Shown here in pieces: positions 1 through 64,000 of a stretch of DNA of 64,000 bases. Position 1 is the stretch's first letter, and every line of letters begins with the position of its first letter. Origin of the DNA: Candidatus Micrarchaeota archaeon (GTDB lineage: Archaea > Micrarchaeota > Micrarchaeia > Micrarchaeales > CABMGC01). The notes beneath the pieces are model-generated. The model was not told the DNA's origin and ran no database searches. It saw nothing but the letters and a program-made list of their open reading frames with translations. The stretch covers positions 12,553 through 76,552 of the forward strand of contig JAGWGW010000003.1 in NCBI GenBank assembly GCA_028867135.1, in the 5' to 3' direction. A program made the translations under genes and the position numbers.

Positions 1-156
1 CACATGAAAATCTCGAGCCCTTTGGAAGCGTACTCCATCAACGCGGAGCTGGGCCTTCCAGGCTTTGAGATGTATGAAAGCACCCCGACCCTCTCCGAGC
101 TTATGAACGAAGAGACGATTCTGGAATTCGTGCCCATGCTACCTGCCCCTCTTTGA
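1..156 (+). CDS. 3' end of an unidentified CDS entering from upstream of the window
   Basis: Frame 1 is open from position 1 to TGA at 154-156 (...EFVPMLPAPL*). Too short to assign. Absent from the ORF track (<60 aa). Confidence 0.25.
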   Translation, partial: HMKISSPLEAYSINAELGLPGFEMYESTPTLSELMNEETILEFVPMLPAPL

Positions 157-546
157 ATTGACAGGCCTCATGTACCTGTACAGGAGAAGCGCTATCGCGC
201 AGGTGAACGCCACCATTACTGGTACGGACAATGTCCTGAAATAGCTTATCTTGAGATACTCTGCCTTTCCCGCCTCGAACGCCTTGTCAGCGTAGGAAAC
301 AGCCTGGTCAGGAGCAACTCCTGATATCGCCTCTGATTTGTTGAGATAGGAATATGCAAGCGTCAGGTTTGGCTCGAAGACAAGGTACGCGCTGGAGTTC
401 ACCATCCTGAGATACGAGGAGACGTTGCTTATTATGGCGTTTGCCTGTGCAGGCGAGTAGTGTTGCGCCCCTATGCTTTCCGCGAACGCGGCTGATGGGA
501 TAAGGGTGATGAAGAGTATAAGGCTCCATCCCCTCAAAGGCATCAT
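139..546 (-). CDS. Small secreted or membrane-anchored hypothetical protein (135 aa)
   Basis: This is the C-terminal part of track ORF 139..1029. The ATG at 546 gives MMPLRGWSLILFITLIPSAAFA (signal-peptide-like) and a C-terminal hydrophobic anchor (VPVMVAFTCAIALLLY). It starts 5 nt after the tfb stop. The upstream part of the track ORF is antisense to tfb. Confidence 0.55.
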   Translation of the reverse strand: MMPLRGWSLILFITLIPSAAFAESIGAQHYSPAQANAIISNVSSYLRMVNSSAYLVFEPNLTLAYSYLNKSEAISGVAPDQAVSYADKAFEAGKAEYLKISYFRTLSVPVMVAFTCAIALLLYRYMRPVNSKRGR

Positions 547-551
547 ACCAT

Positions 552-1646
552 CTACAGGTTTACGTCTATGTTGAGCTCCTTCTTGAGCTCCCTGTACCTG
601 TTCCTTATCGTGACCTCTGTTACCCCTGCAACGTCGGCTACCTCCTTCTGCGTCCTTCTCTCGCCCACAAGCGCCCCGGCAATGTAGACCGCTGCTGCAG
701 AGACCCCAGTCGGGCTCCTTCCGCTCACCAGCCCTTTCTTCATCGCCTGCTTCAATAGCACCATCGCCTTCTCCTGCGCCTCTCCGCTGAGTTTCAGCGC
801 AGAGACATATCTGGGAACATAGCTTGACGGGTCTGTCAAAGGTATCCTGAGGCCAAGCTCGTGGGCTATGACCCTGAAGCTTCTGCCTATCTCCTTCTTC
901 GGGACCCCTGATATGGACGCTATCTCGTCCAGGGTCCTTGGCATCCCTGCCCTCCTGCAGACTGCGTACAATGCAGCGTTTACAACGGTCTCGATGGGCC
1001 TTCCCCTGATCAGGTTGTTCTTGACGCACTGCCTGTACAGCAATGCAGACTGCTCCCTTATGTTCTCGGGAAGTCCCAGGTAGCTTGCCACCCTGTTCAG
1101 TTCAGGAAGCGCGACAAGGTAGTTCCTCTCGCTCGAGCTTGCTATCGACGCCCTCTTGTGCCATTTCCTCATCCTGTAAAGCTGGGCCTGCCTCTTCGAA
1201 GGAAGCTTGGTCCCCCTTATGTCCTTGTTGTACATATCTATTTCTGTCACGAGACCCTTGTTCGGCTTCATGTACTTTATCGGCGCCCCGGTCCTGGCCC
1301 TGGCGTTTCTTTGATCGGTATCGAATGCCCTCCATTCAGGCCCTACATCGGTGACGTTCTCCTCTATCACGAGGCCGCAGTTGTTGCAGATATACTCCCC
1401 TTTCTCATTGTCGAAGATGATGTCGTTGCTGCCGCAGCTTGGGCAGTGCCTTGCTTCGTCTCTCCTTGAGGAGAAGCCCTTTCCAAGGGCCTCCACGTCG
1501 AGCATCGTCTCGTTTTTGAATGCAGGCTCAGCTTCCTGCTGCGACTGCCTGTGCTGCATCTGCTGAACCGGCCTCACCGCAATCCTGGGCCTGCTTGCAA
1601 CTGTTTTTGTCCTTTTTGTCTTTGTAGACTTCGCCATTTCCATCAC
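552..1646 (-). CDS. tfb: Transcription initiation factor IIB (TFB)
   Basis: Zn-ribbon CPSCGS...CNNCG followed by two cyclin-like repeats (...GRSPTGVSAAAVYIA...TEVTIRNRYREL). Carries an unusual basic/Q-rich N-terminal extension of about 65 aa. Alternative ATG starts at 1643 and 1637. Confidence 0.95.
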   Translation of the reverse strand: MMEMAKSTKTKRTKTVASRPRIAVRPVQQMQHRQSQQEAEPAFKNETMLDVEALGKGFSSRRDEARHCPSCGSNDIIFDNEKGEYICNNCGLVIEENVTDVGPEWRAFDTDQRNARARTGAPIKYMKPNKGLVTEIDMYNKDIRGTKLPSKRQAQLYRMRKWHKRASIASSSERNYLVALPELNRVASYLGLPENIREQSALLYRQCVKNNLIRGRPIETVVNAALYAVCRRAGMPRTLDEIASISGVPKKEIGRSFRVIAHELGLRIPLTDPSSYVPRYVSALKLSGEAQEKAMVLLKQAMKKGLVSGRSPTGVSAAAVYIAGALVGERRTQKEVADVAGVTEVTIRNRYRELKKELNIDVNL

Positions 1647-1660
1647 TTAGCATGTAGTAA

Positions 1661-1670
1661 TATCTTTAAA
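1661..1670 (-). promoter_or_regulatory. Putative TATA box for tfb
   Basis: The minus strand reads TTTAAAGATA about 20-25 nt upstream of the tfb ATG codons, spacing consistent with a short or leaderless transcript. Confidence 0.35.
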
Positions 1671-1738
1671 CCTTTCAAAAGAAGCATTAAGAATATTATG
1701 TAATAAGATATATAAAGCTTTCTGTGACCTTTACGAGG

Positions 1739-2920
1739 TTAAGCCGCCTTCAGCGCCGCAAGCTCCTCCTTGCGCGCAATGCTCTTCGCAAGGGCGATCT
1801 CGGCAGCCCTTGTTCTCATTGAGAACTCGTCAGACTCTGTTATGAGGCCGGCGGTGCTAAGCAGTCTGTAGTGGCTCCTGCCGTACATGTCCAGAAGCCC
1901 TCCGAGACCGCTGCCCTTCATGTGCATGTGCATCTCCTCCCTGGTTATGGCGGTGGGCTCCTTGCCGATCCTCTCAACAATCCACCAAACGGCCTCGATG
2001 ACATTCTCGACATTCCTGAAGAAGCCAGGCTGCACCCTGTTCATCTCCCAGGATTTTATGCCCAACTCCGGAAAGGCTTCGCATACCGCTTTGTAAGGGC
2101 TTGAGCTATAATAGTGATAGAGCATGCCTTCAAGCCTGTGCTTCTTGAAATGCGCTCTCTTGAGTTTCCGCGGGTCCCTCGCAGTCTTCTCTGTAAGCCA
2201 TCTTATGGCTTCGATGCGGGTCTCCCTGGATTCATACGTGTGGTTGGGGGTGTGTTTCATCTCCCAAGGCCTTATATCGCGTTCAGGATACGCCTCGCTT
2301 ATGGCAGCGTATGGGCTGTTGTTGTGGTACGTCATGAGCGACCTGAGCCTGTTGTTTACGAAATCGTTCCAAGAGGCATTGCGCGGCTTGATGCCTAACT
2401 TCTCCTCTATGAGCCATCTGGTGGCCCTGATCCTGTTCTCCTTGCTGTCAAAGAAATGGGCCGACGTAACCGACATCTCCCAAGGTTTTATCGCAAGTTC
2501 TGGGAAGGCTTCAGAGACGGCTTTGTAAGGGCTGCCGCTGAAGTATTCGTTAAGAAGCCCTTCAAGCCTGTTGCTTATGAATTGCTCCTGGCTCGCATCC
2601 TTGGGGTCCATCTTCAAGACCTCCATGAAAAGGAAACGGACCGCGCTTGATCTCGATTTCGGCTTAAACTTCCACTGGGCAGGGGTCAGTTCAACATTTT
2701 CGCCTTCTCTCCTGTACCATCCTTTCATCATCCAGAAGTCATCCATCGTTCTCTGCCTCACCCTTCTTATGATGGGCACGCCGTCCACTACTACCCTCTC
2801 GTATTCCCGCCTTAGCTTTTCTATCGAGGTTTCCCCAGGCCTGTGTACCGACTTTAGGATTTGTCTGAGTTCGTGCTCCTCAAGCGCCCTTGACTTGTAT
2901 CTCTCCGCAAGATGAGCCAT
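1739..2920 (-). CDS. Hypothetical protein with at least 3 tandem internal repeats of about 75 aa
   Basis: Repeat core seen three times: SPYKAVSEAFPELAIKPWEM / SPYAAISEAYPERDIRPWEM / SPYKAVCEAFPELGIKSWEM. Each is followed by ...R(I/V)xA(T/I/V)xWL/WI... I cannot name the family. Confidence 0.7.
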   Translation of the reverse strand: MAHLAERYKSRALEEHELRQILKSVHRPGETSIEKLRREYERVVVDGVPIIRRVRQRTMDDFWMMKGWYRREGENVELTPAQWKFKPKSRSSAVRFLFMEVLKMDPKDASQEQFISNRLEGLLNEYFSGSPYKAVSEAFPELAIKPWEMSVTSAHFFDSKENRIRATRWLIEEKLGIKPRNASWNDFVNNRLRSLMTYHNNSPYAAISEAYPERDIRPWEMKHTPNHTYESRETRIEAIRWLTEKTARDPRKLKRAHFKKHRLEGMLYHYYSSSPYKAVCEAFPELGIKSWEMNRVQPGFFRNVENVIEAVWWIVERIGKEPTAITREEMHMHMKGSGLGGLLDMYGRSHYRLLSTAGLITESDEFSMRTRAAEIALAKSIARKEELAALKAA

Positions 2921-2996
2921 AGGATATGGTGAAACTAGGAGATATTTTAAGCTTGCGGAACCCTCTGGAATAACGACGAGGTACCCGGAAAGCGGC

Positions 2997-3638
2997 TCAG
3001 CTGCGGCCCTTGCCTATGGGCATGAACCCCAGCCACAGGAGCGCTATCCCGGCAAGCTCCGCGAAATATAGGAACGCTGGGAATGAGGCTATGTAAAGCG
3101 TGCCAGCGGCGCTGACTACGACGACCCCTGCGACGATGCTGAGCATCCTGGCGTTCTTCGTGGAAAGGTAGCTCTTGAGCGCTACTCCAACTATTACGAT
3201 CGCTGCTGGAAAGGTCGCAAGGGACGACGAGATGATCACGAGCTGCGGAAGTGCACCGTATACAACGCCGTCTATTACTATGTTGCCGATGCTAGTCGCG
3301 ATAAGGGAATAGGCGACAAAGACAGTAATCAGAGCAGTATACGCATAAAAGAGGTTCTTCAGCATTCTCGACTTTATGAGCTGCATGGAGCCCAGCGCAA
3401 GGATCTCCACGAGCAGCGCGACTGAGAAAAGATAGATGTTGCCGAGAAGCTGCGAGTACACGCCGTACGCGAAGAGCACCTCGAGCATGACCCCGAACGC
3501 GAATAGCCACATGCCTACGGACCAGAACAGCATGCTCGCCTTCCTCGAGTTCCTCCATTTTAGCGTCAGCATTATCGCAAGTAGAAGGCTGAGCACGAAG
3601 ACCGCTATAGTTGATAGCTCAGTTGCAGCAGGGGCCAT
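2997..3638 (-). CDS. Polytopic membrane protein, function unknown
   Basis: 213 aa, about 7 hydrophobic segments, no recognisable motif. Confidence 0.6.
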   Translation of the reverse strand: MAPAATELSTIAVFVLSLLLAIMLTLKWRNSRKASMLFWSVGMWLFAFGVMLEVLFAYGVYSQLLGNIYLFSVALLVEILALGSMQLIKSRMLKNLFYAYTALITVFVAYSLIATSIGNIVIDGVVYGALPQLVIISSSLATFPAAIVIVGVALKSYLSTKNARMLSIVAGVVVVSAAGTLYIASFPAFLYFAELAGIALLWLGFMPIGKGRS

Positions 3639-3692
3639 GCAGGATATGTGGGCAAGCTTTTATAATAAGCTAATCTTCATAGATTAGGTATT

Positions 3693-4742
3693 ATGGAGCA
3701 CGGCAGCGCTACGGCCACAGCATCGCCCAACATAGCATTCGTAAAGTACTGGGGCAAGAGGGACGAGGAGCTTATACTTCCGTACAATTCCTCGGTAAGC
3801 ATGACCCTCGACGACTCGCTCAATACAGTAACCAGCGTCCTATTCTCAAAGGAGCTCAACGCTGACCGCTTTTTCATAAACGGGGAGGAACAAGATCTGT
3901 CGGACAATGATATAGCAGAAAGGTTCAAGGTGGTGGGCATCATGAGAAGGAAGGCGGGCAGCGCCGATCATGTGCTTGTAGTGTCTAGGAACTCCTTCCC
4001 TACCGCGAGCGGGCTTGCTTCGAGCGCTTCTGGCACCGCTGCGCTTGCGTACGCATGCAGCAGGGCGCTAGGCCTGAAGCTGAGCGCGAAGGAGCTGTCC
4101 ATCATCGCAAGACAGGGAAGCGGCAGCTCGTGCAGGAGCATTCTTGGCGGCATAGTCGTGTGGAAGAAGGGAAGGAATGCCGACGGAAGCGATTCCTATG
4201 CTAAAAGGATTGCAAAAAAGGAGCAGTGGCCAGACCTTATCGACATAATAGCAATAGTCTCAACTGAGAGGAAGAGGGTGCTGTCGAGATCCGGCATGCA
4301 GCAGACCGTGGAGAGCAGCAGCCTGTTCAAGGCAAGGGCGAAGTTCGCGGAAAGGAACTCTAGGGATTTTGCCAAGGCTGTAAAGTCAAAGGACTTCGAT
4401 TCGATGGCCAGCATAATAATGAAGGAAAGCAATGACATGCACGCTGTGATGCTCGACACCTATCCCCCGATAATCTACCTGAACGACGTTTCAAAGGAGA
4501 TAATAGCGGCAATACACGGGCTCAACGAATCCTCAGGAAAGGCGCTTGCAGCGTACACGTTCGACGCGGGCCCCAACGCCCACATAATAACGCTTAAGGG
4601 CAACGAGGAAGCTGTGAGGAATGCGCTCAGCAGGGTGGATGGAATAAGGGAGACGATCACCGCGGGAATAGGCAGCGGGCCGCGAGCGCTATCAGAGAAG
4701 GATTCCCTGATAGACATGGAAAGGCTCATGCCGAAGAGCTGA
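3693..4742 (+). CDS. mvaD: Diphosphomevalonate decarboxylase family (GHMP)
   Basis: ASPNIAFVKYWGKRD, GLASSASG, and AYTFDAGPNAHI with the catalytic Asp retained. Convergent with the PMK/MVK genes. Confidence 0.85.
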   Translation: MEHGSATATASPNIAFVKYWGKRDEELILPYNSSVSMTLDDSLNTVTSVLFSKELNADRFFINGEEQDLSDNDIAERFKVVGIMRRKAGSADHVLVVSRNSFPTASGLASSASGTAALAYACSRALGLKLSAKELSIIARQGSGSSCRSILGGIVVWKKGRNADGSDSYAKRIAKKEQWPDLIDIIAIVSTERKRVLSRSGMQQTVESSSLFKARAKFAERNSRDFAKAVKSKDFDSMASIIMKESNDMHAVMLDTYPPIIYLNDVSKEIIAAIHGLNESSGKALAAYTFDAGPNAHIITLKGNEEAVRNALSRVDGIRETITAGIGSGPRALSEKDSLIDMERLMPKS

Positions 4743-5892
4743 AGCCGCTGTTGCCTATCCTTACATCGATCACGGAAAGCGATTTGTTTGCGCCCCAGAA
4801 TTTCCTGAGCGCCTTTTCCCCGCCGCCTATGGAAAGGGCCGCGATTGCATCCATTCCGCCCGCCCCTGGAAGCTTTGCAACAAAAGCCCCGTTCTTACAG
4901 CTCTCCTCTATGAGCCTCGTGCAGTAATCGTCCTCTATGCCCACGCCGCTTTCAACACCAAGCTCCTTCGTGGCAAATCTGCCTTCGTTGAACGAGGTTT
5001 TGAACTCGTCAAGGCTCCTTTCATTCGAGCCGTCCTTCCCTATCCTCCTCAATGCCTCTATTGATCTTGATGCTGCAGAGTTTATCGATGCCATCAGCTC
5101 GACGTACTTCGATGGATTCCTCTTCTTGAAATCAAAAACCTTTGATATCGCCATCTTCGTGGACATTCCCTCCCCTACGAAGCTTGCGTAGCTCGTCCTG
5201 AATATGCCCGGCATGGAGAATCTCTCGATCTTGTAGTCCCAATCCCTCTTTATCAAGCCGAGGAGTTCCTCAGGCGAATAATCCGTTGGGAAGCCGCTCG
5301 TTATCTCGGGTGTATATCTCTCGTAGATTATCGTTCCGTGGGTTGCTGCGGCTATGTCAAAGCCGCTGCTTGTCTTGCCTGTAGCCACGCTGTGCGACAG
5401 TTGTGACAGCTTGTGCAAGCAGTCATCCTTGCCTGTATCCACACCGTACGCATGCAATACGGCGCCTATGGTCGCGACAGTCACCGCTGCGCTGCTTCCG
5501 AGCCCGCTCTTCGAGAGCTTCCCGTTTGTCATGGAGTAGGAGAACCCGGGATCGTTATATGCCGCAACCTCCATGCCGCCCAGCCTGATTCCAAGGGCAG
5601 AGACATAAGAAAGCGAAAGCTCGACAGCTGTCCTGAACAGCTCCATCTCCTCCGATGTCCTTATCTCAAACCTGCTGTTGTCTGCTATTGTTCCTGTCGC
5701 TGTCTCGTTGAGTGATATGGAGTTGAGCACGAGCTTCATGCCGTCGAGTTTCTTTACCTCTACGTTTACATACGAATCGACTGTGGTGACGAAGCCCTTG
5801 TTCGGCTTTTCAAGCGCAGAATAGCCTCCCAGCCACAGAATCTTGCCTGGTGCCTTTGCTTTGGAGCCTAACATGAAGAATACACCTGTCAA
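4726..5892 (-). CDS. Phosphomevalonate kinase (ERG8-type GHMP kinase)
   Basis: KAPGKILWLGGYSALE N-terminal motif and the GHMP motif SKSGLGSSAAVTVATIGAVL. The start may be the internal MLGSKAKAPGK. Overlaps mvk by 4 nt. Confidence 0.75.
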   Translation of the reverse strand: MTGVFFMLGSKAKAPGKILWLGGYSALEKPNKGFVTTVDSYVNVEVKKLDGMKLVLNSISLNETATGTIADNSRFEIRTSEEMELFRTAVELSLSYVSALGIRLGGMEVAAYNDPGFSYSMTNGKLSKSGLGSSAAVTVATIGAVLHAYGVDTGKDDCLHKLSQLSHSVATGKTSSGFDIAAATHGTIIYERYTPEITSGFPTDYSPEELLGLIKRDWDYKIERFSMPGIFRTSYASFVGEGMSTKMAISKVFDFKKRNPSKYVELMASINSAASRSIEALRRIGKDGSNERSLDEFKTSFNEGRFATKELGVESGVGIEDDYCTRLIEESCKNGAFVAKLPGAGGMDAIAALSIGGGEKALRKFWGANKSLSVIDVRIGNSGFSSSA

Positions 5893-7007
5893 AGGTATTT
5901 CACAGCGCCGTCAACCCCTGTCCTTGAATCGTAAACTGTGAAGCCTTCATCCACGAGCCTCTTGGTAAACTTAGGGTCCTTCCTTTCCATCAGTATAACG
6001 CCTATGCCACCACCTCCTCCTCCGCTTAGCTTCGCCCCGAGCGCCTTGCCCTTCTTTGCTATCTCGACCAGCCTGTCAAGGCTAGGGCTTGAGACGCCAA
6101 GCTTTACCAGCAGCTCCTGGTCCCTGAACATCAGCTTTCCCAGCGATTCGAGGTCCATGCTCTTCAGAGCTTCAAGTCCCTTTGACGAGCAATCGTCTAT
6201 CTCCTCAAATATCCGATCGGCATACTTTTTCCTCTTTTTGTATAGCTCGGCAACGCTGCCTACAGTCTCAGCTGTGCTTTTTTTAGGTCCCGTGTTGACT
6301 ATCATGACGTTCAGGCTCTTCCCTATCCTCTCGCGCTGCACGCCCCTCTCCTTCTTGTAGCTCACGTAGCCCCCGTAGAACGACGCGTTGACGTCTATCA
6401 TGCCTGCGCCCTCGTTCCTGTGCAGTATCCTGTCCCCATCCCTTGCCACATCGACGACCTTGCCCTCATCCATCCTTATTCCAGATTCCTTTACAAGGAG
6501 GACTGTAAATGACGTTGAGAATGCGGAGCTGCTTCCGAGGCCTGCCTGGATCGGTATCTCGGATTCGATGCTTATCTCTTTGCCCAGCACGTTCGCGCCG
6601 TATTCGTTTTGCAATCTTGCCGCAATGGTGCCGAATGGCAGCATCAGCTGCGGTACAGCCGCGTTTCCGTGTATGTATTCGTTTATGTTCCTCTTGTTCT
6701 TGTACCTTGTATAGATGTAGGTGAGCTGCTCCCCGGAGAATTCGTACGAGGACTTGAAGTCCTTCAGGACTATCCTCAACGCTCTGCTGCCAGCCTTGCT
6801 CGACTTTGCGCTTGCGAACAGGTCAACTGCAGCAGCTACGGCCAGCTTCCCGTATACTACCGCATGCTCCCCGAACAGCTTCACATTGGCAGGCGCCCTT
6901 ACCTCCAACACACCACTATAAGGGAATCGGCGAATAGATTTTAATAGTGCTCTGATGGATACGTCCCGACGCGAAGCGCCCCTGTAAAAGCTTATAATAT
7001 ATGCCAT
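5889..7007 (-). CDS. mvk: Mevalonate kinase
   Basis: APANVKLFGEHAVVYG, PIQAGLGSSSAFS and KLSGGGGGG motifs. The true start may lie downstream of 7007. Confidence 0.85.
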   Translation of the reverse strand: MAYIISFYRGASRRDVSIRALLKSIRRFPYSGVLEVRAPANVKLFGEHAVVYGKLAVAAAVDLFASAKSSKAGSRALRIVLKDFKSSYEFSGEQLTYIYTRYKNKRNINEYIHGNAAVPQLMLPFGTIAARLQNEYGANVLGKEISIESEIPIQAGLGSSSAFSTSFTVLLVKESGIRMDEGKVVDVARDGDRILHRNEGAGMIDVNASFYGGYVSYKKERGVQRERIGKSLNVMIVNTGPKKSTAETVGSVAELYKKRKKYADRIFEEIDDCSSKGLEALKSMDLESLGKLMFRDQELLVKLGVSSPSLDRLVEIAKKGKALGAKLSGGGGGGIGVILMERKDPKFTKRLVDEGFTVYDSRTGVDGAVKYL

Positions 7008-7038
7008 TTACATTGTAGTACAATTCTCAGGGTTCAGG

Positions 7039-7992
7039 ATGGCGAACGACTTGAAGGGCTCCTTGCTTGCAAGGCACGTGAAGGAGATAAAGCTGAAGAA
7101 GCGGATGCGTGTCAGCGAGCTCATCGATAGCATGAAGGAGATGGGAGGCTTCTCTGGCCAGAACCTCGTCAACGGCATAGACATTGCAAGGCGCATGCTT
7201 GATGACAAGGACTCGTACAACTTCCTCTCCTTTCCCGCAGACATAATCTCAACAGGCATGAGGGGCATGATAGCCGATTCCGTAAAATACTTCGATGCGA
7301 TAATGACAACATGCGGAACGATCGACCACGACCTTGCGAGAGCGTATGGGGGCAAGTACAGCATAGGAAGCTTCGAGGCGGACGATAGCAGGCTCCACCA
7401 GATGTCGATATACAGGCTCGGGAACATCTTCATAGAAAGCAAGGAGTACGGCGAGGCTGTCGAGAAGCATTTCAACAAGATAATGAATGACATCTATTCG
7501 TCGAAGGATTACAAGAAGGAATACAGCCCGAGCGAGCTTCTCAGGGAATTCGGGAAAAGGATAAAGGACAGGTCATCGATACTCAGGCAGGCATACCTGA
7601 ACGACGTACCGATCTTCAATCCCGGAATAGTGGACGGCGCGTTCGGGACCCAGCTTGTGCTGTTCTCGCAGGACCACGACTTCAAGCTCAATCTCATCAG
7701 GGACGAGCTCGCGCTCAGCAACATAGCCTTCGATAACAAGGTCACAGGAGCGCTCATGGTCGGAGGAGGGATAAGCAAGCACCACGTAATATGGTGGAAC
7801 CAGTTCAAGGGCGGCCTTGATTATGCGGTGTACATAACTACAGCAAGCCAGTACGACGGAAGCCTTTCGGGGGCAAGGCTGACAGAGGCGGTGTCATGGG
7901 GAAAGGTCAAGGAGAAGGCGAAGTACGTCACAATAGACGGCGACGCCACGATAATAATGCCCATAATGTTCTCCGCGCTCGGACTGGTATGA
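7039..7992 (+). CDS. dys: Deoxyhypusine synthase
   Basis: 317 aa; ...MTTCGTIDHDL..., GGGISKHHV, SWGKV motifs typical of DHS. Confidence 0.85.
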   Translation: MANDLKGSLLARHVKEIKLKKRMRVSELIDSMKEMGGFSGQNLVNGIDIARRMLDDKDSYNFLSFPADIISTGMRGMIADSVKYFDAIMTTCGTIDHDLARAYGGKYSIGSFEADDSRLHQMSIYRLGNIFIESKEYGEAVEKHFNKIMNDIYSSKDYKKEYSPSELLREFGKRIKDRSSILRQAYLNDVPIFNPGIVDGAFGTQLVLFSQDHDFKLNLIRDELALSNIAFDNKVTGALMVGGGISKHHVIWWNQFKGGLDYAVYITTASQYDGSLSGARLTEAVSWGKVKEKAKYVTIDGDATIIMPIMFSALGLV

Positions 7993-8060
7993 TGCAGAAG
8001 CGAACCTGGCGCAAATTATAAATCTTTATAAAAGCGTTCTTATCCATATAGTATTGGCCA

Positions 8061-9515
8061 GTGGTTCGTTTGAAGGGCAAGGATAGACCGGACATAATTT
8101 TCCTGATGCTTGATACGTTCAGGGCTGACGTCCTAAAGATGCATGGAGGAAACCTGAACCTCGAGGCCATAGAGGGCATAAGCAGGAAGGGCACGGTCTA
8201 CGCAAACGCCATAGCTCCAGGCACCTATACAGTGCCATCGCACATGTCCCTTTTCCTCGGCAAGAGGGTCAGGCAGCTGAAGGAACTGAACAAGGACAAG
8301 ATGAAGCACTACGATTCCATGACAGACCCGTTCCTCACAAAGTCTAGATACATAAGGGAAGGGGAGATGACCCTCGCAAAGCACCTCTCGTACCTTGGAT
8401 ACAAGACTGCTATGTTCTCCAACAACGCGCTTGTCTCAAGGCGCACAGGCCTTGCTGAAGGATTCGGCCACGTAGACAACGTATATTTCGACAAAAAGAT
8501 ACCCAAATCCAAGCGCTATGTGAAGTCGGTGCTGAAGCTCGCGGCCAGCGACAGGTGGAGGGGCAAGATAATAGGTCTTGCCTGCAACGTCTCTAGGGCG
8601 ATACCGAAAAGCGAGATGGACAGGCTGTACATCAACCTCAGGACTAAGGTGAACAGGCACTTCGCTGAGGAATACGGTTATTACGAGATGGACCAGGGCG
8701 CATCGCATACCAATTCGCTCGTGAACAGGTACGCGAAAAGCATGGGCGGCGAAAACCAGTTCATATTCATAAATTACATGGAGGCGCACGACGGCTACCC
8801 GACAAACATGATAACTGACGATTATGTCGAACAGGACAAGTGGTTCTACCTTGCTGGAATAGTGGATAAGGAGAATATACATGTGATCAAGGAAGCCTAC
8901 AAGAGAAGGCTGGAATACCTTGACACGAAGATAAGGGAGCTGATGAAGGCCATGAGGGCGAACGGCCTTCTTGACAATGCTGTGCTTGTGATAGCAGGGG
9001 ACCATGGCCAGGCGTTCCTCGAGCACGACCAGATGTTCCACAGCATGTTCCCGTACAACGAGGTCGTGCACGTGCCCTTGATAGCGGGAAGGTTCATCAA
9101 TGGAAAGCAAACAAACACAAGGGATACTGTAAGCAACCCTGTAAGCCTGTCGGCGCTCAACGAGTCGCTTCTCAGGATAGGCTACGGCAAAGAGGATATG
9201 GTTGACGGCAACCTCAGGAGGGACAACTTCGTATTCTCAGACCATGTCGGCATAACGGAGGTGTGGGACACGCCCATACTCAAGGGGATAAAGAACAGGG
9301 TTGAGTCTGCAAGGAAGATATACAGGGAGAAGATGGTGCGCAATACTTTTGCCACAGCGATCTACCACAAGAACTTCAAGCTTATACACTACTACGGCGG
9401 CAGGATGAAGGACGAGCTTTACGATCTGAAGGAGGACCCCATGGAAGAGGAGAACGTCATAAGGGGCAACAGGGGCATTGCGCTGGAGATGCTCGGTCAC
9501 AACAAGACAAGCTGA
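8061..9515 (+). CDS. Sulfatase-like (alkaline-phosphatase superfamily) hydrolase or transferase
   Basis: DIIFLMLDTFRAD metal-site motif and GDHGQAF. The nucleophile motif reads T-V-P-S-H rather than C/S-x-P-x-R. GTG start. Confidence 0.7.
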   Translation: MVRLKGKDRPDIIFLMLDTFRADVLKMHGGNLNLEAIEGISRKGTVYANAIAPGTYTVPSHMSLFLGKRVRQLKELNKDKMKHYDSMTDPFLTKSRYIREGEMTLAKHLSYLGYKTAMFSNNALVSRRTGLAEGFGHVDNVYFDKKIPKSKRYVKSVLKLAASDRWRGKIIGLACNVSRAIPKSEMDRLYINLRTKVNRHFAEEYGYYEMDQGASHTNSLVNRYAKSMGGENQFIFINYMEAHDGYPTNMITDDYVEQDKWFYLAGIVDKENIHVIKEAYKRRLEYLDTKIRELMKAMRANGLLDNAVLVIAGDHGQAFLEHDQMFHSMFPYNEVVHVPLIAGRFINGKQTNTRDTVSNPVSLSALNESLLRIGYGKEDMVDGNLRRDNFVFSDHVGITEVWDTPILKGIKNRVESARKIYREKMVRNTFATAIYHKNFKLIHYYGGRMKDELYDLKEDPMEEENVIRGNRGIALEMLGHNKTS

Positions 9516-10121
9516 TCATACGAGCTTCAGCACGTCGTACATCGTAACGATGCCCACCACCTTCTTCTTGTCTACAACTAGCACAGCGCCCCAGCTCTCG
9601 AGAACCGGCTTGAGCCTCAGCACCTCGGTATCCCTGGCAACCTGGGGCAGCGAAGCCTCCATTATGTCGCGTATCTTGGTCTCCTCCACGCTCTCCGGAG
9701 CCCTTGTCGCTATCTCGAGAAGGTCCTTCTGGTACACCGTGCCTACAGAGTTGCCTTCGGGGTCTATGACCGGTATCTGCGGGAAGTCGTAGTTCTTTAT
9801 TATGGAAATGGCCTGCGCGACTGTTGTGCTGGGTTTTACCGAGAATATGTTCCTGTGCATTATGTTGTGCGCCTTCTTGCTCAGTATCACGCTCCTTCCA
9901 GTCTCCTTCTCAAGGCCGTTCAAGCCTTCGGATATCCTGAATATGGTCTGATAGCTGGGATTAAGGCTCTCTATGTCGCTCTCGATCCTGGCGATCGTGG
10001 CCTGGCTCAGGCCCAGCATCGCAGCGAGCTTCTTCTGGCTGACGCCCAACGCCTTCCTCATGCTCCTCAGCCTGCTTGAGAGCGTATTGAGGTCGTCGAT
10101 ATCGTACGGCATAATTACCAA
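9516..10121 (-). CDS. XRE-type HTH regulator fused to a CBS-domain pair
   Basis: LGVSQKKLAAMLGLSQATIARIE (HTH_3-like), then two CBS-like units (...FPQIPVID..., ...GAVLVVDKKKVVGIVT..D). Confidence 0.75.
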   Translation of the reverse strand: MVIMPYDIDDLNTLSSRLRSMRKALGVSQKKLAAMLGLSQATIARIESDIESLNPSYQTIFRISEGLNGLEKETGRSVILSKKAHNIMHRNIFSVKPSTTVAQAISIIKNYDFPQIPVIDPEGNSVGTVYQKDLLEIATRAPESVEETKIRDIMEASLPQVARDTEVLRLKPVLESWGAVLVVDKKKVVGIVTMYDVLKLV

Positions 10122-10202
10122 CAGTAATATTCCATATTATTATAATTATAACTAAATTTATAAACCTTATAGGCAATATATAACCAAGTTTTAGGGGATT
10201 TA

Positions 10203-11405
10203 TTGAAGAACATATCCATAAGCAGGCTCGAGGACAGCTGCTACATATCGAACAAGAGGGCAGAGTACGTTGAAAGGAAGGGGATAGGCCATCCTGACAG
10301 CCTTATCGACGGCATAGTGGATGCGACAAGCCATGCGCTGAGCAAGGCGTACCTTGAGCAGTGCGATGCGATACTGCACCACAACGTTGACAAGGGGCTG
10401 ATAATAGGCGGCGCATCAGAAGCAAAGTTCGGGTCTGGAAAGATAACAAAGAAGATAGAGGTAATAATAACGGGAAGGGCGACAGAGACATTCGACGGCA
10501 AGAAGATAGACGTCAACGGGATAGCAAAGGATGTCGCACTGAATTACCTAAAGAACAACACAAGGTTCCTTGATGTTGAGAAGGAGGTAACGTTCGAATC
10601 GAAGATAGCAAGGGGAAGCGCAGACCTCATGCACGTATTTGCAAGGGGCGATGGCGTTCCGCTTGCGAACGACACGTCGTTTGGGATAGGGTTTGCGCCG
10701 TTCTCTGACACTGAAAGGCTTGTGCTTGAAACTGAGCGATACCTTAACGGCAAGGAGTACAAGAGCAGGATGCCTGCGGTGGGAGAGGACATCAAGGTCA
10801 TGGGACTAAGGGAGGGCGATACGATAGTGCTCACCATAGCGATCGCTTTCGTCGCACACCTGGTAAAGGACCTCGAGGACTACAACAAACAGAAAGAGCA
10901 GGTAAGGAAGGACGTGGAGAAGCTTGCAAGAAGGGTGGTCGCGAAGGAGGTAATAGTCCACGTGAATACGGCTGATCCGCTCGAGAGCGATGAGGTATAC
11001 CTTACGAAATCGGGGCTCAGCTGCGAAGCCGGGGATGACGGATCCGTGGGAAGGGGAAACAGGGTCAACGGGCTCATTACCCCGTTCAGGCACATGTCGC
11101 TCGAGGCCGCTGCGGGGAAGAACCCGGTCAACCACATAGGCAAGATATACAACTTCCTTGCGACGCAGATGGCCAGCAGCATAGTGAAGGAACAGCCATC
11201 GATACTTGAATGCGACATAGCTGTATTGTCGCAGATAGGCAAGAGGATAGACGAGCCGCAGAACCTGAACATGGAGCTCGTCGTTGACAAAGGCGTCGAC
11301 TTCAAGAACGTGGAGAGCAAGTCGAGGTACCAGGCCGAGAAATGGCTCGAGGACCTTAACGACTTCACGATTGACATATCCCTGGGAAAGTACATGGCAT
11401 TCTGA
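10203..11405 (+). CDS. metK: Archaeal-type S-adenosylmethionine synthetase
   Basis: 400 aa; ERKGIGHPDSLIDGI, GDDGSVGRGNR; TTG start. Confidence 0.9.
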   Translation: MKNISISRLEDSCYISNKRAEYVERKGIGHPDSLIDGIVDATSHALSKAYLEQCDAILHHNVDKGLIIGGASEAKFGSGKITKKIEVIITGRATETFDGKKIDVNGIAKDVALNYLKNNTRFLDVEKEVTFESKIARGSADLMHVFARGDGVPLANDTSFGIGFAPFSDTERLVLETERYLNGKEYKSRMPAVGEDIKVMGLREGDTIVLTIAIAFVAHLVKDLEDYNKQKEQVRKDVEKLARRVVAKEVIVHVNTADPLESDEVYLTKSGLSCEAGDDGSVGRGNRVNGLITPFRHMSLEAAAGKNPVNHIGKIYNFLATQMASSIVKEQPSILECDIAVLSQIGKRIDEPQNLNMELVVDKGVDFKNVESKSRYQAEKWLEDLNDFTIDISLGKYMAF

Positions 11406-11406
11406 G

Positions 11407-11649
11407 GTGTACGCATTGCACGACGTCGTAAGAGCGATAAACAAGCAAATAGGTAGGGGATGCCTGCAGGAAGGCCCACAGAACGGGATCAAGGTCGTGG
11501 GCTTCGACAGAAAGCTTCTGGAACTGGCAAGGAGGCCAGGCGAGACCACGCTAATCCAGACATTCAGGAGGGTTGTGAACGAGGCCATAGAGGCCGATAG
11601 AGATGCCCAAGCTGGCGATGGGAAGGCGCAGCGACACGGCAAGGCATGA
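11407..11649 (+). CDS. Small hypothetical ORF (about 80 aa, GTG start)
   Basis: Tail of track ORF 11284..11649 beyond the metK stop. VYALHDVVRAINKQ...TFRRVVNEAIEAD looks protein-like but has no family. Overlaps the next ORF. Confidence 0.25.
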   Translation: MYALHDVVRAINKQIGRGCLQEGPQNGIKVVGFDRKLLELARRPGETTLIQTFRRVVNEAIEADRDAQAGDGKAQRHGKA

Positions 11650-11812
11650 ATTGATGAGCATCATCAATTTACGCGCTGCCAAAAAGAGGAGGCTTATCAA
11701 GGAGGTATTCAGGGAGCTCGGGCAGGCAAAGGATGAGTATGGCAACGTAGCGGCCAGCTTCATGGTAAAAACCAGGAGGAGCGGTCCAAAGGAGGGCAAG
11801 CAGCCCCGCTGA
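11603..11812 (+). CDS. Small basic hypothetical ORF (69 aa)
   Basis: ATG ORF in the metK to rps10 spacer. No recognisable motif. Confidence 0.25.
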   Translation: MPKLAMGRRSDTARHELMSIINLRAAKKRRLIKEVFRELGQAKDEYGNVAASFMVKTRRSGPKEGKQPR

Positions 11813-11865
11813 AGGCCCATCTCTTAATCGGCTATTACGGCAAACGAGTTTTACTGAGAATAAGT

Positions 11866-12171
11866 TTAAGAGAGGGTCATCTCGATCTGGACAGTGTCCG
11901 GAACAGGGATCCTCATCACCTGCCTCAGGGCCTGTTCGCTTCCCTCTATCTCGATAAGCCTGTAATGGATCCTCATCTGCCAGTGCTCGAACGTGTGCGC
12001 GCCGTCTCCGCAGGGAGTCTTCCTTGTTGATATCGAGAGCCTTTTTGTAGGAAGAGGTATGGGTCCCTTGTACTTTATGCCCATGCTCTTTGCAATCTCG
12101 ACTATCTTGTCGACGATGCCCCTTGCGTCCTCCTGCTTCCTGCTTATTATCTTTATCCTGGCTGTTGGCAA
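11866..12171 (-). CDS. rps10: 30S ribosomal protein S10 (uS10)
   Basis: RIKIISRK...KGPIPLPTKRL...HYRLIEIEG. Lies directly downstream of tuf, as in archaeal operons. Confidence 0.95.
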   Translation of the reverse strand: MPTARIKIISRKQEDARGIVDKIVEIAKSMGIKYKGPIPLPTKRLSISTRKTPCGDGAHTFEHWQMRIHYRLIEIEGSEQALRQVMRIPVPDTVQIEMTLS

Positions 12172-12178
12172 GTCATCA

Positions 12179-13447
12179 TCACTGCTTCTTGGTTATGTCG
12201 AGTATTACGCCTGCAGCTACCGTCTGCCCCATGTCCCTGATCGCGAACCTGCCTAGCTGAGGGAACTCGCTGTACTTCTCAACGCAAATCGGCTTTGTGG
12301 GCTTGACCTTGACCAGCGCCACATCCCCGTTCTTGATGAGCTCAGGGTTCTTCTGGAGCGTCTGCCCTGTCTTGGGGTCCTTCTTCTCCATTATCTCCAT
12401 TATCGTAGCGGCTATCTGCATCGTGTGCAGGTGGAAGACAGGAGTGTATCCAGGTACTATTGCAGTAGGATGGTTGATCACCACTATCTGCGCGGTGAAC
12501 TCCGTGGCCACAGTTGGCGGTGAAGTTGCTGGTCCGATTACGTCTCCCCTCTTGATGTCCTTCTTGTCTACGCCCTTTATGTTGAAGCCTACGTTGTCGC
12601 CAGGCTCGGCCTTCTGGAGCTGCTGGTGATGCATCTCTATGGACTTGATCTCGGTCTTGACGCCGCTGGGCATTATGATCACCTGGTCGCCAGGCTTCAT
12701 CGTGCCTGTCTCGACTCTTCCTACAGGGACTGTCCCGAATCCTGCTATTGAGTATACGTCCTGTACAGGCAGCCTCAATGGCTTGTCGGTCGGCTTCTTT
12801 GGAACCTGCAGCGTGTCAAGCGCCTCGAGAAGCGTAGGTCCGGTGTACCATGGAATCTTGTCGGATTTGCTCGATACGTTGATCCCCTCGAGAGCCGAAT
12901 AAGGTACGAAAAGTATCTTTGCAGGATCGTATCCCACTGTCTTGAGCAGCTCTGTGACCTTGTTCTTCGCGTCGTCGAACTTGCCCCTGTCGTAGCTTGC
13001 CGCGTCTATCTTGTTAAGCCCAACTATCAGCTGCGATATTCCGAGAACTCTTGCAAGGTATGCATGCTCCCTTGTCTGGCTCTGAATCCCGTCAGGAGTG
13101 GATACCACAAGAACCGCTGCGTCTGCCTGGCTTGCCCCGGTGATCATGTTCTTTACGAAATCACGGTGTCCAGGCGCATCTATGATCGTGAAGTAGAACT
13201 TTGGGGTCTGGAAGTCCCTGTGCATTATGTCGATCGTTATTCCTCTCTCTCGTTCCTCCTTGAGCTGGTCCATTACGAATGCGAACTCGAATGTGGGCCT
13301 GTTATACTTTGCAACCTCTTCCTTGAGCTTCTTCATGTCCTGCTCTGTTACCGACTTCGTGTCGTAAAGCAGTCTTCCTACTGTCGTTGACTTTCCGTGG
13401 TCTATGTGCCCTATGAAGATCAGATTCATGTGCGGCTTGTCTACCAT
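12179..13447 (-). CDS. tuf: Elongation factor 1-alpha
   Basis: [27 protein letters not shown] GTPase motifs; 422 aa. Confidence 0.97.
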
Positions 13448-13585
13448 ATAATTTCACCAATCGTAAATACTCGAAAGCCTTTTACCTCTGAAAACCAGCG
13501 AAAAAGGACAATGTGGCTGTGCTAATAGTATATTGTGAAACGTATTTAAACCTTTTGCTAGATTTGCAGAGGCAATTCGCGCTTT

Positions 13586-14341
13586 TCAGTGCCTGAGCTG
13601 CGATGCCGCCTCCTCATCGAGCATGAACGTGGCCCTGGGATGCATCCGCACAATGCTGGCCGGCACGTGCTCGGTTATGGGCTCTTCCAGCGCCTCCCTG
13701 ATGATCTCCGCTTTTGCGACTCCGGTGGCTATCAGGATTATGCTCCTTGATTCGAGTATGGTGCCTATGCCCATTGTCGAGGCTCGCGTTGGCGAGCTCC
13801 CGTTATTGATGTACTTCGCATTGTCATGTATCGTTGAATCTGCAAGGTCCACTATGTGAGTCCTGGAATCGAACGGCGTTCCGGGCTCGTTAAAGGCTAT
13901 GTGGCCGTTCGTTCCTATCCCAAGATACTGCAGGTCTATGCCGCCGGCATCCTTAATGCTCCTCTCAAATGAAAGCACATCCCTTCCAGGCAGATGCGTG
14001 CTCCTTATGTCGGTCAGATCCTCAAGGTTCACCTTCATGTAGTTCCTGTACGAATCGGGGTTCCTCGGGTCCATTCCCAGGTATTCGTCAAGGTTGAACG
14101 GTATCACGTGCCTGAGCGAGATCCTGTTTGCTTTTACCTCGCTGACAATCCTTTTGTATAGAGGGACCATCGTTCCCCCTGTCGCAAACCCTACTACCGG
14201 GTGCCTGATGTCCCTGTTCCTTGCCAGGTCAAGGAACGGAGCCGCTGCCTCGCCAAACAGCCTCTCCCTGTCCTTGTAGACAAGCACCCTTGCTCCGTCA
14301 ACTTTGCTCACCCTCCTTGTGCCCTCGGATATGCTTCCCAT
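13586..14341 (-). CDS. nagB: Glucosamine-6-phosphate deaminase / 6-phosphogluconolactonase family
   Basis: GFATGGTMVPLY, NLDEYLG, GIGTNGHIAFNEPG. Confidence 0.8.
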   Translation of the reverse strand: MGSISEGTRRVSKVDGARVLVYKDRERLFGEAAAPFLDLARNRDIRHPVVGFATGGTMVPLYKRIVSEVKANRISLRHVIPFNLDEYLGMDPRNPDSYRNYMKVNLEDLTDIRSTHLPGRDVLSFERSIKDAGGIDLQYLGIGTNGHIAFNEPGTPFDSRTHIVDLADSTIHDNAKYINNGSSPTRASTMGIGTILESRSIILIATGVAKAEIIREALEEPITEHVPASIVRMHPRATFMLDEEAASQLRH

Positions 14342-14619
14342 AGCACCATTGTATAATTCCTAGATATTTAAACCGTTCAGTTGCAAAAACCTGGCTCTTC
14401 AATGTTCAGAGATGACTACCAAACAAAAAGAAAGTTTTTAAAAGATTTTATGGCGCATTTTGGTATGGGGTAAGGAAATGGAGTGGTATATGGGATACCA
14501 GTGGGACTACGAGGCAGAAGAAGGGGATGGCTACAGGCAGGAAATCGAGGACTAGCCTATGCGCACGATGCTGGCTGGGCCTTTTTGGCTCAGCCCAACT
14601 GCGCCACATACGTGCGTCT

Positions 14620-14928
14620 CTATCTTGCCATTTCGCTGCTGCGCCTGACAGCGGTCAGAACTGCGTCAGCGGTCGCGTATGCGCGTTCCGCCATTTTGTT
14701 CAACACGGCCCGCGCCTCGTTCTCGTTCCTGCATCTGCCTGTTATCGGATCCCTTCTGAGCATTCTTATCGTCCTTCTGTAGTCTGCATTGTCCTCGAAT
14801 GCGGTTCCCGCCTTTGAGTGGCTCCTTATTGTGAGCGTCGCTACCTTCGGCCCAGGCATTCCGTACAACGATTGGCGTACATCAAGCTCGCTCCTTTTTC
14901 TCGAGTCGGAAAATTCTATGTATGGCAA
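14620..14928 (-). CDS. Hypothetical protein (102 aa)
   Basis: TTG start, with TTAAATA about 30 nt upstream on the minus strand. More protein-like than the two overlapping plus-strand ORFs. Divergent from the JAB gene. Confidence 0.4.
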   Translation of the reverse strand: MPYIEFSDSRKRSELDVRQSLYGMPGPKVATLTIRSHSKAGTAFEDNADYRRTIRMLRRDPITGRCRNENEARAVLNKMAERAYATADAVLTAVRRSSEMAR

Positions 14929-15062
14929 CGAATCACGCTCTAGTGTATTGCTTTGTGCTATTTAAGTTTATGCGTGGCGTATGCAGCCCGAGAATGCCAC
15001 CAAATCCGTCTTCGGGCGTAGTTTTTGACTAAGCTTATATACCAGGGAATGATAGCCTTATT

Positions 15063-15863
15063 ATGGCAAATAAGACCACTCAGAGCCACGCCTCTGCACT
15101 GCAGTCACTGAAGGCTGCAAGGAGAGAGGATGCTGAGAGGGCGTCCGATGCGCTATTCAGGGTTAGGAGAGGCAGCACAAGGATGGGGGTGGAGGATGTC
15201 ACTGCAGATTACCTGTACAGGCTATTCGTCTCGAGGCAGTTCTCGCGCAGGATCGGCATATCTCTCAGGAATACCGAAAGGCTTGGAGTCGAATCGGGCT
15301 TTCTTGCGTTCAGGCAGTCGGATTCGCAGTTCACAAGGCTCACCAAGCCCGAGAAGGGCACGCATGAGGAGATAAATTTCGACCTGCTCAAGCATGAAGG
15401 CGGGTTTGCCAGGATGTTCGGGAGCCAGTTCATCCAGATAGCCGCATTTCACACGCACCCAAAGAGACACGTTGCCGTGCCGTCTATCGGGGACATGGAA
15501 AACGCAATCTCGCAAAGGCCCTCGTTCGACCCTTATCCGCACAGGTCTGGAATTACCATCCGCGCGTTTACGATAGAGATGATAAGCATACAGAGCGCGA
15601 AGGGGGCCGAGATGCTGGCATTCCAGAAGGATCCCAGGACAGGCAGGCCGGACGAGGAGATGCGCTCTGAGCTTGAGCGGCTGAATTACGAGCTCTCGGA
15701 CAAGAGCCTGAAAAGCGTCGATGTGGTAGACATAATGGAGAGCTACAGCTACAGGGCGACGGTTGTCGGTATAAACGGCGAAGGCGCCATCAAAAGAGGC
15801 GATGCAGAGGCGCTTGCGCTGAAATTCGCATACAGGCCCTCGACATCGACTGCCATCCTTTGA
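15063..15863 (+). CDS. JAB/MPN (JAMM) metalloprotease-domain protein
   Basis: E78 (GVESGFLAF) plus H130-T-H132-P-x6-P-S141-x2-D144 (AAFHTHPKRHVAVPSIGD), which is a JAMM/RadC-like zinc site. The N-terminal 70 aa are unassigned. Confidence 0.7.
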   Translation: MANKTTQSHASALQSLKAARREDAERASDALFRVRRGSTRMGVEDVTADYLYRLFVSRQFSRRIGISLRNTERLGVESGFLAFRQSDSQFTRLTKPEKGTHEEINFDLLKHEGGFARMFGSQFIQIAAFHTHPKRHVAVPSIGDMENAISQRPSFDPYPHRSGITIRAFTIEMISIQSAKGAEMLAFQKDPRTGRPDEEMRSELERLNYELSDKSLKSVDVVDIMESYSYRATVVGINGEGAIKRGDAEALALKFAYRPSTSTAIL

Positions 15864-15989
15864 AGTTGTTTCGCACGGAACATCCTGGTGGCAGTTCCAT
15901 TGGTGCCGGTGCACACCAAAATAACGAAAATTCGTTATTAAACGTGCTATTCTAGACGCTTATATATCAAATCTGGCATAAATTGTTTC

Positions 15990-16247
15990 GTGGATTATAT
16001 GGCTACTAGAGAGAGAACATTGGAGGACGATGTAACGCATGCGCTTACTCATGCGTTTCGTAGCTACCCGTATGATACGATTAATGTAGCTAAAAGGGTT
16101 TCTGCAGAATTAAGGAAGATGGGAATCGAATTCCTCACCCCTGAACAGAGAACAGGCCTGAGTAAAATAAGCAATGAACTTGCAGGTTTAGTCAGGACAG
16201 AGGTTCATCGTACCCAGGAACGCATGCGCATGGGTCATTACAGCTAA
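15990..16247 (+). CDS. Hypothetical protein (85 aa)
   Basis: ORF between the JAB gene and tRNA-Gln. Codon choice (cgt, acg, tta) looks atypical for this window. No motif. Confidence 0.4.
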   Translation: MDYMATRERTLEDDVTHALTHAFRSYPYDTINVAKRVSAELRKMGIEFLTPEQRTGLSKISNELAGLVRTEVHRTQERMRMGHYS

Positions 16248-16263
16248 CGAACTGCAAGTAGTT

Positions 16264-16336
16264 TAGCCCCAGCCAGATTCGAACTGGCGTTAGCGGGTTC
16301 AGAGCCCGCTGTCCTTGACCACTAGACTATGGGGCT
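16264..16336 (-). tRNA. tRNA-Gln (anticodon CUG)
   Basis: Reverse complement AGCCCCA-TA-GTCT..GGAC-A-GCGGG-CTCTGAA-CCCGC-TAAC-GCCAG-TTCGAAT-CTGGC-TGGGGCT-A. All stems are perfect. No encoded CCA. Confidence 0.9.
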
Positions 16337-16391
16337 ATGTTTAACGAAACATTGCTATTTGCTTTTATAAGGTTTGTTGTGATAGATTAGC

Positions 16392-17132
16392 ATGCAAACG
16401 ATCTACACTGGCAGTTCCATTTCGTCAACCGAGGTAAAGAACATAGTGGTCGCAGATGTGGTGCTCACCATCGCCTTCGCGCTTGTGTTTTCAGGAGGGC
16501 TTGGCAACCTGTTCGGCGCTGGAGGTTCTTTGCCAGGATTCATCGCGCTCATACCCATAGCCTTCGTTGCGGTCTCATTGTCATTTGTACTGCACGAGCT
16601 TATGCACAAGGTAGTAGCACAGAGGTACGGAGCTGCTGCTGCATTCAGGGCATCGAAAGATGGACTCCTGATAACGATCGTCAGCGGCGCGATAGGCTTC
16701 CTTATAGGCATACCTGGCGCGACTGTCATATTCGCGAGCAACTTCTCAAAAAGGCAGGAGGCATTGGTCTCGCTCGCAGGTCCTCTCACGAACTTTGCTG
16801 TATTCCTCGGCTTCCTCTCAGTATCGATAATATGGCATGGATACCTCTCGCACCACGCCTATCTTACGACACTTGTGGGCACCACGCTCTTCATAAGCGT
16901 CTGGATAGCCTTTTTCAACATGCTGCCCGTATACCCGCTTGACGGCAGCAAGGTCCTTAGATGGAACAAGTTCATCTACATCGGCGTGCTTGCCGTGATA
17001 TTCCTGTTCTTCTACGTCACAGCGGTCCTCTACTTCCAGATATACTCGCCGGTAGGGCTGATACTGAACCTTGTTGTGGTGCTTGTGCTGGCGCTTATAA
17101 TGTCGAGCATAGCGACGGGCATAAGGATATAG
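16392..17132 (+). CDS. Site-2 protease family (peptidase M50) intramembrane metalloprotease
   Basis: HELMHKVVAQ (HExxH) and FNMLPVYPLDGSKV (LDG motif). Multi-TM. Confidence 0.85.
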   Translation: MQTIYTGSSISSTEVKNIVVADVVLTIAFALVFSGGLGNLFGAGGSLPGFIALIPIAFVAVSLSFVLHELMHKVVAQRYGAAAAFRASKDGLLITIVSGAIGFLIGIPGATVIFASNFSKRQEALVSLAGPLTNFAVFLGFLSVSIIWHGYLSHHAYLTTLVGTTLFISVWIAFFNMLPVYPLDGSKVLRWNKFIYIGVLAVIFLFFYVTAVLYFQIYSPVGLILNLVVVLVLALIMSSIATGIRI

Positions 17133-19940
17133 TCAGAAAACTGCCTCTATCGCCGGCCTTCCGGGCATTGCTCCATTCGCCCTTGCGGATTTTGAGTCCT
17201 CCTCCCTTTCGACCGACACGTCGCAATTGAGCATCGATGAAAGGTATCCTGAGGATTCCGAAAGCATTCTGTACTCGTCATCCTGCGTCACTTCGGTCTT
17301 CTGCAGCGAGTTGACCTTCTTGCCAAGGCCGGTCGCGTATGCCATCGCCTTCTCCTTGTCAAGGTCCTTGAAATCCTCCATCCCCTTCTTGATCGCGTCT
17401 ACCGCTGCGCTTATCTTCTTGCTCCCGGCAACAATGTTCGTTACAGGTCCCTTCCACTTGGCCGCTACTATGAACTTGACAGATCTCGGATGCGAGCCGT
17501 GCTTTCTCTTCATCAGCTCTACTATGGCTTTAGAGTCGTTTATTATGCTGTCGAGCATCAGCTCCTCGCTCTCTATCTTGTCGCTTATCATCTCCGGGTT
17601 CGGCGCGGGCCATTTCTCCACGGACGCAAAGCTTGAATTGCCTAGGATATGCCAGAGCTCCTCTGATACGTGCGGGGTTATTGGTGACAGGAGCAGGGAT
17701 ACGGCCGACACATAGTCCCTGACCACTATCCCGTTCGAGCCATTCCTGTTGAAATACCTCCTCAGCTCTATCGCAGAGTCGTAGAGGACGGTTGTCGCGT
17801 ACGCCCTCAGTTCTAGCTCCTCTATGCTCTCGCTTGCGCTCCTTATCTTCCTGTTGAGCTTTGAGTACAGCCAGTAGTCTATGTGTGACAGTTCCGAACT
17901 CTCCATGCTCTCCAGCTGCCTTGCCGTGTCGTATATGAAGTTCATCCTCTCGTCGACGCCCTTGACAGCGTCGGCGCTGAACTCCGAATCGCTGAAGAGA
18001 TCCGCTCCTGCCACGACCACGAACCTTATGAGGTCTGCGCCGTACTTCTCTATTCCGTCGATGAGCGGCACTATGTTGCCCAGACTCTTGGACATCTTCT
18101 CCCCTTCGCTGAGCACGGAGCCGTTGACCACTATCTGCTTCGGCCACCTCCTCTCTTCAAGAATTGCGACGTGGTTGTAGATGTACATTGTCAGGTGGTT
18201 GAATATCAGGTCGACACCGGAATGCCTTGACGTATTGACGTACCAGTAGTCGAAGGATTCCCTGCATCTCTTTATGGTCTCGTAGTCTATGCCCGTTGAT
18301 TTCGATACGCTTTCCGAGTCGCCGCTGTTTAGGAACACGTAGCTGAAGAATTCCGGCTTGAGGTTTTCCGGGTTTATGCCCCTTATGATGTTCGATATGG
18401 TGTAGAATGCCATGTATATCGTGGAGTCCGAAAGCGATTCTATGATATAGTTGTTGTCAAGGGGGAACTTGGTGCCAAGGCCCTGCGCCCTTGCGACAGC
18501 CCTCAGGTCTATCCAGTCGATAGCGGACTCGAAAGCCTTCCTGGATTTCACTGGCAGTATCTTTATGTTGCTGAAGGCTCTTTTTGTCTTCTCCTTCCAC
18601 TCCTTGTCCCCGTAGTTGATGAACCACTGGTTGTCGACCACCTTGACCACGACCCCGTAGCCGCACCTGCAGTACACCGGCAGGTTGACAAGTATGTACA
18701 TCTCTATCGCTTGCTTCTTGCCAAGCAGTTCAGCCGTTATTCTCTCCCTGGCCTCGTTTTCAGAAAGCCCTTCGTATCCCTTGATGGCCATCCTGCCCAT
18801 GTGCGACTCCTCCTTGTATTCGAGTTTCGTCGCCTTCTCTATGTCCTCGAAAGAGCCATTCGCATCGGTCTGCGCTATCTTGAGGTACGCAAGCGATGGG
18901 ATTGGGTAGCCCTTTCCTGGGATGTCGAGCACCTTTATCGGCGTGATGCCGGTTGCCTGCCCCTCGTTCTTGAGCCTCTCTATTGCAGAGTAATCGAAAG
19001 GGGCATGAGCAGGAACGCTCATCACTATACCCGTGCCCATCTCCTTGTTGACGAAGAAGCCAGGAAGCACAGGTATTGCGTTGCCGCTGATGCCTATGCA
19101 TCTCTTCTGGAGCATCTCCTGCGGCGGAACGTCCTTGATGTATTCGACGCCCATCTGGTACTTGAGTATCTCGGCAGCCGCCTTGGAAAGATAGAGCACC
19201 TCGCCGTCAACCTTGTACTGCGCATAGCTCGCTTCCTTGTTTATGAAAAGGTTTGTGACTCCGAAGACGGTCTCTGGCCTGTAGGTGGTGCATGCCATGT
19301 AGCTCTCCTCACCGTCGACCTTGAACTTTATGGCTATCTGCTTCTCTATCTCAGGCTCTACGTCATGCTTGGTGTCGTGCATGCCGACTGCGTTGTTCTC
19401 GTTGGGGCACCACCCTACAGGGTGCCTTCCCTTCACGAGCAGCCTCCTGTCGTCAAGCATCTTGAACTGCCATTCTATGAACTTGCTGAAGAAGGGCTCT
19501 ATGGACGTGAACTTCCTCCTCCAGTCTATGCTGTAGCCTGCTCTCCTCATCCCGTTCTCGATCTCGGCAACAAAGTAGTTCGCTATGTAAAGCGGATCCG
19601 TCATCTTCTTCAGTTCCTCTTCAGGAACGTGGAACATCTTAAGTTCGTTGATAAGATCTGCGTCGTTGTTCTTTAGCCTCTTGGCAAAGGCAAGTATAGG
19701 AGTGCCTGTCCCGTGGAAGGCCATGGGAAACAGCACATTGAGGCCCTTCATCCTCTTGTACCTCGCTATGACGTCGCCTGTTCCGTAGGCCCTTAGGTGG
19801 CCTATGTGCTGCGGCGCGTTGGGGTACGGGAATGCTACCGTGATGAAGAAGGACTCCCTGTCGCTGACGTTGCCTTCGAACAGGTGAGCCTTATCCCATT
19901 CTGACTGCCATTTAGCCTCTATGCCCTTGTAATCAATCAC
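17133..19940 (-). CDS. leuS: Leucyl-tRNA synthetase (archaeal type)
   Basis: 935 aa; PYPNAPQHIGHLRAY (HIGH) and KMSKSLGN (KMSKS). Confidence 0.95.
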   Translation of the reverse strand: MIDYKGIEAKWQSEWDKAHLFEGNVSDRESFFITVAFPYPNAPQHIGHLRAYGTGDVIARYKRMKGLNVLFPMAFHGTGTPILAFAKRLKNNDADLINELKMFHVPEEELKKMTDPLYIANYFVAEIENGMRRAGYSIDWRRKFTSIEPFFSKFIEWQFKMLDDRRLLVKGRHPVGWCPNENNAVGMHDTKHDVEPEIEKQIAIKFKVDGEESYMACTTYRPETVFGVTNLFINKEASYAQYKVDGEVLYLSKAAAEILKYQMGVEYIKDVPPQEMLQKRCIGISGNAIPVLPGFFVNKEMGTGIVMSVPAHAPFDYSAIERLKNEGQATGITPIKVLDIPGKGYPIPSLAYLKIAQTDANGSFEDIEKATKLEYKEESHMGRMAIKGYEGLSENEARERITAELLGKKQAIEMYILVNLPVYCRCGYGVVVKVVDNQWFINYGDKEWKEKTKRAFSNIKILPVKSRKAFESAIDWIDLRAVARAQGLGTKFPLDNNYIIESLSDSTIYMAFYTISNIIRGINPENLKPEFFSYVFLNSGDSESVSKSTGIDYETIKRCRESFDYWYVNTSRHSGVDLIFNHLTMYIYNHVAILEERRWPKQIVVNGSVLSEGEKMSKSLGNIVPLIDGIEKYGADLIRFVVVAGADLFSDSEFSADAVKGVDERMNFIYDTARQLESMESSELSHIDYWLYSKLNRKIRSASESIEELELRAYATTVLYDSAIELRRYFNRNGSNGIVVRDYVSAVSLLLSPITPHVSEELWHILGNSSFASVEKWPAPNPEMISDKIESEELMLDSIINDSKAIVELMKRKHGSHPRSVKFIVAAKWKGPVTNIVAGSKKISAAVDAIKKGMEDFKDLDKEKAMAYATGLGKKVNSLQKTEVTQDDEYRMLSESSGYLSSMLNCDVSVEREEDSKSARANGAMPGRPAIEAVF

Positions 19941-19980
19941 AGAACCACAGCAGAGATATTCCTATTACAAACTTTTAACC

Positions 19981-21123
19981 TTATGCACTGCCGTTATTCG
20001 CTTCCATCTTGTGGAATATGTCGCTGAAGACCTCGACTATCCTCGATGTGGAGAACATGTCCAGGTTCTGCACGTTTTTTATGAAACTGGCCTTCTCGCT
20101 GCTCCTAACCATGCTGACGAGCATTGTGGGTATCTCCCTCTCCTTGACTACCATGCACATATCCTTGACCTCTGTAGGCATGGGAGAGTAATCCGGAAGC
20201 AGGACAGGAGTGCCGAGCGCTATTGACTCTATCGCAACTATTCCTAGTCCTTCCCTTTCAGACATGTGCAGCATCACAGAGGATTCCATTATCTCCTTGT
20301 AGAACTCTGCCTTATTCTTGAAGAATCCGACGATCTTGACGTTGTTGGCAAGCCTCCTGTCATGCACGATTCTCTCTATCCTGCTCTGCTCCGGCCCTTT
20401 TCCTATTATGATAGCCTTTATTGCAGGTTCCTTTTTCGCTGCGCTAGCGAGAGCGGCCAGGAGCTTGTCGACCCTTTTCTCCTTTATGAGCCTTCCTGAG
20501 AAGATGACCTGCTTGTAGTCCATCTGCTTGAACTTCTGCCTTGCAGCCTTCGTCTCCTCGCTGTCCAGCACTGGGGAGAAGACGGTGATCCTGCCCTCGT
20601 CTATCCCTATGCCTTGCAGCACCCTTGCCGTGTCGCTGGAGTTGGCTATGTAATGGTCTGCGCCCCTTATGGCCATCATAGAGAAACTGTACGCAATGCT
20701 TCCGAAAGCGCCGAGGTAATTTTTCCAGTAGTCCCTGCTCCAGACCTCGGCCACCTGCACTACGAGCTTCGATCCGCTGAGAGCGCGATAGAGCTTTAGC
20801 ACAGGGAGATGGAGCATCGGGAATTGGTCGGTTACTACAACATCGAATCTCTTTCCGAAGACCCTTAGAAGGCCAAGCGCATAGAATGCTGCCTCGCGCA
20901 CCGACCTCCTGCCGTGCCTGTAAAGCTTTTCCTGCGACACATTGTGGAACGTATGGTACATTATCCTGTCCTTGGTCTGTCTTCTCTTCATGCCCGGCCA
21001 TCTAAGAGTGAAGAAATGCACCTCATGCTCCTTTGCGAGCTCCTTTGCTTCCATGTAGTTTATCGCCTCTATGCCGCCTACGTGCCATGGATACGCAACG
21101 TCGTAGGCGAAAGCTATTTTCAT
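19981..21123 (-). CDS. Glycosyltransferase, GT4-like (GT-B fold)
   Basis: Start taken at MKIAFAYDVAYPWHVGG (ATG at 21123, 4 nt after the carbamoyltransferase stop). C-terminal ...SEREGLGIVAIESIALGTPVL motif (E-x7-E type). Confidence 0.8.
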   Translation of the reverse strand: MKIAFAYDVAYPWHVGGIEAINYMEAKELAKEHEVHFFTLRWPGMKRRQTKDRIMYHTFHNVSQEKLYRHGRRSVREAAFYALGLLRVFGKRFDVVVTDQFPMLHLPVLKLYRALSGSKLVVQVAEVWSRDYWKNYLGAFGSIAYSFSMMAIRGADHYIANSSDTARVLQGIGIDEGRITVFSPVLDSEETKAARQKFKQMDYKQVIFSGRLIKEKRVDKLLAALASAAKKEPAIKAIIIGKGPEQSRIERIVHDRRLANNVKIVGFFKNKAEFYKEIMESSVMLHMSEREGLGIVAIESIALGTPVLLPDYSPMPTEVKDMCMVVKEREIPTMLVSMVRSSEKASFIKNVQNLDMFSTSRIVEVFSDIFHKMEANNGSA

Positions 21124-21127
21124 TTTT

Positions 21128-22828
21128 TTACCTGCCTTCCTTGTTCTCAACGAAGTAATCGCCGATGAACATGTACCTTGTCTTGGTCTTGACCATGGTG
21201 TCAACGGCATCCTCGGGGCTCGCGACTATCGGCATGCCGTGTATGTTGAAGCTGGTGTTGAGCACGACCCCGTAGCCGCTCTTCCTCTTCACGCTCTCGA
21301 GCAGGGCCTTGTAGTCCCTGTTCTCATCGCCCACCATCTGCGGCCTTGCAGTCATGTCGATGTGCATCACGGACCTCATGACGACAGACCTGTCCTTCCT
21401 GACCTTGTATGCCATTGTCATGAACCTGTCGTATCCTTTCACATCTTCAAGCAGGTTATCCGCCTCGTCCCTGAGCATCGAAGGCGCGAAGGGTTGGTAC
21501 CATTCGCGCTGCTTGACGAGGGTGTTGAGCTTGTCCCTGACGTTGTCGGAGCTCGCCTTCGCGAGTATAGACCTGTTTCCCAGCGCCCTTGGCCCGTACT
21601 CCATCCGGCCGTTGAACCAGAATAGATAGTTGTCCTCGTTTATCAGATCGGCAGCGTGCGACGCTTTGCTTTCCGACTCCTCGAAATGGAGCTTGCCGTG
21701 CCTCTTCAGCACCTCTTCTATCACCTCATTGCCGTATTCATTGCCAAGGTACGCGTTGTCGAACCCGTAGCCGCTCCTTCCGCTCTCTAGGTAATTCGCG
21801 TACAGCGCCGCGCCAAGGGCTATGCCGCCGTCGCCCATGTGCGGGAATATGTACCAGTTCTTCAGTTTCGGAAGCATCCTTATCCTCATGTTCGCCTTCA
21901 CGTTGGACATTATGCCCCCTGCCATTGCCACAGAGTCGATCCCGTACTCGTCGATGCAGTTGCCGAAGAAGCTTTCAAGAATATTCTCGAGCAGCTGCTG
22001 CGCCATGTACGCGAACTGCTCCCTTGGCATTCCCCAGGATATCCTTTCCAGCATCTGGTACTGCTTCACCGGTCCGTACCTTGCCTTTATCTGGCTGCCA
22101 CTTACAGAATAGAAGTCCCTGAGCTTGTTCTCCTCGAAGGTAAACGGATAGGAGTAATCGGCCATCGCCATGACCTTGCCCTCGTCCTCCAGCTCCCTCA
22201 TTCCTACGAGGTTGGTCACCTGCTCGAAGAATATGCCTATAGAATCGCGAACGCTTATCGACTTCTTCCTTTCCAGTTTTCCGTTCTCCAGGGTGCTTAT
22301 GGAGCCTGACAATCCGTCCCCAACTCCGTCTAGCGTGACTACAAGGGCCTTGTCGAAACCAGACGTGAATGCTGCTGTGGCGGCGTGAGCAGCGTGATGG
22401 TCTATCGCATGAAGCTTGAAGTTGCCGAAGCCTATGTGCTTCAGCTCCCTCGATATCAGCGCCTTGCTGATGTGGCCGCTGAACGGGAGCACTCCTACCG
22501 ATGTCATCATGTACTTGGAGAAGTGCATCTGCCTCTCGAGCATGGGCTTGAGCATCTTCCTTCTCCTGAACCTGTAGTAGCTCTCCTTCTGCTGCGGGAA
22601 TATCCTTGATAGCGTCTTCGTGAACTCTATTGTAGGAAAGGCTACGACGCTGACATCTGACGGCTTTATCCTCGCGTATTCGAGCGCGTTGATTATCGAA
22701 TTGTATGGGAACTTTACCTCCAGCTTTCTCTTTGTATACCTCTCCTCGTTCGCAGCGAATATGATCTTGTCATCCTCAATCAGGGCTGCGCCTGAGTCAT
22801 GGCCGTCCCATACGCCAAGGATATACAT
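21128..22828 (-). CDS. Carbamoyltransferase (NodU/CmcH family)
   Basis: MYILGVWDGHDSGAALIEDDKIIFAANEERYTKRK, ...DHHAAHAATA..., C-terminal ...VLNTSFNIHGMPIV. Confidence 0.85.
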   Translation of the reverse strand: MYILGVWDGHDSGAALIEDDKIIFAANEERYTKRKLEVKFPYNSIINALEYARIKPSDVSVVAFPTIEFTKTLSRIFPQQKESYYRFRRRKMLKPMLERQMHFSKYMMTSVGVLPFSGHISKALISRELKHIGFGNFKLHAIDHHAAHAATAAFTSGFDKALVVTLDGVGDGLSGSISTLENGKLERKKSISVRDSIGIFFEQVTNLVGMRELEDEGKVMAMADYSYPFTFEENKLRDFYSVSGSQIKARYGPVKQYQMLERISWGMPREQFAYMAQQLLENILESFFGNCIDEYGIDSVAMAGGIMSNVKANMRIRMLPKLKNWYIFPHMGDGGIALGAALYANYLESGRSGYGFDNAYLGNEYGNEVIEEVLKRHGKLHFEESESKASHAADLINEDNYLFWFNGRMEYGPRALGNRSILAKASSDNVRDKLNTLVKQREWYQPFAPSMLRDEADNLLEDVKGYDRFMTMAYKVRKDRSVVMRSVMHIDMTARPQMVGDENRDYKALLESVKRKSGYGVVLNTSFNIHGMPIVASPEDAVDTMVKTKTRYMFIGDYFVENKEGR

Positions 22829-22845
22829 AGAACCACTAGATTAGC

Positions 22846-25035
22846 TCAGCGAGTGCTTATCAAACTGCTGATATTGCCGACTATGCTCTGGTACGCCTCG
22901 CAAGCTGTCCATGCATTCGGTTCCTTACCCTCCCTTATGAGCTTCCTTACCTCGTCGGCCTCGCTGTTCTTCCATATTGGCATCAGGTCGTAGTTGCTCT
23001 CCTTTATGTTTCCTATCTTCCTTCCCCACATTATCGAGGGATAAACATTCCCGTAGCTGTCAAGGAACAGCGAAGCGTCAAGGCTCTTCGACTTCATGGG
23101 GGAATTTCCTGTCTCGATGTACTTGACAAGGTTCCTGAGAAACACGTTCTCGACAAGAGGTATCGCGCCCATCTCGAAATGCTTGTTCTTGATAAGGGTC
23201 TTGACATCGTTCGCTATCATGTCCTGCTGCGCCTTTATGTCGAGGTTCGCGTTCTTGTAGTATGAATCGGATATCTGCCCTACATTTACATGGAAGTTGT
23301 TGTACGTAACCCATGGGAGCTCCTGCTTGACCCCTTCATATGTCTTCTGCAGCTCCCCTTGGTTGAACTTGCTCATAGTGTATCCGAATATGAAGAAGAG
23401 GTTCTTGTATATGACCTGCAACTCCCTCAGCTTTCTGGCCATGTCGATGACCTTGTCGAAGTTGCCCTTTACTCCTCTTATCTTGTCGTGGAGTTCGCGG
23501 TGGCCGTCAAGGCTCAGCGTTATCGACACCTTCGGTATGCCAAGCTTGAGTATCTCCTCTATCTTCCTAAGCTCCATCTCTGGATTGCAGAGGGAATTGG
23601 TCGGCATCGTTAGTATGTAAAGGTCCTTCGAGTTTTCCTTGAATGCCTTTACTATCTCGACTATGTCGCTCCTGAGGAACGGCTCTCCGCCAGTAATCTC
23701 TATCCATTTGAAATAGTCGTTCTTCTTTGCAAACTCCTGTATCTCCTGCAATGACAGCTCTCCTTTCGGCCTTATCTCCCAGATATTGCAATTATGTACT
23801 ATCGCATTTGAAACAAGGTATGTATTGTCGCTTGTTTCGATGTTATGAACTGTGCCCGTATATTGAATCTTTTCGATTTTTCTAATCGGATGCAAAAAAT
23901 AATTACCAAGGCGCTTAGCATACCTGATATTAGGATTTCTCGAATATGTGATCATGTATACATCGTGATAGTTAACTTCGTGATCATAGAATTTCCCTCT
24001 TTCTTTATGTACATGAGTTATACGTGAGAAAATTCCTAGAGAAGCATATGCCAACTGGAGCTGTAGCGCCAGAGTTTTCGACACGGTAGAACCGTAGAAT
24101 ACATCGCCTTTCCAGTATCCGTCGCCGTCTTCCCAGCCCTTTAGAAATGCCTTGAGTACCGAATCGTCCTTGTTGAACAGGACAAAATCAGGGATTTTTT
24201 TATTGAGCGCGCCTGTTCCGCACCAATCTTTAAATGCTCTTGAAATAATAATCGAATTGAGATTGCATTGGGTGCAATGTATATTGTAGATTTTAGACGT
24301 AGTTTTTGTGACTGAATAGCCTAGCTTTCGCGCTATTTGTTTAACTTTCTCATGAAGATGAGTTTCTTTTATATTGAAAGAAAACCTGGCACCATTTGAA
24401 GCTGGACATCCCTCTGCAGTATATATGCCTAACAACCATGCGGTATCTTCATCTAATTTAAAAATCAACGAATGCCCTTTTCCTCTTGAAATCGCTTCGC
24501 CGCGGTTTCTAGTAAATGACGCTAGGTTTAGTTCTTTAATATCTAAAGCGCGCTTTATGACAGGCACGCAAAGATAATCTCCGTCTACGAACGAGGTTTT
24601 AGGTTTAACATCCTTTGCTTCTTTCCATGTGGGCTCTTTGAATTCGTAGGTGCGATAATACTCGTATTTGTTAGTTGCAAGGCGAGAGTGATGCCTTTTT
24701 GTTTTCGATTCGGCTATAAGAAGCGGATGCTCTGGCGTTGCTTTTACAGGTAAAAGACCCAAAGCCTTTATTTTGATCATTTCTCCTGAATAGGATCTTG
24801 AAAAAGTCTGTGAGATTTCATTTAATCCGTTTGCTCCTGCAGCTTGATCCCCGATTTTCAAATCTATGATTGGCTTATTGTCGCCTAGTATTATCTCATC
24901 GGGCTGCACACATGTGATGCACCTGCTCTGGCACCAGTAGGTGATAGAGAAGGTCAGCTTGTACGGCCTTCCGAGGTTTGTGAAATTGCTCTTCAGAGCA
25001 GTAGCTCCTAGGCCTATAAACTTGGCTGTATTCAT
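22846..25035 (-). CDS. Radical SAM enzyme interrupted by an intein (precursor 729 aa; extein 355 aa)
   Basis: The extein junction restores YWCQSRCIT-C-NIWE, i.e. CxxxCxxC. Downstream GGEPFLR and the rest of a radical SAM core. First gene of the rSAM, carbamoyltransferase, GT4 operon. Confidence 0.85.
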   Translation of the reverse strand: MNTAKFIGLGATALKSNFTNLGRPYKLTFSITYWCQSRCITCVQPDEIILGDNKPIIDLKIGDQAAGANGLNEISQTFSRSYSGEMIKIKALGLLPVKATPEHPLLIAESKTKRHHSRLATNKYEYYRTYEFKEPTWKEAKDVKPKTSFVDGDYLCVPVIKRALDIKELNLASFTRNRGEAISRGKGHSLIFKLDEDTAWLLGIYTAEGCPASNGARFSFNIKETHLHEKVKQIARKLGYSVTKTTSKIYNIHCTQCNLNSIIISRAFKDWCGTGALNKKIPDFVLFNKDDSVLKAFLKGWEDGDGYWKGDVFYGSTVSKTLALQLQLAYASLGIFSRITHVHKERGKFYDHEVNYHDVYMITYSRNPNIRYAKRLGNYFLHPIRKIEKIQYTGTVHNIETSDNTYLVSNAIVHNCNIWEIRPKGELSLQEIQEFAKKNDYFKWIEITGGEPFLRSDIVEIVKAFKENSKDLYILTMPTNSLCNPEMELRKIEEILKLGIPKVSITLSLDGHRELHDKIRGVKGNFDKVIDMARKLRELQVIYKNLFFIFGYTMSKFNQGELQKTYEGVKQELPWVTYNNFHVNVGQISDSYYKNANLDIKAQQDMIANDVKTLIKNKHFEMGAIPLVENVFLRNLVKYIETGNSPMKSKSLDASLFLDSYGNVYPSIMWGRKIGNIKESNYDLMPIWKNSEADEVRKLIREGKEPNAWTACEAYQSIVGNISSLISTR
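23791..24912 (-). mobile_element. Intein (374 aa) with LAGLIDADG homing-endonuclease domain, inside the radical SAM gene
   Basis: Begins at Cys42 (CVQPDEIILGD), ends ...AIVHN415, and the +1 residue is Cys. LAGLIDADG-type blocks WLLGIYTAEG and FLKGWEDGDGY. The DNA is visibly more AT-rich than the flanking extein. Confidence 0.85.
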
Positions 25036-25099
25036 GCAATGAAATGGCCGAAACAGGTTAATATATATTGCGATTTATTTATATCGTGAAAGTGACCGA

Positions 25100-25771
25100 A
25101 TGGGGAGGCCTTCTGTTTCTATAGTGATACCGACGCTCAATGAGGAGAAGAACATAGGTGTGCTCATAAGGGAGATAAAGAGGATGCTCGACGGGAGGAA
25201 CTACGAGATAATAATAGTCGACGGCAACTCGGCTGATAACACCGCAAAGATAGCGAGTGGAATGGGGGCAAGGGTGCTCCTGGACGATGTTGGAAAGGGC
25301 TCTGCACTGATAAAGGGATTGAGAACGGCGAAGGGAGATATAGTCGTATCTATGGATGCGGACCTCTCCCACGAACCTAGAGAGCTTGCTCTTCTTATAG
25401 CGGGCGTTGAGGCTGGGTACGACATCTGCATGGGATCAAGGTTCATTCCAGGAGGAAGGACCGAGGATATGACAGCCTTCAGGAGATTCGGGAACTGGGT
25501 TTTCGTAACCATGGTCAATGTGCTGTTCGGAGCCCATTACACGGACATGTGCTACGGTTACAGAAGCTTCAGGAAGGGCATCTTCCAGAAGCTCGGGCTG
25601 AAGGAGGAGGGATTCGGCATCGAGACCGAGATAAACATAAAGGCGGTAAAGAAAGGGCTCAGCATCATAGAGATACCGAGCACCGAGAAGATGAGGAACG
25701 CGGGAGTGGGGAAGCTACGCACGTTCCACGATGGGTACGTGATACTTAGGACGATACTCGCAAATATCTGA
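25100..25771 (+). CDS. GT2 glycosyltransferase (dolichyl-phosphate sugar synthase-like)
   Basis: VSIVIPTLNEEKNI, ...VSMDADLSHEP (DxD region). Confidence 0.8.
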   Translation: MGRPSVSIVIPTLNEEKNIGVLIREIKRMLDGRNYEIIIVDGNSADNTAKIASGMGARVLLDDVGKGSALIKGLRTAKGDIVVSMDADLSHEPRELALLIAGVEAGYDICMGSRFIPGGRTEDMTAFRRFGNWVFVTMVNVLFGAHYTDMCYGYRSFRKGIFQKLGLKEEGFGIETEINIKAVKKGLSIIEIPSTEKMRNAGVGKLRTFHDGYVILRTILANI

Positions 25772-25775
25772 TCGG

Positions 25776-26942
25776 CTAGTGTGGCCCTACTATCTTTATG
25801 ACGTCGTTGTCCTTAAGGACATGGTCCCTTGCAAGGCGCATCTTAGTCTTTGCGTCAACTGCATACTTCATGCCCTTTGCAAGCTCGGTGTGCACCTTCT
25901 CCGCAAGCTGAAGCGCAGTGGAACCGTTCTTTACCAGTATTGCGTCAGGAAGCACATTCCCGAAATGGTCAGTGTATTTGTTCTCATCTTCTACTGGATA
26001 TACGACTATGTTGGAGAGGAAACTGAACACTGCTGCATCAAGGATCTCGTTTACCCCTGTCGAGCCCCTTTCCTTGATGTATCTCGAGATGTACTCTAGT
26101 GCATCCTTCTTGTCCTTCTGCAATCCCTCCTTTATTGCAAGCCCCTTTTCCGATATCCCTACAGCACCGCCTTTCTCGGCCTTCCTCAGCGCGAGCTCGA
26201 GCATGGCGCTGCATCCTATTACGGTATAGCCTGGCAGCCTGTTCCTGAGCCCGTCCAGATCCTTGTTGGATGCCTTGTCGCATTTGTTGGCTGCTATTAT
26301 CGTCGGTTTTATGAGCTTGAGCAGCTCCTTTGAGAACTTCAGTATATCGTGGTCGTTCCAGGCCACCCCTGACAATGGAAGGAAGGAGCGTTCAGCCGCC
26401 TTCCTTATCTGCTCCTGGCTTGCCCTGAACCCGGAGAGAAGCTCTGCGAGAGCCTTGTCAGCATCCCCCCTCTTCGATATCGTGTTGCTGTGCTTTGAGA
26501 TGATTCCGGCAAGCCACCTGGCGATTTCATCGCTCACCATCTTTACCTCTTCGGCAGGGTCCTGGTATTCTGCCTGCTTTCCGTTCATGTCGGTCTTTCC
26601 CGTAATGTCAACAACCTGTATCAGGACATCTGCGTTAGCGAGATCGTTCAGGAACTGGTTGCCCATTCCTTTGCCGAGGTGCGCTCCGGGAACAAGCCCT
26701 GCAACGTCCATGATGTTCACCGGCAACTGCCTTATTCCGTTGATGCACAGAGAATTCCTTGGATTGCATTTCACCCCCAGCTCCTTTTCGACGCATTCCT
26801 TCTTCGCGTACGCGACACCCATGTTTGGGTTTATGGTGGTGAAAGCATAATCGGCGATGTCGGCCTCGGCTAGCGTCATGGCCGAGAAAAGCGTCGACTT
26901 GCCCTTGTTAGGGGCTCCAACAAGACCTATGAGCATTGGCAA
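25776..26942 (-). CDS. OBG/YchF-related GTPase with C-terminal TGS-like domain
   Basis: GLVGAPNKGKSTLF (G1), DVAGLVPGA (G3), NKCD (G4), C-terminal ...VLKDNDVIKIV. Confidence 0.75.
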   Translation of the reverse strand: MPMLIGLVGAPNKGKSTLFSAMTLAEADIADYAFTTINPNMGVAYAKKECVEKELGVKCNPRNSLCINGIRQLPVNIMDVAGLVPGAHLGKGMGNQFLNDLANADVLIQVVDITGKTDMNGKQAEYQDPAEEVKMVSDEIARWLAGIISKHSNTISKRGDADKALAELLSGFRASQEQIRKAAERSFLPLSGVAWNDHDILKFSKELLKLIKPTIIAANKCDKASNKDLDGLRNRLPGYTVIGCSAMLELALRKAEKGGAVGISEKGLAIKEGLQKDKKDALEYISRYIKERGSTGVNEILDAAVFSFLSNIVVYPVEDENKYTDHFGNVLPDAILVKNGSTALQLAEKVHTELAKGMKYAVDAKTKMRLARDHVLKDNDVIKIVGPH

Positions 26943-27007
26943 TCATCTTCATTAGTATGCATCTAAGAAAGGCTTATATACTTTATAATGAATGGTGAAT
27001 AGGTTGC

Positions 27008-27286
27008 ATGCCAAGCGAGAAGAAAAACGTTGTTACTGTAGACCCGTCACTGATCATGCAGAGAGTGCTGCACTATAGGGAGAGGCACCACGGCTGGCAC
27101 ATATTCAAGAGGATGTACTGGGCACTGTACCTTGTAGTCATTTCGTTGTTCCTGCTTTACTACTACTCGATACAGTTCACGCTCAATACCTTCCTGGGGG
27201 TTTCTATGCTCCTTTTCGCAGTCATGCTGATAATCTACGGTCTTGCAGAGGCTCTGCATCACAAGCTGATGAAGAGATACGGCTAA
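27008..27286 (+). CDS. Small membrane protein (92 aa, 2 TM)
   Basis: Two hydrophobic helices. No motif. Confidence 0.45.
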   Translation: MPSEKKNVVTVDPSLIMQRVLHYRERHHGWHIFKRMYWALYLVVISLFLLYYYSIQFTLNTFLGVSMLLFAVMLIIYGLAEALHHKLMKRYG

Positions 27287-27314
27287 CCGCTGCTTTACAG
27301 GCAACCTGATTTGA

Positions 27315-28517
27315 ATGGCATTTTCGCTGCCGAATATCTATAAGAGCAGGCACTCAGCATACATGATACTGATACCGCTGGCGCTCATGCTGATAGGCAT
27401 ATACCTTTCGAGGGGCATTGTGCTAGACTCGTCGCTGAGCGGCGGGGTCAGCATAATACTGCAGACAAACACGACGATGAGCGCGCAGCAGGCTGCGGGG
27501 CTCATAAGCTCGAAGCTGAATGTGGCAAACCCAGGAGTCGTGGTGAGCAGCAGGGAGGTTAGCATAACGCTCCCAAAGAACAGCAGCCTTGAGAACGCTG
27601 AGAACTACCAGCTTGCGTTTTACAGCCAGAGGGCCAACTACAGCACAGCGCTTGTGAACCTGACGAACGCGCAGATAGGGCTCCGGAGCAATCCGGGCAA
27701 CGGCACGCTGCTGAACCAGGAGAGGATCTATTCGTCGCTTGCGAACAGGTCGCTGGCGGAGATGCAGGGCTCGGCAGCGGCCGAGTTGGATGCGCTCAGG
27801 CCTTTCATAGGCAGCCAGGCGGTCAACTCGAGCGACCCGGCGGCGCTTGAAAACGCCGTGTCGCTGTCGTACCAGAACGCAAGCAATGTCTACAAGAACA
27901 TGACGATAGAGAAGCTCCATTCGATCTTCGGCTTCAGCTCGTACTCGTACGAGCAGATAACTGTGCTGCAGAGCCAGTACTTCATAGGCAAGCTCAAGAC
28001 CATAATATTCGCTGCCTTCATACTCATAGCGATAATAGTGTTCATCATATTCAGGAGCCCGATACCGTCCTTCGCAGTCATATTCGGCGCTGCCAACGAC
28101 ATGGTCATAGCGCTGGGCGCAATGGCGATATTCAAGATACCGCTCGGCATAGCGAGCGTCGGCGGCCTCCTCATGCTCCTAGGCTATTCGATAGACACGG
28201 ACGTGCTCACAGCGATAAGGATACTGAAGAGGAGCGAGGGGACGCCTGAGGACAGGGCCTACGGCTCTATGATGACAGGGCTCACCATGACGCTGACAGC
28301 TATAGTCTCCTTTGCTGTGCTGTTCTCGGTATCGGTCATAGAATACGTGCCCACGTACTACGAGATAGCCGGAGTGGTGCTCTGCGGCCTTGTCGGGGAC
28401 ATATTCACCACGTGGTTCATAAACGCTAACCTGATACTCATGTATGCGAAGGACAGGCATTTCATGTCAAATGCGATTAAGAAGGTGCTGAAGCTTGGCA
28501 ATCCAAAAATACCTTAA
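27315..28517 (+). CDS. secF: Protein-export membrane protein SecF
   Basis: N-terminal TM, large extracytoplasmic domain, C-terminal 5-6 TM with LLGYSIDTDVLTAIRILKR (archaeal SecF-type motif). Overlaps secD by 23 nt. Confidence 0.75.
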   Translation: MAFSLPNIYKSRHSAYMILIPLALMLIGIYLSRGIVLDSSLSGGVSIILQTNTTMSAQQAAGLISSKLNVANPGVVVSSREVSITLPKNSSLENAENYQLAFYSQRANYSTALVNLTNAQIGLRSNPGNGTLLNQERIYSSLANRSLAEMQGSAAAELDALRPFIGSQAVNSSDPAALENAVSLSYQNASNVYKNMTIEKLHSIFGFSSYSYEQITVLQSQYFIGKLKTIIFAAFILIAIIVFIIFRSPIPSFAVIFGAANDMVIALGAMAIFKIPLGIASVGGLLMLLGYSIDTDVLTAIRILKRSEGTPEDRAYGSMMTGLTMTLTAIVSFAVLFSVSVIEYVPTYYEIAGVVLCGLVGDIFTTWFINANLILMYAKDRHFMSNAIKKVLKLGNPKIP

Positions 28518-30090
28518 AGACCTTAGGATACTCTCGCTCATCGCGTTCATAGCCGTGCTTGCAATCCTGGACTACGCGCACGGGATAAACCTCGGCATCG
28601 AGTTCGTGGGCGGCACGCAGATACCGATACAGCTGGAGCACAGCGTCACGCCGGACCAGATGAACCAGCTGATAAGCATACTGCAGCAGCGGCTCTCGAC
28701 ATTCGGGCTCAAGCAGGTGCCGGTGACCGGGGTGGGCAGCTCGCAAGTGCTGGTTGAGACCGCCAGCGTGTCGCAGTCCGAGATACAGAGCCTCATAGGG
28801 ATAATACAGAGCCAGGGGATATTCCAGGGCATTGTGAGCGGCAAGGAGGCGATCAACGGCTCATCGCTGCTCGAGGGCAGCATAGGCAGCGGCCAGCCTG
28901 TGGTCAGCGGCACTGTCGTAGAATGGTCGGTCAACTTCTACCTTACGCAGAAGGCAGCGATATACTTCTCAAAGGTCGTGTTCGGGCAGGGCAACAGGCC
29001 GCTGTACATGTTCCTTGACAGGCCCGCAGGATCGATACTGCTGATCAACAGCTCCGTGCTGACCGGGACAGGACCGTTGGTGAACCAGGAAAGCGCGATA
29101 ACGGCTGCGCATGACGCAGCTCTCTTCGGCAACAGGACGATACCCATAGAGATGCTCAGCAACGACGGAGGCAACTGGAAGTCCCTGTACCCGTTCTTCA
29201 AGGGCAACTCTGGCAAGTACCAGAAGGTCATACTCGCGTACGGCACTCCTGCAGCGATAATCGCGAACCTGACCCAGCTCAATTATACCATAGTGTACAA
29301 GAACGCATCGGACCTTTCGCCAAGGTTCATACAGCCGTACAACTACTCGTTCAATAACACGGTCCTTGTCGATTCGTGGCCGGCCATAGGCCTGCTCTCT
29401 GCGCCGATACTCAGCACCGGCGTGACCAACGGCTCCATAAGCCAGGGATACATCATATCGGGATCTGCGCCGCCGAACCTTTCGGCTGCCGAGGCTGTCG
29501 CGTATGCGAACAACCAGACCAAGGAGATAGTGAGCATACTCAGGGGAGGGGCGCTTCCCGTGCATGTCATAGTCGAGGCGCCCACGACGACTCCGCCGAC
29601 GCTCGGCACGAGGTTCGAGGCCATCAGCGCAATAGCGCTGCTGCTTGCTGTGATAGCGGTGTCGCTTGTAATAGTCATGAGGTACAGGAAGCTGTTCCTG
29701 ATCGCGCCGATAATGCTGACAACCCTTGCCGAGCTTTTCATAATGCTGTCGATAGTCGGGCTCATAGGGACCATAGACCTGTCAGCCATAGCTGGAATGA
29801 TAGCCGTCATAGGGACCGGAGTGGACGCGCAGATAATAATAACCGACGAGGTACTGGTCAGGAGGGGCGACGCTAGCACCATGAAGATGAAGCTAGGGAA
29901 TGCGTTCTACATAGTCTGGGCAGACGCGCTCCTGCTGGTCGTGGCCATGCTCCCGCTCTTCTTCGAGACGTCGCTCGTCTCCGTCACGGGCTTCTCTGTG
30001 GCGACCATAACCGGAGCGCTTCTTGGAGCTTTTGTCACAAGGCCAACGTACGGCGCGATGCTCAGCAAGCATTACGCGGACGCGGTGTGA
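28495..30090 (+). CDS. secD: Protein-export membrane protein SecD
   Basis: 531 aa, same architecture, with IGTGVDAQIIITDE (archaeal SecD-type motif). Confidence 0.75.
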   Translation: MAIQKYLKDLRILSLIAFIAVLAILDYAHGINLGIEFVGGTQIPIQLEHSVTPDQMNQLISILQQRLSTFGLKQVPVTGVGSSQVLVETASVSQSEIQSLIGIIQSQGIFQGIVSGKEAINGSSLLEGSIGSGQPVVSGTVVEWSVNFYLTQKAAIYFSKVVFGQGNRPLYMFLDRPAGSILLINSSVLTGTGPLVNQESAITAAHDAALFGNRTIPIEMLSNDGGNWKSLYPFFKGNSGKYQKVILAYGTPAAIIANLTQLNYTIVYKNASDLSPRFIQPYNYSFNNTVLVDSWPAIGLLSAPILSTGVTNGSISQGYIISGSAPPNLSAAEAVAYANNQTKEIVSILRGGALPVHVIVEAPTTTPPTLGTRFEAISAIALLLAVIAVSLVIVMRYRKLFLIAPIMLTTLAELFIMLSIVGLIGTIDLSAIAGMIAVIGTGVDAQIIITDEVLVRRGDASTMKMKLGNAFYIVWADALLLVVAMLPLFFETSLVSVTGFSVATITGALLGAFVTRPTYGAMLSKHYADAV

Positions 30091-30094
30091 TGGC

Positions 30095-30730
30095 ATGCCC
30101 AAGAGTTGCCCGACATGCAGCAGGACCAGCAACGACGCCAAGTTCTTCGGCTCATTCTGCGAGTACTGCTCAAGGGATAAGCTCTCTGCAAAGCTGAATG
30201 CCGTTGTGGAGGTCACCTGGTGCAAGCGTTGCATGAGGATACGGGGAAGGGAGGGGTTCGTCGCTCCTGCAGGAAGGAACTTCGAGGAGATAATGGGCTC
30301 CAGGTTCAAGGGCTATTCCGTGCATCTGGTCAAGCTGAACAGGGACAGCGCCCTGCTCGACATCGCGGAGATGACGCCGGACGGCCCTCTCTCGGTCGAA
30401 AAGGAGATCGGGATAAGGTACAACAAGACGCTGTGCGATACCTGCTACAAGAAGTCGAGCAGCTATTACGAGGCTGTGGTGCAGCTGAGGGGAAACCCTG
30501 CGAAGATGGAGAGGATGATTGCAAGCCTGGAGAGGTATTTCGAGAGGAGGAACCAGTTCGTATCGAAGATAGAGAAGGAGGACAACGGCTTTAACGTCTA
30601 CCTCAGCGACAAGAGGATGGCATCCGAATTCATGGCAAGCAAGAGGCTGAAGCCCAACATGTCGTACACGCTTGCAGGGATAAAGGGCGGCAAGAAGATA
30701 TACAAGAACACCTACGCGCTCCATCTCTGA
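30095..30730 (+). CDS. NMD3-family zinc-ribbon protein (ribosome biogenesis/export-factor homologue)
   Basis: Start taken at MPKSCPTCS (ATG 30095), because the track ORF start lies inside secD. CxxC x4 pattern (CPTC, CEYC, CKRC, CDTC) and YYEAVVQLRG. Confidence 0.6.
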   Translation: MPKSCPTCSRTSNDAKFFGSFCEYCSRDKLSAKLNAVVEVTWCKRCMRIRGREGFVAPAGRNFEEIMGSRFKGYSVHLVKLNRDSALLDIAEMTPDGPLSVEKEIGIRYNKTLCDTCYKKSSSYYEAVVQLRGNPAKMERMIASLERYFERRNQFVSKIEKEDNGFNVYLSDKRMASEFMASKRLKPNMSYTLAGIKGGKKIYKNTYALHL

Positions 30731-30780
30731 AGGCAATGAACTTACGCCATGTTTAATAAAATAACCCGTCAATAACAGTA

Positions 30781-31305
30781 ATGATCAGAATGAGGTTCTT
30801 GGGCCAGTCTGCCGTCGACTTCTTCACCACCTACGGATGGGCCATCGTCATAATAGCGATGGTGATGGGCTTCATGTACTACTTCGTCGCGCTCCCTTCG
30901 GCAGTCGCCCCTGAGCAGTGCATCTTCAACTATTTCGTCACGTGCAAGGCGCTGCTAGTGGGCTCCAACAGCACGTCGACGCAGTTCTCCATACTGCTGG
31001 TTAACGCGCAGACCTTCCCGCTAATAGGCGCCAATGTGGTGTTCAAGACTGACACTCTTGGCACAGTCCTCGGCAACAAGCCTTGCATACCGGTCAACGC
31101 GTTTGCAGGCAATTCCATACTCTGCAACGCCACGGCAACATTTGTGACCCCTCCAGGAAGCACCATAAACGGAAGGATAGAGCTCAATGTGACTGCGTGC
31201 CCGAGCGGAAACCCGAACAACTGCCAGCCTGCACAGAAGGTTACCTATGTGGGCAACTTCTCAGCGAAGGTGCAGCCTGTCACAGGGTCCCTCAGCTGGC
31301 CGTGA
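30781..31305 (+). CDS. Pilin-like protein with class III signal peptide
   Basis: MRFLGQSAVDFFTTYGWAIVIIAMVMG resembles the QSAMEYLMTYGWAIL leader of the two LamG proteins at 56-58 kb. Confidence 0.6.
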   Translation: MIRMRFLGQSAVDFFTTYGWAIVIIAMVMGFMYYFVALPSAVAPEQCIFNYFVTCKALLVGSNSTSTQFSILLVNAQTFPLIGANVVFKTDTLGTVLGNKPCIPVNAFAGNSILCNATATFVTPPGSTINGRIELNVTACPSGNPNNCQPAQKVTYVGNFSAKVQPVTGSLSWP

Positions 31306-31790
31306 AAACCAGTAGCTTATCCTTGAGCTCAGGTCCGAGAAGAACTCCTCGTTTGACTCGATGTCGCCGACCTTGAGGACGACGTTCACGTCGTCCTTCG
31401 CGCCTATTATCTACCTGCAGAAGGCAGCCTCGCCTGATATCTGCGGATTCTCTCCCGTTTAGACGTTTAAGTGCCTGCCCTCGAGCCTCACGGCAAAGAC
31501 CCTGCTTCCGTTGTCGATGAGTTTGCCTATGGTCATCGCGCCGCTGATAAGGCAGCTACGATTTTTTCACAATAGGCGTCTTTGATGATGCTGGAGCCGC
31601 AAGGAAGCACGATATCGCACCACAGGAGCGTCTTCAGGAAAGACAGGGTAAAGATGGAGTACGGAGAGGTGGATAGGATACTGCAAAGGAATACAATACC
31701 GTCAGGTGGACCACCGATCTCATAGGAATGGAGGGCAAGCCATAGAAACGCTTTATAACCTTTTTAGCTGAGATATTATGGGGTTTAGAT
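31306..31790 (-). pseudogene. Probable decayed gene (one frameshift plus two in-frame stops)
   Basis: The minus strand reads ...WCDIVLPCGSSIIKDAYCEKIVAALSAAR*. After a frame change at an ATGA it reads MTIGKLIDNGSRVFAVRLEGRHLNV*TGENPQISGEAAFCR*IIGAKDDVNVVLKVGDIESNEEFFSDL... No intact ORF of 60 aa or more here looks convincing. Confidence 0.3.
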
Positions 31791-32178
31791 GCCTTCAAAA
31801 AAGACGCTGAAGCTTGAGAAAGACCATGACGAGGCCTCCAAGAGGAGGGTATCGCTGTTCTTCTCAATATTCCTTTTCGTTACCCTTGTCCTGACCATGG
31901 GAAGGGACCTGGGCAACAACGTACTTCTTGCGGGCGAGGTCGCTGTGCTGTTCACCGCAATATTCTCGATAGCGGCCATAGCTGTTTACAGGTACAACCT
32001 TGACAACATAAGCATGAGGACGCTGAACAGCGTGATTGCTGTCCTTGTCTTCTTCTCGCTTGTTGCTGTTGTGTACGGCGCGCTGGCCGAGGTGGGCGCT
32101 GGCAATGCAGGTATACAGATGGCGCTGATGCTGATGGTTGCTCTGATAATGCTCCTGATAAACAGGTTCGTGCACTGA
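31789..32178 (+). CDS. Small membrane protein (129 aa, about 4 TM)
   Basis: Basic N-terminus followed by hydrophobic helices. Confidence 0.5.
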   Translation: MPSKKTLKLEKDHDEASKRRVSLFFSIFLFVTLVLTMGRDLGNNVLLAGEVAVLFTAIFSIAAIAVYRYNLDNISMRTLNSVIAVLVFFSLVAVVYGALAEVGAGNAGIQMALMLMVALIMLLINRFVH

Positions 32179-32200
32179 ATGCGGCGCTCCATCGTCTCCA

Positions 32201-33322
32201 TCATCCCGCAGGCGAAGGAGCATTCTGGACGCTTTTTCTCGGGCTGAACGTGCGGAGCATCGCGAATGTTATGGTAAGGCACCCCACAGCCACAAGGGCC
32301 AAGGAAAGGCTGATTGGAAGATAGCCGAACAGCGCGAAGACTATTCCTGTCCCTATCGCAATGAACGAGAAGAGCGGGGGGATTGCGGGCAACGGCTTCT
32401 TGTAGCCCCTTATTATCTGCATCGTGACGAGAAGGCCTATCGTCGCGAACAGCGCTATCGCTATGCTCGCAAAAGAGTTCGAGTAGGTGAAGAAGGAGCT
32501 CGCAACCGCCATTAGAGGAAGGTCGAGGTCCCCTTCTCCAAGTTCCAGCCTCGACATCACCGGAAGGTTGCCGCTGTACAGTATCTTCCTGAATATGGGA
32601 TTCTCGTCCTCGTGGCTGTCATGCAGGTATTTGAGGTACGCCTTCAGCTCCTGCCTGCCCATGCTGCTGGGCGGCAGCTCCTCTATGTCCTCGGCCTTTA
32701 TCAGGAACGCTATGTTCTTCTCATCGACAGCCTTTGCAAGCTTTACCATAGACTTGGTCACGAAGACTGCAAGATAATCGTATACCGCAACTATGAAGAG
32801 GAATGCGATGGCCCAGGTGAAAGGCAGGTAGACGCCCAGGAAAAGGCCTATCCCTATGCTTGAGACGGTCGTGGCGGTGTTCCTGATTATCGGCTCCTTC
32901 TCCTTGAGGAGGGTCAGCAGCACTGCTGCGACCAGGCTTATCGCATAGTATATGTACAGGTTAGCGGAATGGAAGAGCGAGGGAAGGAGGAACAGGATTG
33001 CGAAGTAGGAGGTTATGACGAGCACAACGACCTCTATGCCAGTGAACACCCTGCTGTCGTCGAGACCCGTGTAGTGGTGCCTGTGCCTCCTCACAAGCGC
33101 GTAGATGACGATAAGTATCAGCATCGCATCGAGCGTGTACGATATGCCTATCGACGCGTTGCTGACGAGCCCCTCCTTGATTATTGCAAGCGAATGCTGC
33201 GACACAGCGAGATCTGCGAGAAGAAGCCCTCCGAACTGGACTATCAGGAAGAAAATCAGAATCTCAGTCTCTTCCCTTCCTCCTATGATCTTGAGCAAGT
33301 GGGCACCGCTAGTGTAATGCAT
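32201..33322 (-). CDS. Presenilin / signal-peptide-peptidase homologue (A22 aspartyl intramembrane protease)
   Basis: AVYDYLAVF (YD), LGEGDLDLPL (GxGD), KPLPAIPPL (PAL-like); polytopic. Confidence 0.75.
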   Translation of the reverse strand: MHYTSGAHLLKIIGGREETEILIFFLIVQFGGLLLADLAVSQHSLAIIKEGLVSNASIGISYTLDAMLILIVIYALVRRHRHHYTGLDDSRVFTGIEVVVLVITSYFAILFLLPSLFHSANLYIYYAISLVAAVLLTLLKEKEPIIRNTATTVSSIGIGLFLGVYLPFTWAIAFLFIVAVYDYLAVFVTKSMVKLAKAVDEKNIAFLIKAEDIEELPPSSMGRQELKAYLKYLHDSHEDENPIFRKILYSGNLPVMSRLELGEGDLDLPLMAVASSFFTYSNSFASIAIALFATIGLLVTMQIIRGYKKPLPAIPPLFSFIAIGTGIVFALFGYLPISLSLALVAVGCLTITFAMLRTFSPRKSVQNAPSPAG

Positions 33323-33399
33323 TGAAAGAATTTAAAATTGCACTGCTGAAATGGGAAAGTCAGCGATGGGTATTAATAAATTAACAGAGATGGTTAACC

Positions 33400-33879
33400 A
33401 TGGAGGCTCCCGGAAACTACAAGGATAAGGCAAAAGACATCATAGGAAAAAATATGTACCTTGTGCTTGCAACGAGCGGCAAGGATGGAAAGCCGTGGGC
33501 ATGCCCGGTGTTTTTTGCACATGACCAGGACTACAACTTCTACTTCATGTCTGCGACGGATTCGTTGCACGTCAAGAACATAAATGAAAACGACAATGTC
33601 GGGATTGTGATATTCGATTCCAATGTGCCTGTGGGAAACTCTGACGAGGTGCAGGCTGCAGGGCATGCTTCTGTGGTGGAAAAGGATGATATCAAGAGGG
33701 TGATAGGCATTTATTCGAAGAAGCTGTATCCCAAATCGCCCATGCCTCCTACAGAGAGGTACAGGCCTGAGGATTACACTGGGGCATCTGAGTTCAGGTT
33801 CTACAAGATAAAGACGGAGAAGGTATTCACCGCAGGGCCGGATAGAAGGGTGGAGGTAGACCTGAAGCCAGGCAAATAA
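33400..33879 (+). CDS. Pyridoxamine 5'-phosphate oxidase-like FMN-binding split-barrel protein
   Basis: KNMYLVLATSGKDGKPWACPVFFAHDQDYNFYFMS is typical of the GSP26/PNPOx-like family. Confidence 0.65.
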   Translation: MEAPGNYKDKAKDIIGKNMYLVLATSGKDGKPWACPVFFAHDQDYNFYFMSATDSLHVKNINENDNVGIVIFDSNVPVGNSDEVQAAGHASVVEKDDIKRVIGIYSKKLYPKSPMPPTERYRPEDYTGASEFRFYKIKTEKVFTAGPDRRVEVDLKPGK

Positions 33880-33882
33880 GCG

Positions 33883-34050
33883 CTACTTCCTCTTTTTCTT
33901 TGACATCCTTTCGCTAAGGCAGTCGTCGCAGATGTATACATAGCGATGGGAGAACTTGAATCCGTCGTGATAGCCGGTATCGACAACCTCCATCTCGTCG
34001 TCTCCGGCTACTTTTTGGCAGAAGTGGCACATCCTTCGCATGTCATCCAT
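33883..34050 (-). CDS. Small zinc-ribbon protein (55 aa), not in the ORF track
   Basis: MDDMRRMCHFCQKV...YVYICDDCLSERMSKKKRK: CxxC...CxxC with a basic tail. Confidence 0.45.
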   Translation of the reverse strand: MDDMRRMCHFCQKVAGDDEMEVVDTGYHDGFKFSHRYVYICDDCLSERMSKKKRK

Positions 34051-34166
34051 TCCTTATGCACAGCAAATTTTATAAGCCATCACATGCGCCATATTCCTGC
34101 AGCGGCGCCCAGATGAACCATTATATTCTATAGTGTCTTTTATAATAGATAAAAACCAGTGAGATC

Positions 34167-34910
34167 TTGAGAATCTGCATTGTAATACCAGCGTACAACG
34201 AGGAGAGAAGGATAGGAGGGACGCTGAAAGAATATGCAGGGGCACTACTTAAAAAATACGATGGCTCAGTGGATTTGCTCGTGGTGTCTGAGAGCACCGA
34301 TGACACAGACAAGATAGTCAAGCGCTTCTCAAAGGCAAACGACCATATCAGGCTCCTCAGCTCAGGCAGGAGACTTAACAAGGGCGGAGCGATAATCAGG
34401 GGCTTCAGGCATGCATGCAATTCGGGGTATGGCATAATAGGGTTTGCGGATGCAGACCTTGCACTTACAAGCAGCCAGATAATCAAGATGCTTGACAGAT
34501 TGCGCAAAGGAAGTATAGACGGGGTCATCGCATCGAGGTACGCAAAAGGGAGCAGGATAATAGGAAAGCAGAAGCTCGCAAGATACGTTGCAAGCAGAGC
34601 GTACAACCTGATGGTAAGGCTCCTTTTCGGTTTCAGGTACAGCGACACGCAGTGCGGCTACAAGTTCTTCATGAGAAGGTCTTTGTGCAGGATACTTGGC
34701 AGGTTGACGCTGACAGACATGAGCTTCGATATAAACCTGCTCTACGAACTGAAGATGCAGCGTTCCAACGTAGTTGAGATGCCAATAGAATACAGGATGG
34801 CCTACGAGGGTAGTACGCTGAGGGTGAGGAGGCAGCTGCCCCAGATGCTGGCATCAACGATCGGCTTCAGGATTGAAAGGTCGCCGATCGGCAGGATGAT
34901 CCAAAAATAG
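34167..34910 (+). CDS. GT2 glycosyltransferase (dolichyl-phosphate glycosyltransferase-like)
   Basis: ICIVIPAYNEERRIG, GFADADLA (DxD), ...SDTQCGYKFF. Confidence 0.8.
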   Translation: MRICIVIPAYNEERRIGGTLKEYAGALLKKYDGSVDLLVVSESTDDTDKIVKRFSKANDHIRLLSSGRRLNKGGAIIRGFRHACNSGYGIIGFADADLALTSSQIIKMLDRLRKGSIDGVIASRYAKGSRIIGKQKLARYVASRAYNLMVRLLFGFRYSDTQCGYKFFMRRSLCRILGRLTLTDMSFDINLLYELKMQRSNVVEMPIEYRMAYEGSTLRVRRQLPQMLASTIGFRIERSPIGRMIQK

Positions 34911-35387
34911 TCACATGCAGTGCATGAAAACGATGGCTTCTTCCGGGGGAGGCTGGGGAGCCGGAGGTGGCGGCGTTGATAGTGCGGAGGAGGCGGAAGG
35001 TAAGTTCCAAGGTATCCGCATCGGTTGCGTTAACCTGTCCTCCATCGCTTTCTTTTTATTCTTCTCCGTTTTTGAGTTATTCCTGCCCTGCTCATATGTT
35101 TCCCTCTTTATTTGATCATATAATCAACAGATAGGCATATATTGTGTCGTGCACTGCGTTTTCATAAACCAAAAGATAGACGCAAGCAGCGCTATTTCGC
35201 TTCGGAATGAGTATATCTTTAGATATGCAGATATCTCCCGCATATTTTCCAGGATTTGCTGAGATGAAAGATCTCCAGAATGCAGTATCCGCTAAAATGG
35301 GGCGTTAGATTTGGTTAGCAGCTATATAAGCTGGTCTGGGCGATGGAGATGCGGAGGGTTTGCAGCATATTGCAGCGTGACCCTATC

Positions 35388-35705
35388 TCATTTCACGTAT
35401 TTCTTGATCTGCTTGTTGAGCTTCGCGATCTCGGCGTTCATCATTGCCATGTCCTTCTTCGTGACAAGGCGATTCGACTTTATCATAGAGTCCACGTGTT
35501 TCTGCGCCTGCGCTGCGTATTTCTTGACCATGGCCTGGTACTCATTGACCATTTGTTGCACTGCCCTCTCGCTGTCCTTCCTGCTTATCTTGCCCTCCTT
35601 CTGCAGCTTCTTTAGCGCGTCGTTCATGGCGTCGATAGCCAGATATGCCACGCCTGCTCCTATCTGCATACCCTTTTTCAAGTTCTTGTCCATTGGAAAC
35701 ACCAT
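35388..35705 (-). CDS. Coiled-coil hypothetical protein (phasin-like composition)
   Basis: 105 aa, K/A/Q/M-rich helical. Downstream and co-directional with the UbiB-family kinase. Confidence 0.5.
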   Translation of the reverse strand: MVFPMDKNLKKGMQIGAGVAYLAIDAMNDALKKLQKEGKISRKDSERAVQQMVNEYQAMVKKYAAQAQKHVDSMIKSNRLVTKKDMAMMNAEIAKLNKQIKKYVK

Positions 35706-35730
35706 CTAGTATCGATATCCTGCATAAGAT

Positions 35731-37374
35731 TTAATATAGTAGCGTTTTCAGCACAAATGCTGCGCCAAGGATAACGCTGACAGCGAAGATAGGCATTCCA
35801 ATGCCTGGATACTTCGACACTATGAATGATGAACCCACTATCATCGAAGCGAGTATGAGCGAGATGGAGATCCTGTTCCCCATCAGATCTATGTTCCTGA
35901 CCAGCGTTAGCAGATCCTTATGCTCCAGCTCAATCCTTATGGTGCCATCCCGCAGCCTCTTGAATAACGTGCTTATCGTTGAGGGCAGCATCCTCACCAT
36001 GTACTCTACATCCACCATACCGCTGCCTATCTCGCCCTCGATCCTCTTCAGGTCCACCTTTGCGGTTCCCATTCTCTTGGTGTAGGTCTCGAACTCTTCT
36101 GCAACGCTGAATTTGGTGTCGAGCTGCATGCCCACCCCCTCAAGCAGCAGGAATGCGCGTGTCAATTCAGCAAGCTCGCGGGGTCTGTTGAACTGGTACT
36201 TGCTTATGACGCTTACCAGGTCTGTCAACAGGTTTCCCAGCTCGATATCGTTCACATTGCTTGTGTAGTAAGCCTCGAGTAGATCGGTTACGTCGGCCCT
36301 GAGCGCCTCCGTGTCTGAGCCGTCGCTCAGCATGTCGGTACGCACAAGATGCTCCACAAGGCCTCTCGGATTGTTGTTTATTGCGAAGAGGGCCAGTCTG
36401 AAGATGTTGTCGGCGACGTACCTGTCTATAGTGTCCATTCTCCCGTAGTCGAGAAAACATATCACGTTCTTGTCCAGGACCATTATGTTGCCAGGATGTA
36501 GGTCCGCGTGGTAGAAACCGTCCTCCATCACCATCTTGAGGAAAGCTTGAGTGCATCTCCTTGCAATGAGTGTCTTGTTGAACCTCTTCGAATTGGACTT
36601 TATCACGTCGAAGAGTCGTACGCCGCGTATCTCCTCCATGACGAGCACGCGTCGCGTGCACATATCAGGGTATACAGTAGGCACGTATATGCCCTTCACA
36701 TCCTTGAAGTTCTCCCTGAGGTGCAACGCATTCCTCGATTCCCTCAGGAAGTTCAGTTCCTTCAGTATCGATCTCTCGAACTCATTGACAAGATACTCGG
36801 GGTCATACTTGCGCGACTCTGGCACGTACTTGTCAGCCATCTTCGCCAGATAGTGCATTATCCTTAGATCCTCCTTTATAAGCTCCTCTATCTTGGGCCT
36901 CTGTACCTTGATCACCACTCTTCTCCCGTTCTTGAGAACAGCCCTATGGACCTGCGCCACAGAGGCGGAGGCCATAGGCTCCGATTCGAAGCTTGTGAAG
37001 AGCTGGTTGATCGGCTTGCCGAGCTCCTCCTCTATTACATGCCTTGCCTCTTCCGAAGAGAAGGGGCGCATGCGATCCTGGAGCTTTGATAGTTCAGCTG
37101 CATAGCTTGGGCCTATTATGTCGCCTCGTGTGCTTAGCAGCTGGCCGAGCTTCACAAAAGTGGTGCCGAGCTCCTCGAACATCATCCTTATGCGCTCCTC
37201 CTGCGTCTTGTATTCAGTTTCCTGTCCCCTGTGTTTGTGAATGTGTATCGGCAGCCTCTCCTCGACACGGACCTTGTCCACCAGTTTGCCGGCCTGAAAC
37301 TTGACCATTATGTCCATTATCTGTGCAAGCCTTACAAGATCCCTCTTGCTTTGTGAGAGTGCGTCTGCCATCAA
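35731..37374 (-). CDS. ABC1/UbiB/ADCK-family atypical kinase
   Basis: ASASVAQVHRAVLKNGRRVVIKVQRPKI, FYHADLHPGNIMV, C-terminal TM helices. Confidence 0.85.
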   Translation of the reverse strand: MMADALSQSKRDLVRLAQIMDIMVKFQAGKLVDKVRVEERLPIHIHKHRGQETEYKTQEERIRMMFEELGTTFVKLGQLLSTRGDIIGPSYAAELSKLQDRMRPFSSEEARHVIEEELGKPINQLFTSFESEPMASASVAQVHRAVLKNGRRVVIKVQRPKIEELIKEDLRIMHYLAKMADKYVPESRKYDPEYLVNEFERSILKELNFLRESRNALHLRENFKDVKGIYVPTVYPDMCTRRVLVMEEIRGVRLFDVIKSNSKRFNKTLIARRCTQAFLKMVMEDGFYHADLHPGNIMVLDKNVICFLDYGRMDTIDRYVADNIFRLALFAINNNPRGLVEHLVRTDMLSDGSDTEALRADVTDLLEAYYTSNVNDIELGNLLTDLVSVISKYQFNRPRELAELTRAFLLLEGVGMQLDTKFSVAEEFETYTKRMGTAKVDLKRIEGEIGSGMVDVEYMVRMLPSTISTLFKRLRDGTIRIELEHKDLLTLVRNIDLMGNRISISLILASMIVGSSFIVSKYPGIGMPIFAVSVILGAAFVLKTLLY

Positions 37375-37442
37375 ATCCCAGGAATAAATCTATTACTATT
37401 TAGGAACGCATAATATAAACCATGCCCTTAGCGCAAAATCAT

Positions 37443-37455
37443 ATGGAGGCACAGG
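37443..37455. repeat. att-type direct repeat, copy 1 (distal end of island)
   Basis: ATGGAGGCACAGG, identical to 38037..38049 and 41452..41464. Confidence 0.8.
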
Positions 37456-37517
37456 TCGTTAAGCTTTAATGTACCCTCACTTAAAATACTAAAGAGTTAG
37501 CTGTATAATTAGCGTAT

Positions 37518-37625
37518 TTACTGCGTCCTTAATTTGTTGGCGTAGGTTTCACTAGCAAGATCCCTAATTAGGTTCTTTCTTTCTAGTATTATTCTATTGA
37601 CTATTTTCTCTATGAAAGCCTTCAT
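37518..37625 (-). CDS. Tiny ORF (35 aa) translationally coupled to doc
   Basis: Its ATG overlaps the doc stop (ATGA at 37622-37625). MKAFIEKIVNRIILERKNLIRDLASETYANKLRTQ. Not in the ORF track. Confidence 0.25.
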   Translation of the reverse strand: MKAFIEKIVNRIILERKNLIRDLASETYANKLRTQ

Positions 37626-37966
37626 TTTACGCACTTACTAATAATATTTTCCACGTCAGCTATATTATACTTTCCATTTGCTATTCCGTATACAAGGCCG
37701 AGGGCATCGGCATCGGTAATATCGAATCTTTTGCCATTGGCTTCTAATACAGTAGCGGTGCTTACAAATGCAGTTCTTTTGTTTCCATCTAAAAAGATAT
37801 GTGATACTACAATATCATGCAGCAATATTGCTGCTTTCTTAATTAGATCATTCTTTTTATTTGCTTTTTCAATTGTGAATTCTAGGTTTGCTCTATTAAG
37901 TACGACTCCTTTTTCTCCAACTTTCCTATTGATTTCTATAATATCTTCAGAAGTCAATGATTCCAT
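37622..37966 (-). CDS. doc: Fic/Doc-family toxin (death-on-curing type)
   Basis: Start at MESLTSEDI (ATG 37966). Core motif HIFLDGNKRTAF (HxFx[D/E]GNKR). The upstream part of track ORF 37622..38188 runs through the att repeat and is not used. Confidence 0.8.
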   Translation of the reverse strand: MESLTSEDIIEINRKVGEKGVVLNRANLEFTIEKANKKNDLIKKAAILLHDIVVSHIFLDGNKRTAFVSTATVLEANGKRFDITDADALGLVYGIANGKYNIADVENIISKCVK

Positions 37967-38036
37967 GGATAAATTACTCAAAGCAATTATAAAATTAGTA
38001 GTTATCCATGTAACTCTGTTCAGAGGTAAATCGAAA

Positions 38037-38049
38037 ATGGAGGCACAGG
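38037..38049. repeat. att-type direct repeat, copy 2 (junction between the two island segments)
   Basis: ATGGAGGCACAGG. Confidence 0.8.
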
Positions 38050-38393
38050 CTTGTGAAGCCTGTCCTCGCCCTGAGGCAAAAGCTAACGCTCGGGCCGCCC
38101 AGCTTGGAAGGCGACCCTCGCTCTTTCTCACTCTTTCGCTCGCTCCACCAAGCCGAGCCGATAGCAGAGGCGAGGCTTGTAAATCCAAGCTCAGGCGACA
38201 AACGGAGTTGTTCTATCGAAAAATATGGAATTCGGCTACCTTGTGCTTACCATGCACACGCTCGGGTTCATTGCGAACGCCGGGATTTTACCCGGGTCCG
38301 AATCCCGACAAGGTCGTACCCGAGTTTGGGCTCGAATCCCTACCCTGGCGAAACTATGCAACTGAACCCATATGGCTTGATGAGGAATTGCTT

Positions 38394-39215
38394 ATGACCA
38401 TTGACCCTGCAGTTATAAAGGAAATTGAACGCACGAAAGGAGATATAGAGCTATTGCTACCCAAGCTCGGGAAACACAAGATAGAGGAGCTACAGAGGCT
38501 TATATCGAGGCACTACGCCAAGCGGTTCAAGGGAAGGCGCAAGAGCAACAAATACGGGTCGCTTTCCAAAAGTTTCAACGATATGGAGATTCAGGCTTTC
38601 TTTAGGGTAATAGAGGATAGAAAATATGTTTTGTTATTCAAATATCAAGCGTTCTTGGGATTGAGGATAGGGGAAGTGGTTAAGGTCAATCTGAGAGATA
38701 TAAAGCTGGAAACAAGGGAGCTATACGTTAAGACAGAAAAGGCACAAGTAATGGATTCTCTGATAATACCTTTACCGCTTTTTAATGAAACGCTTGAGTA
38801 TGCGAAAGAAAGGCAGAAAGAGATAGAAGACGCACAAGGCTATCTTTTCTATGCGGATAAAGCTAAGACCACAAGCCAAGAACACCACCTCAACCAGCAC
38901 TACGTTAGAGGAAGGTTTAGGGATTTTGTGATTAAAGCTGGGCTTGATGAGGTTTATGATGTAAGCGATGAAAGTCAAGGTAGAAGTTTTAGAAGGCTTC
39001 ATAGGCTTACTACTCATTCACTAAGGCACTATGCGATTACTAAGTTTGCTCAACAATGCGGAGGGAATGTCTATCTGACCAGCAAGTTTGCAAGGCACAG
39101 TGACCCGTCAATTACTTCAGTTTACGTAAATGTAAGTAAGCAGGAGCTATATCAACAAATGGATAAAATGGGCGATTTGCAGGCTATTGTGCAGTTAAAG
39201 AGGAAAATAAAATGA
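38394..39215 (+). CDS. int: Tyrosine recombinase / integrase
   Basis: Catalytic residues in order: GLRIGEV (R), HSLRHYA (HxxR), RHSDPSITSVYV (H...Y). Start taken at MTIDPAV. The track ORF extends much further upstream. Confidence 0.85.
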   Translation: MTIDPAVIKEIERTKGDIELLLPKLGKHKIEELQRLISRHYAKRFKGRRKSNKYGSLSKSFNDMEIQAFFRVIEDRKYVLLFKYQAFLGLRIGEVVKVNLRDIKLETRELYVKTEKAQVMDSLIIPLPLFNETLEYAKERQKEIEDAQGYLFYADKAKTTSQEHHLNQHYVRGRFRDFVIKAGLDEVYDVSDESQGRSFRRLHRLTTHSLRHYAITKFAQQCGGNVYLTSKFARHSDPSITSVYVNVSKQELYQQMDKMGDLQAIVQLKRKIK

Positions 39216-39337
39216 AATGCTTATTTTGCCAGAACGGCTATAAAACTCATAAAGTTGGTAAGAAATCCATATGCGAGAATTGCGCTTATGAACTGAAAGA
39301 GATAATCGTCATTAGCGAATATAATTCCGCTAACTAA
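39212..39337 (+). CDS. Small zinc-ribbon ORF (41 aa) coupled to int
   Basis: ATGA overlap with the int stop. MKCLFCQNGY...SICENCAYELKE (CxxC...CxxC). Not in the ORF track. Confidence 0.4.
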   Translation: MKCLFCQNGYKTHKVGKKSICENCAYELKEIIVISEYNSAN

Positions 39338-40175
39338 ATTTTTGTAAAAGTAGTTGATGAATATCTCGTGTATATTTAGTAGTTAATTTGTATGCCTTTT
39401 TAAGATAAGGTTTTGGTATCGTCAATATGGCAAGGCGATCACCTAATTTTTTGCCTGTTTTTAATTTATATGTCAAATCAGCTACACCATCATTATGCAC
39501 TATTATATTCCTTCGATAAAACAACTCATTAAATTGCTTCCAATCCTTATTTTTATTTAGAGCAAATTCAAATTCTTCGTTAATGTAGTTAAGAACATTT
39601 TCAATTCCATCTCTAAACATCATCGATATTTCTTTTTCAACTAAAGCATCTTTGATATTGTCCATACTTTTCATTTTCAATAGTTCTTCATATGAAATTT
39701 GTTTTTTTGAAGATATCAAAAAATTATTATTGAAGTAGAATACCATACCTATTTCTTTCCTCAGAAAACTCTCAAATGAGCTTAACAAATCAACAAAATA
39801 CATCTCGTACATAAAAATAGGTATATTATGTTCATTTATGAATAACCTTAATTGTAAGCCATGGACTTTTGCTACCTTTTTATTTTTTGTTGAGATTTTA
39901 TTGGCTTTGCCCATATCTTTAACTGTTCGACTATATTCTCGTTTTTCTTTCTTGGTAAAACTTTGTGCAAGTCGCTGAATCTTAAGTTTTTCTTTTGAAA
40001 CATATTCTTTAAAAGCCGAGTCAAAAACTGATTCTGCTAATCTAAGGCTTTCCAGATTATGAAAAAATCTTGTTTGATTATGCCCTAAAAAATCTACAAA
40101 TTGCTTTTTGTTAGATTTGTATTTCTTTATTTTCTGAACTATAAGATAGCTCTTATTATTCTGAATCTTAGTCAT
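39330..40175 (-). CDS. Hypothetical protein with HEPN-like RNxxxH motif (putative RNase toxin)
   Basis: 281 aa. ELFYR-R222-N-I-I-V-H227-NDG (nt 39495..39512) in a helical-looking C-terminal half. K-rich N-terminus. Last gene of a 3-gene operon in the AT-rich cargo. Confidence 0.45.
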   Translation of the reverse strand: MTKIQNNKSYLIVQKIKKYKSNKKQFVDFLGHNQTRFFHNLESLRLAESVFDSAFKEYVSKEKLKIQRLAQSFTKKEKREYSRTVKDMGKANKISTKNKKVAKVHGLQLRLFINEHNIPIFMYEMYFVDLLSSFESFLRKEIGMVFYFNNNFLISSKKQISYEELLKMKSMDNIKDALVEKEISMMFRDGIENVLNYINEEFEFALNKNKDWKQFNELFYRRNIIVHNDGVADLTYKLKTGKKLGDRLAILTIPKPYLKKAYKLTTKYTRDIHQLLLQKFS

Positions 40176-40191
40176 TTTACCATTTCATATT

Positions 40192-41049
40192 CTAATTAGT
40201 GGTAGGTTCTGAAGCTACAGAAGGTTGAGGTTCATGATTAAATTCTAATTTAACCATTAGTATATCACTTATTTGTTCTATATTCTTCGTAAATGTAATT
40301 TCTCCCTCTTCCTCTAATATCTTGATAGCCTCCTTTATGTTATCACAATTTTGCTTATTTATTCCATGGATATATAACTTGTCAATTCCATATTTCTTAT
40401 TCTTTAGGATTTTATCCTTAATTAGGTTTTTAACTTCGTCGAGACCCATGTGGAAATTTATAAAGACAGCTAAAGGAAAGTCTCTTATAAGCTTATCAAA
40501 TATGAATTTAAATTCTTCAAGAGTTGTTGGGTCTTTGCTTAGTTCATCATATAACGGTAAGAATATATCATGAAAATAACCAGCAGTATAAAGATTAGTT
40601 ATGGTGTTGCCTCTTTCCCCATAATCATATCTTATCTGTTTTTTCCTATCATAAATTTCAGCGAAGCGCCTATTATCTTTTAAGTATTTAATATAAACTG
40701 CATCTTCTAAAGCTCCATAATCTTCAGGCAAGAGTATTGTCTGTAATTTTTCTATCGCTTTAAAATCTGAATTTATTTTATGTAGTTCCTGAATAACTGA
40801 ATATGATTTCTTTTCCATTACGAGATAATTTTCATTGTTTTCTTTTAATGCCCTCATATATTCGGCAAATGCGGTGTTCTCTTCTGGAGAAAGCGCTTGG
40901 AGATTTATAGTAAGATTCGTATAGTTATTTGTTATCTCGTGTTTCCTGTTGCCGTTTAAAATGTTGATTTCGATTTTCTCTGGTAGTTTTACAAGATTTT
41001 TAATCCCTAAAGTAGCTAAGAACTTCTTTAGCAAAACAGCAGGATTCAC
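40192..41049 (-). CDS. Hypothetical protein (285 aa), middle gene of the island cassette
   Basis: No family recognised. The C-terminal DKLYIHGINKQNCDNIKEAIKILEEE resembles an Smr motif only weakly. There is a 16-nt gap to the next gene. Confidence 0.55.
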   Translation of the reverse strand: MNPAVLLKKFLATLGIKNLVKLPEKIEINILNGNRKHEITNNYTNLTINLQALSPEENTAFAEYMRALKENNENYLVMEKKSYSVIQELHKINSDFKAIEKLQTILLPEDYGALEDAVYIKYLKDNRRFAEIYDRKKQIRYDYGERGNTITNLYTAGYFHDIFLPLYDELSKDPTTLEEFKFIFDKLIRDFPLAVFINFHMGLDEVKNLIKDKILKNKKYGIDKLYIHGINKQNCDNIKEAIKILEEEGEITFTKNIEQISDILMVKLEFNHEPQPSVASEPTTN

Positions 41050-41053
41050 TATA

Positions 41054-41284
41054 TCACTTCATTTTAACATAATTTATCAAAGAAGTGATATCATTTTTAA
41101 TAAATATCTCTGAACCATTTTTAATTCCTGCAAATTCATTTTCAGTAATTGTTTTACCATTTTGTGTCAAAACAGGCTCTTCAGTCTCTTTTTCAACAAT
41201 AATATTATCTTTAATTTTTTTGTCGAATATTTCTAATACCTGATTTTGAAATCTCTTATCGAAAGTAATAATCTGCATATCCAT
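41054..41284 (-). CDS. Small acidic hypothetical protein (about 76 aa), first gene of the island cassette
   Basis: ATG at 41284 (the track uses TTG at 41287). TATATAAATA on the minus strand lies about 40 nt upstream (41321..41330). There is a 4-nt gap to the next gene. Confidence 0.5.
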   Translation of the reverse strand: MDMQIITFDKRFQNQVLEIFDKKIKDNIIVEKETEEPVLTQNGKTITENEFAGIKNGSEIFIKNDITSLINYVKMK

Positions 41285-41451
41285 CAAATAGTTATCTTAT
41301 GCAAGATTAAAAAACATACCTATTTATATAGATTTTCATGTTTCTGAAGGCATTAACCTTATAAATACTTTCTATCAGAAGACATTAAGATTGGTATGAA
41401 AGTGCGTCTGACTTGGATTTCTGAATCTTCTTTTTACGAGGTTAATTATGA

Positions 41452-41464
41452 ATGGAGGCACAGG
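41452..41464. repeat. att-type direct repeat, copy 3 (inside the tRNA-Val 3' end)
   Basis: ATGGAGGCACAGG covers the discriminator, the 3' acceptor strand and the start of the T-stem. Confidence 0.8.
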
Positions 41465-41523
41465 GAATCGAACCCAGGCTTGCAGAATGTCAATCTGCCG
41501 TCCTACCATTAGACTATGCCTCC
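41453..41523 (-). tRNA. tRNA-Val (anticodon GAC)
   Basis: Reverse complement GGAGGCA-TA-GTCT..GGAC-G-GCAGA-TTGACAT-TCTGC-AAGC-CTGGG-TTCGATT-CCCTG-TGCCTCC-A. One U-U mismatch in the T-stem. No encoded CCA. Confidence 0.85.
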
Positions 41524-41534
41524 GTGTGTTCCTT

Positions 41535-42755
41535 TCAGCGTGAATGGACCTTGCAGAATTCTTCTATCCTATTCAAAGCCGTCTCTAATATATCTTTTGG
41601 AGGGAGCCCGACTATCCTTACGTAGCCTGGCTCTCCGAAGCCTGAGCCTCTCGTTATCTGCACGCTCTTCTCCTTGAGCAGCCTGTCCACAAACTCGCGG
41701 TCGTCCTTGAACCTTAGGGATCTCATGTCAAGCTTGGGGAAGAGGTAGTATGCGCCCCTCGGCTGCACGACCTCCATGTACCTGCTCTCGTTTATCCTCT
41801 TGGCTGCGAAGTTTATCCTCTTCTCTATTTCTGCAACAAGCTTCCTTATGCCCTTGTTGTGCTCTGCAACATTGTTTATCCCTTCCGCAACTGCGTACTG
41901 CGCAGGGGTGTTGACGCACAGCCTCAGTTTCGCATATTCTGCTATCCTCCTCTTCATCTCCTTTGACACGCTGTCCTTTCCCGGGATTATGGCGAAGCCT
42001 ATCCTGAATCCTGTCGCGTCGAAGTCCTTCGATGCGCCGTTGAGTATTATGTGCGGGATGCCCTCGGCCAGCTTCGAGACGCTGGTGTACCTTGCGCCGT
42101 TGAAGGTTATCTCGTCGTATATCTCGTCGCTTATAAGCACCATCCCATGATTCTTTGCTATCTCTATGAGCTCCTTGAGAGCGCTTGGCTCAAGAACCGT
42201 GCCAGTGGGATTGTTCGGATTGGTTATGACAAGGTATTTGAGCCTCTTCCTCGACTTCAGGTCCTTCTTTAGTGCCCTTTCAAGGCTGTCAGTGTCTATG
42301 TCCCAGTTCCTCTCCTCGCTGTATCTCTCTATTATGGGGTTTCCTCCGTTTATCTTCAGGTCAGGTATGTACAGTGGATAGTACGGCCTGAAGAAGACAG
42401 CCTTGTCGTTCCTGTTTACCAGAACCGAATTGATGAACATCAGCGCCTCGCTGACCCCGTTCGTTATCACAACGTCGTCAGCCTCTGCTTCGGTATTGTA
42501 CATTCTCCTGTACCTGCTTGCCACGGCCTCCCTCAATGGCTTTATTCCCATGGGATCCGAATACCTTGTGTTTCCCTCCCTCAGCGCCCTGACATACGCG
42601 TCTATCATGTATTTCATTGTCGGGAAGTAGACTGCGGGATCCCCCCTGTTGAGCTTGAGCACCTTCTTGCCGTGCGCCTCTAGCCTTTCTGCGACTACGT
42701 CCTCTTCCTCTATAGGATTCTCTGCGTATTTCGAGAACTCCGAGAAGTCATACAT
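41535..42755 (-). CDS. Class I/II pyridoxal-phosphate aminotransferase (Asp/Ala aminotransferase-like)
   Basis: ...NPNNPTG..., ...GASKDFDATGFRIG (PLP lysine region). Start taken at MYDFSEF. The alternative start at 42809 overlaps the upstream gene. Confidence 0.8.
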   Translation of the reverse strand: MYDFSEFSKYAENPIEEEDVVAERLEAHGKKVLKLNRGDPAVYFPTMKYMIDAYVRALREGNTRYSDPMGIKPLREAVASRYRRMYNTEAEADDVVITNGVSEALMFINSVLVNRNDKAVFFRPYYPLYIPDLKINGGNPIIERYSEERNWDIDTDSLERALKKDLKSRKRLKYLVITNPNNPTGTVLEPSALKELIEIAKNHGMVLISDEIYDEITFNGARYTSVSKLAEGIPHIILNGASKDFDATGFRIGFAIIPGKDSVSKEMKRRIAEYAKLRLCVNTPAQYAVAEGINNVAEHNKGIRKLVAEIEKRINFAAKRINESRYMEVVQPRGAYYLFPKLDMRSLRFKDDREFVDRLLKEKSVQITRGSGFGEPGYVRIVGLPPKDILETALNRIEEFCKVHSR

Positions 42756-42786
42756 GGTAACATGCTTGCAACCAAATATTTTAAGT

Positions 42787-43464
42787 CTATTTGTCAGCGA
42801 GCCCTGCATCGTCTATTATGTATGCGCCTGAATTGCCCTTCCATTCGTTGTGCGCCTTGAGCACCTCTATCCTTTTTTTGAACAATGGAGCGTCGAGCAC
42901 GAAGCTTTCGGCTTCGCCGCCCTCGAAGAGCATGTTTATGCCGTATTTCCTGTTCGCTTCCTGGAGCCTTCCTATCATCTCCTTGTCTATCCTTTTTCCT
43001 AGAAACGATTCGTCAAGCCCTTCAGCAGACACAGACGTTATTATCGCATTGAAGTTGCTGTTAAGGTATGCCAGTTCCTCCATAGGGTCTATGTGCCATA
43101 TCGGCGCAAGGTGCTCTATGCCGAGCTTTTTGCAGATGATGTCTATCCTGTCGGCCTGGTACCTGCTGTAGGTTGCTCCTGTGACCAGCAGCCTGGCGTC
43201 GTTCACCTTGAGAGCGCGCTCAAGGTCCTTGAGCTCCTCCTCCTTCTCGCCCTCTGTCTCGTAGAATGCCTGCTTTATGCCCATCGATTCCGATTGCAGC
43301 CTTGTGGGCCTTATGTTCGGATGGTGGAACATGTAGCTGTCGGCATTCCTGCTTATCATGGTTATCAGGAGGTCTACCTTTATCCCCATCTCCACAGTTT
43401 TGTGGAGGGCAAGCGTGGAGTCTTTTCCTCCGCTATACAGGACAGCGTTGGCCATCAATTTCAC
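42787..43464 (-). CDS. Dph6-like ATP pyrophosphatase (diphthine-ammonia ligase / MJ0570 family)
   Basis: ANAVLYSGGKDSTLALHK PP-loop-like motif; about 220 aa. Confidence 0.7.
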   Translation of the reverse strand: MKLMANAVLYSGGKDSTLALHKTVEMGIKVDLLITMISRNADSYMFHHPNIRPTRLQSESMGIKQAFYETEGEKEEELKDLERALKVNDARLLVTGATYSRYQADRIDIICKKLGIEHLAPIWHIDPMEELAYLNSNFNAIITSVSAEGLDESFLGKRIDKEMIGRLQEANRKYGINMLFEGGEAESFVLDAPLFKKRIEVLKAHNEWKGNSGAYIIDDAGLADK

Positions 43465-43578
43465 TCTTTGAGGGTTTGCATTCGCGATAGCATTCTTTGG
43501 AAACGCTTCTATTAAACGCTTTTGATGCCGGATAGATATTTAAGGGCGTATTTTTACTAGATATTCACAAGCGATTGC

Positions 43579-44973
43579 ATGGCTCAAAGCTCGATGCTAG
43601 ACCTGATGAGGTCTTTCTCCTCAGGCATGATGATACATAAGGTCCCTTCCTACGCAAACAGGTTCTTCTACTCGTTCGGCTTCCTGCTGCTGACATGCTT
43701 CGTGGTGCTGGCCCTTACAGGCATAGTGATGCTCTTCTTCGGGCAGCAGTGGTGGCAGACGGACCCGCTGGGCATTCTCATGCGCAGCGTTCACCTCTGG
43801 GCCGCAGAGGCGTTCGCATTCATCCTGGTCCTCCATGCGTTCGTCGCATTCTCGACATCCGCGTTCAGGTCCACAAGGAGGCTTGTCTGGATGCTTGGGA
43901 GCCTTCTGCTCTTCATCTCGTTGATACAGGCGGAGTTCGGATTCGGGCTCAGGGGCGATTTCTCATCGCAATGGAGATCGCTGCAAGGAGCTGACTTCTG
44001 GAACGGGGCTGGGCTGGGCTGGTTCGTGAATCCGCTGAACTCGCCGCAGGTTCTGGGCCTGCACTCCGTGATAATACCTTTCGCGATGATCGCGCTAATC
44101 TTCGTCCATTTCTCGCTGGTGAAGAAGCTTGGGATAGCAAAGCCGTACAGGAAGGACATCGAGTTCGAGATGGTTGACGCAAATCACAGGATACTTTTTG
44201 TGAGGGGTTTTGCACTGGTTGCTGCGATAGCTGTCCTTGCGGTCCTGTTCCCGTCGCCGTTGGAGGCGCCAGTCACGATCCAGGGCATTGCGCAATCGAA
44301 TCCTGCAGCGATAGCATTAACATTTGCAAGCGAATTCAACCACACATCGGGCACAGCGACGTACATGGACAACATAGACCCGTACATCTTTGACACAAGG
44401 CAGGTGTTCGTTGCGAGCCCGTACGTGCAGTACCTGAAGGTTTATCCCGGCAATAACCTCCTTGCCGCCTTCAATTCGGAGACCCAGAGCAGGCAATTGG
44501 ATAACATCGCGCAGGCGCAACTGTACTTCGCAGGCAACGGGAGCATAAACTTAAGCGCAAATCCAAACCCATTGATACCGCTGTTCAGCTCGCTGACAGT
44601 GATGGCCCAGAGCGGGCTGTACGAAGCCTCGCTGAACAATGCGCTGCCTGGAGGCGACCAGACCTATGCCTTGAGGTTCCTTTCAGATACCGGCTACCTC
44701 GGCATAAAGGCCGAGAGCCTTGGCATATCCCTGGAGCAGTACGGGATGATCAAGGATGAGAGGGGGTGGCTGCCTCCGAATTCGTGGTGGCTTGCGCCCC
44801 TGGCAGTGATGGACAATACTATACTCGCAGGCAGCCAGAACCAGGACAGGATTGGCGCGCTGATCCTGGGCCTTTCAATGTTCCTGTTCATACTCTTTCC
44901 ATTCATACCGTGGCTGAACGAGATTCCCGACAAGCTGGGATTGTACAGGATCTTCTGGAAGGTTAAGAGATAG
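43579..44973 (+). CDS. Di-haem cytochrome b (N-terminal bc-type domain) fused to a large extracytoplasmic domain
   Basis: Four candidate His ligands on two helices (RSVHLWAAE / LVLHAFVAF and LGLHSVIIP / IFVHFSLV). These are followed by one TM, about 190 aa of soluble sequence and a final TM. No PEWY motif and no adjacent Rieske gene. Confidence 0.65.
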   Translation: MAQSSMLDLMRSFSSGMMIHKVPSYANRFFYSFGFLLLTCFVVLALTGIVMLFFGQQWWQTDPLGILMRSVHLWAAEAFAFILVLHAFVAFSTSAFRSTRRLVWMLGSLLLFISLIQAEFGFGLRGDFSSQWRSLQGADFWNGAGLGWFVNPLNSPQVLGLHSVIIPFAMIALIFVHFSLVKKLGIAKPYRKDIEFEMVDANHRILFVRGFALVAAIAVLAVLFPSPLEAPVTIQGIAQSNPAAIALTFASEFNHTSGTATYMDNIDPYIFDTRQVFVASPYVQYLKVYPGNNLLAAFNSETQSRQLDNIAQAQLYFAGNGSINLSANPNPLIPLFSSLTVMAQSGLYEASLNNALPGGDQTYALRFLSDTGYLGIKAESLGISLEQYGMIKDERGWLPPNSWWLAPLAVMDNTILAGSQNQDRIGALILGLSMFLFILFPFIPWLNEIPDKLGLYRIFWKVKR

Positions 44974-45046
44974 GCAACCCATTCGCTGGCCGCTGCAAGG
45001 ATTTCTATTCGGGGCCTATGAACTGTTTAATGCACATAAAGATGGA

Positions 45047-45691
45047 TTATGACGCGATGTTTTCGACTTCTGCTTGTGCAGCTCTCTCAAGCTTCTTCTT
45101 TACGTGCTTCAGCGCGGAGAACGTGTCCCTGTCTATCTCCTCGAGCCTCATCCTGATGTACCTCGACTGCTTCACGAGCCCTGGAATTACCTTGTAGTCT
45201 AGGGCGTTAACCCTTCTCTTCGTCTTGTCTATCTCAAGCACGAGCCTCTTGAGGCCCTGCTCCCTCTGAGCTACGTCTATGATCGAGTCCGTCACCTTGG
45301 TGAACGTGTCATTAAGGTCGTCCACAGCAAGGCTGCTGGACAGGAAGCTGACCTGCCTTCCGTTTGCGGCTGACCTGCTGATAACAGGTATCCTGACGCC
45401 CATGATGTTCTTTATCGTTATCCTGACAGGCTCCGCCTCCTTCATGTACAAGGCCACTTCCTCCAGCTCGAAGTTGCCTACGTATGTTGATGCAGTAGTC
45501 ACCATGATGTATGCCTGCCTTACCATCTCGTTGAGCACGTTCCTGCTCTCCTTGGATTCCTTTAGGAGCTTCAGGAACTCGATCACCAGCACCTCCCTCT
45601 TCCTCTTTAGTATGTTGTAGCCTTTCCTTGCTATCCCTATCCTCTTCCTTGTGTTTATCAGGTTGATTCTCGTGGGATTCGGCATTGCCAT
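45047..45691 (-). CDS. atpD: A-type ATPase subunit D
   Basis: NPTRINLINTRKRIGIARKGYNILKRKREVL. Last gene of the atp operon. Confidence 0.9.
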   Translation of the reverse strand: MAMPNPTRINLINTRKRIGIARKGYNILKRKREVLVIEFLKLLKESKESRNVLNEMVRQAYIMVTTASTYVGNFELEEVALYMKEAEPVRITIKNIMGVRIPVISRSAANGRQVSFLSSSLAVDDLNDTFTKVTDSIIDVAQREQGLKRLVLEIDKTKRRVNALDYKVIPGLVKQSRYIRMRLEEIDRDTFSALKHVKKKLERAAQAEVENIAS

Positions 45692-47158
45692 TTACTTGCC
45701 CCTCTTCTTCGAGTGCTCCTTTGGCTGCTCTTCCTTCTTTTCCTCTTTCTTATCCTCCTTCTCCTCCTGCTTTGAACCCTCTCCCTTCTTGTAGTACTTG
45801 GCTATGTACTCCTTCTTGACCCTCGTAAGCTCTCCTTCTGGCAGTATCGATAGCAGTTCCCATCCTATTCCAAGGGTTTGCTCTATCGTCCTTCTCTCGT
45901 AGAAGTCCTGCTTCAGGAACCTGTTCTCGAACTCGTCCCCGAACTTGAGGTACAGCTTGTCGCTGTCGCTCAAGGCCTCTGCCCCCACTATTGCACTCAG
46001 GCTCTTCGCGTCCTGGGCCTTTGCATAAGCTCCATAAAGCTGGTCCGCGACCCCCCTGTGGTCCTCCCTTGTCTTTCCGCTCCCTATCCCAAGGTTCATG
46101 AGCCTTGATAGGGATCCCAGCGGCTGTATCGGCGGATAAATGGACTTGTTGACAAGGTCCCTGCTCAGGAACATCTGCCCCTCTGTTATATATCCGGTAA
46201 GGTCAGGGATCGGATGCGTCACGTCGTCGCTTGGCATAGTCACCACGTTGAGCTGCGTGATCGATCCCTTCTTGCCTTTTACTATTCCTGCCCTTTCGTA
46301 TATGCTTGCTAGGTCTGTGTACATGTATCCTGGATACCCTCTCCTTCCAGGCACTTCTTCCCTAGCGCTTGAGAGTTCCCTCAATGCTTCCGCATAGTTG
46401 GTCATATCATTTAGTATGACAAGGACGTGCATGCCCTTCTCGTATGCAAGATACTCCGCCGTGGTCAGGGCCAGCCTCGGGGTGAGTATCCTCTCGATGC
46501 TTGGGTCGTCTGCGAGGTTGAGGAACGCGACGGTCCTTTTGAGCGCTCCGGTCTTCCTGAACTCGTTTATGAAGTATGCGGAGTCGTCATATGTTATCCC
46601 TATGCCTGCAAATACCACAGCGAACCCCTCATTGGTGCTCTTGACGGCTGCCTGCCTTGTTATCTGCGCAACAAGCTGGTTGTGGGGAAGCCCTCCTCCT
46701 GAGAACAACGGCAGCTTCTGCCCTCTCACCAGCGTGTTCAGGCCATCGATCGATGAGACTCCCGTCTCGATGAAGTCGCTTGGCATCGCCCTAGCAGCAG
46801 GGTTTATCGGCTCTCCGTTGACATCTCTCCTAGCATCGTATACTATTCCTGCTCCTGAATCTCTCAGCCTTCCTTGCCCGTCGAAGACCCTTCCGAGCAT
46901 GGACTCGCTCACCCCTACCTTGAATGTCTCGCCGAAGAAGCTTACGGTAGTTCCGTCTACGTTTATGCCCTGCGTTGGCCCGAATACCTGTACCACTGCG
47001 AACTTGTCGCTGGTCTCGAGCACCTGCCCCAACCTCTCCTCTCCGCTAGGCAGCTTTATCCTTACTATCTCGTTGTACTGCGCGTTCCTTACCTTTCCTA
47101 CGACCACCAACGGCCCTGCAACGCTCTCTATTGTCTTGTACTCTATCTCGAATTTCAT
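45692..47158 (-). CDS. atpB: A-type ATPase subunit B
   Basis: [14 protein letters not shown]..., ...[14 protein letters not shown]... Has a K/E-rich C-terminal tail of about 30 aa. Confidence 0.95.
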
Positions 47159-47162
47159 AGCA

Positions 47163-50100
47163 TCACTCCTTCGCCCCGCTCTTCATCTCCTCCTTCTCCC
47201 CTTCCTTGTATTCCTTTGACAGGGACTCGAACTCCGAGTTCAAATGGCTCTGTATCTTCCTTATCGCCTCCTCTGCTTCTCCTTCCTTCAGCTCCTTCAT
47301 TCTCGAAATCTCGTCCCTCACCTTCATCATGGTTATCCTGCCTGCGTCGATTCCGCTCTTTGCGGAATCCTGGGCGCGCTTTGCGAAGAGCATTACGGTG
47401 CTGAGCATGAGGTTCTGCTTCTTCAGCGACGTGAAGGCGTCTGTCTCGTCGTATGCGCTCTGCCTGAGGTAGTCCTCTCTTAGCATTCTGCCTATCTCGA
47501 GCAGCGCCCTCTCCGTATCGGGCAGCGCCTCTGCGCCTACAAGCTGGACTATGTCCTTGAGCTCAGCCTCCCGCTGCAGTATCCTCATCGCCTCCTTCCT
47601 GTTGGCGACGAACTCCTCGCCCACGTTCTTCACGTACCAGTCGTTGAGGTCTCCAAGGTACAGCGAGTAGCTGTTCAGCCAGTTTATCGAGGGGAAATGC
47701 CTTGAGCTTGCAAGCGCGGCGTCGAGCGACCAGAAGGTCTTGACGACTCTAAGCGTGCCCTGCGATACGGGCTCCGACAGGTCTCCTCCTGGAGGCGATA
47801 CAGCTCCAACGATCGTCACGGAGCCTGTGCTCCCGCTGTGCGTCTCGACCTTTCCGCTCCTTTCGTAATATTCCGCGAGCCTCTTTGGAAGGTATGCCGG
47901 ATATCCCTCCTCACCGGGCATCTCCTCCAGCCTTCCTGATATCTCTCGCATCGCCTCTGCCCACCTCGATGTCGAGTCTGCCATGAGCGCGACGCTGTAT
48001 CCCATATCGCGGAAGTACTCGGCAAGCGTAACGCCCGTATAGATGCTTGCCTCCCTTGCTGCGACAGGCATGTTAGATGTGTTGGCTATGAGTATGGTCC
48101 TTTCCATGAGCGGCCTCCCCGTCTTGGGATCCTTGAGCTCGGGGAACTCTGTGAGGACCTCGGTCATCTCGTTGCCTCGCTCTCCGCATCCTACGTAGAT
48201 GACTATGTCGCTGTTCGCGAACTTCGCAAGCGACTGCTGGAACACTGTGTTATGCAGTATTATACCGCCAGCGCCTCCAACGAAGTTGCTGCCGAAGTTA
48301 GGGACTGACACATCATAGACATCGAAAGCTCCTGTTTCCTCCTCGATAGAGACAATTTCATCGCAGTAGATGGAATCCAGAGCCCTTGCCAGCACATGCG
48401 CAGCAAGCTCCTGCACCATGCCGTTCGATTCCACCTGTATGGAGCTGGCAAACTTCTTGAATGTGCCAATGCCCATTCTCTCTCCGTTGTTTGTGTAGTT
48501 GAATATTTCTATTCCTCTCTTGAGGAGTTCAGAGTATCTGCAGTGCCTTGAGTAGAGCTCCTTGATGTAGTCGCTCGACAGAGGCACTATGTCTATCGCA
48601 TTGTAGGCCGTTTTGTCAGAATTGACAAATTCCTCTATCGATCTTATTTTGCGATGCGACGACCTCAGAATGTCGAGCAAGAGAGTGGCATTTGTCTTGC
48701 CCCTGACGAAGATCCTATAGTACTTTTCTCCGTTCACGGGCTTGTCCGCCATACTATGTATTAGCCCGTATCTTGTGAGTAGGTAGGACAACTGCATCTG
48801 CAGTTTTTCGCTGGTTGTGCAGAACTCAATCCCCTTGCCATAGTAAGAGCCGTCGCCTATGAAGTATGCAGTAAGGAATGAGGATACAACATTGTTGTTC
48901 GATTCCAGTATCTGCTGGGGTACGGCCTTGGAGCGGGCATCGCGTCCTACGCCCAGTGAGAGCATGAATTTCACTAGGACAGAACTATGGATCAAGACAT
49001 TCGGGGTTTTGCCTGGCTGATATTCCTTGTAGCCCTTTATCCCGAACAGCCTCTCCCCAAGACGGATGAAGTTATCGAGCAGCGTTTCTTCGGAGTTGGT
49101 GAAAACTGTGGTGTTTTCGCCGCGTATGTAGCCCTCAGACACAAAGTAGCCGATGAATTCTGCAAGCTCCTCGTTCATCACATTCGGTATACTTATTATT
49201 TTCGCAGTGGTCTTGGCGTTTTCCCTGGCATTGAACGTTATCGGCACCTGCCTGCCTTTCACATTTGTTTTTCTTGCAGAGGCGATGAAGTGGCCAATCT
49301 TTAGGTCCTTCGCCATTGTTTCCATTATCTCGCCCTTCTCAGTTATCCTGAATAGCTTATGGATTGGGGTTACCTTGACCTTCCTGCCTGTTCTTGTCCT
49401 TATCTTTATTATAGAGGAGCTCTTGCCCCTGTAGAGTATGTCTGACTTGCTCTGCACCATCTCCTGGTTTTTCACCGAGAACAGCTGTACTGGATTCTTG
49501 GGAGTTATTATCTCTTCGACCCCATTGCTAATCCTTGGTTCACCGGCCGATGCATTTCTGTCGTATAGTTCCTTTATTGTTGTGATGCCTCCGTCGGCCA
49601 TAAGTATTGGCGTATCGCCTGTAACACACTTGCCACTCCCGAAAGGTCCTGGGATTGCCGCTGTTCCGCCTTTTGCAACAGGGAAGAATGTATCAGCGAC
49701 TCTTTGTCCTGTTATCAGGAGTTCGTCTGCCCTGAACTTCTGCTTGTACGTCCCAGGAGTCCTCACAGACCTTCTCCGGAGCATCGCGATCTCTGCGCTC
49801 TTTCCTCTTGACTCGACCTTTGCTATAGTGTCCTCTACTGTGAATGTGCCGTCCTTCAGTCCCTTTAGCGTGCCCTCTATCCCGCTCGGCACCATGACGT
49901 AGTGCTTTATCGTTTCCGTTTCCTGCACGTACCCGAGTATGTCCCCTTCCTTGACGTGGGAGCCGTTCTTGAGCCTCTTGTCAGCGTTGAACTTCCACCT
50001 CTTCTTCCTGTCTATCGCAACTGCCTCTATCCCCTTTCCTATGAAAGCGCCGCTCTTGGTCCTGAGAACCTCCAACGGCCTCTGGATCCCGTCGTATATG

Positions 50101-50339
50101 TTGCCGAGCACTCCGGGAGCCAGCTCCACCGATAATGCGGTGCCGGTCGACTTGACAGGCTCTCCTGGCTTGAGTCCCGTCGTGTCCTCGTATACCTGTA
50201 TTATCGCCCTGTCTGCCTTGAGCTGGATTATCTCCCCTATCAGGTTGTTGTCGCCTACCTTGACCACGTCGTACATCCTGCTTCCAAGCATGCTCTTCGC
50301 GACCACCAGCGGCCCTGAAACTCGTTCTATTACTCCCAT
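47163..50339 (-). CDS. atpA: A-type ATPase catalytic subunit A, interrupted by an intein (precursor 1058 aa)
   Basis: The P-loop GPFGSGK|...|T is split by the intein. Downstream [10 protein letters not shown] and [10 protein letters not shown] are intact. Confidence 0.95.
48249..49628 (-). mobile_element. Intein (460 aa) with LAGLIDADG endonuclease domain in the atpA P-loop
   Basis: Starts at Cys238 ([13 protein letters not shown]), ends GGIILHN697, and the +1 residue is Thr (TVFQQSLAK). Blocks [13 protein letters not shown] and [12 protein letters not shown]. Confidence 0.9.
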
Positions 50340-50343
50340 AACA

Positions 50344-50694
50344 TCATCGTATTGTTTTTGTTATATCGATTCCTATGGCCCTCAGGATCAGCTTCCTGAG
50401 CGTCTCCTCTTCTGCGTGCTCCTCCCCTGATTCGGCGATCTCGACTACAAGCGGCATTATGCTGCTCGTTATCGCATCCTGGAGTCTTCTGTCCCTTATC
50501 AGCTTCTTTGCTGCAGAACCGATAATTATGATTCCTATGTCATTCCTCTGCAGCAGCTCCTTGAACTTAGATTCCGCTCCCAGTGTGTCGCTGACGGTGA
50601 AGGCCGTGGTGATTCCAGACAGCTTGAAGCCCAGGGCTACCCTTTCGTTCCCGAGCACTGCAATCTTGTAGTTCTTTGCTAGCTTTTCCTCCAT
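50344..50694 (-). CDS. atpF: A-type ATPase subunit F
   Basis: 116 aa; [19 protein letters not shown]. Operon position between C and A. Confidence 0.85.
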
Positions 50695-51749
50695 GATATC
50701 AGCTTCGCAGTCTCCTCCTTGTCAAGGCCGTACAGCCTGCTGTTTATGAGTATCCTCAGCGTGTATATCTCTATCTCCTTCATGTACGCGTATGCGAGAA
50801 TGGTTCCGAACGAGAGTATGCTATGGCTCAGCAGCCTTAATGCGTCATTGAATATGGAGTTCTTCATCGCTATCTCGAATGTCAGCAGCTGCTTGTGCTT
50901 GCTGTTCTTGTATTCGTCAGAGGCTTCCTTGAGGTGCAGGCCCTTTAGCTGCGACGCGAAAGCCTCCACATCCTTGGAATTAGTGTACGCGTTCTCGAGC
51001 ATGCTCCTTGTCATAGTCCCCCTGTCTATCAGCAGGCTTGAGACCTCGCTGAACTTTGCGCCGAACCTCTTCGCCCTTATCAGGGTCAGCACGTTCTTGC
51101 TGTCTATCTCCATCTTCAGCAGAAGTGCCGCTTCGTTGCTAACGGTCCTGAGTGAGAAGATGACGCTCTGCATCTCCTTGTAGTAGCTCTTGTCTATCGT
51201 GGCTATAGCCTCTGGCGCACTCTTGGTCGATTTGTAGGCTTCCTGCGCGTCCTTGAGTATGCCGTAGTATGGCGAGTTTATCATGAGCTTGTTCAATAGC
51301 CCTTCTATGGACTCCTCGCGCATGGCCTCCTTTATGACGGATGAATTGTACTTGCCTACGTCCACTACGTACCTTGCTATGGAATCGAAGCCCTGTTTCT
51401 TGTCCTTTGCCTCCATTGCCAGCTTTATGTTGTACAGCGCCCATTTGCCCACGATCGTCCTTGTTATCTTGCGCTCTGTCGACGGCGATATCTCGATGAG
51501 CTTCGTCAGCTGCTTCGCCATGTTCTTGGATAGCGCGAAATCAATCCTCTCGTTCTTTATCTCCTGGCCCCCGAACTCCTCTATCTCGTGCTTGTAGTCG
51601 CTGTTGAAGAGTATCGATATCACCGAGCTTATGTCCTTCGCGCTGACCACGTCATCGATCGTCTTCTTGGAGAGCAGCCTTGATTTCATCACCCTTACCC
51701 TTGCGCTTGAATACCCGAAATGCCTAGCTGCTGACTCTCCAAATAGCAT
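50679..51749 (-). CDS. atpC: A-type ATPase subunit C
   Basis: 356 aa helical protein in the conserved E-C-F position. Confidence 0.8.
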   Translation of the reverse strand: MLFGESAARHFGYSSARVRVMKSRLLSKKTIDDVVSAKDISSVISILFNSDYKHEIEEFGGQEIKNERIDFALSKNMAKQLTKLIEISPSTERKITRTIVGKWALYNIKLAMEAKDKKQGFDSIARYVVDVGKYNSSVIKEAMREESIEGLLNKLMINSPYYGILKDAQEAYKSTKSAPEAIATIDKSYYKEMQSVIFSLRTVSNEAALLLKMEIDSKNVLTLIRAKRFGAKFSEVSSLLIDRGTMTRSMLENAYTNSKDVEAFASQLKGLHLKEASDEYKNSKHKQLLTFEIAMKNSIFNDALRLLSHSILSFGTILAYAYMKEIEIYTLRILINSRLYGLDKEETAKLISWRKS

Positions 51750-51753
51750 GCTT

Positions 51754-52389
51754 TTACCTCTTCCTGACCTTCCTGGGCTTCTTCGCCTTCACAGCCCTCC
51801 TCTTGACGGGCGCCCTCCCTGAAGGCGCTCTTTCCTTGAATAGCCTTGACGAGACGTTCTTTCTCAGTATGTCCATGTACTTGCCTGTTATCTCGTCAGG
51901 CACTATCCTCATGGCCATCTTGCCGTCGTTAGACACCAGCACGAAGCCGTCTATGTCGGCATACTCCCTTCTCCCTTCTATGCTCTTGAGAAGGCTTGCG
52001 TTGCCCTTCCTCGTCCTTATGGTGAAGTCCTCGTTGCCGACAGTTTCGCTGAACTCCTTGACGGCCCTTTCGAGAAGCTTGTCTATCTGGTTCCTCATCA
52101 GCTCCCTGTCGACCTGGGCCTTCAGCTCCTTGACTGCTTTTTCTATGACTGCGCCCCTTGCCTCGTTCAGCACGGTGTCTGTTTCGATCTCGAGGCCAGC
52201 CTCGCTCTCCTGCCTCAGCCTCTCGGCCTCCTTCTCAGCCTCTGCCCTTGCATTCTTCAGTATCTCGCCAGCCCTTTTCTTAGCTTCGCTGACGATCCTC
52301 CCAGCTTCCTCGGATCCTGCGCTCTCCTCATCCCTGGCCTTTGACTCAGCCTCGCTGAGGATGTCCTTCTTTATCGAATCTAGGGACAT
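51754..52389 (-). CDS. atpE: A-type ATPase subunit E
   Basis: Charged coiled-coil N-terminus (ILSEAESKARDEE...). Operon position. Basic C-terminal tail (KRRAVKAKKPRKVRKR). Confidence 0.8.
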   Translation of the reverse strand: MSLDSIKKDILSEAESKARDEESAGSEEAGRIVSEAKKRAGEILKNARAEAEKEAERLRQESEAGLEIETDTVLNEARGAVIEKAVKELKAQVDRELMRNQIDKLLERAVKEFSETVGNEDFTIRTRKGNASLLKSIEGRREYADIDGFVLVSNDGKMAMRIVPDEITGKYMDILRKNVSSRLFKERAPSGRAPVKRRAVKAKKPRKVRKR

Positions 52390-52398
52390 TGAATCTAC

Positions 52399-52638
52399 TT
52401 AGATTATTCCTGCGTTCAGCATTATCAGTATCGCTATTACGAAGCCGAAGATGAGCAGCGTCTCAGGAAGCACCATGAAGAGAAGCACTATTCCCATGCT
52501 TTCAGGCTTCTCGGCTATCAGGCCGAGTCCAGCGCTCCCTATTCCGGATTGCGCGACTCCAGTCCCTATTGCCCCTCCTGCTATTGCCGCTCCAGCTCCA
52601 ATGGCTGCAACTGCAGCAGCCAGCTCTATTGTTGCCAT
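52399..52638 (-). CDS. atpK: A-type ATPase proteolipid subunit K (c)
   Basis: Two-TM hairpin with the carboxylate in LPETL. Start taken at MATIELAAA (GGTGA lies 8 nt upstream), rather than the track start that overlaps atpI. Confidence 0.85.
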   Translation of the reverse strand: MATIELAAAVAAIGAGAAIAGGAIGTGVAQSGIGSAGLGLIAEKPESMGIVLLFMVLPETLLIFGFVIAILIMLNAGII

Positions 52639-52648
52639 ATTTTCACCA

Positions 52649-54523
52649 TTATTCCTTAGCACTTTCTTTTGTATTAACCCTTTTGTAGCTGAAAGGTTTA
52701 AATCTTATCCCGTTCCCTATGTAGAACTTCGAGAAGAACTCCACGAAGTTGAGCCTCACGCCTTGCACCAGGCCCTCGAATATGCCCAGCACCATGTTCA
52801 GGAAGTGGAGGGCTATGAAAATCGCCAGGTACACAACGAAAAGCAGTGCGCCGTTGCTCAGGCTGGGCGTGAACGCCTGGTCTATGAGCATCGCTATTAT
52901 TATGCTGCCTAGGCCGAAGCCCATGATCCTCGCATAGCTGAGCGGATGCGTTATGAGATTGAGCGTCTCTGTAGCCTCTATGCCGCTTAGCGCAGCAGTG
53001 GCTATGACGGAGACGATTGCAACAGCAGCTGTGGCCACGGTTATCGTGCTGTTGAAGACCCCGAAGAACGCGCCGCTGACAGCCACTGTTCCTGTAAGCA
53101 TCGCAAGTATCGATGTGAGCTTTGCTATCGCAAGCTTCCTGTGGTTCCTCCTCCAGTTGTTTATGAAGCCGAAGACAAGGCCTACGATGACCTGCGTTAT
53201 TCCGAAGAGTATGGTTATGGCTATTATTATTGGGGCATCCTTAAGCCAGTCGAAGAGCTTGTAGTTGAAGAAGTACTGGTTGAAAGAATAGCCGAAGTAC
53301 TGGTCCGAGAGGAAGCCGAAGAGTATTGCGAATACCGACATCATCCTCCATATCCTTGCGACGTTGTTCATCAGGCCCTCTGGATCGGTCTTCCTTATTA
53401 TCCATGAGACGAAGAAGAAGGACGCGATCCCGTAGCCGACGTCGCTTATCATCATGCCGTAGAATATCGGGAACGAGAGCAGGAGTATCCATGTCGGGTC
53501 TATCTCGTCGCTCCTCTGCGTTGAATAGAAGTTCATTATGTACTCGAACGGCTTCACGAACGCGGGCCTGTTTGTGTGCGTGGGCGCAAGCTCGTCGGAT
53601 TCCATCTCCTCGACGTACGCCCTGCCCTTCGACGCATCGGCAACGGCCTTGGTGAGCTGCTCGACCTTCCTCTTCTCTATCCAGCCCTCCATTATGAACG
53701 TCCTCTCGGTTCTCTTGAAGTTGGAGCTTACCTCTGCCCTTTCCTGCTCTATCTCGAGCATCTCCCTCAGGTTGGCCATCCTTGAATAGTGCTTGGAGCT
53801 GAGCGATCCGAGCTCCCTGCTTATCTCATCCAGCCTCTTGGCGTTGTCCGCCTTGCGCTTGCCGACGTTCTTCAGCACCCTCTCCGGCACATCGTCAAGG
53901 TACTTTGCGCCGAGGTCTATCTCCTGGAGGTCCTTGCCCCTGACTAGCTCGTCGATCTTAAGCTTCTTGTCGTACGCGATGAATACTAGGAACCTGCCCT
54001 TCTGGAGCTTCCTCTCTATCACCTCCGCGTTCTCTATCCTGCTTGCGTTCCTCTTGAACCTGTTCAGCGACTTGCCGCTTGCTTCGAAGGCCGCATAGCT
54101 AAGGAAGTCGCTCTTCAGCCTTGAGAAGTCTATCTTCATGCCTGAGAATATGCCTACCACATGCTCTGCGTATTCGAGGAATGAGTCGTCCTCGTTCAGC
54201 CTTCTCCTCTCGTCGCTGAGCGAGTATATCCTGCTTATGGCTGCAAGCCTCCTCACCTCGCTCTCTATCTGCTCGAGCTTCATGTGCCTTTCTTTCGAGA
54301 CTGCCTTTTTCGGAAGGATTTGCAGCGCGCCGTTGATCCTTATCAGCATCTCGGATATGTTGGGGGAATAAGGCAAAGGCCTGTCGTCTGCAAGCTCCAG
54401 GCTGCTCTTCCGCAGGTCTATGATGCCCATCCTGTGCAGCTGCGCAATGACGATGCTCTTCTTATCTTCAATTGCTACTATTCTTACCTTTTGCATCTGT
54501 TCTGTCCTGAACAAAAATCTCAA
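52649..54523 (-). CDS. atpI: A-type ATPase subunit I (a)
   Basis: 624 aa. Soluble N-terminal half plus a polytopic C-terminal half (...LSYARIMGFGL...). Confidence 0.9.
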   Translation of the reverse strand: MRFLFRTEQMQKVRIVAIEDKKSIVIAQLHRMGIIDLRKSSLELADDRPLPYSPNISEMLIRINGALQILPKKAVSKERHMKLEQIESEVRRLAAISRIYSLSDERRRLNEDDSFLEYAEHVVGIFSGMKIDFSRLKSDFLSYAAFEASGKSLNRFKRNASRIENAEVIERKLQKGRFLVFIAYDKKLKIDELVRGKDLQEIDLGAKYLDDVPERVLKNVGKRKADNAKRLDEISRELGSLSSKHYSRMANLREMLEIEQERAEVSSNFKRTERTFIMEGWIEKRKVEQLTKAVADASKGRAYVEEMESDELAPTHTNRPAFVKPFEYIMNFYSTQRSDEIDPTWILLLSFPIFYGMMISDVGYGIASFFFVSWIIRKTDPEGLMNNVARIWRMMSVFAILFGFLSDQYFGYSFNQYFFNYKLFDWLKDAPIIIAITILFGITQVIVGLVFGFINNWRRNHRKLAIAKLTSILAMLTGTVAVSGAFFGVFNSTITVATAAVAIVSVIATAALSGIEATETLNLITHPLSYARIMGFGLGSIIIAMLIDQAFTPSLSNGALLFVVYLAIFIALHFLNMVLGIFEGLVQGVRLNFVEFFSKFYIGNGIRFKPFSYKRVNTKESAKE

Positions 54524-54843
54524 CTCAGTATCTCCTTGACCGTCGTTCCTACAAGTGCCCTGATCGTCCCCTTCTTCACGTTCGTCCTGCCTATCTTTTT
54601 AGCATGCTCCCTTGCCTCTGCAAGTTTCTGCTCCTTCCCCTTCTTCAGCTGCTCGCTGACGGATTGGAGCATCTCTTCCCTGAGCTTCTTCGCCTCGTTC
54701 TCGGCATCCTCTATTATCTTCTTGGCCTTTGCGCTCGCGTCCTCCACCTTCGCGGTTCTTTTCCTTGACGCGTTCTCGAGCATGGACTTTGCCTTCGCCT
54801 CGGCTTCCTGCACTCCCTTTATCTTGTCCTCCTTGTCCATCAC
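54520..54843 (-). CDS. atpH: A-type ATPase subunit H
   Basis: 107-aa charged coiled coil. First gene of the operon. 4-nt overlap with atpI. Confidence 0.75.
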   Translation of the reverse strand: MMDKEDKIKGVQEAEAKAKSMLENASRKRTAKVEDASAKAKKIIEDAENEAKKLREEMLQSVSEQLKKGKEQKLAEAREHAKKIGRTNVKKGTIRALVGTTVKEILS

Positions 54844-54924
54844 TATACCTAAAATTGCAACATAGAATAGAAAACTGCCAATACCCTCTTAAATTTAAAG
54901 CTTATAAATCTTATTAAGTGCTTT

Positions 54925-55992
54925 ATGATGCTCTACTTCATATACTCGGGCATGTTCTTCGAAAAGAGCCTTTACGGCGACCTTCTCAAGCTGGGCAAGT
55001 TCAGGGTCTTGGAGCATGAGCAGAACACGATGATCATAGAGGCTGAGAAGGACTTCGTAAAGGAACTGAAGAAAAAGCCGTCGATGTTCATCCACAGCAT
55101 CTTCAGGATAGGCAATATCACAGACATAGATGAGGGAAGATACGTGGATTCGTTGCATACAGCGGTAGAATCGCTGAAGCTGAAGAAGGGCAAGAGGATA
55201 AGGATAGAGTGCTATGACGTGAACAGCAAGCGGGGATTGTCAGCAAAGCAGATAGAGATGGAGTTGAGCGCAAAGCTGAAAAAGGAAGGCTTCAGTCCGG
55301 AGCTCGTGAAGCCTGATCTGCTCCTTTATCTTGTGCTGATCAACATGAAGTGCTATTCTGGAGTTGCAGATTACAGGAAGCTGCATGTGAAGTTCCTCAA
55401 TCCGCTGAGGCACTATGGGAAAGAAGGGGGGAGATTGGTGAGCAGGTCCGAAGCAAAGCTACTCGAGGCATTTGAGGCGTTCAGAATAAAGGGCAAGGGG
55501 ATAGCTCTTGACCTCGGCGCTGCGCCTGGGGGATGGTCAGCAGTTCTTGTAAAGAAAGGATACAAGGTTGTCGCGATAGACAATGCTGACCTTGAATACG
55601 AGAAGATAGAGGAGCAGCGCATGAGCGTAAAGGTGCTGACAAACCTTAGGAAAAAGAAGACCGACATAAACGAGCAGCTCAGGAACGTCGACATAGTGCA
55701 CATAAGGGAGAATGCAAGCGCCGCATTCAGCAGGATGGAACTGAAAGGGGTCAGCCTCGTCGCAAACGACATGAACATAGAGCCGGAGCAGTCCGCGCAG
55801 CTTCTCATGAACTACATAGGATTCCTGAAAAGGGACGCAAGGCTGATAATGACGGTCAAGTGCATATCCCGCAAGGTGAGCAAGCACATCGCGAACGCCG
55901 AGAGGATTCTCGAGGACAGGTTTGAGGTGAAGGGGATAAAGGAGCTTCCGAGCAACAGGCAGGAGGTTACGCTTTTTGCAAAAAGCGCATAG
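54925..55992 (+). CDS. THUMP-like / FtsJ-like SAM-dependent RNA 2'-O-methyltransferase (RlmM-like architecture)
   Basis: GIALDLGAAPGGWSAVL (FtsJ/RrmJ SAM motif) preceded by an N-terminal domain of about 170 aa. Confidence 0.55.
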   Translation: MMLYFIYSGMFFEKSLYGDLLKLGKFRVLEHEQNTMIIEAEKDFVKELKKKPSMFIHSIFRIGNITDIDEGRYVDSLHTAVESLKLKKGKRIRIECYDVNSKRGLSAKQIEMELSAKLKKEGFSPELVKPDLLLYLVLINMKCYSGVADYRKLHVKFLNPLRHYGKEGGRLVSRSEAKLLEAFEAFRIKGKGIALDLGAAPGGWSAVLVKKGYKVVAIDNADLEYEKIEEQRMSVKVLTNLRKKKTDINEQLRNVDIVHIRENASAAFSRMELKGVSLVANDMNIEPEQSAQLLMNYIGFLKRDARLIMTVKCISRKVSKHIANAERILEDRFEVKGIKELPSNRQEVTLFAKSA

Positions 55993-56000
55993 TTACATGA

Positions 56001-56834
56001 TCATGAAGATGGCTGGGAGTACCCTGCCTGCCAGCTCGCGCTCCATACTATGGGCCCTGTAATGGTACCTTGGTTGTTGCTTCCTGAGTAGTCGTTTGCG
56101 TTTCCGTTCAAAGGCCACCATCCAATCAGGTGCTGAAGGTCTATAGGCGCACCGCCTATCCCCTCTTTGTACAAGGCCTTTACTGTATCTGGTGGAAGAG
56201 ACGTATTGTATACCTGCAGATCGGCTATCGAGCCGTTGAAGGGTATGTAACCTGAGGAGGGGGGAAACTCGCTTATTACAAATGATGAACCGTCAGCGTT
56301 TATGGTGCTTGTGTAGGATTCGGAACCGATTGATATCCCATCCACATATTGTGTATCTGTAGTCCCATTATATGTGCCGGCAACAAAATGCCATGCGCCA
56401 TTATCATTGTAGCTGCACTGCCCGAGGCCCCATTGGGAGTTTATAAAGAGCCTGAGGCATGTTGCGCCATCCTCAAAGCCAAAGCCGAATGGGAGCCTAG
56501 ACCGCACTATCCCGCCGCTGGTGCCTGTTACTTTCTTTACCCAAGCAACCACACTTACCTGCGATGCGACAGAGGGAAGGGGATACTTAAGAGTTATCTC
56601 TGTGTTTTGGCCGTTAAAATATCCTACATATTTTGGGATCAGGTTGTTGCACTGCCCCGCGAGGCTGGTCTGCGCTGCTGTCCTTATCACCTGGCAGGAG
56701 CCTGGGGTTGCAGTGGGCTGTAGGCTTCCGAGGTTGAATATGCCAAGCGAATAGAGCGATACCATCACGATTGCGATCGCGAGAATAGCCCATCCGTACG
56801 TCATCAGGTATTCCATCGCTGACTGGCTTATCAT
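56001..56834 (-). CDS. Surface protein: class III signal peptide plus LamG/ConA-like domain (paralogue 1)
   Basis: Start taken at MISQSAMEYLMTYGWAILAIAIVM, with TATTTATT about 28 nt upstream. C-terminal ...ADLQVYNTSLPPDTVKALYKEG... is typical of a LamG-type domain end. Confidence 0.7.
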   Translation of the reverse strand: MISQSAMEYLMTYGWAILAIAIVMVSLYSLGIFNLGSLQPTATPGSCQVIRTAAQTSLAGQCNNLIPKYVGYFNGQNTEITLKYPLPSVASQVSVVAWVKKVTGTSGGIVRSRLPFGFGFEDGATCLRLFINSQWGLGQCSYNDNGAWHFVAGTYNGTTDTQYVDGISIGSESYTSTINADGSSFVISEFPPSSGYIPFNGSIADLQVYNTSLPPDTVKALYKEGIGGAPIDLQHLIGWWPLNGNANDYSGSNNQGTITGPIVWSASWQAGYSQPSS

Positions 56835-57136
56835 GTTGTAGACTAGGATTTGGAAGGAATAAATAGGCAGTGGTGTGCCGTAGCCTCTCTTCTGTTTTAA
56901 GCGGCATTCGACTAAGCGCCCGTTACGGGCTTGCACGCTCCTTGCATGCGCATCGGCGCGTTTCATCTGCACTGGCGCGCTCGTAGTGTCATCGCTTGTG
57001 CGCCACAGCAGTCTCGTTTCTGTTCCGAATCAGATGTTTCCATCATGCATGCTCTGCGTGGAGAGAGCTTCCTCAGTCATATAGACCGTAAGCCGCACGC
57101 ACACCACTAAGATTAAAATGCTTTCAAGAGGTATAT

Positions 57137-57463
57137 ATGCGTTGTGATTCTGTGATAGAAGCCCTCCTTGCGGCAAGCAGCCTCTCGTCCCTGCTATCGC
57201 TGATACTTGTTGTCATAGCGATAGGCGTGGTGCTATACATAGTCTTCAGGTTCGGCCAGTTCATAGTCAAGATAATAATAGGCATTCTGGTCAACAGCAT
57301 AGTCGGCTTCGTGGTGCTTGTGTTGCTGAACCTCATCTTCAATCTTGGCATACCCTTCTCTACGGGCGTTCTCGTGGCAACAGCGATATTCGGCCTGCCG
57401 GCTGTTGGTACCCTGATAGTGCTCAAGACGATAGGAGGAGTAGCCTTGGCAATGCTTTTGTGA
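57137..57463 (+). CDS. BofA-like small membrane protein
   Basis: ...IIGILVNSIVGFVVLVLLNLIFNLGIPFSTGVLVATAIFGLPAVGTLIVL resembles the pro-sigmaK-processing-inhibitor BofA family pattern. Confidence 0.45.
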   Translation: MRCDSVIEALLAASSLSSLLSLILVVIAIGVVLYIVFRFGQFIVKIIIGILVNSIVGFVVLVLLNLIFNLGIPFSTGVLVATAIFGLPAVGTLIVLKTIGGVALAMLL

Positions 57464-57469
57464 GCAGGC

Positions 57470-58354
57470 TCATGATGTTGGCGCTGCGTATCCTGCCTGC
57501 CAGCTCGCGCTCCAAATGACGTTTGTGGGAGTGCCTTGGTTGTAGTTGCCAGAGTAGTCGTTCGAATTGCCGTTGAGCGGCCACCATCCCACCAAATACT
57601 GCAGCTCTATCGGTGCGCCTCCGATTCCTTCCTTGTAGAGCGTCTTGACATCGCTGGCAGAGAGGGACGTGTTATAAACCTGCGCGTTGGCCACGGATCC
57701 GTTGTATGCGCTGCCTGAGCCCGCGACCATGCCTATGGATGCGCTGCTGATAACAGTATGCAGGGTGTATGATGCACTGCCATAGTTTACCCCGTTGACA
57801 TAAAAGTTCAGTGTTGACCCATCGAAAGTCTCTACTATATTATACCAAACATTTGATGAAAGGGTAGCTGTCGAGGTGCTGCCCGTCGCTTCGCATGGGG
57901 CAAACCCGAATTTCCCTGGCGCTGCGCTGCCGTCCGATAATTGATTGAGTGTCAATGCAAAACACCAGCCATTAGCTCCGTAGCCGAAGATATCGTACCG
58001 CTGCGCTGCGCTGCCTGTTATGCTCGGCTGGTAGACCCAGGCTGATAGGCTCCTTGCAGCATCTCCGGTTGGAAAGTTGTTGTATGGAAAGCTCACTGTG
58101 CCAAGATTATTGGAGTTGAACCTAGCCACGTACTTGGGCACCAGATTATTGCACTGACCTGCAAGCGATGTCTGCGCAGAAGTCTTCAGTACCTGGCATG
58201 AACCAGGTGTTGCGGTCGGCGCCAGATTACTCAGATTGAATATTCCCAATGAATAAAGGGAAACCATCACGATTGCGATCGCAAGTATAGCCCACCCGTA
58301 GGTCATCAGGTATTCCATCGCTGACTGGAGCCTTGCATGCCTGCTGCTTTTCAT
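57470..58354 (-). CDS. Surface protein: class III signal peptide plus LamG/ConA-like domain (paralogue 2)
   Basis: MKSSRHARLQSAMEYLMTYGWAILAIAIVM... and C-terminal ...ANAQVYNTSLSASDVKTLYKEG...WSASWQAGY. Confidence 0.75.
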   Translation of the reverse strand: MKSSRHARLQSAMEYLMTYGWAILAIAIVMVSLYSLGIFNLSNLAPTATPGSCQVLKTSAQTSLAGQCNNLVPKYVARFNSNNLGTVSFPYNNFPTGDAARSLSAWVYQPSITGSAAQRYDIFGYGANGWCFALTLNQLSDGSAAPGKFGFAPCEATGSTSTATLSSNVWYNIVETFDGSTLNFYVNGVNYGSASYTLHTVISSASIGMVAGSGSAYNGSVANAQVYNTSLSASDVKTLYKEGIGGAPIELQYLVGWWPLNGNSNDYSGNYNQGTPTNVIWSASWQAGYAAPTS

Positions 58355-58405
58355 ATCATTCTAAGGAGTATAAGCAACAAAAGCTTAAAGCTTTTCAGAA
58401 AGGGG

Positions 58406-58600
58406 CTACTTCGCCAGTTCGATGTCCTCCTTCCTTACGGTTTCCCTTTTGGCATGTGCAGCAAGGTCCACGGCCTTCTTCGCAAGCGAGTAGGCGAATC
58501 CATTCACTGTATCTGCCAGCTCTGTTGCGGCCGTATCGCTCACCCTCTTCGCACCGGCCTGCTTTAGAACCCTCTTTGCGGTTGACTTTGAGACAGGCAT
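58406..58600 (-). CDS. Archaeal histone (HMf-type histone fold)
   Basis: 64 aa; ...KRVLKQAGAKRVSDTAATELADTV...LAAHAKRETVRKEDIELA matches the archaeal histone pattern. Confidence 0.8.
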   Translation of the reverse strand: MPVSKSTAKRVLKQAGAKRVSDTAATELADTVNGFAYSLAKKAVDLAAHAKRETVRKEDIELAK

Positions 58601-58663
58601 GTTAAAGTATTCGATAAGCGATGCTTAAAATATCTTGCTTTTCGACTCTAATAGTGGCTGTCT

Positions 58664-59155
58664 ATGGAACTCAGGAAGCTTGCAGAGCGCGATTTCGGGC
58701 CTTTTTCTGCCTTCATAAGGTCTGTTTTCAGGGATTCGCCGTACTCGATGTGGTTTTCAGGCGAGCCGGACGCGAAGGAGCTGGAAGAGCTGCTCTCAAA
58801 GAAGCTGCATGAGATTAAGCGCGGCAGGATGATAGACATCGTTGCTGAGGAGAGCGGCAGCATAATAGGGGAATGCGAGATAGCTGCAAAGGGGCAGGGA
58901 ATAGGGCTCGTAGGGATACTCGTCGACAAGAGGCATAGGAGAAAGGGGCTGGGCGGAAGGCTGCTGGAAAGCGGGATTGCGGAATCCAGGAGGCTTGGCC
59001 TTGGCGTGCTGCTGGCAGAGGTGCTCGACTCCAACGCCGATGCGCTAGGATTCTTCCAGAGCAATGGCTTTGCACTCGACAATGACGTTGAAAAGAGCGT
59101 TGAGGTGGGCGGAAGGTCCTACAGATACCTCATATTCAGGAAAAGGCTGAAGTAG
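58664..59155 (+). CDS. GNAT-family N-acetyltransferase
   Basis: VDKRHRRKGLGGRLLESGIAESRRLG (acetyl-CoA-binding Q/RxxGxG/A motif). Confidence 0.75.
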   Translation: MELRKLAERDFGPFSAFIRSVFRDSPYSMWFSGEPDAKELEELLSKKLHEIKRGRMIDIVAEESGSIIGECEIAAKGQGIGLVGILVDKRHRRKGLGGRLLESGIAESRRLGLGVLLAEVLDSNADALGFFQSNGFALDNDVEKSVEVGGRSYRYLIFRKRLK

Positions 59156-59158
59156 CGC

Positions 59159-59830
59159 TCAATTGTTCTGGTTGAATGCTGCGACCAGGCTGCCGTCCGA
59201 CTGCGTAAGTATCGCGTATACCGAGTAGTTGGCCCTCGGAGCGGTATACTGCACCATCCATACGTTCGTATAGTTGTGCATGTTGAAGGTCGTGGAGCTG
59301 TAGTAGTTCGCATGCACCGATACGCTGACGTAGCCGTATTTCTGCACGAATTGCCTTACCTGCGATATGTTGAGCGAATAGGACCTTGCTATCGCGACGG
59401 GATACGACGCTATCAGGTAGCTGCTTCCCGATGTGAAGCCGTATACCGTGCAGCTGTCCGACTGCGCATTGTAGGCTGTGTATATGTTGTCGACCCTCTG
59501 CACGAAGTGGTACTGGGGGTAGTCGAAGGAGTAGACGGCGTATGAGGGGCACGGGCTTGTAGCATTCGTGACAACTGAGGCGATTATATGCCAGCTTCCC
59601 TTAGCAACCGTTGGATCCGAAGGGGTGACGTTGGTTATGTTGATGACAGCCCCTGGATACGTGTTCTGCAGGTCGCTGAGCACGAGCGAAGTAGCCTCGG
59701 TCTTGCTGACAGGCTGCGAGAACGGGTTCTTCAGAAAGAGGAAATATGCCGCAAGAAGGATTGCCAGTATGACTATGGCAGCAATCACCGATTTGCCGAG
59801 TAAATCCATGATAAGGATATGCATAATCAA
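59159..59830 (-). CDS. Secreted or membrane-anchored hypothetical protein
   Basis: N-terminal TM (VIAAIVILAILLAAYFLF) followed by an S/T/Y/N-rich domain. Confidence 0.55.
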   Translation of the reverse strand: MIMHILIMDLLGKSVIAAIVILAILLAAYFLFLKNPFSQPVSKTEATSLVLSDLQNTYPGAVINITNVTPSDPTVAKGSWHIIASVVTNATSPCPSYAVYSFDYPQYHFVQRVDNIYTAYNAQSDSCTVYGFTSGSSYLIASYPVAIARSYSLNISQVRQFVQKYGYVSVSVHANYYSSTTFNMHNYTNVWMVQYTAPRANYSVYAILTQSDGSLVAAFNQNN

Positions 59831-59851
59831 GAATAAAAAGGGTTATCCTTC

Positions 59852-61003
59852 TCATTCCTCAACTTTCCTTGCCTTTGCAAGCGAGCTTTCTATGATTCTG
59901 TCAAGCCCTATGTCCAGCTTCAGCCTGTCCATGAGCTGGGCATTCATCCGCGTGGGAGGATTTCTCGCGTTTATCGAGCAGACATCGCTGTACTCCTTTA
60001 TCGATTCCTCATACGTTCCTATCCTTTTCGCTACCGATATTATCTCCTCCTTGTCCATGCCTATGAGCGGCCTCAGCACCGGAATCCTCACGTCCATCTC
60101 TGCGGCGAGAAGGTTGTGTGGAGTCTGCGAAGCGACCTGCCCAAGGCTCTCGCCGGTGTATATCACCTTCGCATCCTCGAGTTCCGCAATCCTTGCGGCA
60201 AGCCCGAGCATGAAGGCCTTAAGCAGTATGAGCTCGTACCTTCCAGTCTTTGCTGCCTTTATCTGGAATAATCCTGCAGGCACGAAGTACGCCTTGTAGT
60301 GCGGATGGTATTCCGAAAGTATACTGATTATCCTCGGTATCTTTGAAGCAAGGGCCTCGCTGTTCTTAGCGAACGGGTGCACGTGGACGTATACCGGAAC
60401 TATACCACGTTTCATGGCGTACCATGCGGCCACAGGCGAGTCTATGCCTCCCGAGAGCAACACGACCCCTTTTCCCGATGTGCCTACAGGAAGACCTTTC
60501 AACGCTTTGGTCCTCTCCATCGATATGAATGCGTAGTCCTTCGTGACGCTGATGCTCATCTCGGTGTCATAGTCCCTGGGGTTTGTCTTCATCCCAAGCT
60601 TCTCTGCCTTCTTGAGAAGAGCCTTGACCACGTCAACTGACTTGAATTTGTGCTCCTTGTAGGACCTGTGCGCCTCTATTCTCAATGAGCTTATCTCCTT
60701 GCTGTTCTCCTTCATCAGCTTTTCCGATAGCGAAGATATCGATGCGATCGTTGCTTTTGTCTTGTACGATACCTTGTAGTTGCTTATCCCGAAGATTTTG
60801 GACAGCTGTTGCTTTATCTTGGGTATATCGCTCTCCTTTCTGGGGGTTATGGATATCCTGTCGTAGTTGCGCTCTATCATGGGGGACAGGGAAGACAGCT
60901 CCTCCCTTATGTTCCTGAGCAGCGTCTTTACGTATTCGTTCCTGTTCTTTCCGCGGAGCCAGAGCTCGCCGAAATGGACAACTATGAGCCTGTCATGTTT
61001 CAT
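59852..61003 (-). CDS. thiI: tRNA 4-thiouridine sulfurtransferase ThiI (THUMP + PP-loop)
   Basis: GELWLRGKNR (N-terminal), VVLLSGGIDSPVAAWYAMKRG (PP-loop). Confidence 0.85.
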   Translation of the reverse strand: MKHDRLIVVHFGELWLRGKNRNEYVKTLLRNIREELSSLSPMIERNYDRISITPRKESDIPKIKQQLSKIFGISNYKVSYKTKATIASISSLSEKLMKENSKEISSLRIEAHRSYKEHKFKSVDVVKALLKKAEKLGMKTNPRDYDTEMSISVTKDYAFISMERTKALKGLPVGTSGKGVVLLSGGIDSPVAAWYAMKRGIVPVYVHVHPFAKNSEALASKIPRIISILSEYHPHYKAYFVPAGLFQIKAAKTGRYELILLKAFMLGLAARIAELEDAKVIYTGESLGQVASQTPHNLLAAEMDVRIPVLRPLIGMDKEEIISVAKRIGTYEESIKEYSDVCSINARNPPTRMNAQLMDRLKLDIGLDRIIESSLAKARKVEE

Positions 61004-61033
61004 GGATATGTACCAGATATTCTTTAATGTAAA

Positions 61034-61453
61034 CTATATCTTCAAAGTATTGATGCCTATCTTTTCAGATTTTTCCAATATCGCACTGTCGCATGAGAGA
61101 ATAGGCGCGTTATTTAGAAGGCTCAGCGACACATACAAGGAATCATATATTGTAAGCATGTGCCGTTTGGCGATTTGCCTAGCCTTGTCGATCAATATCT
61201 CAGTAGGTATAATTTCAGTGGAATTCCATAAGGCCAATAGGTTCTTGTATGCGGTTTCAAACTGGTTTTCATCTATGTCCTTCAGCACCATGAGGTGCTT
61301 CCATAAGCCATTCACCGACTCTGCAAGCATTATGTCCACTGTAAGTATGGGTTCTCCTCTTGAAGTTACAGAATCGAATGCATTTGATATCTTATCCGAA
61401 TTCTCTTCGGTGATAACCAGTTTTATTGCCGCACTCGCGTCTAAGGTTATCAT
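61034..61453 (-). CDS. vapC: PIN-domain toxin VapC
   Basis: MITLDASAAIKL... (first acidic residue), ...DSLYVSL... 4-nt overlap with the upstream antitoxin gene. Confidence 0.7.
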   Translation of the reverse strand: MITLDASAAIKLVITEENSDKISNAFDSVTSRGEPILTVDIMLAESVNGLWKHLMVLKDIDENQFETAYKNLLALWNSTEIIPTEILIDKARQIAKRHMLTIYDSLYVSLSLLNNAPILSCDSAILEKSEKIGINTLKI

Positions 61454-61668
61454 CTGCTATCACGGTCTTCCCTGATTAACTTGGTGCTGTCTCCTTTTAC
61501 CTTTATTTTCTGAGCATCTTTTACTATACCCTTAAGAAGGCCATGCAACCTAAACGATTTCATTTTAGCTTCTATGTACTCCCTTAGCTCTTCGCTCCAG
61601 TTTATATCGTACTTGTTCATGAGTTCCTTGAGTTCTTTGGAAACCCTTATTGTAACAATTTCAGACAT
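61450..61668 (-). CDS. vapB: VapB-type antitoxin
   Basis: IRVSKELKELMNKYDINWSEELREYIE resembles small archaeal VapB antitoxins. Directly upstream of the PIN gene. Confidence 0.65.
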   Translation of the reverse strand: MSEIVTIRVSKELKELMNKYDINWSEELREYIEAKMKSFRLHGLLKGIVKDAQKIKVKGDSTKLIREDRDSR

Positions 61669-61790
61669 ACTACTACCAATTACATATTTGACGGTTTGGT
61701 ATATAAATATTACGTCCTGAATACACCTGTAATACAGAATAGTCCAGATAGCTTTAAATATGAGGATATAAGAGTTTCCTTTAGCCTGAT

Positions 61791-62147
61791 TTGCCGAGGA
61801 TTATTAGAATGATGAGACACCACCAAGGGAGCGCAAGGCTCCTTGTAAGCGATGCGATCGAAGCGATACGCGACGGAGACCTTGGGAAGGCGGCGCTCTA
61901 CATGGGGGACGCAGGCAAGGAGTACAAGACCGCTGCAAGCCTTGACAGCGTTCACGGAGTAAAGGAGAAGGGATACAGGCTACTGCTCAAGTCCGGAAGA
62001 GCGGAAAGCCTCTCGATAGGCCTCAAGCTTGTCAACGACGAAAGGCGCGGCAGGCGGGACATGCTCATCGAAGGAAGGGGAGCAAGGGAGATGTTCGCGG
62101 AGGAGATGAAGCTTGCCAAGGCGCTCATTGAAAGGATAAGGAAATGA
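61791..62147 (+). CDS. Small helical hypothetical protein, tandem family member 1
   Basis: DAIEAIRDGDLGKAALYMGDAGKEY and the C-terminal KLAKALIERIRK parallel member 3. TTG start (alternative ATG about 18 nt downstream). Confidence 0.5.
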   Translation: MPRIIRMMRHHQGSARLLVSDAIEAIRDGDLGKAALYMGDAGKEYKTAASLDSVHGVKEKGYRLLLKSGRAESLSIGLKLVNDERRGRRDMLIEGRGAREMFAEEMKLAKALIERIRK

Positions 62148-62150
62148 TAT

Positions 62151-62660
62151 TTGGATGGTATGATGTTGTTGGAAAGGGAGTGCCAGCCCGCAAGCTCTAT
62201 TCTTTTGAGAAACGTGTTTGTAGAGGCGAGCAGGCACGTCGCTGAAAGGCCTGGCCTGGCAGCAAGGATTTACGAAAGGGGCGCAAGGGCTGCGATAGCG
62301 GAGTCGCAGGACTATAAGCTTGGGCATTCGATGCTCAGGACTGCAAGCGCCCTGTACAGGGTTGGGGAGGAGAGGTCAGGGGAAAAGGTATCGAAGAACA
62401 GCAGCGGCCTTGAATGCTACACAGGAATAGGGGTCAACGAGACGACAAGCGCAAGATTCATGGAGTTCAGGAAGGATATGGCAAAGGAGACAACCTATAG
62501 GAGAAAGGCAGAGTCTACATCAAGACTCGCTGACGGCCTGTACATGATGTCGAACGGGGGCACGAGAAAGGCCCTTCCCTACGAGGACCTGCTAAAAGTG
62601 CGCGATACGATCAATTTCATTGAAAGGTCAAGGGAGCTTGCGGCGATAGCGCGAAGATGA
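62151..62660 (+). CDS. Small hypothetical protein, tandem family member 2 (divergent)
   Basis: Lies 3 nt after member 1. The C-terminal ...LLKVRDTINFIERSRELAAIARR echoes the family ending. Confidence 0.45.
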   Translation: MDGMMLLERECQPASSILLRNVFVEASRHVAERPGLAARIYERGARAAIAESQDYKLGHSMLRTASALYRVGEERSGEKVSKNSSGLECYTGIGVNETTSARFMEFRKDMAKETTYRRKAESTSRLADGLYMMSNGGTRKALPYEDLLKVRDTINFIERSRELAAIARR

Positions 62661-62672
62661 CAGGACTGAGGG

Positions 62673-63098
62673 ATGGAAAATATGGCGCAATTCGACATAT
62701 CCGGAGCTGGAAGGGGCAAGGTTTATGTAAGCCTTGCAATGAGAGCGCTGAGAAGGAACGATGTCGGGGAGGCGATCAGGCTGCTCAAGGATGCGGACAG
62801 GGAATACCAGCGCTTTGCCGAGAGGCTTAAGACGGAAGCCAGGGAAACGCTCAGGGGAAGGATGCCGGACATCTTCAACATGAGGAAGAGGGCTTCAGGA
62901 AAACTGGATAAAAAGGCCGGCATCTACGATGAGAAAGCGTGGAACGTGGCGCAGCTTGCCTACGGCCTGGAGATTGTGCACAAAGGCGAGAAAGCGGTGA
63001 GCGTGCTTGATAAGGAACATTTCGAGGCCTTCCGCGGCGACGCGGAACGCGCCAAGAGGATAATTGAGAGGCTTAGGGCGCCGGATGACGGTCAATGA
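62673..63098 (+). CDS. Small helical hypothetical protein, tandem family member 3
   Basis: AMRALRRNDVGEAIRLLKDADREY and the C-terminal AERAKRIIERLR. Confidence 0.5.
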   Translation: MENMAQFDISGAGRGKVYVSLAMRALRRNDVGEAIRLLKDADREYQRFAERLKTEARETLRGRMPDIFNMRKRASGKLDKKAGIYDEKAWNVAQLAYGLEIVHKGEKAVSVLDKEHFEAFRGDAERAKRIIERLRAPDDGQ

Positions 63099-63102
63099 TT
63101 CC

Positions 63103-63273
63103 TTATCTGTGCGAGGACCTTTCCTCTATCTCCTTCCTGTTTGGCTTCCTGTCCATCACGATGTTGAACTTGTAGCAGCGCTGCGAGCAGTAGTACCTGA
63201 CTGCGCCGTTCTTCCTGACGAACATCATCCCTGTCCCTTTCTCTATCTCGGAATTGCAGTATGAGCACTTCAT
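63103..63273 (-). CDS. rpl24e: 50S ribosomal protein L24e (eL24)
   Basis: 56 aa, not in the ORF track. MKCSYCNSEIEKGTGMMFVRKNGAVRYYCSQRCYKF. Confidence 0.85.
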   Translation of the reverse strand: MKCSYCNSEIEKGTGMMFVRKNGAVRYYCSQRCYKFNIVMDRKPNRKEIEERSSHR

Positions 63274-63277
63274 TGAC

Positions 63278-63592
63278 TTACCTTGCCCTTATCGGCTTGT
63301 CCTCCCTTGTTGTGTCAGGCAGCCTGATTATGTCGCCTACGTATATCCTTCCTGCGACGTTCCTCCTTATGACCCTTCCCTTGTCCTTGCCCTCAAGGAC
63401 CTTGCACATCGCCTGCTTTATCTCGCCGTATATGCCTGTCCTGTTCTGGTTTACCTCGACCACCTCTGCAAGATAGCCCTCGTACCTCTTTTCCTGAGGC
63501 TGCTGCTGTTGCTGCGGAGGCTTCTGCTGCACTGGCTGCGCTGGCGCCTGTTGTTCTGCCTTGACTTCTTGCTTCTTCTCTTCTTCGGCCAT
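63278..63592 (-). CDS. rps28e: 30S ribosomal protein S28e (eS28) with Q/P-rich N-terminal extension
   Basis: Core ...LAEVVEVNQNRTGIYGEIKQAMCKVLEGKDKGRVIRRNVAGRIYVGDIIRLPDTTREDKPI, preceded by about 36 aa of EEKKQEVKAEQQAPAQPVQQKPPQQQQQPQ. Confidence 0.85.
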   Translation of the reverse strand: MAEEEKKQEVKAEQQAPAQPVQQKPPQQQQQPQEKRYEGYLAEVVEVNQNRTGIYGEIKQAMCKVLEGKDKGRVIRRNVAGRIYVGDIIRLPDTTREDKPIRAR

Positions 63593-63618
63593 TCCTGATC
63601 ACAGAATGAATAGCATGC

Positions 63619-64000
63619 TTATTGCTGAGCCGGAGCCTGCGCAGGCTGCTCCTTCTTCTCCTGCTTGGGCTTCTTCTCCCTGGGCGCCTTTGGCGCCTCC
63701 TTCTTCTGCTCTGCAGGAGCCTTTTGCTGCGACGCCGGGGCCTGGGCGGACGATGCCGATTTCCCTGTTATCTTCGATATCACATCCTTCACGGCTGCCT
63801 CCCCTGCGCCGGCCTTCTCTATCGCGACTGATGCGCACGGGACGTTTATGCCCACTGCGTTGCCGACGTCCTGCTTCGTGGGCGCGTAAACGTAAGGTAT
63901 CCTCTTCTGCTCGCACAGCGTGGGCAGGTGCATCACAACCTCTTCGGGCTCGACGTCCTCGGCTATGACCACAAGCATGGCCATGTTCCTCTCGATGCTC
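63619..64000 (-). CDS. rpl7ae: 50S ribosomal protein L7Ae (partial; N-terminus beyond the window) with low-complexity C-terminal tail
   Basis: ...LVVIAEDVEPEEVVMHLPTLCEQKRIPYVYAPTKQDVGNAVG..., followed by an A/K/Q/P-rich tail of about 45 aa. The frame stays open to position 64000. Confidence 0.85.
   Translation of the reverse strand, partial: SIERNMAMLVVIAEDVEPEEVVMHLPTLCEQKRIPYVYAPTKQDVGNAVGINVPCASVAIEKAGAGEAAVKDVISKITGKSASSAQAPASQQKAPAEQKKEAPKAPREKKPKQEKKEQPAQAPAQQ

Follow-up and report, generated by a model that had tools for sequence, protein, structure and literature searches.

The insert that divides the radical SAM gene described here is, in all likelihood, a class-1 intein of canonical build that bears a LAGLIDADG endonuclease and interrupts, in frame, the CX3CX2C [4Fe-4S] motif of a Micrarchaeota radical SAM gene directly after the second spacer, with the third cysteine following it. 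The gene lies in a 64,000-nucleotide stretch of DNA from a Candidatus Micrarchaeota archaeon, which we refer to throughout as the window and in whose coordinates all positions are given. Translation of the open reading frame at 22846..25035 reads ...TFSITYWCQSRCIT/CVQPDE...SNAIVHN/CNIWEIRP (slashes mark the two junctions), and thus delimits an insert of 374 aa, corresponding to precursor residues 42-415, exactly at 23791..24912, where a preliminary description had located it. The same description had proposed that the site directly precedes the third Cys of CX3CX2C, that the +1 nucleophile is therefore itself an Fe-S ligand, and that splicing rebuilds CQSRCITC; translation, the Pfam matches and collinearity with homologues all agree with this predicted outcome. 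The features of the locus are the following.

22846..25035, minus strand: precursor ORF (N-extein, intein and C-extein), 729 aa plus stop, Micrarchaeota-type radical SAM protein
24913..25035, minus strand: N-extein, precursor residues 1-41, with the C-terminal end YWCQSRCIT
24913..24933, minus strand: cluster cysteines 1 and 2 with their spacers (CQSRCIT); Cys39 is at position -3 from the intein
23791..24912, minus strand: intein, 374 aa, precursor residues 42-415; HINT splicing domain with an inserted LAGLIDADG homing endonuclease (Pfam, AlphaFold2, Foldseek)
24868..24912, minus strand: Block A (CVQPDEIILGDNKPI), with catalytic Cys1; C1 and G10 invariant in 30 clade members
24715..24747, minus strand: Block B (VKATPEHPLLI), with the TxxH motif; T59 and H62 (T59-P-E-H62) invariant
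24406..24444, minus strand: Block C, LAGLIDADG motif 1 (TAWLLGIYTAEGC), with the acidic Glu167
24115..24156, minus strand: Block E, LAGLIDADG motif 2 (LKAFLKGWEDGDGY), with the acidic Asp264
23791..23862, minus strand: Blocks F and G (YTGTVHNIETSDNTYLVSNAIVHN), with the penultimate His373 and terminal Asn374, both invariant
23788..23790, minus strand: +1 Cys codon (TGC), splicing nucleophile and third Cys of CX3CX2C
22846..23790, minus strand: C-extein, 314 aa plus stop, remainder of the radical SAM core including TGGEPF (Pfam)
21128..22828, minus strand: carbamoyltransferase gene, downstream, 17 nt past the radical SAM stop; conserved as a neighbour within the intein-free locus L002
25100..25771, plus strand: family-2 glycosyltransferase gene, divergent; conserved as a neighbour within the intein-free locus L002

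Intein and host protein

The insert shows the features of a class 1 intein, namely Cys1 (CVQPDE), TxxH, HN followed by Cys+1 (AIVHN/C), and the HINT fold. Blocks A, B, F and G, whose absence on alignment had been named as grounds for abandoning the assignment, are all present, and so are the two LAGLIDADG blocks reported earlier (LLGIYTAEG at 160-168 and FLKGWEDGDG at 256-265, in intein numbering). Searched alone against Pfam, the intein scores 44 bits with LAGLIDADG_3 (cutoff 22.5) and 28.5 bits with Hom_end (cutoff 21.1); Intein_splicing, LAGLIDADG_3 and Hom_end all fall within the insert, and Radical_SAM begins at residue 416. Among 30 members of the intein clade C1, T59, H62, H373 and N374 are invariant, while E167, D264 and the +1 Cys are kept in at least 90%. 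The AlphaFold2 model of the intein has a mean pLDDT of 94 and a pTM of 0.92; its best Foldseek matches in the PDB are intein homing endonucleases (PI-SceI, E 8.5e-19; TliVMA intein, TM 0.69), with I-DmoI and PI-SceI as structural matches for the endonuclease part, which is of the double-motif LAGLIDADG type with its alpha-beta-beta-alpha-beta-beta-alpha core. For the whole precursor, MAFFT put the N-exteins of intein-free homologues onto the C-terminal columns of the intein, an alignment that would misdirect AlphaFold2.

The best structural matches, PI-SceI, the TliVMA and PhoVMA inteins, PI-TkoII and PI-PfuI (PDB 1vde, 7qsu, 7qst, 2cw7, 1dq3), share with the intein of the window the combination of HINT and double-motif LAGLIDADG domains, whereas their identity to it is 13-17% and they reside in other hosts (V/A-ATPase, DNA polymerase, RNR) at other sites, none of them in a CxxC motif. 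PI-TkoII is the sole PDB match by sequence. A HINT domain of the bacterial intein-like or Hedgehog type is ruled out by the combination of HN, Cys+1 and endonuclease.

Membership of the extein in the radical SAM superfamily is indicated by CQSRCITC in the spliced product, by the GGEP motif, and by PF04055 (Radical_SAM), which matches residues 416-557 with 53 bits over a cutoff of 29.5. Once the insert is removed the sequence is collinear with uninterrupted radical SAM proteins over CxxxCxxC, and the alignment of the predicted spliced product to SkfB and cytosylglucuronate decarboxylase runs through the cluster motif. The host protein scores below every cutoff of the NCBIfam profiles; judged by its sequence, the host gene is a conserved, uncharacterised Micrarchaeota radical SAM gene.

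Empty sites, same-site alleles and mobility

Intein-free alleles, which the preliminary description had recommended seeking in relatives, are plentiful: more than 100 Micrarchaeota homologues carry no insert, and this rules out a native non-splicing domain of the family. Among the best 120 extein homologues listed, all are uninterrupted (343-376 aa) with the single exception of a 301-aa fragment. The motif is conserved in intein-free homologues as CQSRC[LIV]TC, and those whose sequences were inspected have CQSRC[LI]TCNIWE. One of these loci, L002, is a syntenic empty site, with the gene order GTPase, GT2, radical SAM, carbamoyltransferase, GT4, in which the 24 nt 3' of the insertion site are identical to the window; empty-site DNA of this type reads ...CAGTCCAGATGCCTCACG/TGCAATATCTGGGAGATAAGGCCG around the insertion point.

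An orthologous intein occupies the same codon in eight other assemblies, seven of them species genomes of GTDB Micrarchaeota and the eighth the locus L001. Because eight further, independent assemblies have this insertion at this codon, chance is excluded; the agreement of all nine likewise rules out an assembly artefact. C1, T59, H62, E167, D264, H373 and N374 are invariant across the nine alleles (the +1 Cys was read from the junctions), and the arrangement of Cys39 (-3) and Cys42 (Cys1) is common to all of them. Pairwise, the same-site inteins are 53-80% identical, a divergence about that of their exteins; L008 comes nearest to the allele of the window, with 75% identity for the intein and 85% for the extein. 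With its nine alleles and many empty sites, the locus offers a clean and well-populated natural case of an Fe-S ligand motif split by an intein, in a host phylum, the DPANN Micrarchaeota, that has so far received little attention in intein work.

Two observations would suit a HINT/LAGLIDADG domain that has degenerated or been domesticated and has lost splicing, in which case the gene would be a pseudogene or encode a two-domain protein. The C-extein of L001 is frameshifted, which may represent either an assembly error or a sign that some intein-bearing alleles decay, and in the REEA68 genome the NCBI annotation calls a 301-aa C-extein fragment alone (P0006). We consider this reading highly improbable. 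All the splicing and endonuclease catalytic residues are intact and invariant in the nine alleles, the intein reading frames are all open, the extein halves are in frame and 53-85% conserved among alleles, and an unspliced protein would have no contiguous cluster motif. Moreover, the identity between the inteins of the window and L008 is 0.82/0.86/0.46 at the three codon positions, with third-position divergence far above that of the first and second, and therefore purifying selection acts on the intein. The REEA68 annotation also flags a practical problem, as at least one public genome calls the C-extein fragment of the radical SAM gene alone.

Differences in base composition had been taken earlier as evidence of a recent invasion. 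The contrast itself is real: G+C is 39.6% in the intein and 48.2% in the extein. The figures first given for it (about 30 versus nearly 50 percent) were overstated, as even the lowest 200-nt windows reach 35%. That the intein came in very recently from a low-G+C donor, with its AT-richness as an un-ameliorated foreign signature, is consistent with a GC3 of 0.37 in the intein against 0.69 in the extein and about 0.65-0.75 in most long ORFs of the window, with the other intein in the window, a classical one in the ATPase A subunit, which is far nearer to the composition of its host (GC3 0.60 versus 0.72), with the empty site in a close relative whose extein is 84% identical, and with the presence of related inteins on viral contigs. 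We nevertheless regard it as unlikely, since the other eight same-site alleles (the seven genome loci and L001) have an intein GC3 of 0.29-0.40 over host flanks that range from 44% to 54% G+C (57% in the L001 extein), their divergence tracks that of the exteins (r = 0.59), with even L008 no nearer than the values given above, and no near-identical donor was found. AT-richness does not show a recent invasion because it is common to all nine alleles, whatever the G+C of the host, although they are only 53-80% identical; the earlier deduction is thus not supported, and to judge from these sequences low G+C is a long-standing trait of the intein lineage and not a clock. A search of the window for a further copy of the clade of the radical SAM intein did not find one, the sole other match being the ATPase A-subunit intein.

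In the extein tree, intein-bearing alleles are scattered beside intein-free sisters (the exteins of L003 and P0023, for example, are 93% identical), and in some pairs the inteins resemble each other more closely than the host genes do, as seen for L003 and L005 (80% versus 73%). On this sequence evidence, the patchy spread and the incongruence between intein and extein are the marks that a selfish homing element leaves, and the data fit an active homing cycle. At the DNA level, the endonuclease would cleave alleles that lack the intein, at the conserved codons of the motif, and the element would be copied in; such a cycle would explain the presence/absence differences among close relatives.

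Splicing and its possible control

The steps of splicing can be proposed from established intein chemistry, and activity from the conserved residues and the selection described above. After translation, an N-S acyl shift at Cys1 would come first; the thioester would be attacked by Cys+1, which later serves as the third ligand of the cluster; Asn374 would then cyclise, and a peptide bond would join the exteins. The expected product is a 355-aa enzyme with CQSRCITC, in which the ligated junction peptide would read ...SRCITCNIWEIR.... With a 374-aa domain between ligand 3 and ligands 1 and 2, the unspliced precursor cannot work as a radical SAM enzyme. What favours the insertion site is its invariance in the host gene, together with the obligatory Cys+1 that it provides.

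The preliminary description had also raised the possibility that the intein Cys1 competes for cluster binding or makes splicing sensitive to redox or Fe-S status. Competition of Cys1 for the cluster in the precursor is pure speculation. There are precedents for splicing that depends on redox state: the SufB intein of Mycobacterium tuberculosis has been reported to splice in response to oxidative and nitrosative stress. It resembles the intein of the window in that its host belongs to Fe-S metabolism, and it is an example of splicing coupled to redox/Fe-S state; SufB, however, is a cluster-assembly scaffold, whereas the host in the window is a radical SAM enzyme, and the SufB intein is not known to interrupt a cluster-ligand motif.

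A closer parallel is found in the MoaA intein of Pyrococcus abyssi, in which, according to the summaries of Callahan et al. 2011 in PMC3922620 (section 17) and PMC10663303 (section 3.2), a native disulfide between Cys-3 and Cys1 controls splicing, which is blocked until conditions become reducing. As described there, this intein shares with ours an oxygen-labile radical SAM host and an N-extein Cys at -3 from the catalytic Cys1, and from the 'Cys-3/Cys1' description in these summaries and the known MoaA motif its site would also precede the third CX3CX2C Cys. The host in that case is GTP 3',8-cyclase, of another family and phylum than the Micrarchaeota host of the window. Since the precursor has Cys-3 and Cys1 as in the disulfide block of P. 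abyssi MoaA, redox gating of the intein in the window is plausible by analogy.

A further step would be to regard the insertion position as adaptive and the intein as a post-translational switch: a disulfide between Cys39 (-3) and Cys42 (Cys1) under oxidation, or metal or an Fe-S cluster on the pseudo-motif CQSRCIT-C1, would keep the precursor unspliced, so that the oxygen-labile enzyme is made only when workable. The Cys-3/Cys1 geometry, as the two summaries describe it for P. abyssi MoaA (PMC3922620, PMC10663303), speaks for such a switch, and so do the frequency of Cys-3 in the wider intein clade and the nature of the clade hosts, both detailed below. Most Micrarchaeota homologues, however, do without the intein, which is therefore dispensable; patchy distribution and intein/extein incongruence point to a selfish homing element; and the preference for Cys-3 could stem from splicing chemistry or from the conformation of the CxxC knuckle. 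On balance we find an adaptive role somewhat unlikely. The existence of dozens of natural precursors makes the choice between a purely selfish element and an environmental switch testable.

The intein clade and other radical SAM inteins

The intein belongs to a large archaeal clade, most of whose members come from Nitrososphaerales and Micrarchaeota, while some lie on viral contigs. The lineage has a strong bias to CxxC motifs. In 98 distinct clade junctions, Cys is found at +1 in 95 and at -3 in 38 (39%), against 0-6% at other flank positions; at +4 it occurs in only one, and therefore the intein lies before the second Cys of CxxC and hardly ever before the first. A query with the intein only, which is free of extein bias, gave Cys-3 at 11 of 17 sites. 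The clade hosts include redox and metal sites such as thioredoxin (WCxP/C), a glutaredoxin-like protein (CPY/C), the tandem CC of NuoB (N2 cluster) and Zn fingers or ribbons; the radical SAM CX3CX2/C site is used in at least three enzyme families, and the first Fe-S ligand of PriL is also a site. Two other radical SAM families with related inteins at this motif position are represented by P0242 (CNSRCSY/C; intein 51% and extein 29% identical to those of the window) and P0319 (CNFKCRE/C; intein 28%, extein 22%). Some bacterial and Thermoplasmata loci (L069-L080) were rejected by eye as other inteins in non-radical-SAM hosts (class II ribonucleotide reductase-like, topoisomerase VI B-like, dCTP deaminase-like).

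The -3/+4 asymmetry is left unexplained by the notion that inteins need a conserved Cys, and it agrees with the geometry of redox traps, both the engineered ones and the natural one of MoaA. It is possible, though in our view rather doubtful, that the clade is specialised on the second Cys of CxxC-type redox or metal motifs, that all such precursors carry a Cys-3/Cys1/Cys+1 triad, and that splicing is gated throughout the clade by thiol redox or metal availability; if true, redox and metal proteins would be under a general form of post-translational control. We found no description of the clade in the searchable literature. Searches on inteins in tetraether synthesis, CXXC insertion sites, NuoB, Micrarchaeota and the P. 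abyssi molybdenum cofactor returned nothing relevant, and 'intein' and 'radical SAM' were unconnected within the texts searched.

Whether the insertion site was already catalogued had been left undecided in the preliminary description. For other radical SAM families it effectively is, by the MoaA literature as covered in the summaries cited above and by two NCBIfam models; the new element is the preference for Cys-3 at the level of the clade, the kind of insertion itself being already known. The two models, NF045703 (tetraether lipid synthase Tes) and NF038136 (Rv2578c family), are curated 'exception' models for radical SAM proteins that, like the one in the window, contain an intein. NF045703 aligns contiguously from the intein of the window into the first 64 residues of the C-extein, with 64 bits against a cutoff of 1700, and NF038136 aligns with a piece of the N-junction only (11 bits against a cutoff of 700, E 0.13); because these scores are far below the cutoffs, the protein of the window lies outside both families. 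Positions 143-164 of the Tes profile can be aligned, with no gap, to the N-junction of P0242 (LEITELCNSRCSY/CLPPSEIIL), and this alignment suggests that the Tes intein sits at the same motif position, the junction matches being weak and local (E 0.006 and 0.13).

Precursor anatomy and identity of the insert

Translation of the precursor ORF places the insert exactly at the coordinates reported in the preliminary description, with the following parts:

22846..25035, minus strand: precursor ORF, 729 residues
Precursor residues 1-41, minus strand: N-extein, ending ...TFSITYWCQSRCIT
23791..24912, minus strand: intein, precursor residues 42-415, starting CVQPDEIILGDNKPI and ending ...DNTYLVSNAIVHN
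Precursor residue 416 onward, minus strand: C-extein, reading CNIWEIRPKGE...

The Pfam domains LAGLIDADG_3, Hom_end and Intein_splicing all map within the insert, and a Radical_SAM domain runs from residue 416 (53 bits against a cutoff of 29.5). Deletion of the insert in silico yields a 355-aa protein in which the CQSRCITC motif is whole, and which aligns across the cluster motif with two solved radical SAM enzymes, SkfB (CNLSCSFC) and cytosylglucuronate decarboxylase (CNADCFMC), in agreement with the earlier placement of the intein at the third Cys of CxxxCxxC.

In an alignment of the intein with 29 relatives, C1, G10, T59, H62, H373 and N374 are invariant (T59 and H62 belong to the TxxH of block B), and E167, D264 and the +1 Cys are kept in at least 90%. 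E167 and D264 are acidic residues, one for each LAGLIDADG motif; their conservation, together with the Pfam matches, bears out the presence of both blocks. The AlphaFold2 model built on this alignment has a mean pLDDT of 94 and a pTM of 0.92, and its best PDB matches (PI-SceI, the Thermococcus litoralis and Pyrococcus horikoshii VMA inteins, PI-TkoII and PI-PfuI) are all intein homing endonucleases; I-DmoI and other free-standing LAGLIDADG enzymes rank below them. Because of the residue conservation, the model and these matches, the insert possesses every sequence and fold feature that defines a class-1 intein bearing a double-motif LAGLIDADG endonuclease.

On the basis of established intein chemistry, Cys1 would form a thioester with Thr41, which Cys+1 would attack; Asn374 would then cyclize, and an S-N shift would produce the Thr41-Cys416 peptide bond. 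Cys+1 being the third [4Fe-4S] ligand, 374 residues lie between ligand 3 and ligands 1 and 2 before splicing, and the precursor should not be a working radical SAM enzyme until spliced. Alleles lacking the intein would be cleaved by the endonuclease at the motif codons, which are highly conserved.

Empty sites, alleles and composition

A search with the spliced extein retrieved 1109 relatives, of which the best 120 are uninterrupted and 343-376 aa long, except for one 301-aa fragment; the source names given among these 120 are Micrarchaeota every time, and CQSRC[LI]TCNIWE is present in the homologues that were read. Around the gene for the closest of the 120, P0001 (84% identity), genes follow the order found in the window (Obg-like GTPase, GT2 glycosyltransferase, radical SAM, carbamoyltransferase, GT4), and on the 3' side of the insertion point 24 nucleotides match the C-extein flank of the window exactly. 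Thus, relatives do carry intein-free alleles, and the P0001 locus provides a syntenic empty site.

In a scan of species-representative genomes, seven Micrarchaeota MAGs (L003-L008 and L020) had an orthologous intein inserted at the identical codon, 55-75% identical to that of the window in the nine-allele alignment; one more same-codon allele is present in a Logan contig (L001/P0121). The intein reading frame is open in all nine. The L001 allele (positions 322..2486) contains a frameshift in its C-extein (GIPG, then TTTAR*, with the remainder in another frame), which may be an assembly error or the mark of a decaying allele. For L008 (JAGWHD010000002.1, Micrarchaeota REEA68) the public annotation consists only of a 301-aa 'radical SAM protein' (P0006) from an internal Met of the C-extein; since the full intein-containing ORF is intact (41 + 370 + 314 aa), the intein seems to have led to a misannotation.

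Between the inteins of the window and of L008, its nearest allele, identity at codon positions 1, 2 and 3 is 82%, 86% and 46%, which clearly indicates purifying selection across the entire intein and its endonuclease. The intein-bearing alleles are dispersed in the extein tree, usually beside intein-free sisters; the exteins of L003 and of intein-free P0023 are 93% identical. Pairwise identities among alleles are 53-80% for the intein and 53-85% for the extein and are correlated (r = 0.59); in several pairs the inteins resemble each other more than the host genes do (e.g. L003/L005, 80% vs 73%). Judging from these sequences, the pattern is what a homing cycle would predict: some vertical descent, transfer among relatives, and loss.

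The difference in G+C previously estimated at about 30% against nearly 50% is real but smaller (39.6% in the intein, 48.2% in the extein). The third-codon-position G+C (GC3) is 0.37 in the intein and 0.69 in the extein, most long ORFs of the window having values of about 0.65-0.75. The preliminary description had taken AT-richness as a sign of recent invasion, a reading that is not supported: intein GC3 is 0.29-0.40 in the other eight alleles, yet divergence between alleles is as great as between their hosts, and therefore low G+C is a stable trait of the intein lineage. The G+C of the flanks is 44% to 54% at other alleles, and that of the L001 extein is 57%.

Cluster cysteines as intein sites

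NCBIfam includes two 'exception' models of intein-containing radical SAM proteins, NF045703 (Tes) and NF038136 (Rv2578c family). NF045703 is the best NCBIfam match of the precursor, with a contiguous alignment that starts in the intein and takes in the initial 64 residues of the C-extein, and the N-junction of a related protein aligns to this profile without gaps; NF038136 matches weakly across the N-junction of the window precursor (E 0.13). The precursor scores far under the two cutoffs and so belongs to neither family. When the full precursor was run against 1.84 billion representatives in a profile-free HMMER search, related inteins turned up at the corresponding motif position in two further radical SAM/SPASM families: P0242 (CNSRCSY/C, the slash marking the extein/intein junction), whose intein is 51% identical to that of the window with an extein only 29% identical, and P0319 (CNFKCRE/C; 28% and 22%, respectively). 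These same-position inteins make the third Cys of CX3CX2C a recurrent intein site. P0319 (1350 aa) joins a GT2-like domain to a radical SAM/SPASM protein (tungsten-cofactor-maturase-like) and has two inteins, the second located further downstream at a tandem Cys (DVQVC/C) close to where the C-terminal SPASM region begins.

The site is known in kind, as the studied intein of Pyrococcus abyssi MoaA, a radical SAM enzyme, probably interrupts the cluster motif as well; according to two reviews (PMC3922620, section 17; PMC10663303, section 3.2), both citing Callahan et al. 2011, a native Cys-3/Cys1 disulfide in this intein prevents the first step of splicing except under reducing conditions. No paper on the Micrarchaeota radical SAM intein itself was found in the literature searched. 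Since the precursor has Cys39 at -3 and Cys42 as Cys1, and given this direct precedent, redox gating of splicing is a reasonable hypothesis by analogy with MoaA; competition of Cys1 for the cluster is speculation.

The nearest intein relatives outside this gene (about 40-45% identity) occur in many different host proteins of Nitrososphaerales and other archaea. Of 98 distinct junction contexts in this clade (proteins P0121-P0383; loci L009-L068), 95 have Cys at +1, and Cys is found at -3 in 38 (39%, a value that the full-precursor query could slightly favour), at 0-6% at the other positions from -10 to -1, and at 1% at +4. Cys-3 was present in 11/17 sites from an intein-only search and in about 6/18 from a genome scan with the seed inside the intein. 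Because Cys occurs at 39% at -3 versus 1% at +4, inteins of the clade sit ahead of the second Cys of CxxC, almost never ahead of the first, a bias that a mere requirement for a conserved Cys does not explain. No account of such a preference turned up in the searchable literature, although so limited a search does not prove novelty. The preference at the clade level is the main added value of the analysis, as it makes the question 'selfish element or sensor' experimentally straightforward.

Among the hosts, NuoB has the intein between the tandem cysteines that ligate cluster N2, and the primase large subunit (...NYPP/CVKEAL) has it at a Cys that is presumably, by homology, the first Fe-S ligand; others are thioredoxin (WCxP/C), a glutaredoxin-like CPY/C, C2H2 zinc fingers and zinc ribbons. 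A great many NuoB genes of Nitrososphaerales (complex I subunit B; P0151, P0164 and about 70 other proteins, L021, L065) carry a 378-aa clade intein with junctions HLETAC/C...VHN/CSVEVGA. In these inteins GC3 is as high as in the flanks or higher, which is suggestive of long residence. No paper pairing 'intein' with 'NuoB' was found in the literature search. P0241 (898 aa), a small zinc-ribbon(-like) protein, has two clade inteins, one per CxxC knuckle (ECKS/C.../CGAPLY and KCNR/C.../CSEVV), such that more than 80% of the precursor is intein. Eight viral contigs from IMG/VR (L081-L088) bear clade inteins, at 27-40% identity, in host genes of other kinds. Several of these inteins are at Cys+1 sites such as .../CHEH[LV].YYS, a junction shared with L058 (a Woesearchaeota MAG) and L059 (a MAG labelled Saccharibacteria). 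Viruses may act as vectors of clade inteins.

Other putative mobile elements in the window

The window also contains a second, unrelated intein and a low-G+C island:

48249..49628, minus strand, in ORF 47166..50360: 460-aa intein at the P-loop site of the A-type ATPase catalytic subunit
About 37731..41049: low-G+C island between the ABC1-kinase and aminotransferase genes
37731..39215, plus strand: tyrosine (phage-type) integrase, 494 aa, in the island
39330..40175 and 40192..41049, minus strand: two ORFs without Pfam match, G+C 27-31%, GC3 0.24-0.27

The ATPase intein has a LAGLIDADG domain and the junctions GPFGSGK/CVTGDT...GGIILHN/TVFQQ; its GC3 is 0.60 versus 0.72 in the extein, a much smaller gap than for the radical SAM intein. 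The island at 37731..41049 is probably an integrated mobile element.
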